Source: Hadesarchaea archaeon (GTDB lineage: Archaea > Hadarchaeota > Hadarchaeia > Hadarchaeales > Hadarchaeaceae). Taken from it: a stretch of 64,000 bases of DNA. The position numbers and the translations under genes are program-made. Shown here one piece after another: positions 1 through 64,000 of this stretch (positions within the stretch are counted from its first letter, which is position 1; each line of letters begins with the position of its first letter). Under the pieces are notes generated by a model, which worked only from the letters and a program-made list of their open reading frames with translations, did no database searches and was not told the origin of the DNA. Where the stretch lies: the NCBI GenBank assembly GCA_030601675.1, contig JAUWBN010000001.1:11027-75026 (forward strand). Reading direction: 5' to 3'.

Positions 1-711
1 ATAACCGGCTGCACGGTCCATCCAAACGTCCAAAGCGGTCTACACGTCGGAATTTCGGAATTCTACGTGAAGAAAGACGCGAAGCTCACTTTCACAATGA
101 TTCACAACTGGGCTCAAAATTTCCATGTCCGTCCCCGAAGTGCGGCTCTCTTGGAAGACGGCGCGACGTTCGTAAGCAATTACGTTTGCATGAAATCTGT
201 GAAGAGCCTCCAGATGTATCCGGTTGCTTATTGCAAGGGAGCAAACTCGAGGATCAGTTTCAACACTATCCTGCACGGGGCCAAAAATTCGTGTTTAGAT
301 GTTGGCTCGAAAGTGGTTCTTCAAGGCAAGGGGAGCAGAGGGGAGGTCATCACTCGAGCTATCGCCACGGAAAACGCGCAGATAAAGGCCCGCGGGCTCT
401 TGGTCGGGGAGCACGAAGACTCACGAGCGCACCTCGAGTGCAGGGGACTTCTGCTATCCGATGAGGCTTCCATCCACGCGATTCCTGAGCTGGTTGGGAA
501 GGTGGAGGGAACCGAGCTTTCGCATGAAGCTGCGGTCGGCAAGATAGCGGAGGAGCAAATCCAGTATTTGATGGCTAGGGGTTTCTCGGAATCTGAGGCC
601 GAGGCGCTGATCATCCGGGGGTTCATGAATGTTGACATCTTTGGCCTCCCCGATGCTCTAAAAGAAGAGATCAAGAAAATGGTCGACGCATCCATTGCTG
701 GAGCTCTTTAA
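1..711 (+). CDS. FeS cluster assembly protein SufB/SufD family, C-terminal part (5' end lies outside the window)
   Basis: The ORF runs open from base 1 and the upstream in-frame translation has no start. The C-terminal motif IQYLMARGFSESEAEALIIRGF is typical of the SufB/SufD C-terminus. Confidence 0.6.
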   Translation: MTGCTVHPNVQSGLHVGISEFYVKKDAKLTFTMIHNWAQNFHVRPRSAALLEDGATFVSNYVCMKSVKSLQMYPVAYCKGANSRISFNTILHGAKNSCLDVGSKVVLQGKGSRGEVITRAIATENAQIKARGLLVGEHEDSRAHLECRGLLLSDEASIHAIPELVGKVEGTELSHEAAVGKIAEEQIQYLMARGFSESEAEALIIRGFMNVDIFGLPDALKEEIKKMVDASIAGAL

Positions 712-737
712 GACCATTTTTGGTGCCGCGGTGTTAG

Positions 738-811
738 AGCCGGGGGCCGGATTTGAACCGGCAAAAAGCGGATCTGCAGTCCGCCGCCTTTCCAGGTTGG
801 GCCACCCCGGC
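738..811 (-). tRNA. tRNA-Cys (anticodon GCA)
   Basis: Reverse complement folds as a cloverleaf: acceptor GCCGGGG/CCCCGGC, anticodon stem GCGGA/TCCGC, loop CTGCAGA, T-arm GCCGG-TTCAAAT-CCGGC, discriminator U. No CCA is encoded. Confidence 0.8.
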
Positions 812-856
812 ACATCTTTCTTTTATTGAAACATCGATAAAACATCTGTGGTTTAA

Positions 857-1525
857 GTGAAAGGGCGAGTCGTTTGTCTAGTTTCAGGGGGGATCGACTC
901 ACCGGTAGCCTGCGCCTTGGTTGCTCAAAAGTTAGATGTTATACCGCTTTACCTCTGCGTTTACCCCTACACGAGCGAGGAAGCTTTCACGCTCACGATA
1001 AACACCTTGGGGAAACTCAAGAAGGTGACGGGGTTTAAGAAAGCCATCGTCTGCCCATGGAGCAAAATTTTGGACGCGATCACTCACCGACTCAAATACA
1101 GGGAGTACACGTGCCTGATTTGTAGGAGATACATGCTTCAGGCTGCTGAACTCATCTGCGAGCTGGAAGGAGGGAGCGGCATCGTAACGGGTGAGTCGCT
1201 TGGGCAAAAGGCCTCACAGACCCTAAGCAACCTAGCGGCGATTTCAAGGGGGATGGGGGTACCGATCCTGCGCCCGCTACTGGGATTCGACAAGCTCGAA
1301 ATCGAAAGACTCTCGAAGAAGCTTGGGCTCTGGCAAGCGCGCCATGCGGGTGGGTGCAGCGTGTTTCCAAAACGGCCACGAACTAGGGCAAAAGCGAGTG
1401 AAATCGATGAACTCCTCGGACAGCTTGACATTGCTGGGTTAGTGGAAAAATGCGTCAAGGAGCTCGTAGAGGTTCGAACATTTAAGAACCCCCAAGCTCT
1501 CTTTAAAGAGTTCAGGAGCGTTTGA
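857..1525 (+). CDS. ThiI-like PP-loop ATPase (tRNA sulfurtransferase family adenylation domain, no THUMP domain)
   Basis: N-terminal SGGIDSPVA PP-loop motif, as found in ThiI. 222 aa with a GTG start. It lies next to thi4 and tRNA-Cys. Confidence 0.6.
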   Translation: MKGRVVCLVSGGIDSPVACALVAQKLDVIPLYLCVYPYTSEEAFTLTINTLGKLKKVTGFKKAIVCPWSKILDAITHRLKYREYTCLICRRYMLQAAELICELEGGSGIVTGESLGQKASQTLSNLAAISRGMGVPILRPLLGFDKLEIERLSKKLGLWQARHAGGCSVFPKRPRTRAKASEIDELLGQLDIAGLVEKCVKELVEVRTFKNPQALFKEFRSV

Positions 1526-2327
1526 GAACTTCTAGCGCCACTTCCGCAGCTCGTCTTCCCGAGAGTAGCATTCCCCCAAAAATTGGGCCCATGCGCGGTG
1601 AACCAAAGACCGTGTTTGCCGCCATGCCGGTCACGATTAGGCCCGGGTAGATTTCACGCGTGTTGTTCAAAATCTCGGTTTCTCCGACCTCTGCCCACAT
1701 CGGTTTTTCACCCACCACGCCGCCCGTGCTCGTCGGAAACTTGGCGTTGGGCACCTTTCGCTGTACGACGCGTGCTATCGCCGCATCGTGCCCCGTAGCA
1801 TCGATAACGATTTTCGCACTTATCCCAACGGGGTCAACGTGCAGGCCTGCCAGCTCAACAGCTTTCCAATTGACTACAACGCCTGACACACGATCCTCCT
1901 TACGTATCATCACGTCTTCCACCGTGAGCCCAATCATCACGCGTGCCCCAGCATCGGTGGCGGCGGCGGTACACTTGGACACCGCCTCAACCGAATCGGC
2001 CGTGTAATAGCCGGCCTCCGTAGGCTCGAGCTTGACCCCGACCTCTTCCAGCATCCCCTTCGCGGCTTCCTGGATTACCACGCGGGGAAAGAGGATGCCT
2101 CCCCCCCACATGCCGCCGCCAACGTGGAGATTTCGCTCAAATACCGCGACCTTAGCACCCCCCTTTGCCAAGTAGCGGGCAGCGGTTATACCCGAGGCTC
2201 CAGCTCCGGCAATCGCGACATCTAGCTCCGTAACGTCCGCAAAATCGCGCATGAATCGTTTTAGGATGGCAGCCGTGATCTTCGTGTCCTCGATCCCGCC
2301 CATATCTGCACCCCAAATCATTCTCAC
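1512..2327 (-). CDS. thi4: Thiamine thiazole synthase Thi4 (archaeal type)
   Basis: FAD-binding GAGASG motif, a VGGGMWGGG stretch, and Thi4-like length and overall pattern. Confidence 0.85.
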   Translation of the reverse strand: MRMIWGADMGGIEDTKITAAILKRFMRDFADVTELDVAIAGAGASGITAARYLAKGGAKVAVFERNLHVGGGMWGGGILFPRVVIQEAAKGMLEEVGVKLEPTEAGYYTADSVEAVSKCTAAATDAGARVMIGLTVEDVMIRKEDRVSGVVVNWKAVELAGLHVDPVGISAKIVIDATGHDAAIARVVQRKVPNAKFPTSTGGVVGEKPMWAEVGETEILNNTREIYPGLIVTGMAANTVFGSPRMGPIFGGMLLSGRRAAEVALEVLKRS

Positions 2328-2353
2328 GCAGGCTTATAAACCCCAAATGAGTG

Positions 2354-3148
2354 TTAGGGAAGGTTAGCTCCCCCAGCACGATAGCCCCGGGGGTCAACTT
2401 CCACGAATTCGTAACCAAAACCCTTTAATGCCTCCACGATTTCATTTTCGAGCTCCCGGGCGCGGGGCAGTTCCTCCTTGCCCACCTCAACCCTCGCTAA
2501 CTCGCCGTGATCGCGGACTCGTACGACGCTGAACCCCAGCGAGCGGATGAATTCTTCGCCCCTTGCGATGCGCTCGAGCTTCTTGGGAGATATCTCCTGC
2601 CCGAACGGCACCCTCGAAGCGAGACATGGGTTGGCCGGTTTATCGGCATTTGGCAGGCCATAATTTACCGCCAACTCACGGACCTCTTCCTTCGTCAGAC
2701 CTGCCTCCGCAAGCGGGCTCACCACCCCAAACTCGCGGAGGGCGCGGATGCCCGGCCTGTAATCGGAGAAATCGTCGAAATTAGTCCCATCAAAAATTTT
2801 CTCGAAACCGAACTCCCTGCGGACTCCATCCAATCTTCGGAGCAACTCACATTTACAGTAGTAGCATCGCTCTGGCGGGTTTGCGGCGAAGTTTGGGTCC
2901 TCGAGTTCATTCGTGACGATGGTAATGTGCTTGATGCCGGTGTGCTCGGCAGCTTTCTTGGCCCACTCAACCTCCCCGGGTGGGTATGTCTGGGAGATAG
3001 CGGTGACCGCAACGGCTCGCTCGCCCAACACTTCGTGGGCAACCGCGCAGACGAGCGAGGAGTCGACCCCGCCCGAAAAGGCGATGACCGCGCTCTCGCA
3101 GCCTCGGATAATCGATTTGAGATGCTGGAGTTTCTCGTCGAGTGACAT
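2354..3148 (-). CDS. LarE-like PP-loop ATP pyrophosphatase (TIGR00268-type sacrificial sulfur transferase family)
   Basis: SGGVDSS PP-loop motif followed by a C-terminal domain with a conserved Cys region (CYYCK). 264 aa. Confidence 0.65.
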   Translation of the reverse strand: MSLDEKLQHLKSIIRGCESAVIAFSGGVDSSLVCAVAHEVLGERAVAVTAISQTYPPGEVEWAKKAAEHTGIKHITIVTNELEDPNFAANPPERCYYCKCELLRRLDGVRREFGFEKIFDGTNFDDFSDYRPGIRALREFGVVSPLAEAGLTKEEVRELAVNYGLPNADKPANPCLASRVPFGQEISPKKLERIARGEEFIRSLGFSVVRVRDHGELARVEVGKEELPRARELENEIVEALKGFGYEFVEVDPRGYRAGGANLP

Positions 3149-3163
3149 AGCTTGTTACCTTGG

Positions 3164-3241
3164 TGGTGGGCCCGCGGGGATTCGAACCCCGGACCTCCCG
3201 GTTATCAGCCGAGCGCTCCAGCCAAGCTGAGCTACGGGCCC
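3164..3241 (-). tRNA. tRNA-Ile (anticodon GAU), CCA encoded
   Basis: Reverse complement is GGGCCCG...CGGGCCC-A-CCA. D-stem GCTC/GAGC, anticodon stem CTCGG/CCGGG with loop CTGATAA, T-arm CGGGG-TTCGAAT-CCCCG. A second CCA follows the first in the genome. Confidence 0.8.
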
Positions 3242-3333
3242 CATTAAGGACTTGGCCGCGTTGCTTAAATTTCTTCTGAGAAAATTAAGAAAGCTATCGC
3301 TAACCAACAAGAACAGCCCCAGAACCTGTCCAT

Positions 3334-3522
3334 CTAATATCGCGGTGGACCTCTTCTCTCCGATCGGTGCTTCTGGAAGCAATCCCTGCAATAAACAGGT
3401 CTGCCCTCGGTCGGCTTGAAGGGAACCTCGCACTCCTTGCCACAGTCGGAGCATGTCACCTTGAACATCTCGCGAGGACCGAAGTCTCTTCTGCCGCCGC
3501 CGAATCTTCCGCCGTATGCCAT
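3334..3522 (-). CDS. Small zinc-ribbon protein with an Arg/Gly-rich N-terminus
   Basis: CSDCGK...(17)...CRDC four-cysteine ribbon. Start placed at MAYGG, with GGAG about 12 nt upstream. Confidence 0.45.
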   Translation of the reverse strand: MAYGGRFGGGRRDFGPREMFKVTCSDCGKECEVPFKPTEGRPVYCRDCFQKHRSERRGPPRY

Positions 3523-3753
3523 TTTTCTAACACTCCTTTTTTTCTCGGACACAACCCGAAGAAACGTCCTGAACTGTTTCTCTGACAAGCTTTTCCTTAG
3601 AAAAGCCCGTTGTGTCCTTATTTCAGTGAGTGGGGCGATTTAAATATTGCACGGTTTAGCGGATTTACTCGGCTTCTCTTGTTCTTCGTGTTGGGGCTCA
3701 AGTTGTTCAAGTGGGAAGAGTAGTTTTAAGCTCGACGCCGAAAAATAACTTGG

Positions 3754-3828
3754 GGGCCGGTGGCGAAGTGGTATCGCGCTCGCTTCGCAAGCGAGAGGGC
3801 GCGGGTTCGAGTCCCGCCCGGTCCACCA
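3754..3828 (+). tRNA. tRNA-Ala (anticodon CGC), CCA encoded
   Basis: Acceptor GGGCCGG/CCGGTCC carries the G3:U70 Ala identity pair. Anticodon stem CTCGC/GCGAG with loop TTCGCAA, T-arm GCGGG-TTCGAGT-CCCGC. Confidence 0.8.
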
Positions 3829-3847
3829 CTCAAAAAGGAGGCTGGAA

Positions 3848-4075
3848 ATGCAAGCAATCGTGTACATCCGTACTGACCCGGGAAAGGCACTGGCACTCTT
3901 GGATGAGGTCAAAAAGCTCCCAGGAGTCAAATTTGCCGCTGCGACCGCGGGAAGATTCGATATCGTGGCGCGAATCGAGGCCGCAGACCTGAAGGCGCTT
4001 GGTGATGCCGTCGTGAGCAAGATCCAAGGTATCTCTGGGATCAGGTACACGGAGACCTCGCTTATCGTCGCTTAA
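3848..4075 (+). CDS. Lrp/AsnC-type ligand-binding (RAM) domain protein, stand-alone
   Basis: 75 aa with a RAM-domain pattern (IVYIRTDPGK...FDIVARIEA). AAAGGAGG sits 8 nt upstream of the ATG. Confidence 0.65.
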   Translation: MQAIVYIRTDPGKALALLDEVKKLPGVKFAAATAGRFDIVARIEAADLKALGDAVVSKIQGISGIRYTETSLIVA

Positions 4076-4216
4076 GCGAGTTTTATGAAGGGCAAGGGTC
4101 AAGGCTCGGGGGGTCAGCTTGGCGGCCCTAACTCAAAAAACTAGATCGGTCCCGCCAGGAGCACGCTAAAAAGTTAACCCTACTTTGTTTGGACAGGTTT
4201 ATTTTTCCCACCGCAA

Positions 4217-5086
4217 ATGAAAATTGGCGATCCTGTGGTCGAACTCGTATTTCTGGGGTGCGGTGGGGGACGCTACCAGACCGTCGACCAGCACTTCAAG
4301 ACCGGGGGCTTCCGCTTGCACGCGGGGGCCAAAATACACGTTGACCCCGGGCCCGGAGCTCTCTTGCTTTCCCACCAGCACAATCTAGACCCGCTCGCCC
4401 TTGACTGCGTCGTGGCCACCCACTGCCATCCCGACCACTACTGTGACGCCGAAGTGCTGATTGAAGCCATGACTCAACACATGACCCGCAAGCGAGGCGT
4501 CCTTATAGGGAGCGAAAGCGTCCTCAAAGGTGCGGGAAAATTTGGCCCCGCGATCTCTCGCTTTCACCAGGGGAGGCCGGAGAAGGTCGTCCGTCTTCGA
4601 GCTGGCGAAAGTTATGAGCTCGGTGACCTAAAGCTCGAGGCGACACCGACCCAACATGGCGACCCCACGGCGTTTGGGCTGAAGATTCACTCGCAAGAGG
4701 GCACCATAGGCTACACCAACGATACGCAGTACTTTGATGAACTCGCTAAGCACTTCAAGGGCAGCCGGGTTCTAATAGCGAATGTCACGCGCCCGCTGGC
4801 GATGCGAATCCCGTGGCACCTCTGCTCCGACGACCTCATCGCACTCCTGAAGCAGGTAAAACCAGAACTCGCGGTGATGGTCCACATGGGTATGCTTTTC
4901 TTAAAACATCCACCCGAGAAGGAGGCGACGCGGATTAATGCTGCAACCGATGTAAAAACGGTGCCGGGCTACGCCGGACTACGTGTTGACCTTGACAAAG
5001 AAGTGAAATTCAAGCGCCCTGCCAAGCAGCCTAGTTTGGAAGCTTTTGTGCAATTGCCTCCAGAGCGCATCGTTGGGGCGGAATAG
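4217..5086 (+). CDS. Metallo-beta-lactamase fold hydrolase
   Basis: HxHxDH motif (ATHCHPDHY) with downstream conserved His and Asp residues. Confidence 0.7.
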   Translation: MKIGDPVVELVFLGCGGGRYQTVDQHFKTGGFRLHAGAKIHVDPGPGALLLSHQHNLDPLALDCVVATHCHPDHYCDAEVLIEAMTQHMTRKRGVLIGSESVLKGAGKFGPAISRFHQGRPEKVVRLRAGESYELGDLKLEATPTQHGDPTAFGLKIHSQEGTIGYTNDTQYFDELAKHFKGSRVLIANVTRPLAMRIPWHLCSDDLIALLKQVKPELAVMVHMGMLFLKHPPEKEATRINAATDVKTVPGYAGLRVDLDKEVKFKRPAKQPSLEAFVQLPPERIVGAE

Positions 5087-5117
5087 CCGAATTGCTTTAT
5101 ATCGTTCGACTTAGATT

Positions 5118-7832
5118 TTGATGAGGCTGTCGAGAAAAGCCAAAGGAGAGTATCAAGTGGAAGTGTCAAAGGACTACGACCCGCTCAAAATCGAACCTAG
5201 GTGGCAGAAGCGATGGGAAGAGTTAAGCGTCTATCGTTTTGATCGTAAGGATAAAACAAAACCAACCTATGTTATCGACACCCCTCCGCCGTACCCCAGC
5301 GGAGAGTTCCACATGGGCACCGCCCTGAACTGGACCTATTTCGATATCGTCGCCCGCTACAAGCGAATGCGCGGCTTCAACGTGCTCTTCCCGCAGGGCT
5401 GGGACTGTCACGGTTTGCCGACCGAGGTTCAAGTCGAAAAGCGCTACGGAATCCGCAAGGGCGATCTCCCGCCCGAAAAATTCCGCGAACGCTGCATCAA
5501 GCTGACCGAGGAGAACATCGCCCACATGCGGGAGGAGATGGACTCGCTTGGCTTTTCAATCGACTGGTCCACCGAGTACCGGACGATGGACCCAGATTAC
5601 TACAGGCGAACCCAGCTATCCTTCGTGCAACTCTACAAGCGTGGTTTGATCTATCGGGGTGAGCACCCTGTCAACTGGTGCCCGCGATGCGAAACCGCGA
5701 TCGCCGATGCCGAAGTCGAATACGAAGATCGGGAGGCGACGATAAGCTACATCAAGTTCAAGCTCCACGACGAGGACGGGTACCTTACCATCGCCACCAC
5801 CCGACCCGAGTATCTCCCCGCATGCGTGGTCGTGGCGGTTTACCCCGGGGACAAGCGCTACAAGAAGCATGTTGGAAAAAAGCTCGAGGTGCCCCCGCTC
5901 GGCCAAGTCGTCGGGCTCATCGAGGATCACGAGGTCGACCCCGAGTTCGGCACGGGAGTGGTGATGGTCTGCACCTTCGGCGATAAAACCGATGTGCGCT
6001 GGGTGAAGCGCCACAAGCTTCCCGTGGTCAAGCTCATCGATGAAAAAGGGAACATGAGCGAGGCGGCCGGCAAATACGCTGGGCTGACGCTCGAGGAATG
6101 CAAGCGCGCGATCGTCGGTGACCTCCGCAAGGCAGGCCTGCTCGCGAAGCAGGAGAAGCTGGCTCAAAGCGTCGGGGCGTGCTGGCGATGTGAGACTCCC
6201 GTCGAGATCCTGACGAAGCCGCAGTGGTTCATGCGCGTGCTAGATTTGAAGGACAAGGTGATCGAGGGCGCAAAGCGGGTTCGTTGGGTTCCCGAGCACA
6301 TGCGGCAGAGGTTGATCGACTGGGCCGAATCGATGGACTGGGACTGGGTGATCTCGAGGCAACGTATCTTCGCGACCCCGATTCCGGCTTGGTACTGCAC
6401 GGGCTGCAGGGAGCCTGTCGTCGCCGAGGAGAGACAGCTGCCCGTGAGCCCCGCTAAGGATAAACCACCTGTCAAGCGATGCCCGAAGTGCGGCGGCGAA
6501 AGCTTCGAACCCGAGCGAGATGTGCTCGACACCTGGATGGATAGCTCGATAACGATCGCTGTCCACGCCGGCTGGCCCGAGCTCGATCGACGCCTTTTCC
6601 CAGCGGACCTCCAGCCCAATGGGACCGACATCATCCGCACATGGGACTACTACCTGCTAGTTCGACACCTAGCGCTGCTGGGCGAGGTCCCCTATCGCAC
6701 GGTGCTCGTCAACGGCATGGTCTTTGGTGAGGACGGGCGAAAAATGTCGAAGTCGCTCGGCAACTATGTCGACACGACCATGGCGCGGGGTAAGTACGGT
6801 ACCGATGCCCTCCGTCAGTGGGCGGCGATAGGTGCCTCCACGGGTTCTGACATCCCCTTCAACTGGAAGGACGTCGACTTCGGCCACCGGTTCATGCGCA
6901 AGTTCTGGAACGCCGCGCGTTTCGCCGGACCCCACCTGAACGCGAAAATTGCGGGGCTCGGCCCGAAGAAGCTCAAGTTCAGGCCCGTCGACCGCTGGAT
7001 CCTGAGCCGCCTCAACCGCCTCATCGAGCAGACCACGGGCTGGCTCGAGGACTTCCAATTCAACCGCGCGCTGGGTGCAATCCAGACCTTCGTGTGGCAC
7101 GAGCTCTGCGACATGTACATCGAGGAAGTCAAGCACCGCCTCTACGGCGACGATCCAACCGCCGACGCCGCACGCTACGCGCTTTACCACGTTATGCTGA
7201 CCGCCGCCAAATTGCTCGCCCCCTTCACGCCGCACTTCTCCGAGGAGATTTACCAGACCCACTTCGCCAGGGATTTCCCCTACCCAAGCGTTCACGTCTC
7301 AAGCTGGCCCGAGGTAAACAAGAAGTTTATAGATGAATCAGCCGAGCGATCCGGTGAACTCACGAACCTGATCGTGGGCGCCCTCCGGCAGTTCAAGTCC
7401 GAGCGCAAGATGGCGCTGAGTAGGGAGCTCCCATCGGTCGAGATCTATGCTTCTAGTAGGGATGTGGCAAAGCGGCTCAAGGAGGTGGGGGACGACATCG
7501 CCGGCACCATGCGCGTGGGCAAGCTCAAGATCAAAGTCGGCAAGCCGAAGCTGGCCGAACGCGTGCTCGCGATCGAACCCGAACTGGCAAAGCTGGGGCC
7601 GCGCCTACGCGCAGACGTGAAGCTAATCGTGCAAGCCTTGCGCAAGGCGAAACCAGAGGATCTCGCGAAGCGGCTGGCCAAGGGGAAAATCAAGCTCCGC
7701 GCGGGTGGAAAGCGATTCGAACTCACACCCGAAGATGTGAGGGTGATAAAAGAAACCGCGAGCGCCGAGCGTAAAGTCGGAGTCATCGACATCCAAGAGC
7801 CCGCTCTAACCATTCTGATCGTGTCTTCGTGA
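5118..7832 (+). CDS. valS: Valine--tRNA ligase (archaeal type)
   Basis: The YDPLKIEPRWQKRW N-terminus, IDTPPPYPSGE-HMG, ARYKRMRGFNVLFPQGWDCHGLPTE and KMSKSLGN motifs match archaeal ValRS. 904 aa. The HIGH motif reads HMGT. Confidence 0.7.
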   Translation: MMRLSRKAKGEYQVEVSKDYDPLKIEPRWQKRWEELSVYRFDRKDKTKPTYVIDTPPPYPSGEFHMGTALNWTYFDIVARYKRMRGFNVLFPQGWDCHGLPTEVQVEKRYGIRKGDLPPEKFRERCIKLTEENIAHMREEMDSLGFSIDWSTEYRTMDPDYYRRTQLSFVQLYKRGLIYRGEHPVNWCPRCETAIADAEVEYEDREATISYIKFKLHDEDGYLTIATTRPEYLPACVVVAVYPGDKRYKKHVGKKLEVPPLGQVVGLIEDHEVDPEFGTGVVMVCTFGDKTDVRWVKRHKLPVVKLIDEKGNMSEAAGKYAGLTLEECKRAIVGDLRKAGLLAKQEKLAQSVGACWRCETPVEILTKPQWFMRVLDLKDKVIEGAKRVRWVPEHMRQRLIDWAESMDWDWVISRQRIFATPIPAWYCTGCREPVVAEERQLPVSPAKDKPPVKRCPKCGGESFEPERDVLDTWMDSSITIAVHAGWPELDRRLFPADLQPNGTDIIRTWDYYLLVRHLALLGEVPYRTVLVNGMVFGEDGRKMSKSLGNYVDTTMARGKYGTDALRQWAAIGASTGSDIPFNWKDVDFGHRFMRKFWNAARFAGPHLNAKIAGLGPKKLKFRPVDRWILSRLNRLIEQTTGWLEDFQFNRALGAIQTFVWHELCDMYIEEVKHRLYGDDPTADAARYALYHVMLTAAKLLAPFTPHFSEEIYQTHFARDFPYPSVHVSSWPEVNKKFIDESAERSGELTNLIVGALRQFKSERKMALSRELPSVEIYASSRDVAKRLKEVGDDIAGTMRVGKLKIKVGKPKLAERVLAIEPELAKLGPRLRADVKLIVQALRKAKPEDLAKRLAKGKIKLRAGGKRFELTPEDVRVIKETASAERKVGVIDIQEPALTILIVSS

Positions 7833-7843
7833 GGCGAGCCTAC

Positions 7844-8029
7844 CTATATGTAAGATGAAACTATGATCGACACGAAGAGCGCGATGATGAGTATCATCAT
7901 GATTAACCTACTACGTGCTACGCGCTTCTGTTGTTTCTTGAAGATGTCCTCGCACGAGGGTGAGCAGAAAAATTTATCGGGCTCAATCGCCTTCCCGCAA
8001 ACAATGCAATGTTTATGATCATCGACCAT
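7844..8029 (-). CDS. Small Zn-ribbon plus C-terminal transmembrane protein (DUF2116-like)
   Basis: HCIVCGKAI...FCSPSCE ribbon followed by a hydrophobic tail. Start placed at MVDDH, which avoids overlap with pyrH. Confidence 0.45.
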   Translation of the reverse strand: MVDDHKHCIVCGKAIEPDKFFCSPSCEDIFKKQQKRVARSRLIMMILIIALFVSIIVSSYI

Positions 8030-8033
8030 CTTA

Positions 8034-8720
8034 TCATCCTGGCACAATCGTAGTGCCACTATGCTTCGCTCCCCTTAAAATCTCTTGTAAGCGTTTGATC
8101 TCGTGCCTCCCCAGCACAAGCGTTCGGATACCCGTCCGCTGGATGAGCTTCGCGGCCACGGGGTCGATAACTATGCTGACCCCCGGTTCCATTTTTTTGA
8201 CCGCCACCAACTTCATGAGATTCTGCACGGTCATCGTCTCGAGCTTCTTCGCTCTCGGGTCAAGTTTAGGGTCAGCTGTGTAGACCCCACCCACATCCAT
8301 GAAGAAAACCAAAAGTTCGGACTTGCTCGAGCTGGCCAACATCGCGGCGACCGCATCGGTGGTCTGGCCTGGCATTGTGCCGCCCATCACGGGCACCTTG
8401 CCCTTGAGCATCGCCCTGATAGCCGCTTCAAATGTGGTAAAGGGTTCCCGCTCCGCGAGATCGCCGAGGGCGGCAATCAGCAGGCGGGCGTTCAGGCGCG
8501 TGACATCTATGCCTATGAGGTCGCAGTGGGTGCTTGAGGCCTTCAGTTTTCGTGCCACTTGGATGTACTTGCGCGAGGGCCTTCCCCCGCCAGTGACGAC
8601 GAGGATCTCATGCTTTCGCGACTTTAGCGCACGGAGCGCCTGAGCTATCTCTCGAATGCAGCCCACGTCCGGCTCATCCGGTGCCAAGATCGAGCCGCCA
8701 AAGCAAAGCGTCACTCGCAT
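8034..8720 (-). CDS. pyrH: Uridylate (UMP) kinase
   Basis: Amino-acid-kinase fold with VVTGGG and TTDAVAA motifs. 228 aa, archaeal PyrH-like. Confidence 0.85.
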   Translation of the reverse strand: MRVTLCFGGSILAPDEPDVGCIREIAQALRALKSRKHEILVVTGGGRPSRKYIQVARKLKASSTHCDLIGIDVTRLNARLLIAALGDLAEREPFTTFEAAIRAMLKGKVPVMGGTMPGQTTDAVAAMLASSSKSELLVFFMDVGGVYTADPKLDPRAKKLETMTVQNLMKLVAVKKMEPGVSIVIDPVAAKLIQRTGIRTLVLGRHEIKRLQEILRGAKHSGTTIVPG

Positions 8721-8774
8721 CCCATCGCCAAAATAAGTTCGGCGTCATGTTATTAACTCTCGCGGTCGAAATCT

Positions 8775-10046
8775 ATGATGGCGATGCAAATGCCCATCGA
8801 TACCAAGACGCGTTACCAATTCAGGCGGATGCTCGAAGATCTGGCTGGCAAGCGCGGCCGAGGGACCGAGCTCATCTCGGTCTACATCTCCCCAGATTTC
8901 GAGCTCACCAAGGTCATCCAACAGCTCCGGGATGAGCAGGGGACGGCAAGCAACATAAAATCGAAGACGACCCGAAAGAACGTGATAAGCGCCCTCGAGC
9001 GGATCATCCAGTTCCTGCGCACCTACGCCGACACCCGCAGGCGCCCCCCCTCGAACGGGATGGCCATATTTTGCGGGAACGTGGCTGGGCGTGAGGACAT
9101 CGCGGACATCCAGCTCTACTGGGTCGAGCCCCCCGAGCCGATAACCATTCGCATGTACCGCTGCGACCAAGAGTTCGTGCTCGAGCCGCTGCAGGATATG
9201 CTTCAGGTTAGGGAGACCGTGGGGGTGCTCGTCATGGATCGGCGAGAGGCGACGCTCGCGACACTGCGGGGCAAACATGTCGAGATCGTGAGGAGGTTGA
9301 CCTCCGGCGTCCCAGGGAAACACGGCAAGGGAGGGCAGTCTGCACGGCGGTTCGAGCGGTCGATAGAGATCGCCGCTCATGAATACGCGAAGCGCGTCGC
9401 CGAAGCCGCCAACGAGATATTTTCGCATATCCCCGACCTGCGGGCGATCCTAGTCGGTGGCCCAGGGCCGACGAAGGACGAATTTTTGAAGAGTGAATTG
9501 TTGCACGAGGTGGTCAAGCGTAAAATCGCCGGGGTGCTCGATACCGGCTACACCGACGAACAGGGGGTAAAGGAAGTGGTCAACAAATCGGGTGAGGTTC
9601 TCGCCGATCTCGATATCCTGAAGGAAAAATCACTGGTGCAGCGCTTCATGGAGGAGCTCGTCGCGGGCAAGGGGTTGGTCGCATACGGCGAGCGGGAGAT
9701 CAGACAATTCCTCGAGCTGGGGGCGGTGAAGCTGCTCCTGATTTCAGAGGACCTGCGGAGGAGCCGTGCGCTCGCGCGATGCCAAGCCTGCGGGCACGAG
9801 CTGCGGGAAACCGTTGACGATATCAAAACTTACCAGAGGGAGCTGGCGGGGCGAGCCTGTCCCAGCTGCGGCGAGACCAGGCTGGTGCTCCTGGAGAGCA
9901 AGGATGTAGTGCAGGAATTGCTCGAGCTGTCGGAGCGGTTCGGCGCGGGGGTGGAGTTCATCTCGACCGAAACCGAGGAGGGCAAGCAGCTTCGCGTGGC
10001 TTTCAAGGGCTTGGGGGCTATTTTGAGGTTCAGGCCAGCTGCGTGA
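8775..10046 (+). CDS. prf1: Peptide chain release factor aRF1
   Basis: GGQ motif (KHGKGGQSARRFER), an NIKS-like region (ASNIKSKTTRKN) and a C-terminal zinc ribbon. Confidence 0.9.
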   Translation: MMAMQMPIDTKTRYQFRRMLEDLAGKRGRGTELISVYISPDFELTKVIQQLRDEQGTASNIKSKTTRKNVISALERIIQFLRTYADTRRRPPSNGMAIFCGNVAGREDIADIQLYWVEPPEPITIRMYRCDQEFVLEPLQDMLQVRETVGVLVMDRREATLATLRGKHVEIVRRLTSGVPGKHGKGGQSARRFERSIEIAAHEYAKRVAEAANEIFSHIPDLRAILVGGPGPTKDEFLKSELLHEVVKRKIAGVLDTGYTDEQGVKEVVNKSGEVLADLDILKEKSLVQRFMEELVAGKGLVAYGEREIRQFLELGAVKLLLISEDLRRSRALARCQACGHELRETVDDIKTYQRELAGRACPSCGETRLVLLESKDVVQELLELSERFGAGVEFISTETEEGKQLRVAFKGLGAILRFRPAA

Positions 10047-10062
10047 TTTAATTGATTTTTGG
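10047..10062 (+). terminator. T-rich tract after prf1
   Basis: TTTAATTGATTTTTGG lies immediately after the stop codon, resembling an archaeal oligo-T terminator. Confidence 0.3.
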
Positions 10063-10240
10063 CCCACAATCCCTCGAATGACCTTTAGGCCCTGTTCAAC
10101 TGCGTCACCAGAAAACCCAGCAAATTATCGCGATTTTCATGGTTGAGGGTATATTTTTACCCCGTAAGCGATAAGAGGATATATGTGAACCCCACGACGG
10201 GGAGATTGCCCGAGGGGGAATGCAAAAAAGGAGGCTAAAA

Positions 10241-11224
10241 ATGAGTCCAAAGCTTATAGCATCGGCCTTAGTGTGTTTGCTGCTTACGTTTACACTCTCA
10301 GCGATGGCGGTGGGTGCTGTCTCGTCCTCCGGAACCATAATAAATGTCCCCAAGGATTACCCGACGATTCAAGCCGCCATAGACGCGGCCTCGGCGGGCG
10401 ACACGGTCTTGGTTGCGCCAGGGACGTACTACGAGAGCATTCAAATGAAGTCTGGGGTGACCATCAAGGGTTCGGGGGCAGACGTTACGATAATCCACGG
10501 CGACGGGAGTTGGTTTAAGTATCCAGATTGGGCATATACAGTTCTTGGGGCAAACGATAGCACCATCACGGGATTCACCATCACCGGAAGCATTTATGGC
10601 ATCATCTGCTACAACTCCTCCCCGACGATTACCAACAACGTGATCACCTGCAACAGGTGGCATGGCATCTTTAACGCCCAGTCCTCCCCGACGATTACCA
10701 ACAACGTGATCACCGGCAATGGGTCGCGGGGCATCTGGAGCAGAAACTCCTCCCCGACGATTACCAACAACATAATCACCGGCAACGTCTATAGCATCTT
10801 CAACTACAACTCCTCCCCGACGATTACCTACAATGACATATGGGGCAACGGGTTCAATAGCATCTCCAACTACCGCACCTCCCCGATAATAGCAAATAAT
10901 ATATCCGCCGATCCGCTGTTCGTGGATCCCGCAAATGGCGACTACCGCCTACAGACAGGCTCGCCATCTATTGACGCTGGAACGAATGACGCACCCGGCC
11001 TACCGGAGACCGACTCCGATGGCAACCCCAGAATAGTTGATGGTGATGGCGACGGGGTAGCAATCGTCGACATGGGCGCATTTGAGTATCCCGGCGCAGT
11101 CCCACCGGGCTGGAGCGAAGGAAGGAAGACCGGCTGGAATGGCAATATGCCCCCAGGATTGGACAAGCAGGATAAAACACCCCAAGGTTTCGACCAAGGC
11201 AGGAAGGAAGGCTGGCAGAGATAG
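10241..11224 (+). CDS. Secreted right-handed parallel beta-helix repeat protein
   Basis: Signal peptide MSPKLIASALVCLLLTFTLSAMAVGA. Repeated SSPTITNNVITGN coils of the NosD/pectate-lyase-like type. AAAGGAGG sits 6 nt before the ATG at 10241. Confidence 0.7.
   Translation: MSPKLIASALVCLLLTFTLSAMAVGAVSSSGTIINVPKDYPTIQAAIDAASAGDTVLVAPGTYYESIQMKSGVTIKGSGADVTIIHGDGSWFKYPDWAYTVLGANDSTITGFTITGSIYGIICYNSSPTITNNVITCNRWHGIFNAQSSPTITNNVITGNGSRGIWSRNSSPTITNNIITGNVYSIFNYNSSPTITYNDIWGNGFNSISNYRTSPIIANNISADPLFVDPANGDYRLQTGSPSIDAGTNDAPGLPETDSDGNPRIVDGDGDGVAIVDMGAFEYPGAVPPGWSEGRKTGWNGNMPPGLDKQDKTPQGFDQGRKEGWQR
10606..10880 (+). repeat. Tandem coding repeats of about 66 nt (4.3 copies) inside the beta-helix gene
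   Basis: TCCTCCCCGACGATTACCAACAAC recurs at 10606, 10672, 10738 and 10801. Confidence 0.8.
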
Positions 11225-11323
11225 TACAACCGCATCCCAAGCCCGGTTGTGGAAAAGTCGGTGTTACTTAGGTTACCGGGACGAGGGTTGTGGGGCCTTA
11301 ACCCCCTTCCCTCTTGTTATTTT

Positions 11324-12577
11324 TTACGTGCCGAATTTCCAAGACCGCAAGTACCCCAGTTGCTCGCGGGTGAGTTTCTCCAGCCCTACGCCGAGCGACT
11401 TCAGCTTAAGCTTGGCCACCCTCCGATCGATCTCGGCCGGCACGTCGTGGACCTTTGGTTCCAGTTCCTTGCCGTGCTCCGCGAGGTACCCAACGCTTAG
11501 GGCCTGCAACGCGAAGCTCATGTCCATTATCTCCATTGGGTGCCCGAGCGAGCGTTTGCCTGCGAGGTTGACGAGGCGTCCTTCAGCGAGTAGGTAAAGT
11601 CGCCTTCCATCCCTGAGCTGAAACTCCGCAACATCTTCCAACACTTCACGCCTCTTTATGGCGAGCTTCCTGAGCGCGGGAATGTCGATCTCGACGTTGA
11701 AGTGCCCCGCGTTGCACAGGATTGCCCCATCGCGCATCCGCCGCATGTGCTCCTTCCGAATGACGCCGATGTTGCCGGTTGTGGTTATGAAGATGTCACC
11801 GACGCGCGCAGCCTCCGCCATCCGTGCAACCCTGAATCCGTCCATCGTCGCCTCGAGCGCCTTGATCGGGTCGGTTTCGACGACGGTCACGATCGCGCCC
11901 AGCCCCTTCGCGCGCGAGGCCATGCCGCGCCCCACGAAACCGTAACCCACCACCACGATCTGTTTGCCGGCGATCAGCGTGTTCGTGGTCGCCATGATCC
12001 CCTGAAGGGTCGACTCGGCTGTCCCAAAGCGATTATCGAACAGACGCTTTGCGGGCGAGTCGTTCACAGCGATTACCGGGAACTTCAACGCACCGTCGGC
12101 CGCCATCATTCGCAGTCGGTTCACCCCAGTGGTCGTTTCCTCGCACGCCCCCCGACTCTTCTGAATTCTTTCGGGGCGCTTGGCATGGGTCGTCGAGATG
12201 AGGTCCGCGCCATCATCGATTAGGATATCCGGACGGTGATCGAGGACGCGATGGAGGTTCGCGTAGTAGTCCTTCTCGCTCTGCCCGCGCCACGCGTACA
12301 CGTTTATGCCATCCTTCATGAGGGCAGCGACCACCTCATCACGCGTCGAGAGGGGGTTGCATCCTGCCAGAGCAACTTCTGCCCCTCCCGCGACCAAAGT
12401 TCGAACAAGAGCGGCAGTTTTCGCCTCAAGGTGCAACGAAGCCCCAACTCTCAGTCCTTTTAGCGGCTTTCGCTTCGACATCTCCTTGCGGATTGTCATC
12501 AAGACCGGCATGTGGCGCTCCACCCACTCGATCTTGCGCTTGCCCTTCGGCGCTAGGACAGCGATTTTAGGCCTCAT
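11324..12577 (-). CDS. ahcY: S-adenosyl-L-homocysteine hydrolase
   Basis: NAD-binding GYGFVGRG motif and overall AhcY pattern. 417 aa. Confidence 0.9.
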
Positions 12578-13884
12578 TTTTTGCCCTCCCTCCTGGCTAG
12601 GAAATCATCGGAACTCTCCTGTGCCTCCATCAAAACTTTGTCCTCGTCAAGCGTTAGAACCTTGCGCCCCTGCATCAAGACCTTTCCATCTACAATCGTG
12701 GTATCGACATCACTACCCACGGCGCTGTAAACGAGATGGGAAATCACGCTGTGGAGTGGTTTGAGGTGGGGCTTTTGAAGGTCCACCAACACGATATCTG
12801 CCTTTTTCCCGGCTTCCAGCGAGCCGATGCTGTCCTGAAGTCCTAGCGCGATTGCCCCGTTGATGGTCGCCATCTCCAACGCTACTTGGGCCGGCACGGC
12901 GACCGGGTCAAGTTTGTGGACTTTGTTGAGCAGGGCTGCAAATTTCATCTCGTTGAACATGTCGAGCGAGTTGTTCGAGGCTGCCCCATCCGTGCCAAGC
13001 GCAACTGGTATGCCTGCCGCAAGCATTTCGGGTACAGGCGCTACGCCGCAGGCTATCTTCATGTTGCTCACTGGATTATGTACCGGCTTGACTTTGCGAT
13101 TATGTAAAATTTTAATCTCCTGCTCGGTTAACTGAACGCAATGTGCCGCTAAGACCTCCGATCCGAGGAAACCTATTGAATCGAGATGTTCAACCGGACG
13201 CTTGCCATATTTCTTCATGATTTTATCAACTTCATCCTGACTTTCAGAAATGTGGACATGGATGCCGACCTTGTATTTCTTTGCCAGCTCCTTAACCTGC
13301 ATTAAGCACTCGGGCGAGCATGTGTAAGCCGCGTGAGGTCCAAACATCGTGAGGATTCGACCGTTCGCCTTCCCGTGACAAGTTTTGACTAACCTCTCGC
13401 CTTCCCTAATCGTCGTCTCACGCTTCTTAGGATCGTCCAGCTCGATAATGCCGCGAGAGAGCACGCCTCTGAGGCCAGCTTTCTCTACAGCCCGTGCGAC
13501 ATCTTCCATGTAAAAGTATTGGTCAGCGAAGCAAGTAGTCCCTGACTTTATCATCTCGAGGCAACCGAGCAAGGCTCCAGTATAACAATCGTCAGCCGTG
13601 AGATTTTTTTCTATTGGCCAAATCTTCGTTTCGAGCCACTCCATCAAGGGCATGTCATCAGCAACGCCCCGTAGCAAAGTCATCGAGAGGTGGGTGTGGG
13701 CGTTAATGAGCCCCGGCAGCACAGCCTTCCCGCGGGCATCGATCACGGTATCGGCTCGCTCTTTAACATCTTTGCCGACCGCGGTTATTTTGTCTCCCTC
13801 GATCGCCACCGAGCCCCGCTCGAGGATGCGGCGCTGGGCGTCCATCGTGATGATGTAGCCATCCTTGATCAGGATATCCGCCAA
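12574..13884 (-). CDS. mtaD: MtaD-like amidohydrolase (5'-methylthioadenosine/S-adenosylhomocysteine/5'-deoxyadenosine deaminase family)
   Basis: HTHLSM metal-binding motif and amidohydrolase fold. The likely TTG start gives [13 protein letters not shown], preceded by GGGGAG. It overlaps ahcY by 4 nt. Confidence 0.75.
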
Positions 13885-13894
13885 GTCATCTCCC

Positions 13895-14413
13895 CTAGCG
13901 CGCGAGTTCCTTGGCGATGGTGCGCCCAAATTCTCGAGCAGCTCCAGGACCATTCGCAGTTATAATGTTTCCATCGACTTCGACAGGTTTCCCGGTGTAA
14001 GTGGCGCCTTTGCTCTCGATCTTTCGGACGTACTCGCCGTCCCAGACCGTCGCGCGCTTGCCCTTGAGCACCCCAGCGTTCGCGAGGATGGTCAGCGCGA
14101 TGCAGATGGCGCAAGTTTTCTTTCCCTTGCCGAACGCTTCGCTGGCTATGGAAAGAGCCCGTTTGTCGTTGAAGTAAACCGACGCGCCTGGGCCCCCAAC
14201 GAACGCGATAGCATCATAATCACCCACGTTTATCTGATCGAGCTTGATGTCCGGCGTCACCGTTGCGCCGAGCAAGCCCTTCACTGCACCTGTCTTCGCG
14301 CTGGCAACCGTCACCTTTGCCCCTGCGCTCTCCAGCTCCTCTCTCGTGTGCAAAAGCTCCTCGTCCCTGAAGTTCTCGGGTGCGATTATCATCAACACTT
14401 TTTCACCCGCCAA
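13895..14413 (-). CDS. DJ-1/PfpI family protein
   Basis: KVLMIIAPENFRDEEL with the Cys nucleophile context AICIAL. 172 aa. Confidence 0.8.
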   Translation of the reverse strand: MAGEKVLMIIAPENFRDEELLHTREELESAGAKVTVASAKTGAVKGLLGATVTPDIKLDQINVGDYDAIAFVGGPGASVYFNDKRALSIASEAFGKGKKTCAICIALTILANAGVLKGKRATVWDGEYVRKIESKGATYTGKPVEVDGNIITANGPGAAREFGRTIAKELAR

Positions 14414-14532
14414 ATCGACCCCCCGAGATTATTAGGAAACCTACATTAATAAGTATGAAATTATGGATGGGGTGAAACAACACTTGCCTTTTAAGGTTTA
14501 AGTTTACCAAGGTTGAGCTGAAGGTGATTAAA

Positions 14533-14949
14533 ATGAAAAACAGTGAGATATCTAGAATTTCAACTACTGGCGTGAAAATACGGGAATTAATGACAACAAA
14601 TGTCGTGACAATAGATCCTGAAAAAAGTGTATCCAAAGCTGTGAAAAAAATGGTGGAGAGGAATGTAGAATGTCTTCCGATAGTAAAGTTCGGGGCGCTT
14701 CAGGGTCTAATTACTTTTCGCGACATAATAGAAAAAGTTGTTTATGCGAAGAGGGTGCCGGAAAAGACAAAGGTTAGAGACATAATGGCAAAAAAGATGG
14801 TAACTTGTGGCCCAGATTCGACAATAATAGAAGTGGTAAAGCTGATGAAAAACAAGAGGTTGAGGAGAATTCCAGTTATTGATGAAAACAGAAGATTACT
14901 GGGTATTATCACAAATTTTGATTTGGCAATATTTGGCTGGGAAATTTAA
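14533..14949 (+). CDS. CBS domain pair protein
   Basis: Two CBS motifs. The gene lies in an AT-rich patch (14.40-14.95 kb). Confidence 0.7.
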   Translation: MKNSEISRISTTGVKIRELMTTNVVTIDPEKSVSKAVKKMVERNVECLPIVKFGALQGLITFRDIIEKVVYAKRVPEKTKVRDIMAKKMVTCGPDSTIIEVVKLMKNKRLRRIPVIDENRRLLGIITNFDLAIFGWEI

Positions 14950-15001
14950 ACTTCTTGGCTGACCTTTTAAATTTAAATCGCTGCTGTCCAAAGGAGGAAA
15001 G

Positions 15002-16824
15002 GTGGGAACACGGCGAAGTACTACATCACCACGCCCATCTACTACATCAACGCGGTGCCCCACATCGGGCATGCCTACACCACCATAGTTGCTGATGTGC
15101 TCGCGCGATGGCACCGCCTGCGCGGGGACGATGTCTTCTTCCTGACCGGACTTGATGAGAACTCGATGAAGACCGTCGAGGCGGCAAAAGAACAGGGTTT
15201 CAAGGACATCCAAGAGTACGCGGACTCGATGGCGGAGAGGTGGGTCGGCGCTTGGAAAATCTTCGACATAAGCTACGACGACTTCATCCGTACCACCCAG
15301 GAGCGCCATAAGCGGAACGTCGAGGAGTTCTTCAAGCGAATCCAGGAGAGCGGGGACATCTACAAGGGAGAGTACGAGGGGCTCTACTGCGAGGGCTGCG
15401 AGGCCTACGTGGCCGAGGGTGACCTGGTCGATGGGAAATGTCCCCTCCACCAAAAGAAACCTAAGCGAATCAAAGAGGAGAACTACTTTTTCAGACTCTC
15501 GAAGTACCAAGATCAGATCCTGAATCACATCGAGGCCAATCCCCAATTTATCCAACCCGAGGCGCGGAGGAACGAGGTATTCAGCTTTATCAAGGGTGGC
15601 CTTCGGGACGTCAGCGTTTCCCGCCCGGGGCTGGAGTGGGGGATAAAAGTTCCCGGCGACCCGACGCAGACGATCTGGGTCTGGCTAGATGCATTGTGTA
15701 ACTATATGTTACCGCACGATTATTGGCCAGCCGACGCCCACTTAATCGCGAAAGACATCCTGCGCTTTCACTGCGTGGTGTGGCCAGGTATGTTACTCTC
15801 GGCTGGCCATGCGCTGCCCAAACAGATCTTCGCGCATGGATTCCTGACGGTCGAAGGGCGGAAGATCAGCAAATCGCTCGGCAACGTCATCGACCCGGCT
15901 TACCTGGTCGAGAAGTACTCCGCCGACGTGATACGCTACTTTTTGATCCGCGAGGTTTCCTTCGGTCAGGACGGCAATTTCTCCGAGGAGAGCTTGCGCA
16001 CGAGGCTGAACGACGAGCTCGCGGATGTGCTCGGGAATTTCGTGCACCGAGTGCTCACCTTCACCCGAGACCGCTTCGGCGGGAAGGTGCCGGATGGAAA
16101 AATTGACAAGAAACTCGAAACTGAGGTTGGCGAGCGGATGGAGAAGGTGGAGAAACTGCTCGAAGAATCGAAGGTCACCCAGGCGCTCGAGGAAATCATG
16201 GCGATCGCGGGGCGCGGGAACGAGTACTTCCAGTCTCACGGGCCTTGGAAGACGATAAAGAGCGACCCCAAAAAAGCAGCGGACTGCCTCCTCAACTGCG
16301 TGAACCTCGTGAAGGCGCTGTGTGCGATGCTCTCGCCCTTCATGCCCTCGACCTGCGCTGAACTCGCAAAACAGCTCAACCTGGAGGTAAGCAACTGGAA
16401 GCAGGCGAAAAAATTCGATATCAAACCGGGGCACCCGATACGGGAACCAACGATCCTCTTCAAGAAGCTCCAATCTCATAACCCTTCGCGACATGGGGGT
16501 GAGCTGGCCACGACTAAAGATCTAAACAAGCTGGACATCCGCATCGGCAGCGTGGTGAAGGCGGAGCGGGTTCAGGGGTCGGAGAAGCTGTTGAAGCTCG
16601 AGGTGGAACTCGCCGACGAGCGCCGCACGATCGTGGCCGGGGTCGCGGAGCATTATCGGCCCGAGGAACTCGTCGGAAAGCAGGTCGCGGTCATCGTTAA
16701 CCTCGAGCCGGCGAAGCTGATGGGAATAAAATCCGAGTGCATGCTCCTTGCCGCGGTCGAGGAGGGGAAGATCTCGCTGCTGACCGCCGACAAACCCGTG
16801 AAGCCCGGGACGAGGGTGGAGTAA
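15002..16824 (+). CDS. metG: Methionine--tRNA ligase with C-terminal tRNA-binding (EMAP/Trbp111-like) domain; 5' end anomalous
   Basis: KYYITTPIYYINAVPHIGHAY and KISKSLGN motifs, with a C-terminal LDIRIGSV...KLLKL domain. No in-frame ATG/GTG/TTG lies between 14977 and 15055. A GTG at 15002 sits behind a perfect SD but in the +1 frame. Confidence 0.8.
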
Positions 16825-17460
16825 TTGCTTCGCCTCGACCTCCACGTGCACACCACCCACTCGCGCGATGGTTTTTGTTCGGTCGCGGAGGCCGTGAAGG
16901 CGGCGCGGGCCAGAGGGCTGGACGGCATCGCAATCACCGACCACAACAGCGTCGGGGGGCATCCCGAGGCGAAAAAGCTCTCGCGCGGTGAATTCCTCGT
17001 AATCCCCGGGATAGAGGTCTCGAGCTCCGATGGGCACATCCTCGGCTTGGGGGTGAGCGAGCTCGTCCCACGGGGCCTGCCCGCGGGGGAGACCGTCAAG
17101 CTCATAAGAAAAATGGGGGGCATCGCGGTCGCAGCCCACCCATTTGCACTCGGGAAAAAACCCTCCCTCGTCTACAAGGCGAAGTTCGATGCGATCGAGG
17201 CCTTCAACTCCCGCGCGCTCTTCCTGAGCAATCGCCTCGCGCGCATGTTCGTCGAGCGAAATCACCTGCCCGCGACAGCCGGCTCGGACGCCCACTTTCC
17301 AGATGAGGTGGGCTTGGCGAGCGTGAGGTTGAATTGCGAGAAAAATGTCGAGTCCATTTTTGGGGAGATAAAGGGGGGAAGGGCATCGGTTTCAGGACGA
17401 ACCCTCCCCCTTCCGAGCTACCTGCAGAGGGCCCTCCACATGATCCTCCACGGGCATTGA
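16825..17460 (+). CDS. PHP domain metal-dependent phosphoesterase
   Basis: LDLHVHTTHSRDG and ITDHN PHP motifs. TTG start immediately after the metG stop. Confidence 0.7.
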   Translation: MLRLDLHVHTTHSRDGFCSVAEAVKAARARGLDGIAITDHNSVGGHPEAKKLSRGEFLVIPGIEVSSSDGHILGLGVSELVPRGLPAGETVKLIRKMGGIAVAAHPFALGKKPSLVYKAKFDAIEAFNSRALFLSNRLARMFVERNHLPATAGSDAHFPDEVGLASVRLNCEKNVESIFGEIKGGRASVSGRTLPLPSYLQRALHMILHGH

Positions 17461-17559
17461 TAAACGAAAAGGCGGGAGCGGCCCAAACCCATAAAGGGCC
17501 GTCCCGCCTGACACCCCGTTCGGAGGCTGGACCGAGGAGGTGGGGTGACCTTGAATTTT

Positions 17560-17751
17560 TCACCTTGACTTTTTCTTGGCGTATTTTTTCAAACCTTGGA
17601 ATCCTCCGATGTTGGTCATCACCCAATCGTGGATCATCTTGCGGACGACCTCGCTGCGGTTGCCGCCGTAGCCGGTGCCGATGAGGTCATCTATGATCCT
17701 GAGGTAAAGACCATCGACGAAGACGCGGACCTCGGCCTTTTTTTGAGACAT
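17560..17751 (-). CDS. Small putative ribbon-helix-helix/CopG-like DNA-binding protein
   Basis: 63 aa. N-terminal beta-strand (EVRVFVD) followed by two helices and a basic C-tail. Direct-repeat operators lie upstream. Confidence 0.4.
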   Translation of the reverse strand: MSQKKAEVRVFVDGLYLRIIDDLIGTGYGGNRSEVVRKMIHDWVMTNIGGFQGLKKYAKKKSR

Positions 17752-17772
17752 CCTCCTAGCCTCCCTTCACCC

Positions 17773-17803
17773 TCCAGCTACAATCCAGCTATAATCCAGC
17801 AGC
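17773..17803 (+). promoter_or_regulatory. Tandem 11-nt repeat TCCAGCTA(C/T)AA x2.8, one helical turn apart, between the TATA-like element and the RHH gene start
   Basis: TCCAGCTACAA TCCAGCTATAA TCCAGCAGC read directly from the sequence. A TTAAATAG element lies just upstream on the coding strand. Confidence 0.5.
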
Positions 17804-17873
17804 TATTTAAGGGTTTTGACTGGGGACTGGGGGGGCTTTGCCCATAAACTAAACCTTTTCTGAAATTTTGATT

Positions 17874-17939
17874 GACTTTATAGGCAAGCCAAGGACTTTA
17901 TGGGCAAACAGCAGAATTTACGACTTTATGGACAAAGCC
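17874..17939 (+). repeat. Three imperfect direct repeats GACTTTAT(A/G)G(G/A)CAA(G/A)
   Basis: Copies at 17874, 17894 and 17922 with 20/28 nt spacing, in a non-coding region between the surface-protein gene stop and the RHH gene. Confidence 0.5.
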
Positions 17940-17998
17940 GACTGGGGGGGGAATTTCGCCCGTCTTCACACTCCTCGCTCAAAAAAAGGGCGAAAAAC

Positions 17999-19828
17999 TC
18001 AAGATTTTGCCTTTAGGCGCTTCAAACTCTTGGAGATCTCCTCGGTGCTCCGGCGCATCGACCGCACCACGAAGATCAGCACGAACGCACCGATCACCAT
18101 AGCCAAGATGCCGACGACCAACATGACGTTGAACGCCGCCTCGCGCTCTGGTGATACGCTTTGACCGACCACCGTGAAGTACGAGAACTCCGTCGTCGTG
18201 GCTGAGTAGTAGAGATAAAGGTTATCCTCATCGGTGAAGTTCGTCAGCAGCTCGATCCATCGACCCTCCCCCTCACCGAATCGAAGCAACCTCACCGTGT
18301 CCTCGTCGATGTCGTTCATACTTATCCAAAGCTTCGACACCCTGAACTCTACAGTGGCGCTCTCAACCTGTTCCGATGCGGTTGTCCTCATCTCTAGATA
18401 ATGAGACACGATGCCCCTCTCGGCTGGCGGCACGACCACCCCTGCTGGTCTCTCGGAGAGCCGCTGCGCTTGGACCTCTATGTTCTCTATCGCTACCGCT
18501 AGGGTTACCCTGACCTTGCTCACGGGTTGATCTTTTTCAAAATTCACGTTGATGACTCGCTCGCTCTCTATCTCTACGCTCTCGACGTAGTTGTTCTCTA
18601 CCTCAATCGTTTGACCGACCGAGTTCTGAATGTTCTCGATCGCGACGGTAGCCGGACCTACCCAGTAACTTATTCGTGTGCCCGCTTCCCCGGTGACGAG
18701 CGCTAGGAGGGCGTTAACGACCGAGGAGCCCGTCCAAGTGTAGGTGGTGTCCGTCTGAGTGTGGCCGGACGGTGGGTTCTCCACTTCAGCACCCGAGGGC
18801 ACCCTCAGCGCGAACGTCACGTCTTCATTTTCTGCCACGACGCTGGGAATTTCAAGAGAGGTAGGCCAGTACTCCTGCAGCACGCCGAAGTCCACCACGA
18901 TCGTGTTGTTGGTTTGGGTCACCACACCCATCTCATCGGGCCGGAGCTCAAATTCAAAGTCAAGCCCGATTGTCGAGGTAACTCCGGCGGACTCCATTTG
19001 CAGCTCTAGCATCGCCGTCGTAGAGACAAGCCTGAATAGGATGTCCAACGTTAGCCCCTCGAGATCCTCTATACTCGTAATCGTTGTGGGGATGCTCCCA
19101 GTCCCCGTTGTTGTGATGCTCATCGGCAGCTCCCTCCGCAGCTCTGCCCCAAACGTCGAGCTCTCGGCGGTCATGGTCGCGCCGAAGGTCAATTTTGATG
19201 CCGCACCGTCCCAATCGAGCTCGGTAATGCTGAGGTCGGTTATTTCCAGATCATATTGAGCATACTCATATGTGAGCAATGGCTGAATCTTGTCTAGCAG
19301 CAACTGGTTGAACATCCCCGGCGCAAGCTTGTAAGCCGCTACCACCGTCGAGACCGTCTGCTTCTGCTCCTCGGTTAGGGGCAGGGCCAACCAACCGTTT
19401 GTGGCAAGGGTGAGCGTTCCCTCGCTCGGGGATGTCAGCTCGATGTTTATTTCCCAGCCCACGGATTTCGCGGGGGCTGTTAAGATTGAGTCAGATCCCG
19501 GAAGAACCGAACTTGCCGCAAAACTTGTTTCCTGCAGGGAAAGGACTGGGAGAGAAACTTCCAGAAGTACTGGCCCCGTCAAATAGGAGTAAAGCGAGTA
19601 AAGCGGGTTGGGTCCAGAGTAATCTATTCTTATATGGAGGCGCCCCGTGCTCTTGAACTCGAGGAGCAGGTCCAGCGAGACATTTTCTGGAACGCTTATC
19701 TCTGATACATCGGCTTCGGCTTGCCCCGCTACTGGAACACCCACGGCCAGAAAGTTAGCCAATAGGATGAGCGTCATCAAGAGCGCTATCGGACCCTTCA
19801 TTTTACCACGATTACTTTGAGTCCACAT
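17999..19828 (-). CDS. Large secreted, C-terminally membrane-anchored surface protein (no recognised catalytic domain)
   Basis: N-terminal signal peptide (MWTQSNRGKMKGPIALLMTLILLANFLAVGVPVAGQA). Thr/Ser-rich beta-rich body. C-terminal TM helix plus KR-rich tail. Confidence 0.6.
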   Translation of the reverse strand: MWTQSNRGKMKGPIALLMTLILLANFLAVGVPVAGQAEADVSEISVPENVSLDLLLEFKSTGRLHIRIDYSGPNPLYSLYSYLTGPVLLEVSLPVLSLQETSFAASSVLPGSDSILTAPAKSVGWEINIELTSPSEGTLTLATNGWLALPLTEEQKQTVSTVVAAYKLAPGMFNQLLLDKIQPLLTYEYAQYDLEITDLSITELDWDGAASKLTFGATMTAESSTFGAELRRELPMSITTTGTGSIPTTITSIEDLEGLTLDILFRLVSTTAMLELQMESAGVTSTIGLDFEFELRPDEMGVVTQTNNTIVVDFGVLQEYWPTSLEIPSVVAENEDVTFALRVPSGAEVENPPSGHTQTDTTYTWTGSSVVNALLALVTGEAGTRISYWVGPATVAIENIQNSVGQTIEVENNYVESVEIESERVINVNFEKDQPVSKVRVTLAVAIENIEVQAQRLSERPAGVVVPPAERGIVSHYLEMRTTASEQVESATVEFRVSKLWISMNDIDEDTVRLLRFGEGEGRWIELLTNFTDEDNLYLYYSATTTEFSYFTVVGQSVSPEREAAFNVMLVVGILAMVIGAFVLIFVVRSMRRSTEEISKSLKRLKAKS

Positions 19829-20036
19829 TTTACTTAAACCTAAGCATTTTTTCTGCCGATTCTTACGTTCCTCAATGGGGAATCTCGCCCGCCCCCACGG
19901 TTTAACGCTTTTTGGGTCGAGAACCACGTGCGATCACCCTGACGAATTCTAAGCTCAATTTAGTTTGTGGCAATACATGCAGCCCAAATGGTACAAATTC
20001 TGAAAGCGTGCAAAACCTGTGCTAAATCGCCCGCTT

Positions 20037-20044
20037 TCTTTATA
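20037..20044 (+). promoter_or_regulatory. TATA-box-like element upstream of the 20082 gene
   Basis: TTTATATG lies about 40 nt upstream of the GTG start, and GAGGTGA (SD) lies 7 nt upstream. Confidence 0.35.
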
Positions 20045-20081
20045 TGCTAAAGTCAGCTTAGGGAATCCGAGGTGAGCCTAG

Positions 20082-20387
20082 GTGGCCCTGGAAGATCTCG
20101 CAAAACTCATCGCCCCCCGCGCGCAGCCGCAGGTGATATCCATCCTGCGCGCGTTTTACCCGGACAACAAGCCGCGGACGAAGGCCGAGCTGCTGAGCGA
20201 GACCAAGCTGCACGTGAAGATGTTCGAGTACCTCCTCACGCGCATGCGCCACTACAGGCTTATCTGGGGGGAGAAGATCGGGGGCGAGTACCGCTATTAC
20301 CTCGACCCGAACGCCTTCCACACCCGCCTCGATACGCTTCTCGTCGACCCGGTCAAGCACTTGGTGAAGGGGCGCAGCTCGATTTAA
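20082..20387 (+). CDS. Small winged-helix-like DNA-binding protein (hypothetical)
   Basis: 101 aa. Helix-rich wHTH-like core (ISILRAFYPDNKPRTKAELLSETKL). GTG start with SD. Confidence 0.45.
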   Translation: MALEDLAKLIAPRAQPQVISILRAFYPDNKPRTKAELLSETKLHVKMFEYLLTRMRHYRLIWGEKIGGEYRYYLDPNAFHTRLDTLLVDPVKHLVKGRSSI

Positions 20388-20416
20388 TAGGCGAGAGATG
20401 GCGAACGTTCGCCACG

Positions 20417-20920
20417 TCACGCGGGCGGGTAACCCATTACCTCCGCGACGACCCCGTCGATCTTTTTCGCGAGCCTTTTTGCATGGAGCACGACGTTCGG
20501 AGGCTTCTCGGCCAGGGCCTCCAGGTCTTTCTTGTAGCGCGCCAACTCCTTGGAAACCCTTTGCTTGGCCACTTCTTCCCGGAGGCGCCCCCTGACCTCC
20601 CGCTCGTAGAGTTGGTCGACCTTCCCTTCGGCTTCGGCCAGGCCCACGAGATCGATGAAGTTCTGTATGGCCTGGGCAACCTCCGCACCGAGCTCCGTCA
20701 AGTTCACCAGCTTGATCCTGCCCGTTTCCTTGAAGCTGACCAATTTGAGCCTCTCCAGTTGGGCCAGCACATTTAGAGTATGCGCGTAGGTGCCGTTAAT
20801 CTCCCTTGAAATTATCGCCGTGTAAAGGGGTTTATTCTCCTTCTTTAGTAAAATGAGGATTTTTGCTGGCTTCTCTTGTAAAAATAAGCCTTCTACGCCT
20901 CTCTCCAATTCCTTGCCCAA
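20417..20920 (-). CDS. TrmB-like winged-HTH transcriptional regulator with C-terminal coiled coil
   Basis: PLYTAIISREINGTYAHTLNVLAQLERLKLV wHTH followed by a long charged helix (EAEGKVDQLYEREVRGRLREEVAKQ). Confidence 0.55.
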   Translation of the reverse strand: MGKELERGVEGLFLQEKPAKILILLKKENKPLYTAIISREINGTYAHTLNVLAQLERLKLVSFKETGRIKLVNLTELGAEVAQAIQNFIDLVGLAEAEGKVDQLYEREVRGRLREEVAKQRVSKELARYKKDLEALAEKPPNVVLHAKRLAKKIDGVVAEVMGYPPA

Positions 20921-20941
20921 AGGATTCCCCTTCCTAAAATG

Positions 20942-20995
20942 TATACTCCCTTATATCTATTTAAGTTTATCTATACTTTAAAATATACTTTTAAG
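20942..20995 (+). promoter_or_regulatory. AT-rich divergent promoter region with a TATACT-containing direct repeat (TATACTTTAAAA/TATACTTTTAAG)
   Basis: Tandem 12-nt repeat at 20972 and 20984 plus a third TATACT at 20942, between the divergent regulator and aminotransferase genes. Confidence 0.4.
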
Positions 20996-21090
20996 ATAAC
21001 ATTAGATGGGGATTTTGCGACAAAAAAATATATCAACCCGAAAACCGATTGCAAAGCACGACGATGATCTGAGGTGATGGAGTGGGTGAA

Positions 21091-22416
21091 ATGAAAAAAC
21101 CGAAGATAGTGACGACGCCGCCGGGCCCGAAGGCGAGAGCGTTGATCAAGCGGGACCGCGCGGTGATCTCGCCCTCCCTGACGCGCGCCGCCCCGCTCGT
21201 GGGCGTCGAGGCGGATGGGGTGTGGGTGAAGGATATCGACGGAAACGTCTTCTTGGACTTCAGCTCGGGCATAGCTGTGACAAACGTTGGACACCGCCAC
21301 CCCAAAGTGGTGGGGGCGATCAAGCGACAGACGGACAAACTCATTTTCGTCAACAGCTGCGATTTCTACACGCTCCCCCAGGTGGAGCTCGGGGAGCGCT
21401 TGTTCGAGGTAACGCCTGGTAATTTCGAGAAGCGGGTGTTCTTCTCGAACTCGGGAACGGAAGCCGTTGAGGCCGCCCTTAAGGTCGCTCAGTGGCACAC
21501 CCGCAATTTCTACGTGCTCGCATTCATCGGGGGATTTCACGGGCGAACGATGGGTTCCCTCCAGCTCACGACCACGAACGTTGCCGTGCGCCGCCACTTC
21601 AAGGGCATGATGCAGGGGGTTTTCCACGTGCCCTACGCTTACTGCTATCGCTGTCCCTTCAAGCAGACCTATCCCGATTGCGGGCTGTGGTGTGTCGACT
21701 ACATCGAGGAAATAATGTTCGAGAAGGTGGTTCCGCCCGATGACGTGGCTTGCGCGATCGCCGAGCCGATTCAGGGTGCAGGCGGCTACATAGTTCCGCC
21801 CGACGGATACCTGCAGGCCCTCGCGAAACTCTGCAGGGAGAAGAACATAATTTTCGTAGCGGATGAGATCCAGTCGGGGCTCTGCCGCACGGGCAAGTGG
21901 TTCGCGTGCGAGCACTGGGGGGTCGAACCTGATATCATAACAGTTGGGAAGGGGATAGCCGGCGGCCTGCCGTTCGGCGCGACCATCTCGCGGGCAGAGC
22001 TCATGGACTGGGGGCCCGGGGCCCATGAGAACACGATGGGCGGTAGCCCGGTCGGGTGTTCGGCTGCACTCGCCGTGCTGGATATTCTAAAGACCGAACG
22101 GCTTGCCAAAAATGCCGCCGAGGTTGGTGGGTACATGCTCAAGAGGCTCAAGGAGCTCGCCGAGAAACACGAGCTGATCGGCGATGTCCGGGGCAAGGGC
22201 ATGATGATCGGCGTCGAGTTCGTCAAGGACAGGGGGACGAAGGAGCCAGCCAAGGCCGAAAGGGATAAGCTCATGACAAAAGCCTTCGAACGCGGGCTCG
22301 TGCTCCTCGGCGCTGGGGTGTCCTCGCTACGGCTCGCCCCGCCGCTCATCCTAACGCGTGAACAAGCCGATGTCGGGCTGGAGATATTCGAGCGAGCTTT
22401 GAGGGAGATCAAGTAA
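21091..22416 (+). CDS. Class-III pyridoxal-phosphate aminotransferase (GabT/ArgD family)
   Basis: GFHGRT, DEIQSG and TVGK (PLP Lys) motifs. Confidence 0.8.
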   Translation: MKKPKIVTTPPGPKARALIKRDRAVISPSLTRAAPLVGVEADGVWVKDIDGNVFLDFSSGIAVTNVGHRHPKVVGAIKRQTDKLIFVNSCDFYTLPQVELGERLFEVTPGNFEKRVFFSNSGTEAVEAALKVAQWHTRNFYVLAFIGGFHGRTMGSLQLTTTNVAVRRHFKGMMQGVFHVPYAYCYRCPFKQTYPDCGLWCVDYIEEIMFEKVVPPDDVACAIAEPIQGAGGYIVPPDGYLQALAKLCREKNIIFVADEIQSGLCRTGKWFACEHWGVEPDIITVGKGIAGGLPFGATISRAELMDWGPGAHENTMGGSPVGCSAALAVLDILKTERLAKNAAEVGGYMLKRLKELAEKHELIGDVRGKGMMIGVEFVKDRGTKEPAKAERDKLMTKAFERGLVLLGAGVSSLRLAPPLILTREQADVGLEIFERALREIK

Positions 22417-22424
22417 ACAGCTAG

Positions 22425-23393
22425 TTGGTGAGGCCCACGCCCGGAGATTACATAACGCCCGCCTTCTACGCCATAGGGCTCATCGTCCTCGGGGTTGCCA
22501 TAAGGGTTATCACGGGTCGCGTCAAAATTTTGGGAAGGTTCGCCAAGCCGGGCTTCCGCCTCCTCAACGTGGCCATCCTCTGGGTGATGCTCCCCACCGT
22601 GATCTTCGTCTCGATAGCCCGCTACAGCATGCACGATATCTTGGGATTCGGCAACGCGGCAGTTTTTGCTTTCGTGGGGCTGGGCGTTTGTTTCGTGCTG
22701 GCGGTGGGGCTCTCGACCCTCATGCACCACGACCGAAAGACAACCATCGCGGTCACATTGAACTCAGCATTCATGAACGTCACCTACCTCGGGCTGCCCC
22801 TTGTATACGCCATGGTCGGGATTGAGGGCTTGGGCCCCGCGAGCCTTTACGCGGTGGCGATAGGGATCCCGCACTTGATCCTTGGGGTGGCGCTCGCGAT
22901 ATCCGCCAGCAAGCGACGCGTAAGCCCGCGCTTCGTGCTGGAAAACGTGCTTGTCTTCCCAGCGACCATAGCGTTAATAACAGCAATGCTCTTCGTCGGT
23001 TTCAACGCCCACCTGCCTGACGTGGTGAGCGAGACATTCGACGTTTATCTCGCCAAGCCTTTCTTCGCCCTGATGCTTCTGTTCGTCGGCTACCAAATGC
23101 CCCTAGTCAACCCCCGCAAGTACGTATCGAAGCTGGCGACCGTGGGCGCGATAAGGTTCTTGGTCTGTCCGCTCGTGGTCTTCGCATTGATCGGGATGGC
23201 CGGGTTGAGCATAGCCACCGATATCTCGCCCAAGCCCGCGCTCATTCAGGCGATGATGCCGCCCGCCGTCTTCAACGTCTTCCTCGCCTACAATTTCAAG
23301 CTGGACCTCAAGCTCTACGGGGCGATGGTGTTCTACCTGACCCTTGTCTCTCTCTTCGTGGCGCTGCCCCTCATGATCTATCTCGTTTTCTGA
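22425..23393 (+). CDS. AEC (auxin efflux carrier) family transporter
   Basis: About 10 TM helices with AEC-family pattern. GTG start. Confidence 0.75.
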   Translation: MVRPTPGDYITPAFYAIGLIVLGVAIRVITGRVKILGRFAKPGFRLLNVAILWVMLPTVIFVSIARYSMHDILGFGNAAVFAFVGLGVCFVLAVGLSTLMHHDRKTTIAVTLNSAFMNVTYLGLPLVYAMVGIEGLGPASLYAVAIGIPHLILGVALAISASKRRVSPRFVLENVLVFPATIALITAMLFVGFNAHLPDVVSETFDVYLAKPFFALMLLFVGYQMPLVNPRKYVSKLATVGAIRFLVCPLVVFALIGMAGLSIATDISPKPALIQAMMPPAVFNVFLAYNFKLDLKLYGAMVFYLTLVSLFVALPLMIYLVF

Positions 23394-23399
23394 TGAGTT

Positions 23400-25110
23400 C
23401 CTCACCCAGCCGATTTTAAGGGTGTTGCAACTGGCACCGATTTCCGTATTATTTATGGAATACTTTCGGTGCCCTCTGTGGGAAAATCGCTTAAAAGCGC
23501 ATGCCGGATTGCAGGTCGGGTTGAAAATGACTGAATGCATTAGCTCCGTGCGCTGGACTGAACAATTAGGAAGCCGCATTTTCCCGGATGGCGAGTTGTT
23601 ATGATGATCAATGCTATCGGCCTCTTAGAAGAAGAGTACCCTAAATTAAGAGTAAAAGTTACAAAAGAACTGAGAAAAAGACTATTTCTTCATTTAGATA
23701 ACTCAACAGGATATCTAGCACAATCACTTAAAATTAGCGAAGTTTCTTTAAGAAGAAAATTTTTCGATAGAAAAGGATATTCTTTTAAACTCTGCGAGCT
23801 TTTGTTCCTCGCCAAGAAAGCCAAAATCGGTGGGGATGAAGTATTCTCTAGCATTACAGATATAAAAATTGGTGATAATGCATTCTGGACGAATTTACCA
23901 ACGAAAATTTCAGTTGATGAAGAATTTACAGAAGGAATTGGATACTATGTTGGTGATGGTCGTTTAAAACCAAATAAAGGTTTATCGACGACGAACACCG
24001 ATGTAAAAGCCATAAAAATTTTTCTTAATTGGTTAAAGAAATACTTCAGTGTTGATGATAAAGATGTCATAATAAATATCTATTTGCCGTGCTTGGATTT
24101 TAATGTAAATTCAGAAAAGAAAAAATGGTCAAAACTGCTTGAAGCAAACATCAATTCCGTTAAAAGCAAATATGAGTACAAAAATCATCATAAAATCCTG
24201 ATAGAAGTTTGCTATTTCAGAAAAATAGCTAAGCTTATCTTGGACAAATTGGGTCCGATTATCAAAGAAAAATGCCTCGCCAATAAATCTCTTGCAAAAG
24301 CGTACATTAGAGGGATAATGACCGCTGAAGGATCTGTTAAACACGATGAAAAAAGTCACCAAAAAGCTATTCACTTGAAAATGAAAAATAAATCAGAAGT
24401 TGAATATGTGTTCAAACTCCTTCAATTTGTAGGTTTGACCCCTAGTTTCTTATTTTCTAAACAAGATAATGAATGGTTAACAACTATCAGCGGCTGCGAT
24501 GAACTTGAGAAATTAGATGAAATGGATATTTTTAAATCCAATGGTGAAAGAAGAAGAAAATTCAAGGAAATCTTAAGCGATTATCAACACAGACAGGTGA
24601 AAAAAGGTCGAGTGAAAGAATTCTATCTCACTAAATTGTTGGAATTTGAAAGAAAGCATGGAGAATATTGTACTGCCAAGGAACTATCTAAATACCTTAA
24701 AAGAAGTAAATCTAGAGTATTGAATGTTCTAAGAGAGCTAAGGGAAAGTAAACTAGTGATTGGCGAAAGGATAATAAAAATTGGGAAGCCATTTAAATTT
24801 GCTTTGACTGAAAAAGGGGAAGAATTCATTTCGAAGTAGTTTCGATCGGTTTTCCAGCTTTATCAAATTCTATTTCATCGTTAAGCAATTTCTTAAGGAC
24901 ATCTGGTAATTTTTCAATGTCCACTCTAATTTGCTTCGTCGTGTCTCTATGACGGATGGTTACATCATTTTGTTTTAGAGTTTCGTAATCGATAGTAACA
25001 CAGTAGGGGACACCTATCTCATCAGCTCTGGCATATCTCCTTCCTATTGATCCAGCATCGTTGTACTCAGCCATGAATCCCTTTAGCTTTAGATTCCCGT
25101 ACACCTCCCG
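23400..25110. mobile_element. Putative horizontally acquired AT-rich island carrying a LAGLIDADG-endonuclease-like gene and extending into the glyS 3' end
   Basis: Sharp GC drop relative to flanks. The boundaries do not coincide with gene boundaries on the glyS side. Confidence 0.35.
23604..24839 (+). CDS. I-DmoI-like double-motif LAGLIDADG homing-endonuclease homolog with N-terminal HTH-like and C-terminal winged-HTH extensions
   Basis: Motif 1 GIGYYVGDGRL and motif 2 AYIRGIMTAEGSV match the I-DmoI motifs (LLGLIIGDGG / FIKGLYVAEGD). The whole 412-aa ORF is AT-rich. Confidence 0.5.
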   Translation: MINAIGLLEEEYPKLRVKVTKELRKRLFLHLDNSTGYLAQSLKISEVSLRRKFFDRKGYSFKLCELLFLAKKAKIGGDEVFSSITDIKIGDNAFWTNLPTKISVDEEFTEGIGYYVGDGRLKPNKGLSTTNTDVKAIKIFLNWLKKYFSVDDKDVIINIYLPCLDFNVNSEKKKWSKLLEANINSVKSKYEYKNHHKILIEVCYFRKIAKLILDKLGPIIKEKCLANKSLAKAYIRGIMTAEGSVKHDEKSHQKAIHLKMKNKSEVEYVFKLLQFVGLTPSFLFSKQDNEWLTTISGCDELEKLDEMDIFKSNGERRRKFKEILSDYQHRQVKKGRVKEFYLTKLLEFERKHGEYCTAKELSKYLKRSKSRVLNVLRELRESKLVIGERIIKIGKPFKFALTEKGEEFISK

Positions 25111-26355
25111 GGCCTTCTCAGGCATGCCCGCGCGGTTGAGCAAGGGGAAAACGCCGACCTCGATTGGGGCCAAGTCCTTCTTCAGCCGGAAGTACTTGCG
25201 CTTCTTCTCCTGCACGTATGCATGTTCAAGCGCACAATAAAGTGGACGATCGATGCCGTAGGAGGGCTCGACCACGTGGCAAAGCACCTTCCGCTTCTTG
25301 TCAGCTGAAAATATCGTCAAGTCCTCCCCGCTGAACTGGGCGTGGCGGGAGAGGTCGTAATCCGTGCGGTAGGCTATCCCCGCGATCTCGACCCAGCCGA
25401 ACCGCTCCGTCGAAACCTCGGCGTCCCAAGTTTCGCTGGAATAATGAGCTCTTTGCCCGGGGGTCTGCTCCCTGAAGCGAATCACCTCGTTCGGAATGCC
25501 CAAGTCCAGCAAGAAGCGCTTGGTGAGCGCGAGGTAGTAGGCCATGAACTCGTTACAGACCAGCTTCTCCTTGACCGCCTGCTCGACCGTCACCTCGGTC
25601 AACTGCTCCTTGCCCTTCTCTTGGTCTTTCGCCAACCAAAGCCTGAGTTGTTCACCCGCCAGCTCGGAAAACCTCGGGTGATGCGGGTCCCCGGGGTCGA
25701 AGAAGACCTCGGCCTCTGCCATCGTGAACTCGCGAAGCCTTATGATACCCTGACGCGGGGAGATTTCGTTACGATAGCCCTTGCCGATCTGCACCACCCC
25801 GAAAGGCAACTTACCCCGCGCGTGGCGCTGGAGCCGCTTGAAATCGATGAAAATTCCCTGTGCAGTCTCTGGCCTAAGGTAACCCACGCGCTGGCTCCCA
25901 GGCCCGATCGCCGTTCGAAACATCGCGTTGAAATCAAAAATTTTTCCCAGCTCGCCACCGCAGTCTGGGCAGCGCACTTTGTGTTTTTTAAAGAACCGAT
26001 CCATCTCCTCCTTCGGCATCCCCTCGATGTCCTTGCCCGCCTGTTCGCGCGCCAAGTCCGCGACCCTGAAAGCAGCCCCACACTTCTGACACTCGACCAT
26101 CGCGTCAACGAAGTGCTCGACATGCCCGCTCGCCTTCAGAACCTCCTCGGGCACAATGCTCGGCGAATCTATCTCGAAGAACCCTTCCCGAACCACGTAA
26201 AATTCGCGCCACTTCTGGATGATCTTATTTTTTAGCAGCGCCCCGAGCGGCCCGAAATCGTAGAAACCTGCCACGCCTCCGTAAATTTCGAACGATGGCC
26301 AGATGAACCCGCGCCGCTTAGCTAGCTCCATGACTTCCTCGTGCTTTTTGGACAC
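24826..26355 (-). CDS. glyS: Glycine--tRNA ligase (archaeal/eukaryotic-type, class II)
   Basis: GFIWPSFEIYGG and class II motifs. 509 aa. The last ~90 codons fall in AT-rich DNA. The 3' end overlaps the LAGLIDADG-like ORF convergently by 14 nt. Confidence 0.9.
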   Translation of the reverse strand: MSKKHEEVMELAKRRGFIWPSFEIYGGVAGFYDFGPLGALLKNKIIQKWREFYVVREGFFEIDSPSIVPEEVLKASGHVEHFVDAMVECQKCGAAFRVADLAREQAGKDIEGMPKEEMDRFFKKHKVRCPDCGGELGKIFDFNAMFRTAIGPGSQRVGYLRPETAQGIFIDFKRLQRHARGKLPFGVVQIGKGYRNEISPRQGIIRLREFTMAEAEVFFDPGDPHHPRFSELAGEQLRLWLAKDQEKGKEQLTEVTVEQAVKEKLVCNEFMAYYLALTKRFLLDLGIPNEVIRFREQTPGQRAHYSSETWDAEVSTERFGWVEIAGIAYRTDYDLSRHAQFSGEDLTIFSADKKRKVLCHVVEPSYGIDRPLYCALEHAYVQEKKRKYFRLKKDLAPIEVGVFPLLNRAGMPEKAREVYGNLKLKGFMAEYNDAGSIGRRYARADEIGVPYCVTIDYETLKQNDVTIRHRDTTKQIRVDIEKLPDVLKKLLNDEIEFDKAGKPIETTSK

Positions 26356-26409
26356 TACTTCACCGCAATTGGAAGCGCGCTCAAACCCTAAAAAATTAAG
26401 TATTTATCA

Positions 26410-27246
26410 CTACTCGACCAAAGCGCGAAGCAAATCGACATCCCGTACAATCCCAATGAGTTTGTCATCCGCAGATAGAACTGGGGTCTGCTCAATTCGG
26501 TGCTGCTTCATGAGCTGAGCTGCCTTACTAATGGGAGTCTTGCGTGTTATCGTCACGAGCTCCTTCGTCATTACGTCCCGCACGAGCTTATCTGGGACCT
26601 TCAGCTCCCGCTTGGTGATGTAGATCCGGTTTTCGCTGTCCCAGGTCCATTTATCGCCCTCGCTCCGCCCCGTCATCTGGCTCATCTTCGATTCGGTTTC
26701 GACCTCGCTTATCTTGATGATATCTGAGTCATCGATGATCCCGACCAAGTTGCCGCCCTCATCAATCGCGGGGAGGGCCCGAAAGCCTGCGAGGTCTATG
26801 ATCTCCACCGCGGCTTTGAGCGGGGTCCCATCCCACACGGCGATGATGTGGGGGCGCATGAAATCCGATGCTGGGCGCTCCACGTCCATCTCGGCGAGCG
26901 CGCGATAAACGATATCCTGAACGGTGACGATCCCAGCGAGTTTTCCGTTCTTCAGCACGGGCAGTCTTCGGACGTGAGCCGTGAGCATACGATTCGCTGC
27001 ATCCTCGAGCTTATCGCTCAGCGCAACCGTCGGAACATCTCGATCGACGAGCATCGCGAGCTGCTCCTCGTCGGATTTCTCGAACAACTTGCGAAGCGTC
27101 ACCATTCCCACGAGCTCATCGGTGCCCCGCTTCACCACAGGGACTGCGCTTGCACCTATTTTCCTCAAGAGATCGAGAGCCTCTGCTCGAGTACCGGGCA
27201 CCTCTACCCACTTGACCTCCTTGGTCATCACATCTTTGACTTGCAT
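26410..27246 (-). CDS. Four-CBS-domain protein
   Basis: Two CBS pairs. Confidence 0.75.
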   Translation of the reverse strand: MQVKDVMTKEVKWVEVPGTRAEALDLLRKIGASAVPVVKRGTDELVGMVTLRKLFEKSDEEQLAMLVDRDVPTVALSDKLEDAANRMLTAHVRRLPVLKNGKLAGIVTVQDIVYRALAEMDVERPASDFMRPHIIAVWDGTPLKAAVEIIDLAGFRALPAIDEGGNLVGIIDDSDIIKISEVETESKMSQMTGRSEGDKWTWDSENRIYITKRELKVPDKLVRDVMTKELVTITRKTPISKAAQLMKQHRIEQTPVLSADDKLIGIVRDVDLLRALVE

Positions 27247-27314
27247 TTCCCTAATCCACCATCCGCTACGCTAAGTTAACTCCTTAAAACACAATTTTTT
27301 CTCGGTGCCCCAGC

Positions 27315-28421
27315 TTATAAAATTTTGCCGCGCGCGTAAATCGCTCGGATATTGTCCGCTCGCGCTCGATTGACCAATCCCGCATGCACGTTGGTGAGGT
27401 TTGCGAGATTATTTCCGGGGGTGAGCACCATAAATGTCGCGCTACCCCCCTCCTCAACGGGCCCCCACGGTAAATTGAAAAGTTTTTGGGGTTCAATCGT
27501 GGCTGCACGCAGGAGTTTACGTGCTTCCTCACCTCCCGCAGCAGCATCCGCACGACGCAGGCACGCCCAAGCGAAGGAAAGTTCCTCAAATATGTTTGGC
27601 TGGCATACCATCGCGTTATCCGTTCCAATGCAAAAACGAGCGTTAGCTGCGAGTGCGAGGTGGATGGGAGGTACGCCGACGCCCAGCAAGCTGTTCGCCC
27701 TCGGGCAAAAAACAACGGGGACGTTATTCCTCTGTAGGGACACAAAATCTTCCTCGTTCGCGTGGGTTGCATGAACGATAAAAGATGGGCTGAGTTCAAG
27801 TGCTCGCTCGACCTCATCTCGGGCAGACGCTAACTCGGCAACATGAACCGAGAGAAGTTTCTTTGCCCGCTTGGTTTGTTCGGAGATTGACCGAAGTCCC
27901 TCCTCATCGAAAGCCTCGAGCGAAGGCAAACCAATCCCATCTGATTTTTTTAAAACAATTTTCAGTTCTTCGAGCGCGGACGGGCGACCCATGATAATTG
28001 ATTTTACCGCTTTGTGTGATGCCCCTCGAAGGAGCTCGACCCCTTCCGCTCCACCCTCCCTGAAGTCGCAGTGGGCGAGGGTGCTGGTGCGGAACATGTC
28101 CTGAAGCGTCGCGCGAACCGATGCAATCAACTCGCTGCGCGAACGTGAGCCCAGGGCACGAAATTTCTCCCCGCCTGGGCCGACCACTTGGGGCTGTGCC
28201 AAGCCGAGATAAAGCTCCTTGGAAACGGAATCAGCGACATGGGTATGCGCGTTCACGAAGGGAGGCAGGATGAACCCTCGTTTTAGATCGATGGCCCGCC
28301 CCGGGGGGGAGCCTTCGGAAATTTTTTCAATTAAGCCATCACGGACCACGAGGTAGCCGCGCGTGAGTTCGAGCTCCTCGCCCTCGAGAATGGTCGCGTT
28401 GGAAAGTACTCGCTTTGCCAT
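27315..28421 (-). CDS. Amidohydrolase-family metal-dependent hydrolase (chlorohydrolase/deaminase-like)
   Basis: NAHTHV metal-binding motif. 368 aa. Confidence 0.65.
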   Translation of the reverse strand: MAKRVLSNATILEGEELELTRGYLVVRDGLIEKISEGSPPGRAIDLKRGFILPPFVNAHTHVADSVSKELYLGLAQPQVVGPGGEKFRALGSRSRSELIASVRATLQDMFRTSTLAHCDFREGGAEGVELLRGASHKAVKSIIMGRPSALEELKIVLKKSDGIGLPSLEAFDEEGLRSISEQTKRAKKLLSVHVAELASARDEVERALELSPSFIVHATHANEEDFVSLQRNNVPVVFCPRANSLLGVGVPPIHLALAANARFCIGTDNAMVCQPNIFEELSFAWACLRRADAAAGGEEARKLLRAATIEPQKLFNLPWGPVEEGGSATFMVLTPGNNLANLTNVHAGLVNRARADNIRAIYARGKIL

Positions 28422-28488
28422 GGGGCGCCCAACCCGCCTTGTTCAATCATGACTTAAAGGTTTATCAAACTCAGTATGACCGAGGCCG

Positions 28489-29001
28489 ATGGAACTAGTT
28501 GTCTTTAACGCCCGAGAGTGCGATCCCAAAAAGTGCACCACGATGCGCTTACATCGATTTGGGAAAATTCAGATGGTTTTCCAGCCCCGTGCTCTGCCGA
28601 ACGGCGCGATTCTGCTCGACCCGTTTGCGGAGCAAGCGCTCTCCGCGGGAGATGCGGAAGTTGCGAGCCAACGTGGGTTAGTGGCGCTCGATTGTTCATG
28701 GAAGCAGATCGGGCAAATTTCCCGCCTCCGAAAGCGGATGGTGCCACGAAGCCTGCCCTACTTGGTCGCTGCCAACCCCACGTACTATGGCCGCCCAACG
28801 ATATTGAGCACCGCCGAGGCGCTTGCGGCGGCCCTATTCATTTTGGGTGAACGAAGCCGTGCGAGGGAGATCCTCAGTATTTTCAAGTGGGGCCCAACAT
28901 TTCTCGAGCTGAATCACGAGCCGCTAGAAGCTTACGCCGACGCCGATGACAGCACGGAAGTCGTTGCCCTCCAGCGTCAATTCATGCCTTCCGCGAGGTA
29001 A
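28489..29001 (+). CDS. tsr3: Tsr3/DUF367 family 16S rRNA aminocarboxypropyltransferase
   Basis: 170 aa with the conserved LDCSW context typical of archaeal Tsr3. Confidence 0.6.
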   Translation: MELVVFNARECDPKKCTTMRLHRFGKIQMVFQPRALPNGAILLDPFAEQALSAGDAEVASQRGLVALDCSWKQIGQISRLRKRMVPRSLPYLVAANPTYYGRPTILSTAEALAAALFILGERSRAREILSIFKWGPTFLELNHEPLEAYADADDSTEVVALQRQFMPSAR

Positions 29002-29069
29002 CAACTGGGGAGTTGTATTCCCAGAAAAAAGGTTTAAACTTGCGGGTACCTAAATAAATTGGTGGCGAG

Positions 29070-29246
29070 ATGCGCAGACGACGAGAGGAAGCGATGCCCC
29101 CCACGGGCGCCGGACTGATACGCTACTTTAAAGAGGAGGGCCACGGCATCAAAATTTCGCCAAAGAGTATAGTAATTTTCACCATCGCCATCATAATTTT
29201 CGAGATATTCCTGCGTTTTTACGGCAAAGCTTTGCTCGGGTTCTAG
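29070..29246 (+). CDS. secG: Preprotein translocase subunit Sec61beta (archaeal SecG)
   Basis: 58 aa, below the 60-aa ORF-track cutoff. PPTGAGLIRYFKEE followed by a single TM helix. GGTGG sits 5 nt before the ATG. Confidence 0.55.
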   Translation: MRRRREEAMPPTGAGLIRYFKEEGHGIKISPKSIVIFTIAIIIFEIFLRFYGKALLGF

Positions 29247-30103
29247 AACCGCCCAGTTCTGGCCATCTCCTCGAGCCGTCGAATCCGTTCCTCAGTCGAT
29301 GGGTGGGTCGAGAAAAGCCCCCTCATGCTGACCTTTGCGAATGGGTTAACGATGAACATGTGGGAGGTCGATGGGTTGCCCTTCTGCATGGGTCTGTTCC
29401 TGACAGCTGATTGAAGGCTGCGCAGGGCGCTCGCCAGCGCGAGCGGTTTGCGCGAGATGCTGGCCCCACCGCGGTCCGCCCCATATTCGCGCCCGCGGGA
29501 TATCGAGAGCCTGACCAACATCGCGCAAAATGGTATCATGACCATCGCCAGGATTGCCAAGATCCCCCCTCCGCCGCGCCTGCGTCCACCACCCGCAAAT
29601 ATCGAGAACCACATCACATAGGTGATTACCGCCCCGATGATCGCCGCCATGGTGTTGATCAACATATCGCGGTTCTTCACGTGGGCGAGCTCGTGTCCCA
29701 ACACACCCTCGAGCTCATCCTTGTTCAACAGACGCATCGCCCCCTGCGTCACCGCGACGACCGAATGGGAGGGACTACGCCCGGTAGCGAACGCGTTTGG
29801 TGTGTCCGTGGGGATGATCGCCACCCGGGGTTTCGGCAGACGTGCACTCGATGCCAGGCGTTCCACCGTGCGGTGCAGCTCAGGCTCCTCGGCCTCGCTC
29901 ACGATTTTGGCCTTATAGAGCCTAAGCACCCATCGGTCGGCGTACCAGTACATGGCGATGTTCAGTACCACGGCCATGATGAGGGCAAATGTGAAGGTGA
30001 AAACTAGATTGGTGCCGGTGAGGTATCCGGCCACGAGACCCATCGCTAGCAAAAGCCCCGTGAGCATGGCCATCAGCAATGCGACTCGCGCGGTTCCACC
30101 CAT
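29243..30103 (-). CDS. htpX: HtpX-like M48 zinc metalloprotease
   Basis: HELAHV zinc motif with TM helices. Start placed at MGGTARVALLM. Confidence 0.8.
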   Translation of the reverse strand: MGGTARVALLMAMLTGLLLAMGLVAGYLTGTNLVFTFTFALIMAVVLNIAMYWYADRWVLRLYKAKIVSEAEEPELHRTVERLASSARLPKPRVAIIPTDTPNAFATGRSPSHSVVAVTQGAMRLLNKDELEGVLGHELAHVKNRDMLINTMAAIIGAVITYVMWFSIFAGGGRRRGGGGILAILAMVMIPFCAMLVRLSISRGREYGADRGGASISRKPLALASALRSLQSAVRNRPMQKGNPSTSHMFIVNPFAKVSMRGLFSTHPSTEERIRRLEEMARTGRF

Positions 30104-30120
30104 GCCATCGCCAAAATTGA

Positions 30121-30678
30121 TTATTCGCCACTTGTTAAAAAAACTTCCTCTAACCAATCCACTTTACCGGGCCTGAGCGAAACTTTGCCATCCAGCGCAT
30201 CCGAGAACAGTTTTACCGCGGCATCTGGGCTCAGTTTTGTCACGTCGATTTCGTAAACCTCGTCCATACCGTGCGCTTGAACGGCTTCCCAGAGGATAAT
30301 GCTCAGGGCCTCCGATTCGATGTTGTCGCGAATTTTGGCCTTCGAGTACTTGCGGGCACGAAGGCGCCGCTCGAGGACCTTTGGTCTGGTCCGGAGTATG
30401 ATAACATGGGTGAGGTATTTTTTGGGCAGCAGGTGTGCCAGCAGCCCCTCGACGACGACCGGGCCGCGAGAAGCTCGAATTGTGCGGACGAATTCCTTCC
30501 GCATTTTTTGAAGGTTGGCAATCTTCGTGTCGTTAACATCGAGTCTGTAAATTTTCTTCCTTCGGATAAGCGCGTTGAGATCGATTACTTGAGCGTTGAG
30601 TTTTTTCGCGAGCGCTCTGGCAAAAATCGACTTTCCCGTGCCCGGGGTGCCACTAACTGCTATCACCAAGCGCGCCAT
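30121..30678 (-). CDS. Fap7/adenylate-kinase-isozyme-6-like P-loop NTPase
   Basis: GTPGTGKS Walker A motif. 185 aa, small archaeal AK6-like. Confidence 0.55.
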   Translation of the reverse strand: MARLVIAVSGTPGTGKSIFARALAKKLNAQVIDLNALIRRKKIYRLDVNDTKIANLQKMRKEFVRTIRASRGPVVVEGLLAHLLPKKYLTHVIILRTRPKVLERRLRARKYSKAKIRDNIESEALSIILWEAVQAHGMDEVYEIDVTKLSPDAAVKLFSDALDGKVSLRPGKVDWLEEVFLTSGE

Positions 30679-31700
30679 CAGAGTTTCTCCGAGCGCAAAT
30701 CGATGACGTTCTCGGGGTCCTTGCCCGTTGAGATCAGGGTGACCGGCACCTTGAGCTCACCCTCGATGCGCTCGATGAATGCCTTTGCATCCGCGGGGAG
30801 CTGCCCATAACTCCGGAGCCCAGAACTACCCTTGAAGAGCCGATCCAAACAGGTTATGGTGATTTGAGTGGCACCGTTTATCATCACCGAGCGCTTCGCC
30901 AGCTCGAAGTCGAACGCCCCGATGCGCCTCCGCCGCCCGGTGACCGTGCCGTACTCTACAATTCCAAGTCGCTTGGCCTCATCCACGGCCATCTCGGTCG
31001 GGAAGGGTCCCTCACCGACCCGGCTCACGTACGCCTTGAAGACGAGCATGACGTCATCGATCTTGGTTGGACCCACGCCCACATCGGCCGCAAGCGTGCT
31101 CGCTGAAGTATCCTTGCTCGTGACATAAGGATAGGTGCCGTGAATCAAAGAAAGGCCGAAACCCTGTGACCCCTCAATGAGCACGAGTTCATCCCTCCCC
31201 AGGGCGTCGCCAACCTCCTGGGGGACATCGGTGAGAAAGCGTTTGAGTTCAGGAATTTCCTCCGCCAGCTTTGCAACGCGGTTCACCCTCGCAACGTTTG
31301 CCGGGCCGCAGCCCGTCCCCGTGGTGCCTATCTTGCCCTTCAGGTGCGCCGAGGTGCGATCCCGCTCGATGTGGAGGGACTCGATGACCGTGCAGCGCCG
31401 ATCCACGCCGAGCCTATCGCCCGTGCCCGTCAGCTCGACCTCCTTCAGCACGATCTCGGGGTTGACGAGCACCCCGGGCCCGATGAGCAGGCGCGCCCCC
31501 TCGTAGGTGAATCCACATGGGATTTGGCGCAGCCCTAATTTCTTCCCCCGGGCGTACACCGTGTGACCGGCGTTCGGCCCTACTCCCGCGCGCGCGACGA
31601 TTTTCGGTTTATCGTGGAGCGCAAGATATGCGATGATTTTTCCCTTGCCCTCATCACCCCAGAATCCCCCCGCAACGATCATGCACGGCAAACCCTTCAC
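30678..31700 (-). CDS. purA: Adenylosuccinate synthetase (short archaeal form)
   Basis: [12 protein letters not shown]-loop and GTTGTGCGP motifs. 340 aa. Confidence 0.85.
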
Positions 31701-31849
31701 CTCTGCCCACTAAGCGGTGCCGCCTTAAATTTTTATTGAACTTGGCCACGACCAACGTGACTTGATGGATGAAAGTTTTCCCAACTCATGCAAAGCCATT
31801 AAAAACTCGATTTTCACCAAAATTACCTATTTAAAAGCCCATTTGAGGA

Positions 31850-31862
31850 AAGGTTTAAATAC
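31850..31862 (+). promoter_or_regulatory. BRE/TATA-like element upstream of the histone gene
   Basis: AAAGGTTTAAATA lies about 65 nt upstream of the ATG. GGAGG lies 9 nt upstream of the ATG. Confidence 0.35.
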
Positions 31863-31923
31863 TGCCCAAATAAATGGAAAATTTGCCCTACAAGTGGCTT
31901 GAAATACTCGAGGAGGCGGATAA

Positions 31924-32130
31924 ATGGTTGAATTGCCCGTCGCGGCGATAGATCGCATCATCCGAAAATCGGGTGCCAAGCGGGTGAGTGAGAGCGCAGC
32001 CGTTGCACTGGCCGAGGTTCTCGAAGAGCGCGCCCTCTCAATTGCGAACGAAGCAGCTAAGCTCGCGGAGCACGCTGGACGAAGGACCGTTCGAGATGTC
32101 GATATCAGGCTGGCTGCTAAGAGGCTCTAA
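31924..32130 (+). CDS. Archaeal histone (HMf-like histone fold)
   Basis: 68 aa. ELPVAAIDRIIRK...RRTVRDVDIRLAAK matches the archaeal histone A/B pattern. Confidence 0.85.
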   Translation: MVELPVAAIDRIIRKSGAKRVSESAAVALAEVLEERALSIANEAAKLAEHAGRRTVRDVDIRLAAKRL

Positions 32131-32168
32131 TTTTAAATTCTCCTCGCCCTAATGATTTTGGGATTTGA

Positions 32169-32486
32169 TTGAGCGAAGCCGAGCCGCGCGTAAGTGAGAT
32201 GCCGCGCCTCTATAACGTCTTCGACATGCCGAAGCTCATGTCGGTGCGAGCAACCACAACACTTCGTTCAAAAGTTGATCTCGAAGAAATCCTCAAGCGA
32301 ATTCCCCGTGCGCGAAAGGTGAAAACATCGAACAAGGAGATCGTGAAATTCGAGCTAAGCCGGGGCACTTATCTCCTTCTCTTTCCCTCGCGCTACGTCG
32401 AGGTTCATGCTCCCGACGAAGGAAGCGTTCGCGAGACCCTGCTGGCCTTCAGGGACGAGCTCTTCAAAAATGGGTTGATCAAATAG
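32169..32486 (+). CDS. Hypothetical protein with a single TBP-repeat-like domain
   Basis: V-AT-TL---DLE-I...I-F-L...T-LLF-S...V-GA spacing parallels one TBP repeat. TTG start, though the real start could be an internal Met. Confidence 0.35.
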   Translation: MSEAEPRVSEMPRLYNVFDMPKLMSVRATTTLRSKVDLEEILKRIPRARKVKTSNKEIVKFELSRGTYLLLFPSRYVEVHAPDEGSVRETLLAFRDELFKNGLIK

Positions 32487-32497
32487 CTGGTTCTAGC

Positions 32498-33445
32498 ATG
32501 CGAGAGTTGTTGAAAGGTGCACGAATAGCCGTAGAAATCTGTATGGGCGTCAAATCTGGAGAACGCATCTTGGTTGTTACAGACCCCCCGAGGCGAAAAA
32601 TTGCCGAAGCCCTTCTCGAAGCCGCTCGCATCGTCGGGGCCAAAACAATGCTCATCTGCATGCCAACTGGTATCAGGCATGGGGGGGAACCGCCAAAAAT
32701 CGTGGGGCAGGCGATGCGCACCGCCGATGTCGTGTTCGCGCCCACCACCTACTCGCTTACCCACACCCAAGCCCGCCTTGAAGCGTGCGAAGCTGGCGCG
32801 AGAGTCGCGACGATGCCGATGATAACCGAGACCATAATGCAGCGCGGCGCAATGCTCGCTGACTACAAACAAGTAAGCAAGTTGACGATGAAAATTGTAA
32901 ACCTATTTGATAAAGCATCCGAAGTTGAAGTTCGGACCAGAGCTGGGACTTATTTAACCTTCAGCATCGAGGGACGAAGAGCGCACCCCGATACTGGAAT
33001 CTTCCACAAACCAGGCGATTACGGGAACTTGCCAGCTGGCGAGGCTTTCATCGCGCCGATCGAGGGTACAGCTGAGGGGAAAGTGGTCGTCGACGGCTCG
33101 ATGGTCGATACCTTACGTGGGGCAATTGAGATCTTAATCGAAAGGGGGAGAACGGTGAAAATTTCCGGTGGGCCTGCTCGAAAGCTCACCAAGATGCTGG
33201 AGGAAGCCGGGGCAAAAGCTAGAAATTTAGCTGAATTCGGCATGGGCACAAACCCGAAAGCACGCCTCATCGGAAATGTGCTCGAGGACGAGAAAGTTCT
33301 CGGCACCTGTCACATCGCGCTGGGGGACAACTCGACCTTCGGTGGGCGGGTTCGGGCTGGAATTCATGTGGATGGTATCTTCTTGAAGCCCACGGTTAAA
33401 TTCGATGAAAAGATGATAATGAAAAACGGAAAACTCAAAGTTTAG
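32498..33445 (+). CDS. Putative aminopeptidase (M29/aminopeptidase-T-like)
   Basis: C-terminal EDEKVLGTCHIALGDN resembles the M29 metal-binding region. The assignment is uncertain. Confidence 0.45.
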   Translation: MRELLKGARIAVEICMGVKSGERILVVTDPPRRKIAEALLEAARIVGAKTMLICMPTGIRHGGEPPKIVGQAMRTADVVFAPTTYSLTHTQARLEACEAGARVATMPMITETIMQRGAMLADYKQVSKLTMKIVNLFDKASEVEVRTRAGTYLTFSIEGRRAHPDTGIFHKPGDYGNLPAGEAFIAPIEGTAEGKVVVDGSMVDTLRGAIEILIERGRTVKISGGPARKLTKMLEEAGAKARNLAEFGMGTNPKARLIGNVLEDEKVLGTCHIALGDNSTFGGRVRAGIHVDGIFLKPTVKFDEKMIMKNGKLKV

Positions 33446-33466
33446 TTTTATTCTACCATTACCGAC

Positions 33467-34213
33467 TTAGCGAGCTTTGCGCACGAGCTTGGATGCAGCT
33501 TCTTCGTCAAGGATAAAAATACAGTTGGGATGCCTCTGGAGAATAGATGCAGGCACATCGGTAGTTATCGGACCTTCAACGGACTTGGCAACGGCCTCCG
33601 CCTTTCCCACGCCGCTCGCTAGGAGTATGATCTTTCTCACCTCCATGATGGTTTCCATTCCCATGGAGAGGGCTTGGCGAGGCACCTCCTCGATGGATTT
33701 GAAGAAGCGCGCATTGTCTTTTATCGTTCGCTCCGAAAGGTTCACAACCATCGTTCTGGAGTCGGATGGTGAACCCGGCTCGTTGAAGGCTATGTGCCCG
33801 TTAGCCCCTATGCCTAGTAGCTGAAGGTCGATTCCGCCCGCCCTTTTGATGAGTTCCTCAAATTCTTTACAAGTCCTTTGGAGATCGGCTGATAAACCGT
33901 CGGGAACATACGTGTTTTCTATTTTGATATTCACGTGGCGGAAGAGGTTTTCGTCCATAAAGTATCGGTAGCTCTGGGGGTGGGTTGGTGGTAACCCGAT
34001 GTACTCATCGAGATTGAAGGTTATAACGCGAGAGAAGTCGAGCCCCTCCTCCTTGTGCATGCGGATAAGCTCCTGATAACAGCCCACGGGAGTACCGCCC
34101 GTCGCCAGACCGAGAACTAAGTTCGGCTTGTTCCTTATGGCATCAGCAATTATCCTCGCGGCTCTGCTGCTCATTTCATCATAATCTTTTACGATGGAGA
34201 TATTGGTTGACAT
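33467..34213 (-). CDS. nagB: Glucosamine-6-phosphate deaminase
   Basis: GLATGGTP and FNLDEY motifs. 248 aa. Confidence 0.85.
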   Translation of the reverse strand: MSTNISIVKDYDEMSSRAARIIADAIRNKPNLVLGLATGGTPVGCYQELIRMHKEEGLDFSRVITFNLDEYIGLPPTHPQSYRYFMDENLFRHVNIKIENTYVPDGLSADLQRTCKEFEELIKRAGGIDLQLLGIGANGHIAFNEPGSPSDSRTMVVNLSERTIKDNARFFKSIEEVPRQALSMGMETIMEVRKIILLASGVGKAEAVAKSVEGPITTDVPASILQRHPNCIFILDEEAASKLVRKAR

Positions 34214-34215
34214 AT

Positions 34216-36105
34216 CTACTTGGCCCCCCTCTTCTTCAATTCCCGCTCGAGCAGTTGATGTACCAGCTTGCCATCGGCCCGCCCCCGCACCCGCTCCATG
34301 AGAATTCCCATGAGTGGGGCAATCGCCGCTCGCCCCCGCCGCTCGATGAGTTCGCGATTGCCCGCAACGACTTCCCTCACGAGTTTCCTGAGCTCGGCCT
34401 TCTCCATCACGGCAAGCCCCAGCTTCTCGATCGCCGTTTGAACGCTCACGCCTCGCGCGGCCCCCCTCAAGACCTCTGGTACCGCTTCCTTCGCGAGTTT
34501 TCCCTTCGCCACGCCCGCGAAGAGCCCCTCAAGCACCGCTTTTTGGATGACCTCTACTCGCACGCCCTCGCGCCTCAAGCTCACCAATGTCTCTTCAAGG
34601 GTCGTCGCAATCAGGGTCGGGTTGGCTTTGGACTTCCTGGCGAGTTCCTCGAAAAGCTCCAAGTTTTCCGACAAGCTCATCCGCTCGGCCAGTTCCTTCC
34701 CAAGCCCGTATTTCTCCATCAAGCGCGCGCGCCGCTTCTCGGGCAGCTCCGGCAACCGTGCCTTAATTTGCCTCAGCCTTAGTGGGGTAATCGCGATGGG
34801 GGGAATGTCCGTCTCGGGATACATCCGTCCGGCACCCGGTAACGGGCGCATGAACTCCGTGTTCCCATCAGGCAGGGCTCGGCGCGTCTCCTCGGGGATC
34901 CCCCCGAGCGCTTGGTTTGCTCTGTCAACGACCGCGCTGAGCGCGGCCTCCGCCTTCTCCTTGGCGTCCGCTATGAACACGACCGCATCGCCTTCCACGG
35001 CACCCGTTGCCCTCCTCAATCCATTGATTTCCTCCTGCGAGATCCCATAGGCCGGTAGCTCGTCCGTGTGGAAGAGGCCGCCGACCCCGCCGTAGAGCTT
35101 GGCACAATCCGCGAGCTCCGTGCCGAACCTCCGGCCGGGCTGCAACTCTTTGCCCAAGAACCCGGCGAACTTGGGCAGTTTGACGGCGAGTACGGTACCA
35201 CCAGCTTGGAGCGCACTGCGGATGACCCCCGAGCTCGTCTTGGAGAACACCCTCCTCACGTCGATGATTTTTTTCACGACCCTCCTGGCCCCGCGCCACC
35301 TTATTTCATCGCGGATCTCCAAGAGAGCCAGTTGTCTTTGAACTTCGCGTTCGATTACCGTCGAGATGAGCGCGAGCTCCTGTACCCCCTTGATCTCTTG
35401 GCGCGCGCCTCCAGCTATCGAGATGTTTACGTCCTGACGGATGGTGCCTATCCCTCGCTTGACCTTGCCGGTGGCGCGGAGAAGTTGTCCGATGTAGAGC
35501 GCGGCTTTGGCCGGCGTGTAAGGGTCGAAGAAATCTGGTCCCGTGGCGATCTCGACGAGTGGGATACCTAGCCGATCCAAACGGTAATCGATGAGTCCGA
35601 CGCCCTCATCCATCTTTCGCGCCGCATCCTCCTCCAAGCAAATAGTTGGGACCCGAAAACTCTTCCCCTCGACCTCGACGCGGCCACCCGTGGCTATTAA
35701 GAGGGTCCGTTGGAAGCCGCACGTGTTGCTTCCGTCGATCACTATCTTCCGCATCGTGTGCACCTCATCGAGGGGCTTTGCGTTCAGTAAGAGGGCAGCC
35801 TCGAGCGTGATGTCCACAGCTTCCTCGTTGACGAGGTGCGGGGGTTCCTCATCCAGCTCGACCAAGCAAACGCTATCGGGATAAAGCTGATACCTGAACC
35901 CTTTTCCCTTCAGCGCCTCCGCCAGCGCGGCGCGATCCACCTCCCCCAGCTCGCTCTGGGTCGGACGTAACCTTCGCTTCACCTCGAGTCGCGGCTCTTC
36001 ATCGCGCAGCGCTGAAGGGCAGTTGCAAAACAACTTGTGGGTGTCAAGCTCTTGGTGGATCTCAAACCCGACGCGCAGGCCAAGTTTCTCGTAATTCAAC
36101 TCCAT
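34216..36105 (-). CDS. gatE: Glu-tRNA(Gln) amidotransferase subunit E
   Basis: GLRVGFEIHQEL start and GatB/E-type domains. 629 aa. Confidence 0.9.
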   Translation of the reverse strand: MELNYEKLGLRVGFEIHQELDTHKLFCNCPSALRDEEPRLEVKRRLRPTQSELGEVDRAALAEALKGKGFRYQLYPDSVCLVELDEEPPHLVNEEAVDITLEAALLLNAKPLDEVHTMRKIVIDGSNTCGFQRTLLIATGGRVEVEGKSFRVPTICLEEDAARKMDEGVGLIDYRLDRLGIPLVEIATGPDFFDPYTPAKAALYIGQLLRATGKVKRGIGTIRQDVNISIAGGARQEIKGVQELALISTVIEREVQRQLALLEIRDEIRWRGARRVVKKIIDVRRVFSKTSSGVIRSALQAGGTVLAVKLPKFAGFLGKELQPGRRFGTELADCAKLYGGVGGLFHTDELPAYGISQEEINGLRRATGAVEGDAVVFIADAKEKAEAALSAVVDRANQALGGIPEETRRALPDGNTEFMRPLPGAGRMYPETDIPPIAITPLRLRQIKARLPELPEKRRARLMEKYGLGKELAERMSLSENLELFEELARKSKANPTLIATTLEETLVSLRREGVRVEVIQKAVLEGLFAGVAKGKLAKEAVPEVLRGAARGVSVQTAIEKLGLAVMEKAELRKLVREVVAGNRELIERRGRAAIAPLMGILMERVRGRADGKLVHQLLERELKKRGAK

Positions 36106-36132
36106 CTAAAACTCTCTCCGACCTCAGCCAGC

Positions 36133-37488
36133 CTAATCACCGGCTTTAAGGGAGAACACTGGCTTCAGGAATACATCCGGCCTCGTCCGCGGGGTGATCT
36201 CGCCAGCCAGATTCGTGCGCATCAGCTTCGAAACCTCCTCGACCCCTTTAGCATGGGCGAGCACCCACATCAGTTTTACATAAGCGGTTTCGGGAAGCAT
36301 GTCCTCAGCTGGAATCACGCCCAGCTGGAGCAAATCGCGGCCCGTGGAGTAAACCTTCATGTCGATTCGCCCCCAAAGACACTGCGAAGTCATCACCACG
36401 GGCACCCCTTTGCCCACAGCGAACTTGATCCCTTCAAACAACGACTCCGGCACGTGTCCCAGACCCGTTCCCTCTAGCACGATACCTTTATCCCCCGCCT
36501 TAAGCATGCCCTCGATGACACTCGAAGGCATCCCCGGCGTGACCTTCAGGAGCGCCACGCGCGGCTCGAATTTTCCATCGACCTTTACCCTGCCTTTCGG
36601 CTTCGCGCGGTTGTAGTCGTCACGGAAAAGTTTCAACTCACCGCCCCGAACCATGCCGATTGGAATATCGTTGATCGTCTGGAAGGTGTCGCGGCGGCTC
36701 GTGTGGCACTTGCGGACCTTGGTGCCCCGATGGATCAGGCAAAAATCATCCTCCGTCGACCCATGCATCACCACACACACCTCGGCGATGTCGGACTTGC
36801 CAGCCACCGTGACCGCCCCTATCAAGTTGAGCGCCGCATCGCTGCTGGGACGGTCCGAGGAGCGTTGGGAGCCCACGAGCACGACCGACCTGAAGAGGTC
36901 CTTGAGCATGAAGCTCAACGCGGCGGCGGTGTAGCCCATGGTGTCGGTGCCGTGTGCGACGACCACCCCCCTAGCGCCCGCATTCAGCTCCTTTGCAATC
37001 GCCTTTCCGACTTTCACCCAGAGCTCAGGCGTCATGTGCTCGCTGAAAACGTTGCAGGCCTCGATGACACGTATGTTTGCTAAATCGGCTAATTCCGGCA
37101 CGGCGCTGTAAATCTCCTCAGGCGTGAACGCTGGGTAAACGGCGCCAGTCCGATAATCGACGCGAGAGGCGATGGTGCCCCCCGTGCCGACAATGCTCAC
37201 ATCAGGTTTTGAGGGGTCTCGCTTGATTTTGAGGGGAGGTATGCCCAACCTCGGTGGCTTTCCCTTCTCGAGCTTCACCAGCTTTGCCCCCTTGCCGAGC
37301 TTGATGCCGAGGTTGTATCCGCTTGCGAGCTTGAGGACGATGTGATTTGGATCACCTAGTTCAGTTCGAGGCATGAGCACGCCCTCGTAAACTGAGCCGG
37401 CCTTCTCCACCCTAACCCGATCGCCGACCTCGACCGAAGCTGCCCTCAGGAGCTGCTGAACCTTCCCCCTGTAGCTGGACATCCGCAC
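36133..37488 (-). CDS. gatD: Glu-tRNA(Gln) amidotransferase subunit D (asparaginase-like)
   Basis: N-terminal AMMPUK-like domain plus TGGTIAS asparaginase motif. It sits immediately upstream of gatE in the operon. Confidence 0.9.
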   Translation of the reverse strand: MRMSSYRGKVQQLLRAASVEVGDRVRVEKAGSVYEGVLMPRTELGDPNHIVLKLASGYNLGIKLGKGAKLVKLEKGKPPRLGIPPLKIKRDPSKPDVSIVGTGGTIASRVDYRTGAVYPAFTPEEIYSAVPELADLANIRVIEACNVFSEHMTPELWVKVGKAIAKELNAGARGVVVAHGTDTMGYTAAALSFMLKDLFRSVVLVGSQRSSDRPSSDAALNLIGAVTVAGKSDIAEVCVVMHGSTEDDFCLIHRGTKVRKCHTSRRDTFQTINDIPIGMVRGGELKLFRDDYNRAKPKGRVKVDGKFEPRVALLKVTPGMPSSVIEGMLKAGDKGIVLEGTGLGHVPESLFEGIKFAVGKGVPVVMTSQCLWGRIDMKVYSTGRDLLQLGVIPAEDMLPETAYVKLMWVLAHAKGVEEVSKLMRTNLAGEITPRTRPDVFLKPVFSLKAGD

Positions 37489-37584
37489 CAGCTTGCACTA
37501 ATGCGCGCAGACTTACATCGGTAGCCCCAGAGTTCTCGGGGAAGGACCGATCCCAACCGAGAAGTGGGGCTGTTTTGAAAAAAA

Positions 37585-39513
37585 TCAGTCCGCTTCGGCG
37601 AACTTGAAGGGAAGAACGTAACTTCCATATTTTTCCGCAGCTTCTTGGAGCCTGCGCTTTTGCTCTCCCAGCACCTCAAACAGAACCTTCGGTGTGTTCG
37701 GAACTTCGGTCTCATAAACCCTTATTATCCTCTCGATCTTCGACAGGTTTTCGGGGATCCTCAAGGTGAATTGTTTGACGTAGTCCTCCTCGGAGTAATC
37801 CTTGTCGAGCACTTCTTTGAACAGTCTTTTGAGATCCTCTAACTTGGGGATGTAGCCCGTGGGGGTTTTCACGGCCCGCACTTCCCCATGTGAGCGTAAC
37901 TCCATCCACTTGAGCCAGACCGCTTTATCCCTCTTGTCGTTCAGGAATTTCCCCGCTTGGTCCTTGAAGAAATAGTTCACCAAGAAAATAGGGGGTGGAC
38001 TTTTCAGCTTGGCACCGAAATCGAGGTTGTTCTGGATATACTCGCCTAAAGGTATGGAGAGAAAATCCAAGTTCGACATGGGATTGAACTTCCTAACGTC
38101 CACTTCCCCTAGGGTTGCAGGGGTGGTCTCCGACTCGAGTGCCGCGCCCTTTGTTACTATGCCGTGCACCCAGTCGAAAGCCTCCTCGACTGGCGGGGAG
38201 GTGTCCGAATCCCTTCCCCCGTAAATTATGCCGCCCACCACGACCCCCTCTGGGTCATCCCATTTTGGGTCGAGATTTTTAAGGAGTCTCAAATCGATCG
38301 TGAAGCGGGCGTTTCTGTGCGAGGGCGTTATCTCGTTGCCCTCCGCATCCTTTTTCCCATGTGTCCACTCCCCCGAGTGATTGAAGCCCTTCCGGGGGAT
38401 TTTCCCATCCTTCCCGATCCAGTAAACGCTCCCGTCCTCGGTAGCGAGCACGTTCGAAAAGATGATCTCGCCGGGGCCGTTGAGCACTTCCCATAAGATC
38501 GGTTCGTTTTTGGAGTTCACGTTCTTTATTATGCCAAATATCCCCTTCTCCACATTGACCGCATGTATCCGTTCGTTTTTTCTCCTGAGATACGCTATAT
38601 CGTCCCCTACGATGGTTTCCCCTTCTACCATCGAGGTCGAGGTTTTCCCACAGAGGCTCGGAAACGCCCCGGTGAAATAGGTCACCCTGCCCTTCGGTCC
38701 GTGCACCCCCATGACGAACATGTGCTCGGTGAGCCAGCCCTCTTCGGGGGCCCGTTTTATCGCGAGCCGCATCGCCAGTTTCTTGAGCCCTATGGTGTTG
38801 CCGCCGTACTGGGTGTTAACACTGTACACGATTTCCTCTTGTGTGTCGATGTATATTCTGCGCTTATCGACATCCAAACTCACCCCCTTTTGGAGCCTCC
38901 CTTCGCTGTGCACGAACCGGAAAAAACGCCCGTAATCCCCCAACCTCTTGAACTCCTCGTACCCCTTCCGGTAAAGGAGGATCTCGTTGTGAGCCACGTA
39001 ACTGGAATCGGTGAGCTGAACGCAGGGTATCGAAAATTCGGATTTGGTCGGTCCAAGGGAGAGGAATAGCATATATAGCTTATGACCCCGCATTATGTCC
39101 TTTAGAATGCCGTGAATCTCCTTGAGCCCCGCTTCCCTCTCCATCGTGTTCAGGTGGGGGCCTAAATCAACGCCCTTGGGGACGAGGATCTTAGTATGCT
39201 TCTTATCCCTGGCCTGGTCGTGATAGCCATCGAAATGAACCGTGTGGCCATTCGTGGCGAGTCTTCTCTCCTCCCCGGCTCTTATCGCCTCCTCCCTGAT
39301 GAAGCGGATATCCTCGGGTGAATCGGTGCAGATAAACACCCCATCGGGATTACAGAGTTCCACGTAATCGGCAATGAATTGGTGAAGTTTGGGATTGTTT
39401 ATCTTGATAAGTTTCTGATAATCTTCTTTCCCTAATCTGGTCTTGAGTATACTCATAGTTTTTGGTGGAACTTTACTGCTTTTTGATATCTTCCCGAACG
39501 AGCGGATCTCCAT
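37585..39513 (-). CDS. pckG: Phosphoenolpyruvate carboxykinase (GTP)
   Basis: GTP-PEPCK pattern including the FPSLCGKTS kinase loop. Start uncertain (39567, 39513 or 39456). 39513 leaves a TATTTTAA element at about -27. Confidence 0.85.
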   Translation of the reverse strand: MEIRSFGKISKSSKVPPKTMSILKTRLGKEDYQKLIKINNPKLHQFIADYVELCNPDGVFICTDSPEDIRFIREEAIRAGEERRLATNGHTVHFDGYHDQARDKKHTKILVPKGVDLGPHLNTMEREAGLKEIHGILKDIMRGHKLYMLFLSLGPTKSEFSIPCVQLTDSSYVAHNEILLYRKGYEEFKRLGDYGRFFRFVHSEGRLQKGVSLDVDKRRIYIDTQEEIVYSVNTQYGGNTIGLKKLAMRLAIKRAPEEGWLTEHMFVMGVHGPKGRVTYFTGAFPSLCGKTSTSMVEGETIVGDDIAYLRRKNERIHAVNVEKGIFGIIKNVNSKNEPILWEVLNGPGEIIFSNVLATEDGSVYWIGKDGKIPRKGFNHSGEWTHGKKDAEGNEITPSHRNARFTIDLRLLKNLDPKWDDPEGVVVGGIIYGGRDSDTSPPVEEAFDWVHGIVTKGAALESETTPATLGEVDVRKFNPMSNLDFLSIPLGEYIQNNLDFGAKLKSPPPIFLVNYFFKDQAGKFLNDKRDKAVWLKWMELRSHGEVRAVKTPTGYIPKLEDLKRLFKEVLDKDYSEEDYVKQFTLRIPENLSKIERIIRVYETEVPNTPKVLFEVLGEQKRRLQEAAEKYGSYVLPFKFAEAD

Positions 39514-39585
39514 GTCCTCACATCCCAAAGTTAAAATAGTTAAGCTTTTAAGCATTTGTATTAACAAAATGTTAACAGCGATAAA

Positions 39586-40050
39586 ATGAGAAAACTAGAC
39601 AAAAAAATACTACTTCAACTCATTAGTAACTCCGACCAATCAATTTCAGAAATCGCAAAAAAAGTAGGTACTACGCGTCAAACTGTTGCGAAGAAAATCA
39701 AGCGGTACAAAGAGGCTGGTGTAGTGCGCTCGTTCGTGGCGAGGTTGAATCCGGAGAAATTTGGTTTTGGTACGAGAGCCTACGTCTTTCTGCGAGAAGA
39801 TCCCCGAAGTGAACTCAGACGCAAAAATGAAAAAACGATCAAAAAATTTCATCAAATATCAGGGTTCCACCGTCTCTTCGGAAAGTACAGCGCGATCCTA
39901 GAGGTTTGGACTAGAAACGGTAGGGAGCTGACTGCACTCGTCAAAAAAATTCATAAACTAAAAGGGGTAAGGGAAACGGAAACATTCATAATTCATAGCA
40001 CGGTGAAAGATCAGCCTGAGGAACCTTTTGTACAAGTTCTAAAATCCTAA
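39586..40050 (+). CDS. Lrp/AsnC family transcriptional regulator
   Basis: HTH (SISEIAKKVGTTRQTVAKKIKR) plus RAM domain. AT-rich. Divergent from pckG. Confidence 0.8.
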   Translation: MRKLDKKILLQLISNSDQSISEIAKKVGTTRQTVAKKIKRYKEAGVVRSFVARLNPEKFGFGTRAYVFLREDPRSELRRKNEKTIKKFHQISGFHRLFGKYSAILEVWTRNGRELTALVKKIHKLKGVRETETFIIHSTVKDQPEEPFVQVLKS

Positions 40051-40064
40051 ACAAATGCGCATGG

Positions 40065-41666
40065 TTAGCTCAGCCCCTTTACCATGTAGGGCCCCTCTCG
40101 CTCATAGCCGAATCGCCGGTAGTAGTTCCGTGTCCCTATACCTGAGAGCACGATGACTTTCCGCACGTCGAACTCCTCACGGGATATCCGCTCCGCCTCC
40201 TTCATTAAACGCTCACCCCAGCCTCGGTGTTGCCACTCATTCACTCCGGCCGCTTCGCCGACCTGCACGAGCGGGCCGTAGACGTGCAACTCCCGCACGA
40301 GCATCGAGCGAGCGACTTTGGCCTCGGGCCTGTGCGCCTTCGCGGAGGGCTCCCTCAACCTCAGGAGTCCGATCAGGATGTCGCGCTTCACGTCCTCAAA
40401 CGACAGGAAGAGCTCCTCACCCTCGGAGGCGCGATATCGCTCGACCACGAACTTTACGTCATCCGGGCTGGGCTCTAGCCCGAGCTTGTAGCGCACGTGC
40501 CCGACCTCACGACACCTTATGCACCGACAGCGCACGCCCTCTCTTCTCATTTTCTCCTGAATCAAAGCGCGTAGATCGCCTCGCTTGACACCCTCCGCTA
40601 TCAAATTAACCGGGATGTCTCGCTGGATGCGCTGAATTCTAACCCACCCTGGCACCCGCCGCTTCACCTCGGCGATGAGTTCTACAATTTGCTCGAAGGG
40701 ATATGGCTCGTACTCGCCCCGCAACCATAGTTCATGAAGCTTTGTGCCCGGCATGACGAGCGTCGGGTAAATCTTCAGGGCATCGGGTTTGAATCGCTCA
40801 TCCTCGAAGAGTGATTCGAACACCTCCAAGTCCCGCTTGTAGCTGGAGCCTGGCAAGTTGGGCATCACATGGTAGACCACGGCAAATCCAGCATCCCTCG
40901 CTATCCGCGTCGCCTCCGCAACATCCTCCACCGTGTGCCCCCGCTCGACGAGTTTGTAGATGTAATTGTGGGTCGTTTGTACACCAAGTTCAACTCGTGT
41001 GGCACCCAGTCTGAGCATGAGGTCAACGTGGGGTTCCCTACAATAGTCGGGGCGAGTCTCGAAGACGATATCGCTGTTGTGGATGGGTGTGGTTTCGGCG
41101 GCGCTTTGGGCCTCCTCAATCGTTCTCGCGTTTGCCCCAGAGATCGCATTCAAACACTGCACCACGAACCACTCGAGGTAATCCTGCGGGTAAGCGGTGA
41201 GGGTACCACCGAAAATTATCAGCTCAACCTTATCGACCTCATGCCCTATCGCGCGGAGTTGCTCGATTCGGCTTTTCACCTGCCTGTAGGGATTGTAATT
41301 GTGTTGAATTGCCCTCATCGCAGCAGGTTCATGACCGGTGTAGGACTGGGGCGTACCGGCTGTTGGACCTCCCGGGCAGTAGATACACGGCTCTTCCTTC
41401 GGGCAGGGGTAGGGCTTGGGCATCACCGTGATGACTGAGACACCTGAGATTGATCGCACGGGCTTCAGCCTGAGCAGCTGAACGACTTTATCCTTTTCCT
41501 CGGCTGTCGCGGCTGCTAGAAGCTCCGAATTGCTGAGCGGCCTCGATAGCTCAAACTCACGACAGGCTTGGATTTTAGCCCTGGCCAGCCCTCGGGTATC
41601 GACGATCTTGCCGCGCGAAATTTTTTGTAAGATATCATGACAAGCAGCCGACTGAACATCCACCAT
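40065..41666 (-). CDS. elp3: Elp3 homolog (radical-SAM + GNAT tRNA uridine-34 acetyltransferase family)
   Basis: Radical-SAM Cys cluster region and a C-terminal GNAT domain (GWGERLMKEAE). Confidence 0.85.
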   Translation of the reverse strand: MVDVQSAACHDILQKISRGKIVDTRGLARAKIQACREFELSRPLSNSELLAAATAEEKDKVVQLLRLKPVRSISGVSVITVMPKPYPCPKEEPCIYCPGGPTAGTPQSYTGHEPAAMRAIQHNYNPYRQVKSRIEQLRAIGHEVDKVELIIFGGTLTAYPQDYLEWFVVQCLNAISGANARTIEEAQSAAETTPIHNSDIVFETRPDYCREPHVDLMLRLGATRVELGVQTTHNYIYKLVERGHTVEDVAEATRIARDAGFAVVYHVMPNLPGSSYKRDLEVFESLFEDERFKPDALKIYPTLVMPGTKLHELWLRGEYEPYPFEQIVELIAEVKRRVPGWVRIQRIQRDIPVNLIAEGVKRGDLRALIQEKMRREGVRCRCIRCREVGHVRYKLGLEPSPDDVKFVVERYRASEGEELFLSFEDVKRDILIGLLRLREPSAKAHRPEAKVARSMLVRELHVYGPLVQVGEAAGVNEWQHRGWGERLMKEAERISREEFDVRKVIVLSGIGTRNYYRRFGYEREGPYMVKGLS

Positions 41667-41718
41667 GTTTTCCCCTAAGTTAATTTGTGTTTAAGGTTAT
41701 TTTCTTAGTGGTGTGTGA

Positions 41719-43905
41719 GTGAAGGTCGAAGAGCTGTGTGAGAAGTACGGGCTGCCGAAGCAAGTCGCTACAACGCTGGAAAAATCGGGCATAACCACAC
41801 TTTACCCACCCCAAGTGGATGCGGTGAAAAAAGGTGCCCTCGATGGGAAAAATCTCGTGTTGGCAATCCCGACCGCGAGCGGCAAGACGCTCGTCGCCGA
41901 GTTCTGCATGCTCAAATCCGTGCTCGAGCGAGGAGGTAAATGCCTTTACATCGTCCCGCTTCGAGCGCTGGCGAGTGAGAAGTATGAGGAGTTCAGGGAG
42001 AAGTACGGGCCGCTTGGGGTGAAAGTTGGGATAAGTACCGGCGATTTCGATGTCGCTGACCCGAGGCTCGCTCGCTACGACATCCTCATCGCGACCTCCG
42101 AGAAAGTCGACTCCCTGCTCCGCCACCGCGCAAAATGGCTCGCCGACATCATCTCGGTTGTGGTGCTCGACGAAATCCACCTAATCGATGACCCCGGACG
42201 CGGGCCTACGCTCGAAGTTTTGACTGCCAGGCTCCGACAGGTCAACCCCGAGCTCCAGACACTCGCGCTCAGCGCAACCATAAAAAACGCGGATGAGATG
42301 GCAGAGTGGCTCGACGCGGAACTCGTCAAAAGCGAATGGCGTCCCGTCCCCCTGAAGAAGGGGGTGTACTATAGAGAAAAGATAAAGTTCGACGACGGGA
42401 GCAAGCGGGCGGTGGAAGTTGGAACCAAGGATGAGCTCGCGGCGCTCGCCATCGACACCGTGCGGGAGGGCGGGCAGGCGCTCGTTTTCGTCGGCACCCG
42501 CCGTTCGGCCCAAGCTGCGGCCGTGCTTGCAGCGAAACACGTGCGCGAGTTTCTTTCGGCCGAGGAACGGGAGGGGCTCGATATCGTTGGGAATAAGGTT
42601 GAAAAGGCGCTCGGGGAATCCACGCGAACATGCCGTCAACTAGCTGAATGCGTTAGACAGGGGGCGGCATTTCACCACGCCGGGCTCCACTACGCCCAGC
42701 GAAAAGCCGTCGAAGACGCGTTCAGGGGAAATTTAATAAAAGTGATATGTGCAACCCCGACGCTGGCCGCGGGTGTCAATCTTCCCTCGCGGCGGGCGAT
42801 CATCCGCGACTACCGCCGTTACGTAGAACCTTATGGGCTCCAGCTCATCCCCGTGCTAGAATTTCATCAAATGGCGGGAAGGGCAGGACGGCCGCAATAC
42901 GATAAATATGGCGAGGCCGTGCTTATCGCCAAGGGGAGGGGCGAGGTGGAAGCGCTGTTCGAGGAGTTCATTCGTGCCGAGCCCGAGCGGATAACCTCGA
43001 AGCTCGCGACCGAACCGGCTCTCCGAACCCACGTGCTCGCCTCGATCGCCGCAGGGTACGTTAGCGATGCCGATGGGATGATGGAGTTCATGGGGCAGAC
43101 CTTCTTCGCCCATCAATATGCTGTTAGCGATGTCGAGCGAGTCGTCGAGCGAGTGTTGGATTTCCTCGAGCGGGAGGGGATGATCCGCAGACAGGAAAAG
43201 CTGTTGCTCGCGACCCCCTTCGGAGAGCGCGTTTCCCGCCTCTACATCGATCCCCTATCGGCGGTCATCCTGCGCGACGGGATCAAGGGAATCGCCGCTC
43301 GAGAGCCGACAGCCCTCAGCCTACTCCACCTCGTCTGCCACACCCCTGACATGGGGCGGCTCTACCTGAGGCGGCACGATTACCCCGACCTCGAGACTTT
43401 CCTGATAGAGCATGCCGATGAACTCTTGACACCTATCCCAGACCAGCACGGCGAGCCCGACCGATACGAGTTCTTCCTCGCGGAGGTGAAGACGGCACAG
43501 ATGCTCCAAGCTTGGCTCGAGGAGGTGCGCGAGGACGACATCCACGAGCAGTTCGGCGTTGGGGCTGGAGACATCCGAAGGAACGTGGATACGGCTAGAT
43601 GGTTGCTCTACGCTGCCCACGATCTCGCAAGGCTCTTCAAAGCCAAACCCGCGCTCACCCCGCTCCGAAAGCTACGCGGGCGGATTCGCTACGGCGTCAA
43701 GGATGAACTGCTCGAGCTCGTGCAACTCGGGGGAATTGGGCGCGTGCGAGCGCGAAGCTTATTCAGGGCTGGGTATCAAAAGCTCGCGGACATCAAGCGG
43801 GCGGATGAAAAGGAGCTAGCGCGGGTGCCCTACATCGGCGCTGAGATCGCGCGAAACATCAAGCGGCAGGTCGAAGGGGGCGGCGAGTTAGCGACCGAGA
43901 TATAA
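41719..43905 (+). CDS. hel308: Hel308/Hjm Ski2-like DNA helicase
   Basis: PTASGKT Walker A, DEIH box and a C-terminal helix-hairpin-helix region. 728 aa. Confidence 0.85.
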   Translation: MKVEELCEKYGLPKQVATTLEKSGITTLYPPQVDAVKKGALDGKNLVLAIPTASGKTLVAEFCMLKSVLERGGKCLYIVPLRALASEKYEEFREKYGPLGVKVGISTGDFDVADPRLARYDILIATSEKVDSLLRHRAKWLADIISVVVLDEIHLIDDPGRGPTLEVLTARLRQVNPELQTLALSATIKNADEMAEWLDAELVKSEWRPVPLKKGVYYREKIKFDDGSKRAVEVGTKDELAALAIDTVREGGQALVFVGTRRSAQAAAVLAAKHVREFLSAEEREGLDIVGNKVEKALGESTRTCRQLAECVRQGAAFHHAGLHYAQRKAVEDAFRGNLIKVICATPTLAAGVNLPSRRAIIRDYRRYVEPYGLQLIPVLEFHQMAGRAGRPQYDKYGEAVLIAKGRGEVEALFEEFIRAEPERITSKLATEPALRTHVLASIAAGYVSDADGMMEFMGQTFFAHQYAVSDVERVVERVLDFLEREGMIRRQEKLLLATPFGERVSRLYIDPLSAVILRDGIKGIAAREPTALSLLHLVCHTPDMGRLYLRRHDYPDLETFLIEHADELLTPIPDQHGEPDRYEFFLAEVKTAQMLQAWLEEVREDDIHEQFGVGAGDIRRNVDTARWLLYAAHDLARLFKAKPALTPLRKLRGRIRYGVKDELLELVQLGGIGRVRARSLFRAGYQKLADIKRADEKELARVPYIGAEIARNIKRQVEGGGELATEI

Positions 43906-43986
43906 ATGCGCTGAGTTTGAGAGGAGATTCAAATTACTCAATCAACCGCAAAGCTTTATTGCGCGCCAAAACTTGTCGATTAGGGG

Positions 43987-45342
43987 TTGAGGTTGCCCGT
44001 CCACCCAATCGAGGAGCGCTACGGTAGCCGCGAGATGCGCTCGATCTTTGAGCTCGAAGCCCGTTTTCAGCGGATGCTCGATGTCGAGGCGGTTCTCGCA
44101 AAAGCCCTCGCAAACGTGGGTATGATCCCAAATGCGGATGCGAGCAAAATTGCCCGAAGCGCATCAATCAAGCGCGTGGGGGTCGCACGGATTCGAGAAC
44201 TCGAGCGAGAGGTCCAACACGAGACGATGGCCCTCGTTCTGGCATTGGCCAAGATATCGGGCAAAGCTGGGCGATATGTGCACTTCGGCGCCACCAGCAA
44301 TGACATCCACGACACCGCCACAGCTCTGCAAATCCGCGATGGTTTGACGATAGTTGAACGTGACCTTCGAAAGCTGCTCGGGATAGTCCTCAAGCAGGCC
44401 GCCAAGTACAAAAACACGATCATGGTCGGGCGAACCCACGGGCAACACGCTGTGCCCACGACGCTTGGGCTGAAGTTCGCGATCTGGGCGTGCGAGCTCG
44501 GGCGGCACCTGGAACGACTCGAGCAAATCAAACCCCGTGTAATCGTCGGAAAAATGAGCGGGGCGGTCGGGGCCGGGGCCGCTTGGGGGGGCAAAGGTCC
44601 AAAAGTTCAAGAGCTAGTGATGCGGGAACTCAAGTTACCAGCTGCCACAGCCTCCAACCAAATCCTTCAGCGCGATCGCTTCGCCGAGCTTGTTTCATTT
44701 TTTGGGTTGCTCGGGAGCACCCTAGACAAAATCGCCCGCGAGATTCGAAACCTCCAGCGCACCGAGATCGGTGAGCTCGCGGAAGCATTTGCCGCACGAC
44801 AGATAGGGAGCAGCACCATGCCTCACAAGCGCAACCCAATCCGATGCGAGAAAATATGTGGGCTCGCTAGGGTGTTGCGTGCGAACGTGCAGGCTGGGCT
44901 CGAAAACATCGTCATCGAACACGAGCGGGACCTGACAAACTCTTCATGCGAACGTGTGCTTTTGCCCGAGTGCTTCCTACTGGCCGACGAAATGCTAAAG
45001 ACATCCCTCTACGTGCTCGACAACCTCCTTGTGTTCCCAAAACAAATGAAGCGCAATCTCGAACTGACCCGCGGGCTGAACATGGCCGAGGCGGTGATGA
45101 TCGAGCTCACCCGGCGAGGGATGAACCGTCAGGAAGCCCACGCCCTGCTGAGGAGGTGCAGCTCGACCTCGGTGCGCAACAACGTCCCGTTGGCCGCGGT
45201 GCTGTGCCGAGAGCGTAGGGTGACGCGATACATCCCGGAACGGGAAATTGAAAAACTAGTAGACCCGCGGAAATATCTCGGGAGCGCCACCGCAACCGTC
45301 GAGCGCGTGGTCAAGGAGCTCAGGCCCCTCGCAAGGAAGTAG
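43987..45342 (+). CDS. purB: Adenylosuccinate lyase
   Basis: Fumarate-lyase family signature (GSSTMPHKRNP). TTG start giving HPIEERYGSREMR. Confidence 0.85.
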   Translation: MRLPVHPIEERYGSREMRSIFELEARFQRMLDVEAVLAKALANVGMIPNADASKIARSASIKRVGVARIRELEREVQHETMALVLALAKISGKAGRYVHFGATSNDIHDTATALQIRDGLTIVERDLRKLLGIVLKQAAKYKNTIMVGRTHGQHAVPTTLGLKFAIWACELGRHLERLEQIKPRVIVGKMSGAVGAGAAWGGKGPKVQELVMRELKLPAATASNQILQRDRFAELVSFFGLLGSTLDKIAREIRNLQRTEIGELAEAFAARQIGSSTMPHKRNPIRCEKICGLARVLRANVQAGLENIVIEHERDLTNSSCERVLLPECFLLADEMLKTSLYVLDNLLVFPKQMKRNLELTRGLNMAEAVMIELTRRGMNRQEAHALLRRCSSTSVRNNVPLAAVLCRERRVTRYIPEREIEKLVDPRKYLGSATATVERVVKELRPLARK

Positions 45343-45347
45343 GGGGC

Positions 45348-45881
45348 TCAACCGGCTCTTTTTATCGTCAGTTTTCTGAGCGCGAACCGGACAAATTTGC
45401 TGAGATCCTCGAGCACATCGGGGGGCAATGGTCCTTTCCCGATGCCATACTCGTCCAGATAGAGAACTCTCTTACCCTTCCTGCCGAAGTTTGATGGCTT
45501 TATATCGAGTACGTAACCTTTCTCACTTGCCTTTCCTATCAAGCTGAAGATCGCCCTCAGCGTCCGAATCGAATAGACGGGGAGGGGTCCCACGCACTCG
45601 TGGAAAGTGATTATCACCCGAGAGGGGGCGCTGCCATCCCTGACCTCGGCCAAAATCGTCCCGTAATATGCCGGCAGAAAGGTCAGCTCCCGCCTGATCT
45701 TCCGTTGGTGGGAATCCATCGCCGCCGCCCTTCTTTGCAGCTCCTCAATCCCCTTGCCACGGCCTTTCTCAATTTTAAGCGCAAGATTTCTAACTTTAAA
45801 CACCTGCCTGTAAATGCCCTTTCCAACCAATTTTGGCCTACCCCTAACACAACTCACTCGCATGGGTGCACCCGTCAACAA
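45348..45881 (-). CDS. Small protein-kinase-like protein (minimal Bud32/RIO-like catalytic core)
   Basis: Gly-rich loop VGKGIYRQVFKV, Lys in ALKI, catalytic-loop-like LDIKPSNF and DFG-like LDEYG. 177 aa. Confidence 0.35.
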   Translation of the reverse strand: MLTGAPMRVSCVRGRPKLVGKGIYRQVFKVRNLALKIEKGRGKGIEELQRRAAAMDSHQRKIRRELTFLPAYYGTILAEVRDGSAPSRVIITFHECVGPLPVYSIRTLRAIFSLIGKASEKGYVLDIKPSNFGRKGKRVLYLDEYGIGKGPLPPDVLEDLSKFVRFALRKLTIKRAG

Positions 45882-46128
45882 ACATTATTAACCCAATGCC
45901 TTAAAATCGGATAGCGCTCCAAGGCTATGGGGACCGAGCGAGGTGAAGGAATTGTTGAAGAATGAGGCTGGAGTCGAGCCGACCGTAATGAAACCGAGGG
46001 CGCTGGGCTCGGCTTGGGCGCGGAGAGGCAATTCGTCAGGGCGGGTGAGGTGCGTTTGACCATGGCCGGCGGGGGGAACATTGCTGTGTCCGTGACCGTG
46101 AGGATTTTCGAGATCGCTGAAACCTAAG

Positions 46129-48531
46129 TCAATCAAATCTCTCGGGCACCGTTACCCGCTGGGCCCTCGTCGGCTCATCCACGCCTTTGTTCCGGGAGAA
46201 ACGATAGAGGTAACCGCTCACCGCTTCCTCCAGCCGCTGCTCGTGAGTTATGAGTATGATCTGCTGCACGACCTCGGGCAGGCGCTCCCTCAGGACCCGA
46301 GCGAGCTCTCGGATGCCCTCCTCATCGAGGTTGTGGGTCGGCTCATCGAGCACGATCCAGCTGAGCGAGGGCGTAAGCACAATCGCGAACGCTATCCGGA
46401 GCGCCAAGCAGGCATCGGTGCGCTCGCCCCCGCTCGCGACCCCCTCGACCGGGACCCAATTCCCCCCGCGATCCCTGAGCTGCAGCACGTAATCGCCTCC
46501 CCGTTCACCTCCCTCGACGGCGAGCTTGATGCTCGTGAAATCCCCATATGGATAGACGCTCTCCCAGAGCTCGCTCATCGCCTCGTTGACCCCATCGATG
46601 AATTCCCTGCGCATTGCCGTCTGGGTTCGCGCGAGCGCGGCCTGGATCGTGGTCAGGGCCCTCACCGCATCCTCCATGTGCTTTATCTCTGTCTCACATC
46701 GCGTGATCATCTCTCGCTTTTCCCTGATGCTCTCGATGAGCTTTCGTTTCTCCGAGATAAGCTGCTCCTTCCCGACGAGCTCGGTGCGCAAGTGCTCGTG
46801 GGTGCGGATGAGCTCCTCGTGGCGCTTCTCGAGCTCCTTCGCCCGTGCCTCATCGTAGGTGCTCTTCACCTGCCGCAGCTCGTGCTGCACGCGCAATCGC
46901 TCGGCGAGCTTCTGCTTGTGCTCGAGCTCGAGCTGGTCCAAGTCGAGCCGCAGTTGGAGCGATTGCTTGGCCGCGGTGAGCTGCTCGCGGAGCGCTTCCG
47001 CTTCCCTGCGTGCCCCCTCGACCTCAGCCGTGAGTTTCCTTGTTGCCTCCCGCACGCTCGGAAGTTCCCGTTCTGAATTCTGAAGTTGTTGAAGGAGCTG
47101 AGAGCGCTCGGCCTCTCGCACGGGAAGCTCCTCGATTTCCTTCGCCAGTAACTGGGCTTTCCTCCGGAGTTCGAGCTTCTCATTCAAATTTTCATTTAAT
47201 TCTTTCACGCGCGCCTCGAGCTCGACCACGCGTTTGAGTTTCGCCTCGAGCTGGCCTCTGCGCTCCTCCAACAATTGCTGCTTTTTACCCTCCTCAAGTG
47301 GGCTTTCACAGACCGGACACGTTGAGCCGGCCGCTGCAAGCTCATCCATCGTCTGCCGAAGATCCTGCGCTCGGGCATGAGAAGCTGCAAGTTCATCGCC
47401 GACGCTCCTAGACTCAAGCTGCAGTCTCTCAATCAGCTTCACCAGTTCCTGTGGCCTCAGTTTTTCCAGTTCCTCGCTTAACTTGCCTTTCCGCTCTATC
47501 TCGCTCACGAGCCTTTCCAAGCGTTCGCGAATCATTCCTATCCTAGTTTCCAATTCCCGCACCCTCGAACTGCTAGTAGTTAAATTGGAGTTGAGCTCGC
47601 TCACCCGGGCTTCGGCCTCGCGGCGGGCCCGCTCGAGATTCCCCACCCGTCGTTTGAGTTCTTCGTGAGCAATCCCGACCGCAGCTCCGAGCCTCTCTTT
47701 AATCTGCTCGAGTTGACGGTCCAACGCGTTTATCGCCCCCTCAAGTTCACGGGATGAGCTATCCAATCGCGCGAGTTCCTGTTCGGTCTTGCGCAACTGC
47801 TGAAGTTGGGAGGAGGCTGCCTCCAGCTCCGGCTGAATTTGCTGAAGCCTCATCTGGGTCTCCTGCTTCGAGAGTTCCATATCCCTCATCTCCTGCTCGT
47901 AGGTCGGCAAGAGGGCCAGCGAAACATCCTGTCCGAGCTGTCGCAGGGTTCCCTTTCGTTCCTCCACGCGGTCCTTGACACGGTTCGCAAGCGAGCCGAT
48001 TTCTTTGCGCGCCAGTTCGAGCTTGTTTATACCCAAGAGCTCATCGATACTCTCCATCCGTTTGCCGCGCGGTAGGGTCAAGAAATAATCCAAACGGTTT
48101 TGTTCCGAGTAAATCGCTCGCTCGAAGAGATCGTAATCGAGTTTGAGGAGGGAGCGGATGACCTCGCTCACGCGCGTTGAGCTTGGGCTCTCGACCAACT
48201 CGCCGGTGCCCTTTCGGAGCTCCGAAAGCGTCGTCCCCTTGCCCCGCTCGATAACACGTTTGACCATAAATTCGTCGCCGTCGGGGGTGAGGAAGCCGAC
48301 CTCGACCTCCGCTCGATCCATCGGGTCGGGTCTGTTCCTGATGAGGTCCTCGAGCTTGATGCGTCTGGTCTGCACCGCCGGCAGGACCCCGAAAAGAGCA
48401 TAGGTTATCGCGTCCAGCACGGCACTCTTCCCCGCGCCCATCGTCCCCACGAGGACATTCGTGCCATCACCGAAACGCAGGTCGGTGTTGAGGTGTGATT
48501 TCCAATTTTTTAATTTAACTTGGGTTATCAT
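46129..48531 (-). CDS. rad50: DNA double-strand break repair Rad50 ATPase
   Basis: N-terminal Walker A GTMGAGKS, long coiled coils with CPVC zinc hook, C-terminal signature and Walker B (VLDEPT). Confidence 0.9.
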   Translation of the reverse strand: MITQVKLKNWKSHLNTDLRFGDGTNVLVGTMGAGKSAVLDAITYALFGVLPAVQTRRIKLEDLIRNRPDPMDRAEVEVGFLTPDGDEFMVKRVIERGKGTTLSELRKGTGELVESPSSTRVSEVIRSLLKLDYDLFERAIYSEQNRLDYFLTLPRGKRMESIDELLGINKLELARKEIGSLANRVKDRVEERKGTLRQLGQDVSLALLPTYEQEMRDMELSKQETQMRLQQIQPELEAASSQLQQLRKTEQELARLDSSSRELEGAINALDRQLEQIKERLGAAVGIAHEELKRRVGNLERARREAEARVSELNSNLTTSSSRVRELETRIGMIRERLERLVSEIERKGKLSEELEKLRPQELVKLIERLQLESRSVGDELAASHARAQDLRQTMDELAAAGSTCPVCESPLEEGKKQQLLEERRGQLEAKLKRVVELEARVKELNENLNEKLELRRKAQLLAKEIEELPVREAERSQLLQQLQNSERELPSVREATRKLTAEVEGARREAEALREQLTAAKQSLQLRLDLDQLELEHKQKLAERLRVQHELRQVKSTYDEARAKELEKRHEELIRTHEHLRTELVGKEQLISEKRKLIESIREKREMITRCETEIKHMEDAVRALTTIQAALARTQTAMRREFIDGVNEAMSELWESVYPYGDFTSIKLAVEGGERGGDYVLQLRDRGGNWVPVEGVASGGERTDACLALRIAFAIVLTPSLSWIVLDEPTHNLDEEGIRELARVLRERLPEVVQQIILITHEQRLEEAVSGYLYRFSRNKGVDEPTRAQRVTVPERFD

Positions 48532-49816
48532 CCGATTTCCTCTCCAGATCAGTTTTTATTTGATCCTCCACTACCCCGAGCACCCTCTGAAACGCTTCAT
48601 CCCCCCTCTTCTCGACCAAGAGACCGTACAAGGGGCGAACATCGAGTGGGTGGTTATATTTTATATCGCGGAGGTTCTCCTCGAGCATGCTCATCGCCAT
48701 CTCGTCTATGGGCAAGCGTCGCTCCCTCAACTCACGCAGGAGCTGCACCTTCTCCTCGAACCCGGGGGAGGCGAGGTCACCCTTGCTTATAGCGACCAAA
48801 GCCCTATCGGCGAACTCTTGGATGATCTCCCGCTCATCGAACTCGCTGCGCGACGCCTCCTTCGCGAGCGTTCCCATGAGCCTCAGCCTGATCAGGGGAA
48901 GCTTCTCCAAATTGCACTTGGGGCGCTCCAGCAGCTCCCGCGCCTTCGCCCTGACGGCCTCGTTCAGATGGGGGATCCCGACGCCGTCGAATTTCATCTC
49001 TTCGTAGTAAAAATCTCGCACGCTTGTGAGCTCGATGAATTTGTAGCTGAGCCCATCGCCGAGGTCGAGCATGTAGAACCCCTTGGGAACCTCGGCCTCG
49101 ACCTGAAGCAGCTGGGTGCGCTCGGTGCTCCCCGTGAAAAGCAGTGGTTTGCCGTGCGCGACGGCCTCGGCGTGGTAGTGGATGTGCCCGCATAGGTAAA
49201 GGTCAAATCCCTGCGGCAGGTCCGCGAGGTCGATCGTGGGGAACTCCTCCTTTGAGTACACGTACTGCCCCACGGATTGGTGTAGCATCAGGATGTTGAA
49301 CGCTCCCTCTACCGGCTTTGGGTTCCAAGCCGCGAGGACATTTTTCGCGTGCTGCTCGGGCACGTTGCTCATGCCGTGAATCGCTAGTTTTCCCCTTGGG
49401 GTATCGAAAATCAGCACGCTGTGGTGCAGGTGGATGAGGAGGCCGGCTGCTTCGAGCGCTTGTACGGGGTTAACGAATCCCCGGGTGCGCCGCTCATGAT
49501 TTCCATGCAAAGCCACCACGGGCGCCCCGCGGAGCGCGACTGGGGAGAACTCATCCTCGTCTTTGTCTATGGTGCGGTCGAGCTTGATCTCGCTCCGGCC
49601 TCGGGCCAGCGGGATCGAGAGAATGCGCATGGCTTGGGCCCAGACCTCTTGGCGGGGGGTTCGGGTGTCAAATACGTCGCCGAGCTCGAGGATGAGTTCC
49701 GCGCCGAGCTCAAGCGCTCGTTCGATGGACTCCTTGGCTTGGTCAAAAGAATCTCGTTCTCGTGCCGTCCCCCACTTCGTCCCCAAGTGATTATCGCCGA
49801 TGACAGCGATCTTCAT
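48515..49816 (-). CDS. mre11: DNA double-strand break repair nuclease Mre11
   Basis: Calcineurin-like phosphoesterase motifs (GDNHLG, GDVFD, GNHE, GHIH). Overlaps rad50 by 17 nt. Confidence 0.9.
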   Translation of the reverse strand: MKIAVIGDNHLGTKWGTARERDSFDQAKESIERALELGAELILELGDVFDTRTPRQEVWAQAMRILSIPLARGRSEIKLDRTIDKDEDEFSPVALRGAPVVALHGNHERRTRGFVNPVQALEAAGLLIHLHHSVLIFDTPRGKLAIHGMSNVPEQHAKNVLAAWNPKPVEGAFNILMLHQSVGQYVYSKEEFPTIDLADLPQGFDLYLCGHIHYHAEAVAHGKPLLFTGSTERTQLLQVEAEVPKGFYMLDLGDGLSYKFIELTSVRDFYYEEMKFDGVGIPHLNEAVRAKARELLERPKCNLEKLPLIRLRLMGTLAKEASRSEFDEREIIQEFADRALVAISKGDLASPGFEEKVQLLRELRERRLPIDEMAMSMLEENLRDIKYNHPLDVRPLYGLLVEKRGDEAFQRVLGVVEDQIKTDLERKSDDNPS

Positions 49817-50048
49817 CTAAAATCACCTTTTGGAAACACTGCTCCAGCCGGGAAGAATTGGGAATATTTTTGTAATCTGACATTTTTAGTCTTCATCTTG
49901 CCACTTCACGCTCGATTTGAAGGAACAAAGATAAAAACTTTCAGTGGAAACAGAGGTCGATTAAAAGTCGGTTTTCGGGAAAGAAACCGAACTCATTTCG
50001 TGGGGTTCTCGCTCCGAATTGTTTTAATCAAACCCGAACAAATGGTGC

Positions 50049-51281
50049 TTGGTGCCTCCTGTGTCCAAGTCTTGGGCCGATAAATACCAACCCAGCAAAC
50101 TCAAAGAAGTAGTTGGACAACCTCAAGCCCTCCGGGCAATGCTCGATTGGGCGGAAAGCTGGGAGAAGGGCAAACCGAAGAAACCAGCCCTCCTGCTCTA
50201 CGGGGCAGCGGGGACGGGGAAAACCATTGCCGCAGCTATTTTGGCTCAAGAGTTCGGGTGGGACCTGATCGCGCTCAACGCAAGCGACAAACGCACCTTT
50301 CAGGTGATCCAACAGGTCGCCGGCACGGCCGCGACGACGGGGACGCTCTTCGCGGGGGCCGGGGGCAAGCGGCTGATCGTGCTCGACGAAGCCGACAACG
50401 TCTACGGTGTCGCCGATCGAGGGGGGTATCGTGCAATCGCCCAGCTGCTCGAGGAAACCCGGAACCCACTCATGCTGATTGCCAACAACCAATACGCGAT
50501 ACCGTGGGAGATTCGGGGGGCTTGCTTAGCGATAAACTTCAGGCACCTGACCCAGGGCACCATCGCAAGCACGCTCGAGCGGATATGCCGCGCCGAGGGG
50601 ATCGAGGCCGAGCCGCAGGCGCTGAAAACCATAGCCGAGGGCGCACGGGGTGACCTGCGCTCGGCGATTAACGACCTTCAAACCATGGGGATGGGCAAGA
50701 AGCGCCTGACCGCCAAGGATGTCGTACTCTACCGGCGTGACCGGGAGGCGAGCGTATTCGATGTGCTGAAGCAGCTCGTCTACGCCAAGGGGGTCAAGGA
50801 AGCCCGGGAGCTGCTCTGGGCGCTCGACAAGGCCCCCGACGATGCGCTCGCGTGGATAGATGAGAATATCCCCCGGATGCTGACCGAACCCGCCGATCGG
50901 GCCCGGGCCTACGACGCCATCTCGCGGGCGGATATATTCTTGGGCCGCGCCCGGAGGAGGCAAGCCTACGGGCTTTGGAGGTACGCTAGTGACCTCATGA
51001 GCGCCGGGGTAGCACTCTCCCGGAAAGGCACCCTCAAATTCGTCCGCTTCCAGCCGCCGAGCTCCGGGGTTTACTTCGGCAGGACGCGAGCGGCGCGGGG
51101 CCTGCGCGATGGCGTGGCGAAGAAAGTTGCCTCCCACTGTCACACCTCCTCCCGGGTCGCGCGGAAACACTTCCTGCCCTACTTGGGATTAATTTTCAAC
51201 AACGACAGGAAGGCGGCTGCCCTGATAGCGGCTGAACTCGAACTGAGCGATGCCGAGGAGAAATACCTGAAATCGATGTGA
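50049..51281 (+). CDS. rfcL: Replication factor C large subunit
   Basis: WADKYQP start, Walker A GAAGTGKT, DEADN box. 410 aa. Confidence 0.85.
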   Translation: MVPPVSKSWADKYQPSKLKEVVGQPQALRAMLDWAESWEKGKPKKPALLLYGAAGTGKTIAAAILAQEFGWDLIALNASDKRTFQVIQQVAGTAATTGTLFAGAGGKRLIVLDEADNVYGVADRGGYRAIAQLLEETRNPLMLIANNQYAIPWEIRGACLAINFRHLTQGTIASTLERICRAEGIEAEPQALKTIAEGARGDLRSAINDLQTMGMGKKRLTAKDVVLYRRDREASVFDVLKQLVYAKGVKEARELLWALDKAPDDALAWIDENIPRMLTEPADRARAYDAISRADIFLGRARRRQAYGLWRYASDLMSAGVALSRKGTLKFVRFQPPSSGVYFGRTRAARGLRDGVAKKVASHCHTSSRVARKHFLPYLGLIFNNDRKAAALIAAELELSDAEEKYLKSM

Positions 51282-51301
51282 TGGGCCCGGGAGGATCATC
51301 C

Positions 51302-52438
51302 GTGAAGATAGTTGAAAAGCTTCGGCTCGGTAGGCTCGCGACTTTTGTCCCGAACAAAAGGCTTCCCGTCCACAATTGGTTTTACTTCAAGGAGGCTTTC
51401 TCGCGGGACCTCGTGCTCCTGCTTGCTGAAACTTGGGGGCTCGGCGAAGGCGATCTCGTCTTAGACCCATTCGTCGGGTGCGGAACAACGCCGCTCGCGT
51501 GCAAGCAACTTGGGGTAGATAGTATTGGTTACGATGTACATCCAATCATGTTGTTCGCCTCGCGCGTGAAGCTCAGGGATTACAACGCTGAAGAACTCAG
51601 GGAAGCAGTTCGAGGGCTGATGAAATCGAAGTTCGAGAGACCAGAGGTTGAGGTGCCGAGCTTCGTCGCGAGAGTTTTTCGGGAGCCCGTGCTCGATGAC
51701 ATCGCCTTCTTCAAGCGAAAAATCCTAGAGGTTGAAGACGAGGGGATTCGCGAATTTCTGTTGCTGGGGTTGATGAACGCGGCGATGAGATGCAGCTGGG
51801 CGCACAAGGATGGCGCAGCGATAAGGGTCGTCAAGAAACCAGTGCCGCCCCTCCGAAAGGCGCTCAAAAGACAACTCCTGAGGATGTGCGGCGATGTCGA
51901 GCGGTTCGAGAGGGAGGCCTCCAGGGTGACAATCGAGCACTGCGATGCGCGAAAGCTCAAGCTGGCCGACGAGAGCGTCAACGCCATCATAACCTCACCA
52001 CCCTACCTGAACAAGCGGGAGTACATCCACGCCTACCGAATCGAGCAGCAGTTGCTGGACCTAGGTGCTCCAGCTCAGGGACAACTCATCGGCGTGCGGG
52101 AGGAGGAAGCGGCGGAGGATTTTTCCGAGGTTGGGGAATTCGTCGAGGGTAAACCGCTCGAAGCGAAACTTTATTTCAATGACATGTTTGCAGCACTGCA
52201 GGAGCTTTACCGCGTTTGTAAGCCTGGAGCCAAAGTTGCCCTCGTCACGTCCGATGCCTGCTCCCCTGAGGGCGTGGTCGAGGTGTGCGTTCCGCTGAGC
52301 GAGCTGGCGGAACGGGCGGGTTTCAAAGCGAAGCGCATGCTGGTGGTGAACCGGCGTTTTTGTACGACGCCAGCGAGGAAGAAAGTTGGGGTCACGCAGG
52401 AGGGGCTGTTGCTCTGGGAAAAGCGAGCATCTAAATAA
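51302..52438 (+). CDS. N6-adenine/N4-cytosine-type SAM-dependent methyltransferase with atypical motif order
   Basis: Motif I DPFVGCGTT near the N-terminus and motif IV TSPPY about 170 aa later. GTG start with GGGAGGAT SD. Moderately reduced GC. Confidence 0.6.
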   Translation: MKIVEKLRLGRLATFVPNKRLPVHNWFYFKEAFSRDLVLLLAETWGLGEGDLVLDPFVGCGTTPLACKQLGVDSIGYDVHPIMLFASRVKLRDYNAEELREAVRGLMKSKFERPEVEVPSFVARVFREPVLDDIAFFKRKILEVEDEGIREFLLLGLMNAAMRCSWAHKDGAAIRVVKKPVPPLRKALKRQLLRMCGDVERFEREASRVTIEHCDARKLKLADESVNAIITSPPYLNKREYIHAYRIEQQLLDLGAPAQGQLIGVREEEAAEDFSEVGEFVEGKPLEAKLYFNDMFAALQELYRVCKPGAKVALVTSDACSPEGVVEVCVPLSELAERAGFKAKRMLVVNRRFCTTPARKKVGVTQEGLLLWEKRASK

Positions 52439-52482
52439 CAATATTTTTCAGATTATTGTGTACTCTAATGATAGGGGTTAAC

Positions 52483-55400
52483 ATGAACCAACAACCCGTC
52501 AGGTATTACCTCGATCCACGGCACCGCTTCGTCGTGGAGAACTACAACTGGGCCAAAGCGTTCTCCAATTTTTTCCCTGGGATTGGGGGCAAGTGGGGGA
52601 TTCCGATGTGGGTCTACTATGTCAGCAGGGGGCAGGGTATCTGCAGCATGGGCGTGAGGGATAAAGATCATGCGATTCTTGAATTCTACTCTTTTAACAA
52701 GGCTCTTCAGCTCGTGGGGCAACAGGGTTTCCGAACCTTCATAAAAATTGACGGCCACACGCTCTACGAACCCTTCCAAAGAAACGAGGGGAAAAGGATT
52801 AAACAGAAAATGATTGTCTCCTCCGAGGAGTTAGAAATCAACGAGCTCAACCCCGAACTCGGGATAGAAACAAATGTGCTCTATTTTCCCCTAGTCAGCC
52901 AGCCGGTAGCAGCCCTCGTGAGGGAATTGAGGATAAAGAACCTCAAAGCTCACCCTATCAAACTAGAGTTAATCGATGGCCTCCCACGAATCTTGCCTTA
53001 TGGCCTGAACCAGAGCCATGTCAAATTTATTGCTAGGCACATCGAGGCTATGATGAGCGTGGAGCAACTAAACGGCATCCCTCTTTTCCGCCTGAAACAA
53101 ACGCCAGGGGACATCTCCCAAGTTGGAAAGATCTCCGGGGACAATTTTTATCTAACCCTTCTTGGTAAGGAAAGCAAGATATTGAAGGGCCATTCCATTG
53201 TCGATCCGTGCATCGTCTTCGGTGAATCGGAGACCTATGATCATCCTTGGGTGTTTGAAAAGAACTCCGTCCAGGAGCTTCTGGCGATGAAACAGGTTCG
53301 GGAAAACAGAACTCCCTGCGCTTTCACTGCCATCTCCCTGAACTTGCCTGCAGGCGGGGAAATTACCCTGTACTCGCTGGTCGGCAATGCTCCCGATGAG
53401 AAAAAATTGCGCGCGCTTTTAAGATCCCTCGGGACAAGAGATTTCCTCCACCGCAAACGCGAGGAAAACAGGGAGATCATCAAGAGGATAAAAAACCATG
53501 CCTTCACCGTCTCGAGCTCCTTGGAGTTCGACCAATACTGCCAGCAGAATTTCCTGGATAATGTAATCCGGGGAGGCATGCCGCTGATATTCGACACGGC
53601 CGAGGGCAAGAGTGCTTTTTACCTTTACTCTAGACAGAACGGGGACTTGGAGCGAGATTATCACTACTTTGTTCTGGAACCTACTTACCTCTCCCAGGGA
53701 AACGGTCATTACCGCAGCGTCCTCCAAAACCGCCGAACTGACACTTGGTTCTTCCCGGAAGTGGAGGATCTGAACATAGTTACATTCCTCAACCTGCTCC
53801 AAACCGACGGCTACAACCCCCAGGAGGTCACCGGCCTAACTTACACCGCCAAGGATATCGCTGGGCTCAAAAAATGGTTGAAAAGCGTCGTCAAGGACGA
53901 AAGGTTATTCCATGAACTACTCGAGATGGTCAGCCGCCCGTTTACCCCCGGCGAATTCATCATGAAACTGGAGAAATGTCGAAAACCCAGAGATTACGAG
54001 AAGATCCCGAGAGAACTCCTGCTTTTCTGTAGGCGAAATGATGTCGGCGATTTACACGAAGGGTTCTGGGTGGACAACTGGACCTACAACCTCGACCTGA
54101 TCGATGATTTCTTGGCGATCTATCCGGAAAGACTTGAAGAACTCTTAATCGATCGCAAGACCTACATCTTTTACGATAACCCGGACATCGTCCTGCCTCG
54201 CGATAAAAAATACGTGCTAGTGGATGAACAAGTCCGGCAGTACCGTGCGGTAATCCGCGACCAAGAAAAACTCCAAATGATCAAGAGCCGCTCGGAGTAC
54301 CCTACCCGGGTGCGAACCAAACACGGCCGCGGCCGCATCTACCAAACCAACCTTCTGGTAAAGCTCCTCTCCATCGCGGCAAACCGAATCGCCACCATTG
54401 ACCCGCAAGGAATTGGAATGGAGATGGAGGCCGATAAACCGGGCTGGTGCGATTCCCTGAACGGGCTGCCCGGGCTTCTAGGATCATCCCTCTGTGAAAC
54501 CATAGAATTGGAGAGACTCTGCCGGTTCCTCCGAGAAAGCCTCGATGAAATCAAACTGGGAGATGATGCCCCGATCCTTCTCTACGAAGAATTGTATGAA
54601 TTAATAATCGGTTTAGGTAAGGCAATGAAAAAAAGATTGAACTCCAAATATCGTAAAAAGAGCTTGGCCTACTGGGAGGAGAGTAACCAGCTGAAAGAGC
54701 GTTATCGGGAAAAGACGAAGATGGGGATCAGCGGGCTGGAACGGAAAATGACCGTTACCGAGTTGAAGCTTTTCATAGATAATTGTCTGAAGCTTATCGG
54801 CGAGATTTTCAAGCCCGAAAACAGGGAAAAAATCTTGAGCAAAAACGGCACTCCTTACACCTATTTCATCAACGAGGTCTTGGGATACGAGCCGATCTGG
54901 AGGGACCGAAAGAAAAAGATACCCATGCTCAGCTCCTCTGGGAATCCTTTAGTTAATCCCAAAAAATTCCGCCAGAGACCTGTGGCCCTCTTCTTAGAAG
55001 GCCCGGTTCATCTGTTGAGGGTTCACAGGGAGCGGAACAAGCAAATTTACGACAGCGTTAAAAGAAGCCAGCTCTACGATCGGGAACTCGAGATGTATAA
55101 AAATTGTGAATCATTGGAAAAAGAATCATTTGAGATCGGAAGGATTCGTGCTTACGCTCGGGGATGGCTCGAGAACGAGTCTATCTACCTTCACATGGAA
55201 TACAAATGGCTTCTGGAGATGTTGCGGAGCGGCCTTTACCGGGAATTCTGCCAGGACATCAAAACTGCCCTAATCCCGTTCCTCAATCCGGAGATGTACG
55301 GGAGAAGCATCCTGGAAGGAGTGTCATTCATCGTCAGCAGCGCCTTTCCTGACGAGAAACTCCACGGCCGAGGATTTCAACCTCGCTTAAGTGGCGTCAC

Positions 55401-55803
55401 CTGTGAGATGCTCCACATCTGGACCATCATGGTGGCGGGTGAAACCCCGTTCTTCTTGGATGAGAAAGGACAACTCGCGATGAAACTTCGGCCCATTCTT
55501 CCTAACTGGCTTTTTACCCGGAAAAAAAGGACCTGCCGTTACTATGACGGGGGAGGAAAATCAAGGGAAGTGGTAATCCCAAAAAACGCCTTTGCATTCA
55601 AATTTATCGGGAAAACCCTAGTGGTCTACCACAACCAAAAGCGAAAAAACACCTTCGGCAAAGGTGGGGTGAAAGTCGTCTCTTACCGGCTGAAATATAA
55701 GGGCGGGAAGGAGAAGACCGTGACCGGGGATACCTTGGGAACCTTCTTGGCGCGGGATGTGCGTGAAGGCCGGGTGGAACGGATCGATGCTGTTCTCTCT
55801 TAA
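52483..55803 (+). CDS. Large (about 1100 aa) soluble hypothetical protein; weak resemblance to GH94-type glycoside phosphorylases
   Basis: No TM segments, no Walker A, no obvious nuclease motifs. GWCDSLNG (W-x-D) and an N-terminal W...FSN...G.GG.W segment faintly recall the GH94 catalytic and N-domain motifs. About 48% GC. AGGGGT SD before the ATG at 52483. Confidence 0.4.
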   Translation: MNQQPVRYYLDPRHRFVVENYNWAKAFSNFFPGIGGKWGIPMWVYYVSRGQGICSMGVRDKDHAILEFYSFNKALQLVGQQGFRTFIKIDGHTLYEPFQRNEGKRIKQKMIVSSEELEINELNPELGIETNVLYFPLVSQPVAALVRELRIKNLKAHPIKLELIDGLPRILPYGLNQSHVKFIARHIEAMMSVEQLNGIPLFRLKQTPGDISQVGKISGDNFYLTLLGKESKILKGHSIVDPCIVFGESETYDHPWVFEKNSVQELLAMKQVRENRTPCAFTAISLNLPAGGEITLYSLVGNAPDEKKLRALLRSLGTRDFLHRKREENREIIKRIKNHAFTVSSSLEFDQYCQQNFLDNVIRGGMPLIFDTAEGKSAFYLYSRQNGDLERDYHYFVLEPTYLSQGNGHYRSVLQNRRTDTWFFPEVEDLNIVTFLNLLQTDGYNPQEVTGLTYTAKDIAGLKKWLKSVVKDERLFHELLEMVSRPFTPGEFIMKLEKCRKPRDYEKIPRELLLFCRRNDVGDLHEGFWVDNWTYNLDLIDDFLAIYPERLEELLIDRKTYIFYDNPDIVLPRDKKYVLVDEQVRQYRAVIRDQEKLQMIKSRSEYPTRVRTKHGRGRIYQTNLLVKLLSIAANRIATIDPQGIGMEMEADKPGWCDSLNGLPGLLGSSLCETIELERLCRFLRESLDEIKLGDDAPILLYEELYELIIGLGKAMKKRLNSKYRKKSLAYWEESNQLKERYREKTKMGISGLERKMTVTELKLFIDNCLKLIGEIFKPENREKILSKNGTPYTYFINEVLGYEPIWRDRKKKIPMLSSSGNPLVNPKKFRQRPVALFLEGPVHLLRVHRERNKQIYDSVKRSQLYDRELEMYKNCESLEKESFEIGRIRAYARGWLENESIYLHMEYKWLLEMLRSGLYREFCQDIKTALIPFLNPEMYGRSILEGVSFIVSSAFPDEKLHGRGFQPRLSGVTCEMLHIWTIMVAGETPFFLDEKGQLAMKLRPILPNWLFTRKKRTCRYYDGGGKSREVVIPKNAFAFKFIGKTLVVYHNQKRKNTFGKGGVKVVSYRLKYKGGKEKTVTGDTLGTFLARDVREGRVERIDAVLS

Positions 55804-56618
55804 GATGTATTGGAAGCCGACAATTTTTTGAGGAGTAGGCGCACCATCGCCTCGTAGCCCGAGTGCTCACGACCCCTTAGGTACTTGATGAATTTCGAAA
55901 CTGCGCGCGCGTCGGGCCTGAGCGCGACTGAGGGATATCGGACGCTCACCAAGATCAGCCCCTCCGCCGGCGCTGGCCGCATCGCTTGCTTTGCCTGCCC
56001 CTCAAGCATCCGTTCGAACTCGTCCAAGCTGAGCTTGCCCGTCCCCACGGCGAGCAGCGCCCCCACCATCCGCCGCACCTGTTGCCAGAGGAAGGCCCGG
56101 GCGATGAAATCGAAGCTGAGGATTTTCTGCCCGCGAACGTTCGCCTGTTCGAGCTCCCCGATGGTCGACCGCCCCCACTCGTGCTTGCAGAGGTGCTTGA
56201 AATCGTGGACGCCCTCGAGCAACCTCGCGGCTTGGCGGGCGAGGAGCAGGTCGAAGCCTGGGGGCGCCTCGCAAATGTAGCGATAGTGTTTGCTTTGCGC
56301 TTGGGTGCGGGGGTTGAAATCAGGTTTAACCTCGGCGGCTGTTAGCACCGCGATGTTTCGGGGCAGGGCGGCGTTCAGCTCCCGCACGTTCGGCTCCCTG
56401 CGCACGTCCAATGCCACCACCTGACCAATAGCGCTCACGCCTCGGTCGGTACGCGCGGCCACCCGATATCGAGCCTCCTTTAACTTGCGATATAGCCCAC
56501 ACCGCTCGAAAGCCCTCAACAATTCAGCCTCGATGGTCGGTCGATTGGGTTGTCGGACGAAGCCGAAGTAACGCGAGCCATCATACGCTACGAGAAACGC
56601 GTACCTCACGGAGCGCAC
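55800..56618 (-). CDS. truA: tRNA pseudouridine synthase A (TruA/Pus10-unrelated TruA family)
   Basis: VAYDGSRYFGF start and catalytic RTDRGVSA motif. GTG start at 56618 overlaps the moaA 3' end by 38 nt in another frame. Confidence 0.8.
   Translation of the reverse strand: MRSVRYAFLVAYDGSRYFGFVRQPNRPTIEAELLRAFERCGLYRKLKEARYRVAARTDRGVSAIGQVVALDVRREPNVRELNAALPRNIAVLTAAEVKPDFNPRTQAQSKHYRYICEAPPGFDLLLARQAARLLEGVHDFKHLCKHEWGRSTIGELEQANVRGQKILSFDFIARAFLWQQVRRMVGALLAVGTGKLSLDEFERMLEGQAKQAMRPAPAEGLILVSVRYPSVALRPDARAVSKFIKYLRGREHSGYEAMVRLLLKKLSASNTS
55821..55830 (+). terminator. Oligo-T tract after the large hypothetical gene
   Basis: CAATTTTTTG lies about 20 nt after the stop codon, between convergent genes. 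Confidence 0.3.
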
Positions 56619-57516
56619 CTTTGAAATATGGCTCCCGCCGCGCGATGGCTTCGGCGAACGCCTTGCGGGCCCCCTCGAGGTCACCCGTACTGATGTGGGT
56701 GAGTAAGTCAACGAGGTTGTCGTTGCGCATCAGACATGGCTTGAGGTGGCCATCGGGGATCAGGCGCAGGCGGGTGCAGTGAGCGCAGAACTCCGAGTTG
56801 TGCATCGGCTTGACGACCTCAACCTCACCGCCCGGCAAGATGTATTTTCTGCGCGCCTGCATCGAGCGGCGGGTCCGAACCGCTACCGCCCGCTCCCGAA
56901 GGCTTTGCTCTACGTCGTCTAGGTCGCAGTGATAAATGGTAAAATTTTTTCCACCCACCTCGAGCAATTCGATGAGTTGCAAGATGATGCCACGCTTTGA
57001 TGCATAAGCGATCATTCGTTCGACCTCATGTTTGTTTATCCCTGCCAGCAGGACCATATTGAGCTTCACCGGCGCCAAGCCAGCGGCGAGGGCGGCATCG
57101 ATGCCCTCGAATACCTCATGTAGCAACTTCCTCCCTGTTATCCGTTTGTAAGTTGTCTCGTCAAGAGTGTCCAAGCTGATGTTAATGCGGTTGAGCCCAG
57201 CATCAGCGAGTTCAGCAGCAATTTTCGCAAGCAAGGTGCCGTTTGTAGTCATCGAAACTTCATCCATGCCAGCTGCTGTCACAGCTGTGACAATTTCTAT
57301 GATGTCCTTGCGCAGAAGTGGTTCGCCGCCCGTTAGCTTGACTTTGCGCATTCCAAACTCTTTTGCCAGCTGCACAATTTTCCCTATCTCCCCAGCGCTC
57401 ATTTGCCTTGAACCAGCGCTACAACCCTCGCGGTGGCAGTAAAAGCAGTTCAAGTTACACTCCTCGGTAACCGAAATCCTCAGACCAGTAACCGGCCTGC
57501 CGAATTTATCCCGCAC
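56581..57516 (-). CDS. moaA: GTP 3',8-cyclase MoaA (radical SAM)
   Basis: CNLNCFYCH radical-SAM motif and C-terminal GTP-binding Cys motif. Confidence 0.9.
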   Translation of the reverse strand: MRDKFGRPVTGLRISVTEECNLNCFYCHREGCSAGSRQMSAGEIGKIVQLAKEFGMRKVKLTGGEPLLRKDIIEIVTAVTAAGMDEVSMTTNGTLLAKIAAELADAGLNRINISLDTLDETTYKRITGRKLLHEVFEGIDAALAAGLAPVKLNMVLLAGINKHEVERMIAYASKRGIILQLIELLEVGGKNFTIYHCDLDDVEQSLRERAVAVRTRRSMQARRKYILPGGEVEVVKPMHNSEFCAHCTRLRLIPDGHLKPCLMRNDNLVDLLTHISTGDLEGARKAFAEAIARREPYFKGALREVRVSRSV

Positions 57517-58240
57517 GCTTTACCACCTTCAGCTCGATGCGCTCCCCCTTCGCACCCTTCAGCGAGGAGAGCATCCCAACGATTGCCCCAGCCATCATAT
57601 TCTGCATGAATGGATTCAGAAAGACTCGCCTCCCATCGACCGTTAAAGTGACTCGCTCCCGCAGGGTCGGGCAGCCATCCCCGCGCCTTTTGCCAGCGAG
57701 GACCGCGAGCGCGAACTCCCGGCAGCTCTTATATCCACAGTGCTCGCAATCGATCTCCGGCAGCACGGGCGGCACCCTTCGCTCAACCAAGTTGGTCAAC
57801 CCCTTCATCTGCTTGAGCTCGAACGCGGGCAGGCCAGCCTTTTTTGCCCCCACCGAAGCGATCGTGAATTCATCCGCCAGTTTACGCAGGTCCGCCCCGC
57901 TCCTCGCGGCCACAATTTTCGCCAAGTCCCCCGTCCCCTTGAACCCCTCGATGATTACGAAATCTGACCTCTCGAGTCCGTGGAGTACCTCCCCGAGCTT
58001 CGCCGCCCGCCGCTCGATGGTCGCCAGCTCCCGCGGCGCCAGGGACACCACGACTCTCGCACCGGCCCTCGCATGCCGCCACGTGTCCTTGTCCGGACGA
58101 TCGATGCTGAATCCTCGCTCCACCACGTGCTTGACCGTCGCAACGCGGTGACCGCGCTTTGAGAGCTCCCGCACAAGTCCTTCCACGATTTTGGTCTTCC
58201 CGGTCCCCCTGTATCCAACAACTGCCACCACCCTAACCAA
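57506..58240 (-). CDS. mobB: MobB-like molybdopterin-guanine dinucleotide biosynthesis adapter protein with Cys-rich C-terminal extension
   Basis: Walker A GYRGTGKT. C-terminal CEHCGYKSC...GDGCP four-Cys motif. TTG start behind GGAGGTG. Confidence 0.7.
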   Translation of the reverse strand: MVRVVAVVGYRGTGKTKIVEGLVRELSKRGHRVATVKHVVERGFSIDRPDKDTWRHARAGARVVVSLAPRELATIERRAAKLGEVLHGLERSDFVIIEGFKGTGDLAKIVAARSGADLRKLADEFTIASVGAKKAGLPAFELKQMKGLTNLVERRVPPVLPEIDCEHCGYKSCREFALAVLAGKRRGDGCPTLRERVTLTVDGRRVFLNPFMQNMMAGAIVGMLSSLKGAKGERIELKVVKRAG

Positions 58241-59495
58241 CCGCGCCACCTCCAAATAGGATAACTTCGACGGCCTCGCCCTCCCCGACGATTTCCCGCT
58301 CGAGCGGCACGTCCACGTACCCATCCGCGAACGAGAGCGCAGTTATCGCCCCCGAGCCCTTGAGGAGGGGTTCGGCGTGAACTTCCCGCCCCCTTCGAAC
58401 GAGCTTCACGGGCACGAGCTCCCGTCGCCCCCGCGCCGAGAGGATTTTTGACGCCAGCCTCGCTCGAACCCTCGCTCGCTCCGCTGGAGGCAGGCCGCTC
58501 AGATGCCGCAGGTAGGGCGCGACCAACTGATCGAAGACCATTAGCGCGGAAACCGGGTACCCTGGGAGGCCGAACACGGGTTTGCCCCGCACGAGGGCCA
58601 CGAACGTGGGCTTGCCGGGCCTGAGCGCCAGCCCGTGGACCAAAACTCCGGGGTTGCCGAGCCCATCGACGACGCTCGGCGCAACATCGCCGGCCCCAGC
58701 CGAGGACCCCCCCGAGAGCACGACTACATCGCAGGTGGCCAGCCCCCGCTTGAGAAGGGTTGCCAGGCTGCGGGGCTCATCCCTAGCGATGCCGAGGTAG
58801 CTGGCCTCGCCCCCGCAGAGCTCGACGGCTCGACAGATCGCCGGGCCGTTGACATCGTAGATCTTTCCTCGCTTGAGCGGGGAACCGGCGCCGACCAGCT
58901 CGATGCCGCTCGATACCACCGCGACTTTTGGGGGCGAGTACACTTTGACGTGCTTTCTTCCTATCGCTGCGATCGTCCCGAGCACTTGAGGGGTTATCAT
59001 TTTTCCTGCGTTCAAAACCTTCGTTCCACGTTTGACCTCCGAACCTCGCTCGGCGATGTTCTCCCCGGGGGCAACCGCACGGAAAACCCGAACGACCTTT
59101 GCCCTCGCCGTCGAGTATTCGAGCATTACCACGGCGTTCGCACCTCTCGGCACCGGTGCCCCAGTATCGATCTCGACACACTGCCCCCTGCTGATCTTAA
59201 ACTTCGGCCACTCGCCAGCGCGCACGCTACCCACCCGGGTGAGTTCAACGAGCGATTCCTCCCCTGCGCCAAATGTGTCCGCAGCGCGAACCGCATAGCC
59301 ATCAAACGCAGCGCGATCGAACGGCGGAACATCTATCCTAGAGAGGACATCCTCGGCCAGCACCCGCCCGGCGGCCTCTCCCAGCAGCACTTCAACCTCG
59401 CGGGGGCGGAGCCTCCAGCGTTTTTCAAGCGCTGCACGGGCCTCCTCGATCGTCACCACGCGTAGAAAGCTCGACATTCTAATCCTGATAGCCAA
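58233..59495 (-). CDS. moeA: Molybdopterin molybdenumtransferase MoeA
   Basis: MoeA domain pattern (GYAVRAADT, GEWPKF, SGGSSAG). Confidence 0.85.
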   Translation of the reverse strand: MAIRIRMSSFLRVVTIEEARAALEKRWRLRPREVEVLLGEAAGRVLAEDVLSRIDVPPFDRAAFDGYAVRAADTFGAGEESLVELTRVGSVRAGEWPKFKISRGQCVEIDTGAPVPRGANAVVMLEYSTARAKVVRVFRAVAPGENIAERGSEVKRGTKVLNAGKMITPQVLGTIAAIGRKHVKVYSPPKVAVVSSGIELVGAGSPLKRGKIYDVNGPAICRAVELCGGEASYLGIARDEPRSLATLLKRGLATCDVVVLSGGSSAGAGDVAPSVVDGLGNPGVLVHGLALRPGKPTFVALVRGKPVFGLPGYPVSALMVFDQLVAPYLRHLSGLPPAERARVRARLASKILSARGRRELVPVKLVRRGREVHAEPLLKGSGAITALSFADGYVDVPLEREIVGEGEAVEVILFGGGAVG

Positions 59496-60040
59496 TTAAG
59501 CGCTGAGCTTAAAGTTTACCGCTAAATTAAACGTGGATAGTTAACCTCCAAAGAAAAGGTTGGGGGTCACTACTAACTATGAAAAACTACAACCACGCGC
59601 GAGGAGGAAAAAATTTTGCGCGGCACCAAAGGTTTGTGAAGCAATCTTTTTTGTCCAAGCCCAGATAGCTCACAAAGGTTTAAATAGGGAATTTCAAAAA
59701 AAGGCTAAATGCGGGGAAGAAGCCAGCAAAGAAGGCTGAACCTTCGCCCAAGGGCGCGGGGGAACCGCGGAGAAACCTAGCGCGGCTAGGGAAGGCTGCG
59801 GATAAAGTGCGCGGTGGTGCGCGTCGAAGCCGAGGTGCTGGAAAGAGATCTCGCGGCGAAAAGCGCGGGTAGGGATGACCGAACCGCCGCGGAGTAGGTG
59901 CGTGATCGAATCCCCGCACTTTTTCTTCAAGATTTTCCAATATTTTACGAAGCTTCAAGGAATACTTTTAATCACGCTAGACGGAAACGCCAAAGGGAGG
60001 CTGTGGGCGAAGAAAGACCAGAGATTAAGAAGGTCAAAAG

Positions 60041-60925
60041 ATGAGTTTGAAGTCTAAAATTTCTATTTCCATTTTAATGTGTTTGTTACTGACTTTCTCC
60101 ATCTACTCCACGCAGGTTCCCAGCGTGCATGCATGGGCTTGGGATACCCATCGATTCGTTGATAATAGGGCAATCGAGCTTATGCCTGATAATTTGGATT
60201 GGTTTTTCTCAACGTATTCGAGCGTCATTATTGAATACTCTATTAAACCCGACCAGTGGAAAAACCTCGACACTTATGAGCAAAACTGCAGGCATTGGTA
60301 TCACGTCGATGAGCCCGAGGGTGAGAACGAATATTATCGAGGCGGTCTTCCTAATAACTGGAATACATTAGGGGAAGGCGTGCTACCCTGGGTCGTGGAG
60401 GATAATTTTGCTATGCTCGTTCAGAGTTTGAGAGATGAGGACTGGAACCACGCGGCACAGCTGATGGGCGTCATAAGCCATTACACCACTGACGCCACCA
60501 TGCCCCTTCACGCGACCTCCGATTACTGGCTCGACGGCATGCACACAACATACGAGCGCAAAGTGGACAGTCGCCTAGGCGAGATATCGATCCCGGATTA
60601 CGTGCCCCAAGAGCTCGACAACATTTTCGAGGCGACGATGGCGGTGCTCGAGGAAAGCTACGGGTTCACAGGTCACACTGAGAACGATCTGAGCTACTGG
60701 TTGAGGCAGTACACCAGTTGGAACCCCGCCATACGAAATATCACGGAGAACAGATTAGGCTCGGCCGTCCAGTTCACGGCAAACCTTTGGTACACCGCGA
60801 TAATTCAAGCAGATTTGGAAACTTCTCCCCCCACCTCCGAGGGGCTACCTATCGTTGTTATCATGGCGATCGTAACGATTGCAATAGTCGGTGCTGTGTC
60901 GGTGCTCTACATCAAAAGACGTTAA
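60041..60925 (+). CDS. Secreted zinc-dependent phospholipase C / S1-P1 nuclease superfamily protein with C-terminal membrane anchor
   Basis: Signal peptide followed by WAWDTHRF at the predicted mature N-terminus (Zn-ligand Trp/His as in PLC/P1). Later His/Asp clusters. C-terminal TM helix plus KRR. Confidence 0.55.
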   Translation: MSLKSKISISILMCLLLTFSIYSTQVPSVHAWAWDTHRFVDNRAIELMPDNLDWFFSTYSSVIIEYSIKPDQWKNLDTYEQNCRHWYHVDEPEGENEYYRGGLPNNWNTLGEGVLPWVVEDNFAMLVQSLRDEDWNHAAQLMGVISHYTTDATMPLHATSDYWLDGMHTTYERKVDSRLGEISIPDYVPQELDNIFEATMAVLEESYGFTGHTENDLSYWLRQYTSWNPAIRNITENRLGSAVQFTANLWYTAIIQADLETSPPTSEGLPIVVIMAIVTIAIVGAVSVLYIKRR

Positions 60926-60962
60926 GTCACAGGTGCAGGTGGGATTGTTCCCAACCTAATCT

Positions 60963-62870
60963 TCACGGTAACTTCCCTGCTTTGGCGAGTTGCTTCGCCA
61001 CATCTTTGAGCCCGAGCGTCTTTAAGCGTGAGCGGGGAATCCAACCGGTTTTGCGATCCCAGCCCCGAAGTTTGTAGTACTGCCGAAGCATGTAGTCGAG
61101 CTCGACCACGTGCCCCTCGCAGGGACCCGCGGGGGCCGGTTCCTTGATTAAGCGCTCGGGCAGGCGATCATCCTCGGCGGTGACCCCCTCTCGGATGTCG
61201 AATGCCCGCTCGAGGGTGAAGATGCGCTCACCGATTGTGCGAAGCTCTCGTTCGGTATAGCGGATGCCGGTCGCTGCCGTCAACGCCGCGGCGAAATCGG
61301 CGAAGTAAAACGCGGGGGGCCAGACCGCACCGAACTTGCAGGCCACCAGCGAGTCGACCACCGCGCAGAAGTTCTCCCCATCTCGCACCATAAGCGCCTT
61401 GTGTTTGGGATTGAGCCTATCGGCGGCCTCCGGCATCACCCGGCGGCCAAATCGTTTTTCAATCTCCTCGACGAAGCCGACCTCGCTCAGCACCTCGAAG
61501 GAAGTCAGGTGGTCCGCCCCGCGGTTCGCCGTGGCGTGCGAGAGCCCCATAGATTTCTGCGCCCGCCCGTCCTGCGCTGGCTCGTCCATCCCCTTCACGA
61601 CCATCGTGAACCTTTCTGCCTCCTTGCCGAATCCCTTCGCGAACCTAGCTGTCCCCTCGGCGAGCTTTGCGCCGAAGCCCTCTCGTCTGGCGATTTTCCC
61701 GATACATTCGATGATCGCGTCGGCATTCCCCCAGCGCAGCTCGATGCCATCGGTCTCGCGCTTCGTCAGCAGGCCGCGCTCGTAGCACTCCATCGCGAAG
61801 GCAATCACGCCGCCGCACGATATCGTGTCGAGGCCGTAGAGGTTGCAGAGCCTGTTCGCGTAGAGGATCCCTTCGAGGTCGGCGTTCCCGCAGCGCCCGC
61901 CTAAGCTCGACAGCGTCTCGTACTCGATTTTCCCCTCCGAGGGTCGCTCACCGCCAGGCACCCGCACAAAATTCTCGCAGCGCAGCGGGCAGGAGAAGCA
62001 CGCGCGGTCCTTTACCTTGAACTCGCGAACTATCCGCTCGCCGCCGATCTGCGCCGCGTGCTCGAAGACCCCGCTCTGGAAGTTGCGAGTGGGAAAGCGC
62101 CCAATCTCGGTCATTAGTTCAACAAGAATTGTCGTGCCATACTTGGTTGTCGATACCGAAAACTTGTGCTGAAGCAGCTTCTTGTACCCAGCGCTCGCGA
62201 GGCGCTCCAGTTGCTCGAGATCAGCAACCTCTACATCTAGACTGCCTCGCACGGCAACTGCCTTCAGCCGCTTCGAACCCATCACTGCGCCTAACCCAGT
62301 GCGTGCAGCGGCGCGGTAGTTTGTCATGATGCACGAAAAGCGGACGAGGTTCTCGCCAGCTTGGCCGATGGAGGCGACCTGAGCATCTCCTCCGTGCTTT
62401 TCCTTCAGCACGGCCTCGGTTTCCAGAGCCGAGCGACCCCAGAGCTGCTTGGCATCCCTGAGCTCGGCCTTGCCATCCTCGACGAAAAGGTAAACAGGTT
62501 TGGGTGAACGGCCCCGGACGATTATCGCGTCGAACCCAGCGTGCTTGAGCTCGGCCCCCCAGTGGCCACCCGAGTTGGCCTCGCCGTAGAGTCCGGTCAG
62601 CGGGGACTTCGCGGCAACTTCGTATCGACCGGTTTGGGGCCAGATCGTGCCCGAAAGGGGGCCCACCGCAAACACGAGCACATTCGCCGGGCCGATGGGA
62701 TCCGTCTTAGGCTTGATGAGGTCGAACAACAACCTGGCGCAAAAACCATTGCCCCCAATGTAACTTCTCGCAAGCTCCTCCTGCAACTTCTGTGCGATTG
62801 CCTTCCCGCGGGTTAAATCAACTTGAAGCAAGCGCCCAGCGTAGCCGCCCAAGGGGAACTTCCCAACCAA
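60963..62870 (-). CDS. aor: Tungsten-containing aldehyde:ferredoxin oxidoreductase (AOR family)
   Basis: AOR N-terminal pattern (GYAGRLLQVDLTRG) and Cys ligands for the 4Fe-4S cluster. 635 aa. Confidence 0.85.
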   Translation of the reverse strand: MVGKFPLGGYAGRLLQVDLTRGKAIAQKLQEELARSYIGGNGFCARLLFDLIKPKTDPIGPANVLVFAVGPLSGTIWPQTGRYEVAAKSPLTGLYGEANSGGHWGAELKHAGFDAIIVRGRSPKPVYLFVEDGKAELRDAKQLWGRSALETEAVLKEKHGGDAQVASIGQAGENLVRFSCIMTNYRAAARTGLGAVMGSKRLKAVAVRGSLDVEVADLEQLERLASAGYKKLLQHKFSVSTTKYGTTILVELMTEIGRFPTRNFQSGVFEHAAQIGGERIVREFKVKDRACFSCPLRCENFVRVPGGERPSEGKIEYETLSSLGGRCGNADLEGILYANRLCNLYGLDTISCGGVIAFAMECYERGLLTKRETDGIELRWGNADAIIECIGKIARREGFGAKLAEGTARFAKGFGKEAERFTMVVKGMDEPAQDGRAQKSMGLSHATANRGADHLTSFEVLSEVGFVEEIEKRFGRRVMPEAADRLNPKHKALMVRDGENFCAVVDSLVACKFGAVWPPAFYFADFAAALTAATGIRYTERELRTIGERIFTLERAFDIREGVTAEDDRLPERLIKEPAPAGPCEGHVVELDYMLRQYYKLRGWDRKTGWIPRSRLKTLGLKDVAKQLAKAGKLP

Positions 62871-62920
62871 GATACCACCTCAAAAAATAGGTGTTGAGAA
62901 ATTAAAAAGGTTCTGAACTG

Positions 62921-64000
62921 TCAAAGCGCCGGCAAAAGTGTCTTTATCTCCCAATCGCTGACTTGGGCCCTGTAGCTGTCCCACTCCTGCCCCTTGATGT
63001 AGAGGAAGTGGCTGAAGATATGCTCCCCCAGCGCCTCTCGCACCAGGCTGCTTTGCCGCATGCAATCGAGCGCCTCCCCCAAATTCTCAGGGAGCGACCC
63101 TATGCCCAAGGCCTCTCGCTCCTCGAGGCTCATGTGGAAGATATCTTTTTCGACGGGGTCGGAAGGGTCTATTTTGTCCTCGATGCCCTTGAACCCGGCC
63201 GCGAGCATTACCACGAACTGCAGGTAAGGGTTACCAACGGGATCGGGGTTGCGGAGTTCGATGCGCGTGCTTGCGCCCCTTCCGGCTGGCACCCGGATGA
63301 AGGCGCTGCGGTTGCGGTTGGCCCATGAGGTGTAAACGGGCGCCTCGTATCCCGGCACCAGGCGCTTGTACGAGTTGACCGATGAAGCTAGAATCGCGCA
63401 CGTTTCGCGCGCGTGTTTAATCAGCCCCCCGATGAAGTAGAGGGCGTTCTTGCTCAGCTTGTACGAACCCTTTGGGTCGTAGAATGCGCTCTTTCCCTCT
63501 GGGGTCATCAGCGATTGGTGAACGTGCATCCCAGAGCCGTTCTCACCGAAGAGGGGCTTTGGCATGAAGGTCGCGTAGAGGCCGTGTTTATAACCGATGG
63601 TCTTGGTGACGTACTTCAACATGGCGACGCGGTCGGCCGACGCGATTGCATCAGTATACTTCAGGTCGATCTCGTGCTGCCCTGGGGCTACCTCGTGGTG
63701 CGAGGCCTCGACGTCGAACCCCATCGCGTTCAAGTAGGTCATAATTTCCTTTCGAACGTTGTCCCCCCGGTCGCGCATGAGGTCGAAGTATCCCCCGGAG
63801 TCGGAGGGCTTGGTCGTGGGGTCCCCTCGCTCGTCTGGCATCAGGAAGAAAAACTCGTACTCGGGGGCGGTGTTGAAGATCCAGCCCTTCTTGCGGACTT
63901 TTTCCATAAGCCTCTCGAGCGACGCGCGCGGGTCACCATCGAATCGGTTGCCCTCGTGGTCGTAGACATCGCAAACCATCCGTGCAGTTTTTAGGTTATC
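62921..64000 (-). CDS. glnA: Glutamine synthetase type I (5' end beyond the window)
   Basis: GS catalytic domain motifs (SGMHVHQS, NRSAFIRVP). The ORF continues open to the window edge. Confidence 0.85.
   Translation of the reverse strand, partial: DNLKTARMVCDVYDHEGNRFDGDPRASLERLMEKVRKKGWIFNTAPEYEFFFLMPDERGDPTTKPSDSGGYFDLMRDRGDNVRKEIMTYLNAMGFDVEASHHEVAPGQHEIDLKYTDAIASADRVAMLKYVTKTIGYKHGLYATFMPKPLFGENGSGMHVHQSLMTPEGKSAFYDPKGSYKLSKNALYFIGGLIKHARETCAILASSVNSYKRLVPGYEAPVYTSWANRNRSAFIRVPAGRGASTRIELRNPDPVGNPYLQFVVMLAAGFKGIEDKIDPSDPVEKDIFHMSLEEREALGIGSLPENLGEALDCMRQSSLVREALGEHIFSHFLYIKGQEWDSYRAQVSDWEIKTLLPAL

Follow-up and report, generated by a model that had tools for sequence, protein, structure and literature searches.

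A protein of 1106 residues from a Hadesarchaea archaeon, encoded within the window (the whole stretch of 64,000 nucleotides that was analyzed), belongs to CAZy family GH161. It is most likely an inverting glycoside phosphorylase that acts on β-1,3-glucan, and is probably cytoplasmic, a reading held at a probability of about 0.75. The family is settled by sequence and fold matches to PDB entries, and the protein is an intact, ordinary member of an already known family and not a new kind of system. GH161 was created in 2019 (PMC6484121), and structures of its members came out in 2025. The initial annotation of this DNA left two options, namely that the protein is unrelated to such enzymes or that it is a divergent glycoside phosphorylase that has extra domains. 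Of these, the phosphorylase holds, as does the catalytic Asp that was proposed with it, whereas the unrelated option, the absence of a family, and the oddity of size do not.

Coding Sequence and Leader

The gene is a single, unbroken open reading frame on the forward strand with its stop codon at 55801-55803 (Table 1). Translation from the ATG at 52483 gives 1106 amino acids, and the same frame read from an upstream TTG at 52456 gives 1115. The ATG start is favored by an identical 1106-aa protein at NCBI, by the opening residues MNQQPV of homologous proteins, and by a GGGG Shine-Dalgarno-like run at 52474-52477. The initial annotation had found the frame itself correctly and is confirmed in its overall observation, including the presence of both motifs that it quoted, but it paired the start at 52483 with the 1115-aa length that belongs to the TTG.

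The leader contains an AT-rich TATA-like stretch at about 52440-52448, and the GGGG run lies between it and the ATG. Scanning for sigma-70 promoters and terminators returned background levels, with a bacterial-type model that is inapplicable to an archaeon. The N-terminus of the 1106-aa protein has no signal-like hydrophobic stretch.

Table 1. Features of the GH161 gene and its product, with positions numbered along the window.
Feature	Protein residues	Position	Strand	Basis
Short intergenic leader, putative promoter/RBS role		52431..52482	+	Sequence inspection
GH161-family glycoside phosphorylase, complete CDS (1106 codons + stop)	1-1106	52483..55803	+	ORF, NCBI, phmmer, Foldseek
N-terminal β-sandwich	1-305	52483..53397	+	AF2 secondary structure, conserved residues
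Helical linker, ends in invariant R363-G-G	306-364	53398..53574	+	AF2 helices, alignment
Catalytic domain, mostly helical	about 365-988	53575..55446	+	AF2 helices, Foldseek, column counts
Catalytic loop KPGWCDSLNG (D657 codon 54451-54453)	652-661	54436..54465	+	Translation
C-terminal β-sandwich (jelly roll)	about 989-1106	55447..55800	+	Model

Family and Fold

A phmmer search against PDB chains matches the protein to 9h8v_A (E = 6.4e-212) and to 9qqk_A (E = 6.6e-212; named 'gh161 phosphorylase', GH161A), two chains that are near-identical. Each match is one stretch in which residues 14/15-1103 of the protein align with chain residues 2-1030, which amounts to full-length similarity to recognized members of GH161. 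Where no confident family had been seen before, GH161 fits with an E of about 6e-212 over residues 15-1103.

The AlphaFold (AF2) model has a pLDDT of 82.4 and a pTM of 0.87, and its best matches in Foldseek are 9gy9, titled 'bacterial beta-1,3-glucan phosphorylase from family GH161', and 9qqk, titled 'GH161 phosphorylase in complex with beta-1,3 glucooligosaccharide'. These matches have a TM of 0.88/0.94 and an rmsd of 2.7-3.0 Å across about 1100 columns, at 37% identity with gapped columns included. The next matches are GH149 (TM 0.75), followed by GH94 laminaribiose phosphorylase (TM 0.63/0.75). The pLDDT of the model falls below 50 at the catalytic loops, namely residues 652-661, 383-401, and 52-71. 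Family membership and fold are both established.

[quoted passage not shown] The catalytic domain of GH161 and GH149 enzymes is an (α/α)6 barrel, and the domain order is common to both families (THA_1941 preprint). The barrel-fold check recommended earlier has now been run with Foldseek, and the model folds like the GH161, GH149, and GH94 phosphorylases of known structure.

The N-terminal domain has the invariant residues F16, Y21, N22, S28, P32, G33, G36, G39, P41, and W43. The NYNWAKAFSN...GIGGKWG stretch to which the earlier reading drew attention is indeed present in this β-sandwich and is conserved (residues 20-39, NYNWAKAFSNFFPGIGGKWG). The linker comprises helices at residues 306-316, 321-340, and 347-364, and R363, G364, and G365 are invariant. 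By homology, the catalytic domain is assigned as a probable (α/α)6 barrel with β-hairpin insertions, and it contains the conserved residues R384, R391, D392, W529, D531, E839, H843, E897, H904, S948, R968, and S970. The C-terminal domain has strands across residues 1016-1105, modeled mostly at a pLDDT above 90, which bears out the description of a 'Lys/Gly-rich beta' C-terminus.

The solved bacterial GH161 enzymes (9gy9, 9h8v, 9qqk/9sr2) resemble the protein in full-length alignment and domain order. It shares with 9h8v_A the GW.D..NG loop and the motifs ERDY, QNRR, W.D.W.YN, FLEGPV, WLENESI.LHMEYK, and RLSG. In contrast to these enzymes, the protein has an archaeal host and is longer by about 60-70 residues (1106 vs. 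1039-1046), some of which lie around 800-830. The excess of about 300 aa over GH94 that had seemed odd is ordinary in this company, since solved GH161/GH149 enzymes have 1039-1175 aa. A literature search on the solved GH161 PDB entries or a cryo-EM study found nothing relevant.

Catalytic Loop and Active-Site Residues

The counterpart of GWCDSLNG (residues 654-661) in the solved chain 9h8v_A is GWYDALNG, where W623 and D625 align with W655 and D657. Examination of homologs in two alignments, as had been advised, shows that W655 and D657 are invariant (37/37 and 76/76), and that the middle residue of the W-x-D motif varies across the family among C, N, Y, F, L, and A. THA_1941 from Thermosipho africanus has W623 and D625 at the same numbers as 9h8v_A; D625 is named catalytic, and its mutation inactivates the enzyme (THA_1941 preprint). 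The W-x-D loop of the protein thus has the Asp expected of a GH161 enzyme, and D657 is the predicted general acid. The proposal that GWCDSLNG forms a general-acid context is upheld by the alignment of its Asp with D625 of 9h8v_A, which has the number of the essential Asp in THA_1941.

The residues that bind Glc1P and phosphate in GH161 are also present. In 37 homologs, R363, R391, E897, and S948 do not vary, nor does H904, the probable phosphate-binding His, and position 970 is Ser or Thr. The motifs around these residues are also conserved in 9h8v_A. The residues R345, R373, W623, D625, E840, S891, and S913 of THA_1941 correspond to R363, R391, W655, D657, E897, S948, and S970, respectively. 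This correspondence comes from the 9h8v_A alignment and from identical spacings (28 for R345/R373, 51 and 22 for E840/S891/S913) and not from a direct alignment. Changes at R345, R373, D625, or E840 of THA_1941 result in inactive enzyme (THA_1941 preprint). The conservation of the catalytic residues is established.

The loop reads W-C-D in the protein and W-N-D in THA_1941. Cys656 was considered as a sign of changed chemistry and rejected, because the position is occupied by Tyr in the solved GH161 chain 9h8v_A and by Asn in the active THA_1941.

Proposed Reaction and Substrate

The predicted reaction is (β-1,3-glucosyl)n + Pi ↔ α-D-glucose 1-phosphate + (β-1,3-glucosyl)n-1, in which laminari-oligosaccharides would be attacked from the non-reducing end. 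Asp657 of the W655-C-D657 loop would protonate the leaving glycosidic oxygen, and phosphate, held by R363, R391, S948, S970, and probably H904, would attack C1 directly. The glucose at subsite -1 would be held by E897 and W655. Glc1P could then enter glycolysis through phosphoglucomutase and save 1 ATP per glucose when compared to hydrolysis, which makes the enzyme a plausible ATP-saving entry of laminarin-type sugars into Hadesarchaea metabolism.

The GH161 enzymes listed as characterized, PapP, THA_1941, and OdBGP, are all β-1,3-glucan phosphorylases. PapP from Paenibacillus polymyxa requires a DP of at least 3 for phosphorolysis and rejects glucose as an acceptor, and THA_1941 uses glucose and laminaribiose. 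For the present protein, we infer the β-1,3 specificity, the chain-length preference, the cytoplasmic location, the physiological direction, and the source of the glucan. Caution is called for because the protein is only 37% identical to the solved enzymes (a Foldseek value that counts gapped columns) and because the sister family GH94 has several specificities at comparable divergence.

An inverting phosphorylase of the GH161 fold with a different substrate, either another β-glucan linkage or another sugar 1-phosphate, is rather unlikely. This divergence from the solved β-1,3 enzymes would agree with it, as would a neighbor-joining tree in which the Hadesarchaea and Methanosarcinales sequences form a clade of their own. 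The GH94 scaffold covers cellobiose, chitobiose, cellodextrin, laminaribiose, and cellobionic acid and includes a cyclic β-1,2-glucan synthase domain, PapP takes disaccharide acceptors of other linkages, and no laminarin-utilization context is seen among the ORFs scanned in the window. On the contrary, each GH161 enzyme listed as characterized acts on β-1,3-glucan, and the residues of the -1 subsite and the phosphate site are fully conserved. Moreover, the stretches GWLENESI.LHMEYK, YGRSI.E..SFI.SS, and RLSG.T are nearly identical to those of the solved chain, and a β-1,3-glucan phosphorylase is the preferred reading.

Relatives and Gene Neighborhood

The nearest relatives are proteins of Hadesarchaea MAGs at 64-86% identity, in support of the archaeal origin suggested earlier, and relatives occur in at least 589 species genomes. 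The gene has a GC of 0.497 and a GC3 of 0.627, and the window has means of 0.568 (sd 0.053) and 0.687 (sd 0.091), respectively. Recent horizontal transfer was considered on the basis of this composition and rejected: the gene falls below both means, yet by no more than about 1.3 sd, and a similar modest dip is found in most relatives.

The neighbors in the window are housekeeping genes, including Rad50, Mre11, RFC, DNA methylase, pseudouridine synthase, and molybdopterin genes. Some of the ORFs of the 64-kb window were scanned, and none of these was recognized as a glucanase, transporter, or phosphoglucomutase gene. Published GH161 clusters include ABC transporter components, whereas none adjoins the gene in the window. 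Like the published clusters, the Anaerolineae and Acidimicrobiia loci have sugar ABC binding-protein and permease genes nearby. In a Hadesarchaea locus at 77% identity, a phosphoglucomutase/phosphomannomutase gene adjoins the GH161 gene in divergent orientation. In ANME-2-type loci, the GH161 gene has a GT4 glycosyltransferase gene and one for a glycosidase of the GDE_C/MGH1-like type as immediate neighbors, and an Argoarchaeum locus has a GH15 gene at a distance of about 3 kb. No transporter or secreted glucanase gene adjoins the gene in the archaeal loci examined.

To look for conserved partners, all-against-all BLASTP clustering was applied to 983 ORFs, taken from 83 sequences. The largest neighbor family reaches no more than 11 of the 79 gene-carrying sequences, and no universal operon was found. 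The top clusters (a GatE/GatB-type protein, TPR proteins, a peptidase, and an amidase) look like lineage synteny.

These loci bear on a second alternative, in which the chemistry is the same and the enzyme turns over, or builds by reverse phosphorolysis, a reserve glucan or envelope polymer made by the archaeon itself, in place of using imported laminarin. We know of no sugar consumption by the alkane- and methane-oxidizing hosts. The missing transporter and secreted glucanase genes of the archaeal loci would suit an internal glucan, as would the phosphoglucomutase, the GDE_C/MGH1-like glycosidase with GT4, and the GH15 neighbors, and GH161 enzymes readily run synthesis in vitro (THA_1941 preprint). 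However, a β-1,3-glucan synthase was not seen near any copy of the gene. Storage of β-1,3-glucan is known from eukaryotic algae and, to our knowledge, has not been reported in archaea. No neighbor recurs beyond one lineage, so that the adjacency could be due to chance. In addition, haloarchaea that degrade curdlan have a GH161 gene, to which the authors who described them give a part in curdlan breakdown. With these points on both sides, the endogenous glucan is an improbable alternative to the use of external β-1,3-glucan.

For the whole clade that joins Hadesarchaea with Methanosarcinales (GoM-Arc1 and ANME-2), turnover of an endogenous archaeal β-glucan, as a reserve or an envelope polymer of a kind not described so far, or a specificity new to GH161, is a doubtful proposal. 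The hosts to which an endogenous role might apply are strictly anaerobic subsurface archaea that are not known to consume sugars, and the genes that would link them to it are the phosphoglucomutase, GDE_C-like/GT4, and GH15 neighbors.

Relation to GH149 and GH94

Clan GH-Q consists of GH161, GH94, and GH149, and the published phylogeny separates GH161 from GH94. The sole match in a Pfam scan is PF17167 (GH94) at residues 848-981, with an E of 0.034 and a score of 13.3 bits where the cut-off is 27, so that the 'faint GH94-like signals' noticed earlier were accurately described. In the NCBIfam scan, the GH149 model NF058639 scores 74.1 bits against an equivalog cut-off of 1150, with residues 42-207 as the best stretch, and phmmer aligns the GH149 structure 6hq6 at E = 2e-9, best over residues 43-191. 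The N-terminal domain is thus the sole region that still matches GH149 by sequence. Among PDB chains, phmmer finds no GH94 member up to an E of 10. Pfam and NCBIfam alone, with these sub-threshold GH94 and GH149 matches, would lead to 'no confident family', a result overruled by the GH161 chain matches. The protein had seemed unclassifiable because Pfam has no GH161 model.

GH149 comprises β-1,3-glucan phosphorylases from Euglena and bacteria. Its member Pro_7066 (6hq6/6hq8), a β-1,3-oligosaccharide phosphorylase, is similar in size and multi-domain fold and has a recognizable N-terminal domain. In contrast, its identity is 14%, its CAZy family is separate, and the protein lies far below the NF058639 cut-off and lacks full-length similarity to Pro_7066/EgP1, which places it outside GH149.

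The GH94 enzymes (laminaribiose phosphorylase 6ggy, cellobiose and chitobiose phosphorylases) share the catalytic scaffold, the W-x-D general-acid loop, and inverting phosphorolysis with the protein. Their identity to it is 9-15%, their TMq is 0.48-0.64 in contrast to 0.88 for GH161, and they have about 780-985 residues. Neither PF17167 nor comparable sequence similarity places the protein in GH94, and the GH94 resemblance seen in the initial annotation comes down to kinship at the clan level only. The loop resembles that of the Cellvibrio gilvus cellobiose phosphorylase, in which W488 and D490 have the corresponding roles, and PDB 3acs ('W488F mutant') is among the Foldseek targets. A GH94 cellobiose or chitobiose phosphorylase, toward which this loop, the weak Pfam match, and the 'cellobiose phosphorylase' names of some relatives would point, is extremely unlikely and effectively refuted by the Pfam, phmmer, and Foldseek results, along with the published phylogeny and 9qqk_A, which is near-identical to 9h8v_A and named a GH161 phosphorylase with a bound β-1,3 oligosaccharide.

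GH161 is invisible to Pfam, and NCBIfam reaches the protein only through the weak GH149 match. As a consequence of the Pfam gap, domain-based annotation undercounts the β-glucan route in sediment and subsurface genomes. β-1,3-glucan phosphorylases are sought as catalysts for β-1,3-glucan synthesis (THA_1941 preprint), and with this demand the divergent archaeal clade offers extra sequences to screen. Among the matches listed, all 120 homologs are without a precomputed Pfam domain, and most of the named ones are called 'hypothetical protein'. The name 'cellobiose phosphorylase' is attached to several homologs and to PDB 9h8v; for GH161 proteins, it seems to have been passed on by automatic annotation.

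Family and fold of the encoded protein

The gene at 52483-55803 encodes an intact and well-conserved member of family GH161, which is related to GH94 at the clan level only. The initial annotation had noted faint GH94-like signals, and the domain libraries give the same impression: the sole Pfam match is the GH94 catalytic domain (E=0.034, 13.3 bits against a cut-off of 27), and the sole NCBIfam match is a GH149 model (74 bits, where 1150 are required). The search of solved-structure sequences is, at the sequence level, decisive for the family. Two near-identical chains, 9h8v_A and 9qqk_A, match in a single alignment over residues 15-1103 at E ~6e-212, and GH161 thus fits a protein that had been left with no confident family. 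GH161 was founded in 2019 on Ochromonas OcP1 and bacterial orthologues, and joined GH94 and GH149 in clan GH-Q on the basis of the conserved catalytic Asp, -1 subsite residues, and phosphate-binding His (PMC6484121).

An AlphaFold2 model built from 37 homologues (mean pLDDT 82.4, pTM 0.87) was compared with the PDB by Foldseek (TM given as query / target), and GH161, GH149, and GH94 phosphorylases ranked first. [quoted passage not shown] These are followed by the GH149 beta-1,3-oligosaccharide phosphorylase 6hq6 (0.75 / 0.73-0.74, 14%), the GH94 laminaribiose phosphorylase 6ggy (0.63 / 0.75, 14%), and several other GH94 enzymes (0.48-0.54 / 0.54-0.72, 9-11%). The model has four parts (Table), and the same order holds for GH161 and GH149, whose catalytic domain is an (alpha/alpha)6 barrel (10.1101/2025.04.05.647330). 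The Lys/Gly-rich beta structure noticed at the C-terminus is the C-terminal beta-sandwich, and the 300 amino acids in excess of GH94 are no oddity, being the usual size for GH161/GH149 (solved chains 1039-1175 aa). Segments with pLDDT <50 (residues 38-42, 52-71, 174-188, 207-216, 383-401, and 652-661) overlap or border strongly conserved parts of the chain, the catalytic loop and ERDY motif among them. This low confidence may arise because the active site takes its full shape only in the dimer or once ligand binds, as in GH94.

The gene was left unannotated because Pfam has no GH161 model; all of the 120 homologues among the matches listed likewise lack a Pfam assignment. GH161 proteins are often named 'hypothetical protein' or 'cellobiose phosphorylase', the latter also the name of PDB 9h8v_A; 9qqk_A (also 9sr2) is named 'gh161 phosphorylase / GH161A'; one homologue, P0117, bears the name 'deoxycytidine triphosphate deaminase'. 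GH161 is systematically mis-annotated or unannotated.

Reading frame

The plus-strand frame is unbroken up to the stop codon at 55801-55803. The earliest possible start, TTG 52456, gives 1115 aa, and ATG 52483, nine codons inside that frame, gives 1106 aa. The ATG is preferred because NCBI contains an identical 1106-aa protein (P0001), MNQQPV also opens close homologues, and a GGGG run lies 6-9 nt before it, itself preceded by an AT-rich intergenic stretch. The frame and motifs reported initially are present in the sequence; the length of 1115 aa did not match the start 52483 reported with it. The N-terminal motif NYNWAKAFSNFFPGIGGKWG (residues 20-39) is conserved, and GWCDSLNG occupies residues 654-661 (54436-54465 translates to KPGWCDSLNG). 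Since the N-terminus is without a hydrophobic stretch, the enzyme is probably cytoplasmic, with imported or internal oligosaccharides as its probable substrate.

Catalytic residues and proposed reaction

Across an aligned set of 37 homologues (50-86% identity), W655 and D657 never change, and residue 656 is Asn in 20, Cys in 12, Tyr and Leu in two each, and Ala in one. The same Trp and Asp are unchanged in 76 proteins drawn from genome loci, the most distant at 41% identity, with C/N/Y/F/L between them. The phosphorylase idea survived both checks set for it initially, on the fold and on conservation of the W-x-D site. In 9h8v_A the aligned loop is GWYDALNG, with D625 as its Asp, and the initial proposal that W-x-D holds the general acid is upheld. 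In THA_1941 of Thermosipho africanus the loop is W623, N624, and D625, E840 is a glucose ligand, R345, R373, S891, and S913 are phosphate ligands, and changing R345, R373, D625, or E840 inactivated the enzyme (10.1101/2025.04.05.647330). R363, R391, E897, and S948 are invariant among the 37 homologues and S970 is S/T; the spacings of 28, 51, and 22 between these residues equal those in THA_1941. Judged by the spacings and the 9h8v alignment, the five residues would match those of THA_1941 one to one. Cys656 was considered as a sign of altered chemistry and is no evidence for it, because the solved GH161 chain has Tyr and the active THA_1941 has Asn at this position.

Following the established inverting phosphorylase mechanism of clan GH-Q, Asp657 would protonate the glycosidic oxygen as inorganic phosphate attacks C1. 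The products would be alpha-D-glucose 1-phosphate and a glucan shorter by one unit, and the reaction would be reversible. PapP, THA_1941, and OdBGP of Ochromonas danica, which cover every GH161 enzyme listed as characterised, act on beta-1,3-glucans, and beta-1,3-gluco-oligosaccharides are therefore the most probable substrate. The analysis establishes family, fold, and residues; we infer specificity, chain-length preference, and physiological role.

Distribution

The closest relatives (86%, 77%, and 64% identity) fall in clusters in which every named member is a Hadesarchaea MAG protein, and the genome scan found Hadesarchaea genomes at 85% identity. A relative is encoded in at least 589 species-representative genomes, including alkane- and methane-oxidising Methanosarcinales of GoM-Arc1 and ANME-2 type (53-57%), Anaerolineae (50-59%), Elusimicrobia (~50%), and Omnitrophota and Planctomycetes (41-45%). 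A neighbour-joining tree places the Hadesarchaea sequences with one 'Proteobacteria'-labelled MAG, and this joint group is sister to the Methanosarcinales clade. GH161 in archaea is already known, as curdlan-degrading haloarchaea were reported to have it (PMC9726719). The composition of the gene (GC 0.497, GC3 0.627, against window means of 0.568 and 0.687) is within ~1.3 standard deviations, most related loci have a comparable dip, and composition thus shows no sign of recent acquisition. The homologue in Methanosarcinales MAG CSMAG_1193 is split, and is either a pseudogene or an assembly/frameshift error.

Genomic context

Coordinates of features in the window, the protein, and related loci
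Feature	Location	Strand	Remark
642-aa ORF	17999-19927	-	no Pfam match at E<=0.001
412-aa ORF	23601-24839	+	LAGLIDADG_3, E=4.6e-6 (Pfam)
509-aa ORF	24826-26355	-	convergent with 412-aa ORF, 14-nt overlap
RFC large-subunit-like gene	50049-51281	+	
N6/N4 DNA methyltransferase gene	51278-52438	+	PF01555, E=8e-15; upstream neighbour of GH161 gene
GH161 gene	52483-55803	+	1106 aa
Pseudouridine synthase gene	55800-56711	-	convergent downstream neighbour
N-terminal beta-sandwich	residues ~1-305		AlphaFold2 model
Three-helix linker	residues 306-364		AlphaFold2 model
Catalytic domain	residues ~365-988		AlphaFold2 model; large, mostly helical, beta-hairpin insertions
C-terminal beta-sandwich	residues ~989-1106		AlphaFold2 model
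RFC-like/methyltransferase pair	L001 21769-23327; L005 4709-7095		Hadesarchaea loci
Glycosidase/GT4 unit	L009 828-4207; L010 240-3619; L012 4258-7637		ANME-2-type Methanosarcinales MAGs
Aminomutase-like/acetyltransferase pair	L003 7498-9644		GoM-Arc1/Argoarchaeum; directly upstream
Split GH161 homologue	L012 8001-9215, 9444-11294		ORFs of 404 and 616 aa

Farther upstream of the GH161 gene lie Rad50, Mre11, and RFC, and downstream molybdopterin synthesis genes; GatD/E-like proteins are also encoded in the window, and such a gene set is consistent with an archaeal source. The order of genes around GH161 is repeated in the Hadesarchaea locus L005. The window ORFs examined yielded no sugar transporter, glucanase, or phosphoglucomutase. 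Other loci offer partial hints at function. A divergent phosphoglucomutase/phosphomannomutase gene is found in the Hadesarchaea locus L001 (77% identity). In three ANME-2-type loci, a two-gene unit of a 776-aa GDE_C/MGH1-like glycosidase and a 350-aa GT4 glycosyltransferase divergently adjoins the GH161 gene, possibly as a small cluster for the turnover of a glycan or compatible solute. A GH15 gene lies ~3 kb downstream in the Argoarchaeum (GoM-Arc1) locus L003. As in published GH161 clusters, genes for permeases and a sugar ABC binding protein accompany the gene in Anaerolineae and Acidimicrobiia loci. No neighbour kept across the whole family was found in the loci compared, so the glucan used physiologically may come either from laminarin-type oligosaccharides that are scavenged or from a polymer made by the cell itself.

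In GoM-Arc1 loci (L003, also L013, L015, and L030) the two genes directly upstream, one like a radical-SAM lysine-2,3-aminomutase and the other for an acetyltransferase, resemble ablA/ablB, which make the osmolyte N-epsilon-acetyl-beta-lysine. The RFC-like and methyltransferase genes of the window overlap by 4 nt with the starts as listed, and no restriction-enzyme gene was noticed near the pair; this could be a case of an orphan methylase linked to a gene for replication. The 412-aa ORF, by far the strongest compositional outlier (GC 0.324, GC3 0.298), looks like a free-standing homing-endonuclease-like gene, probably a mobile one that was acquired recently.
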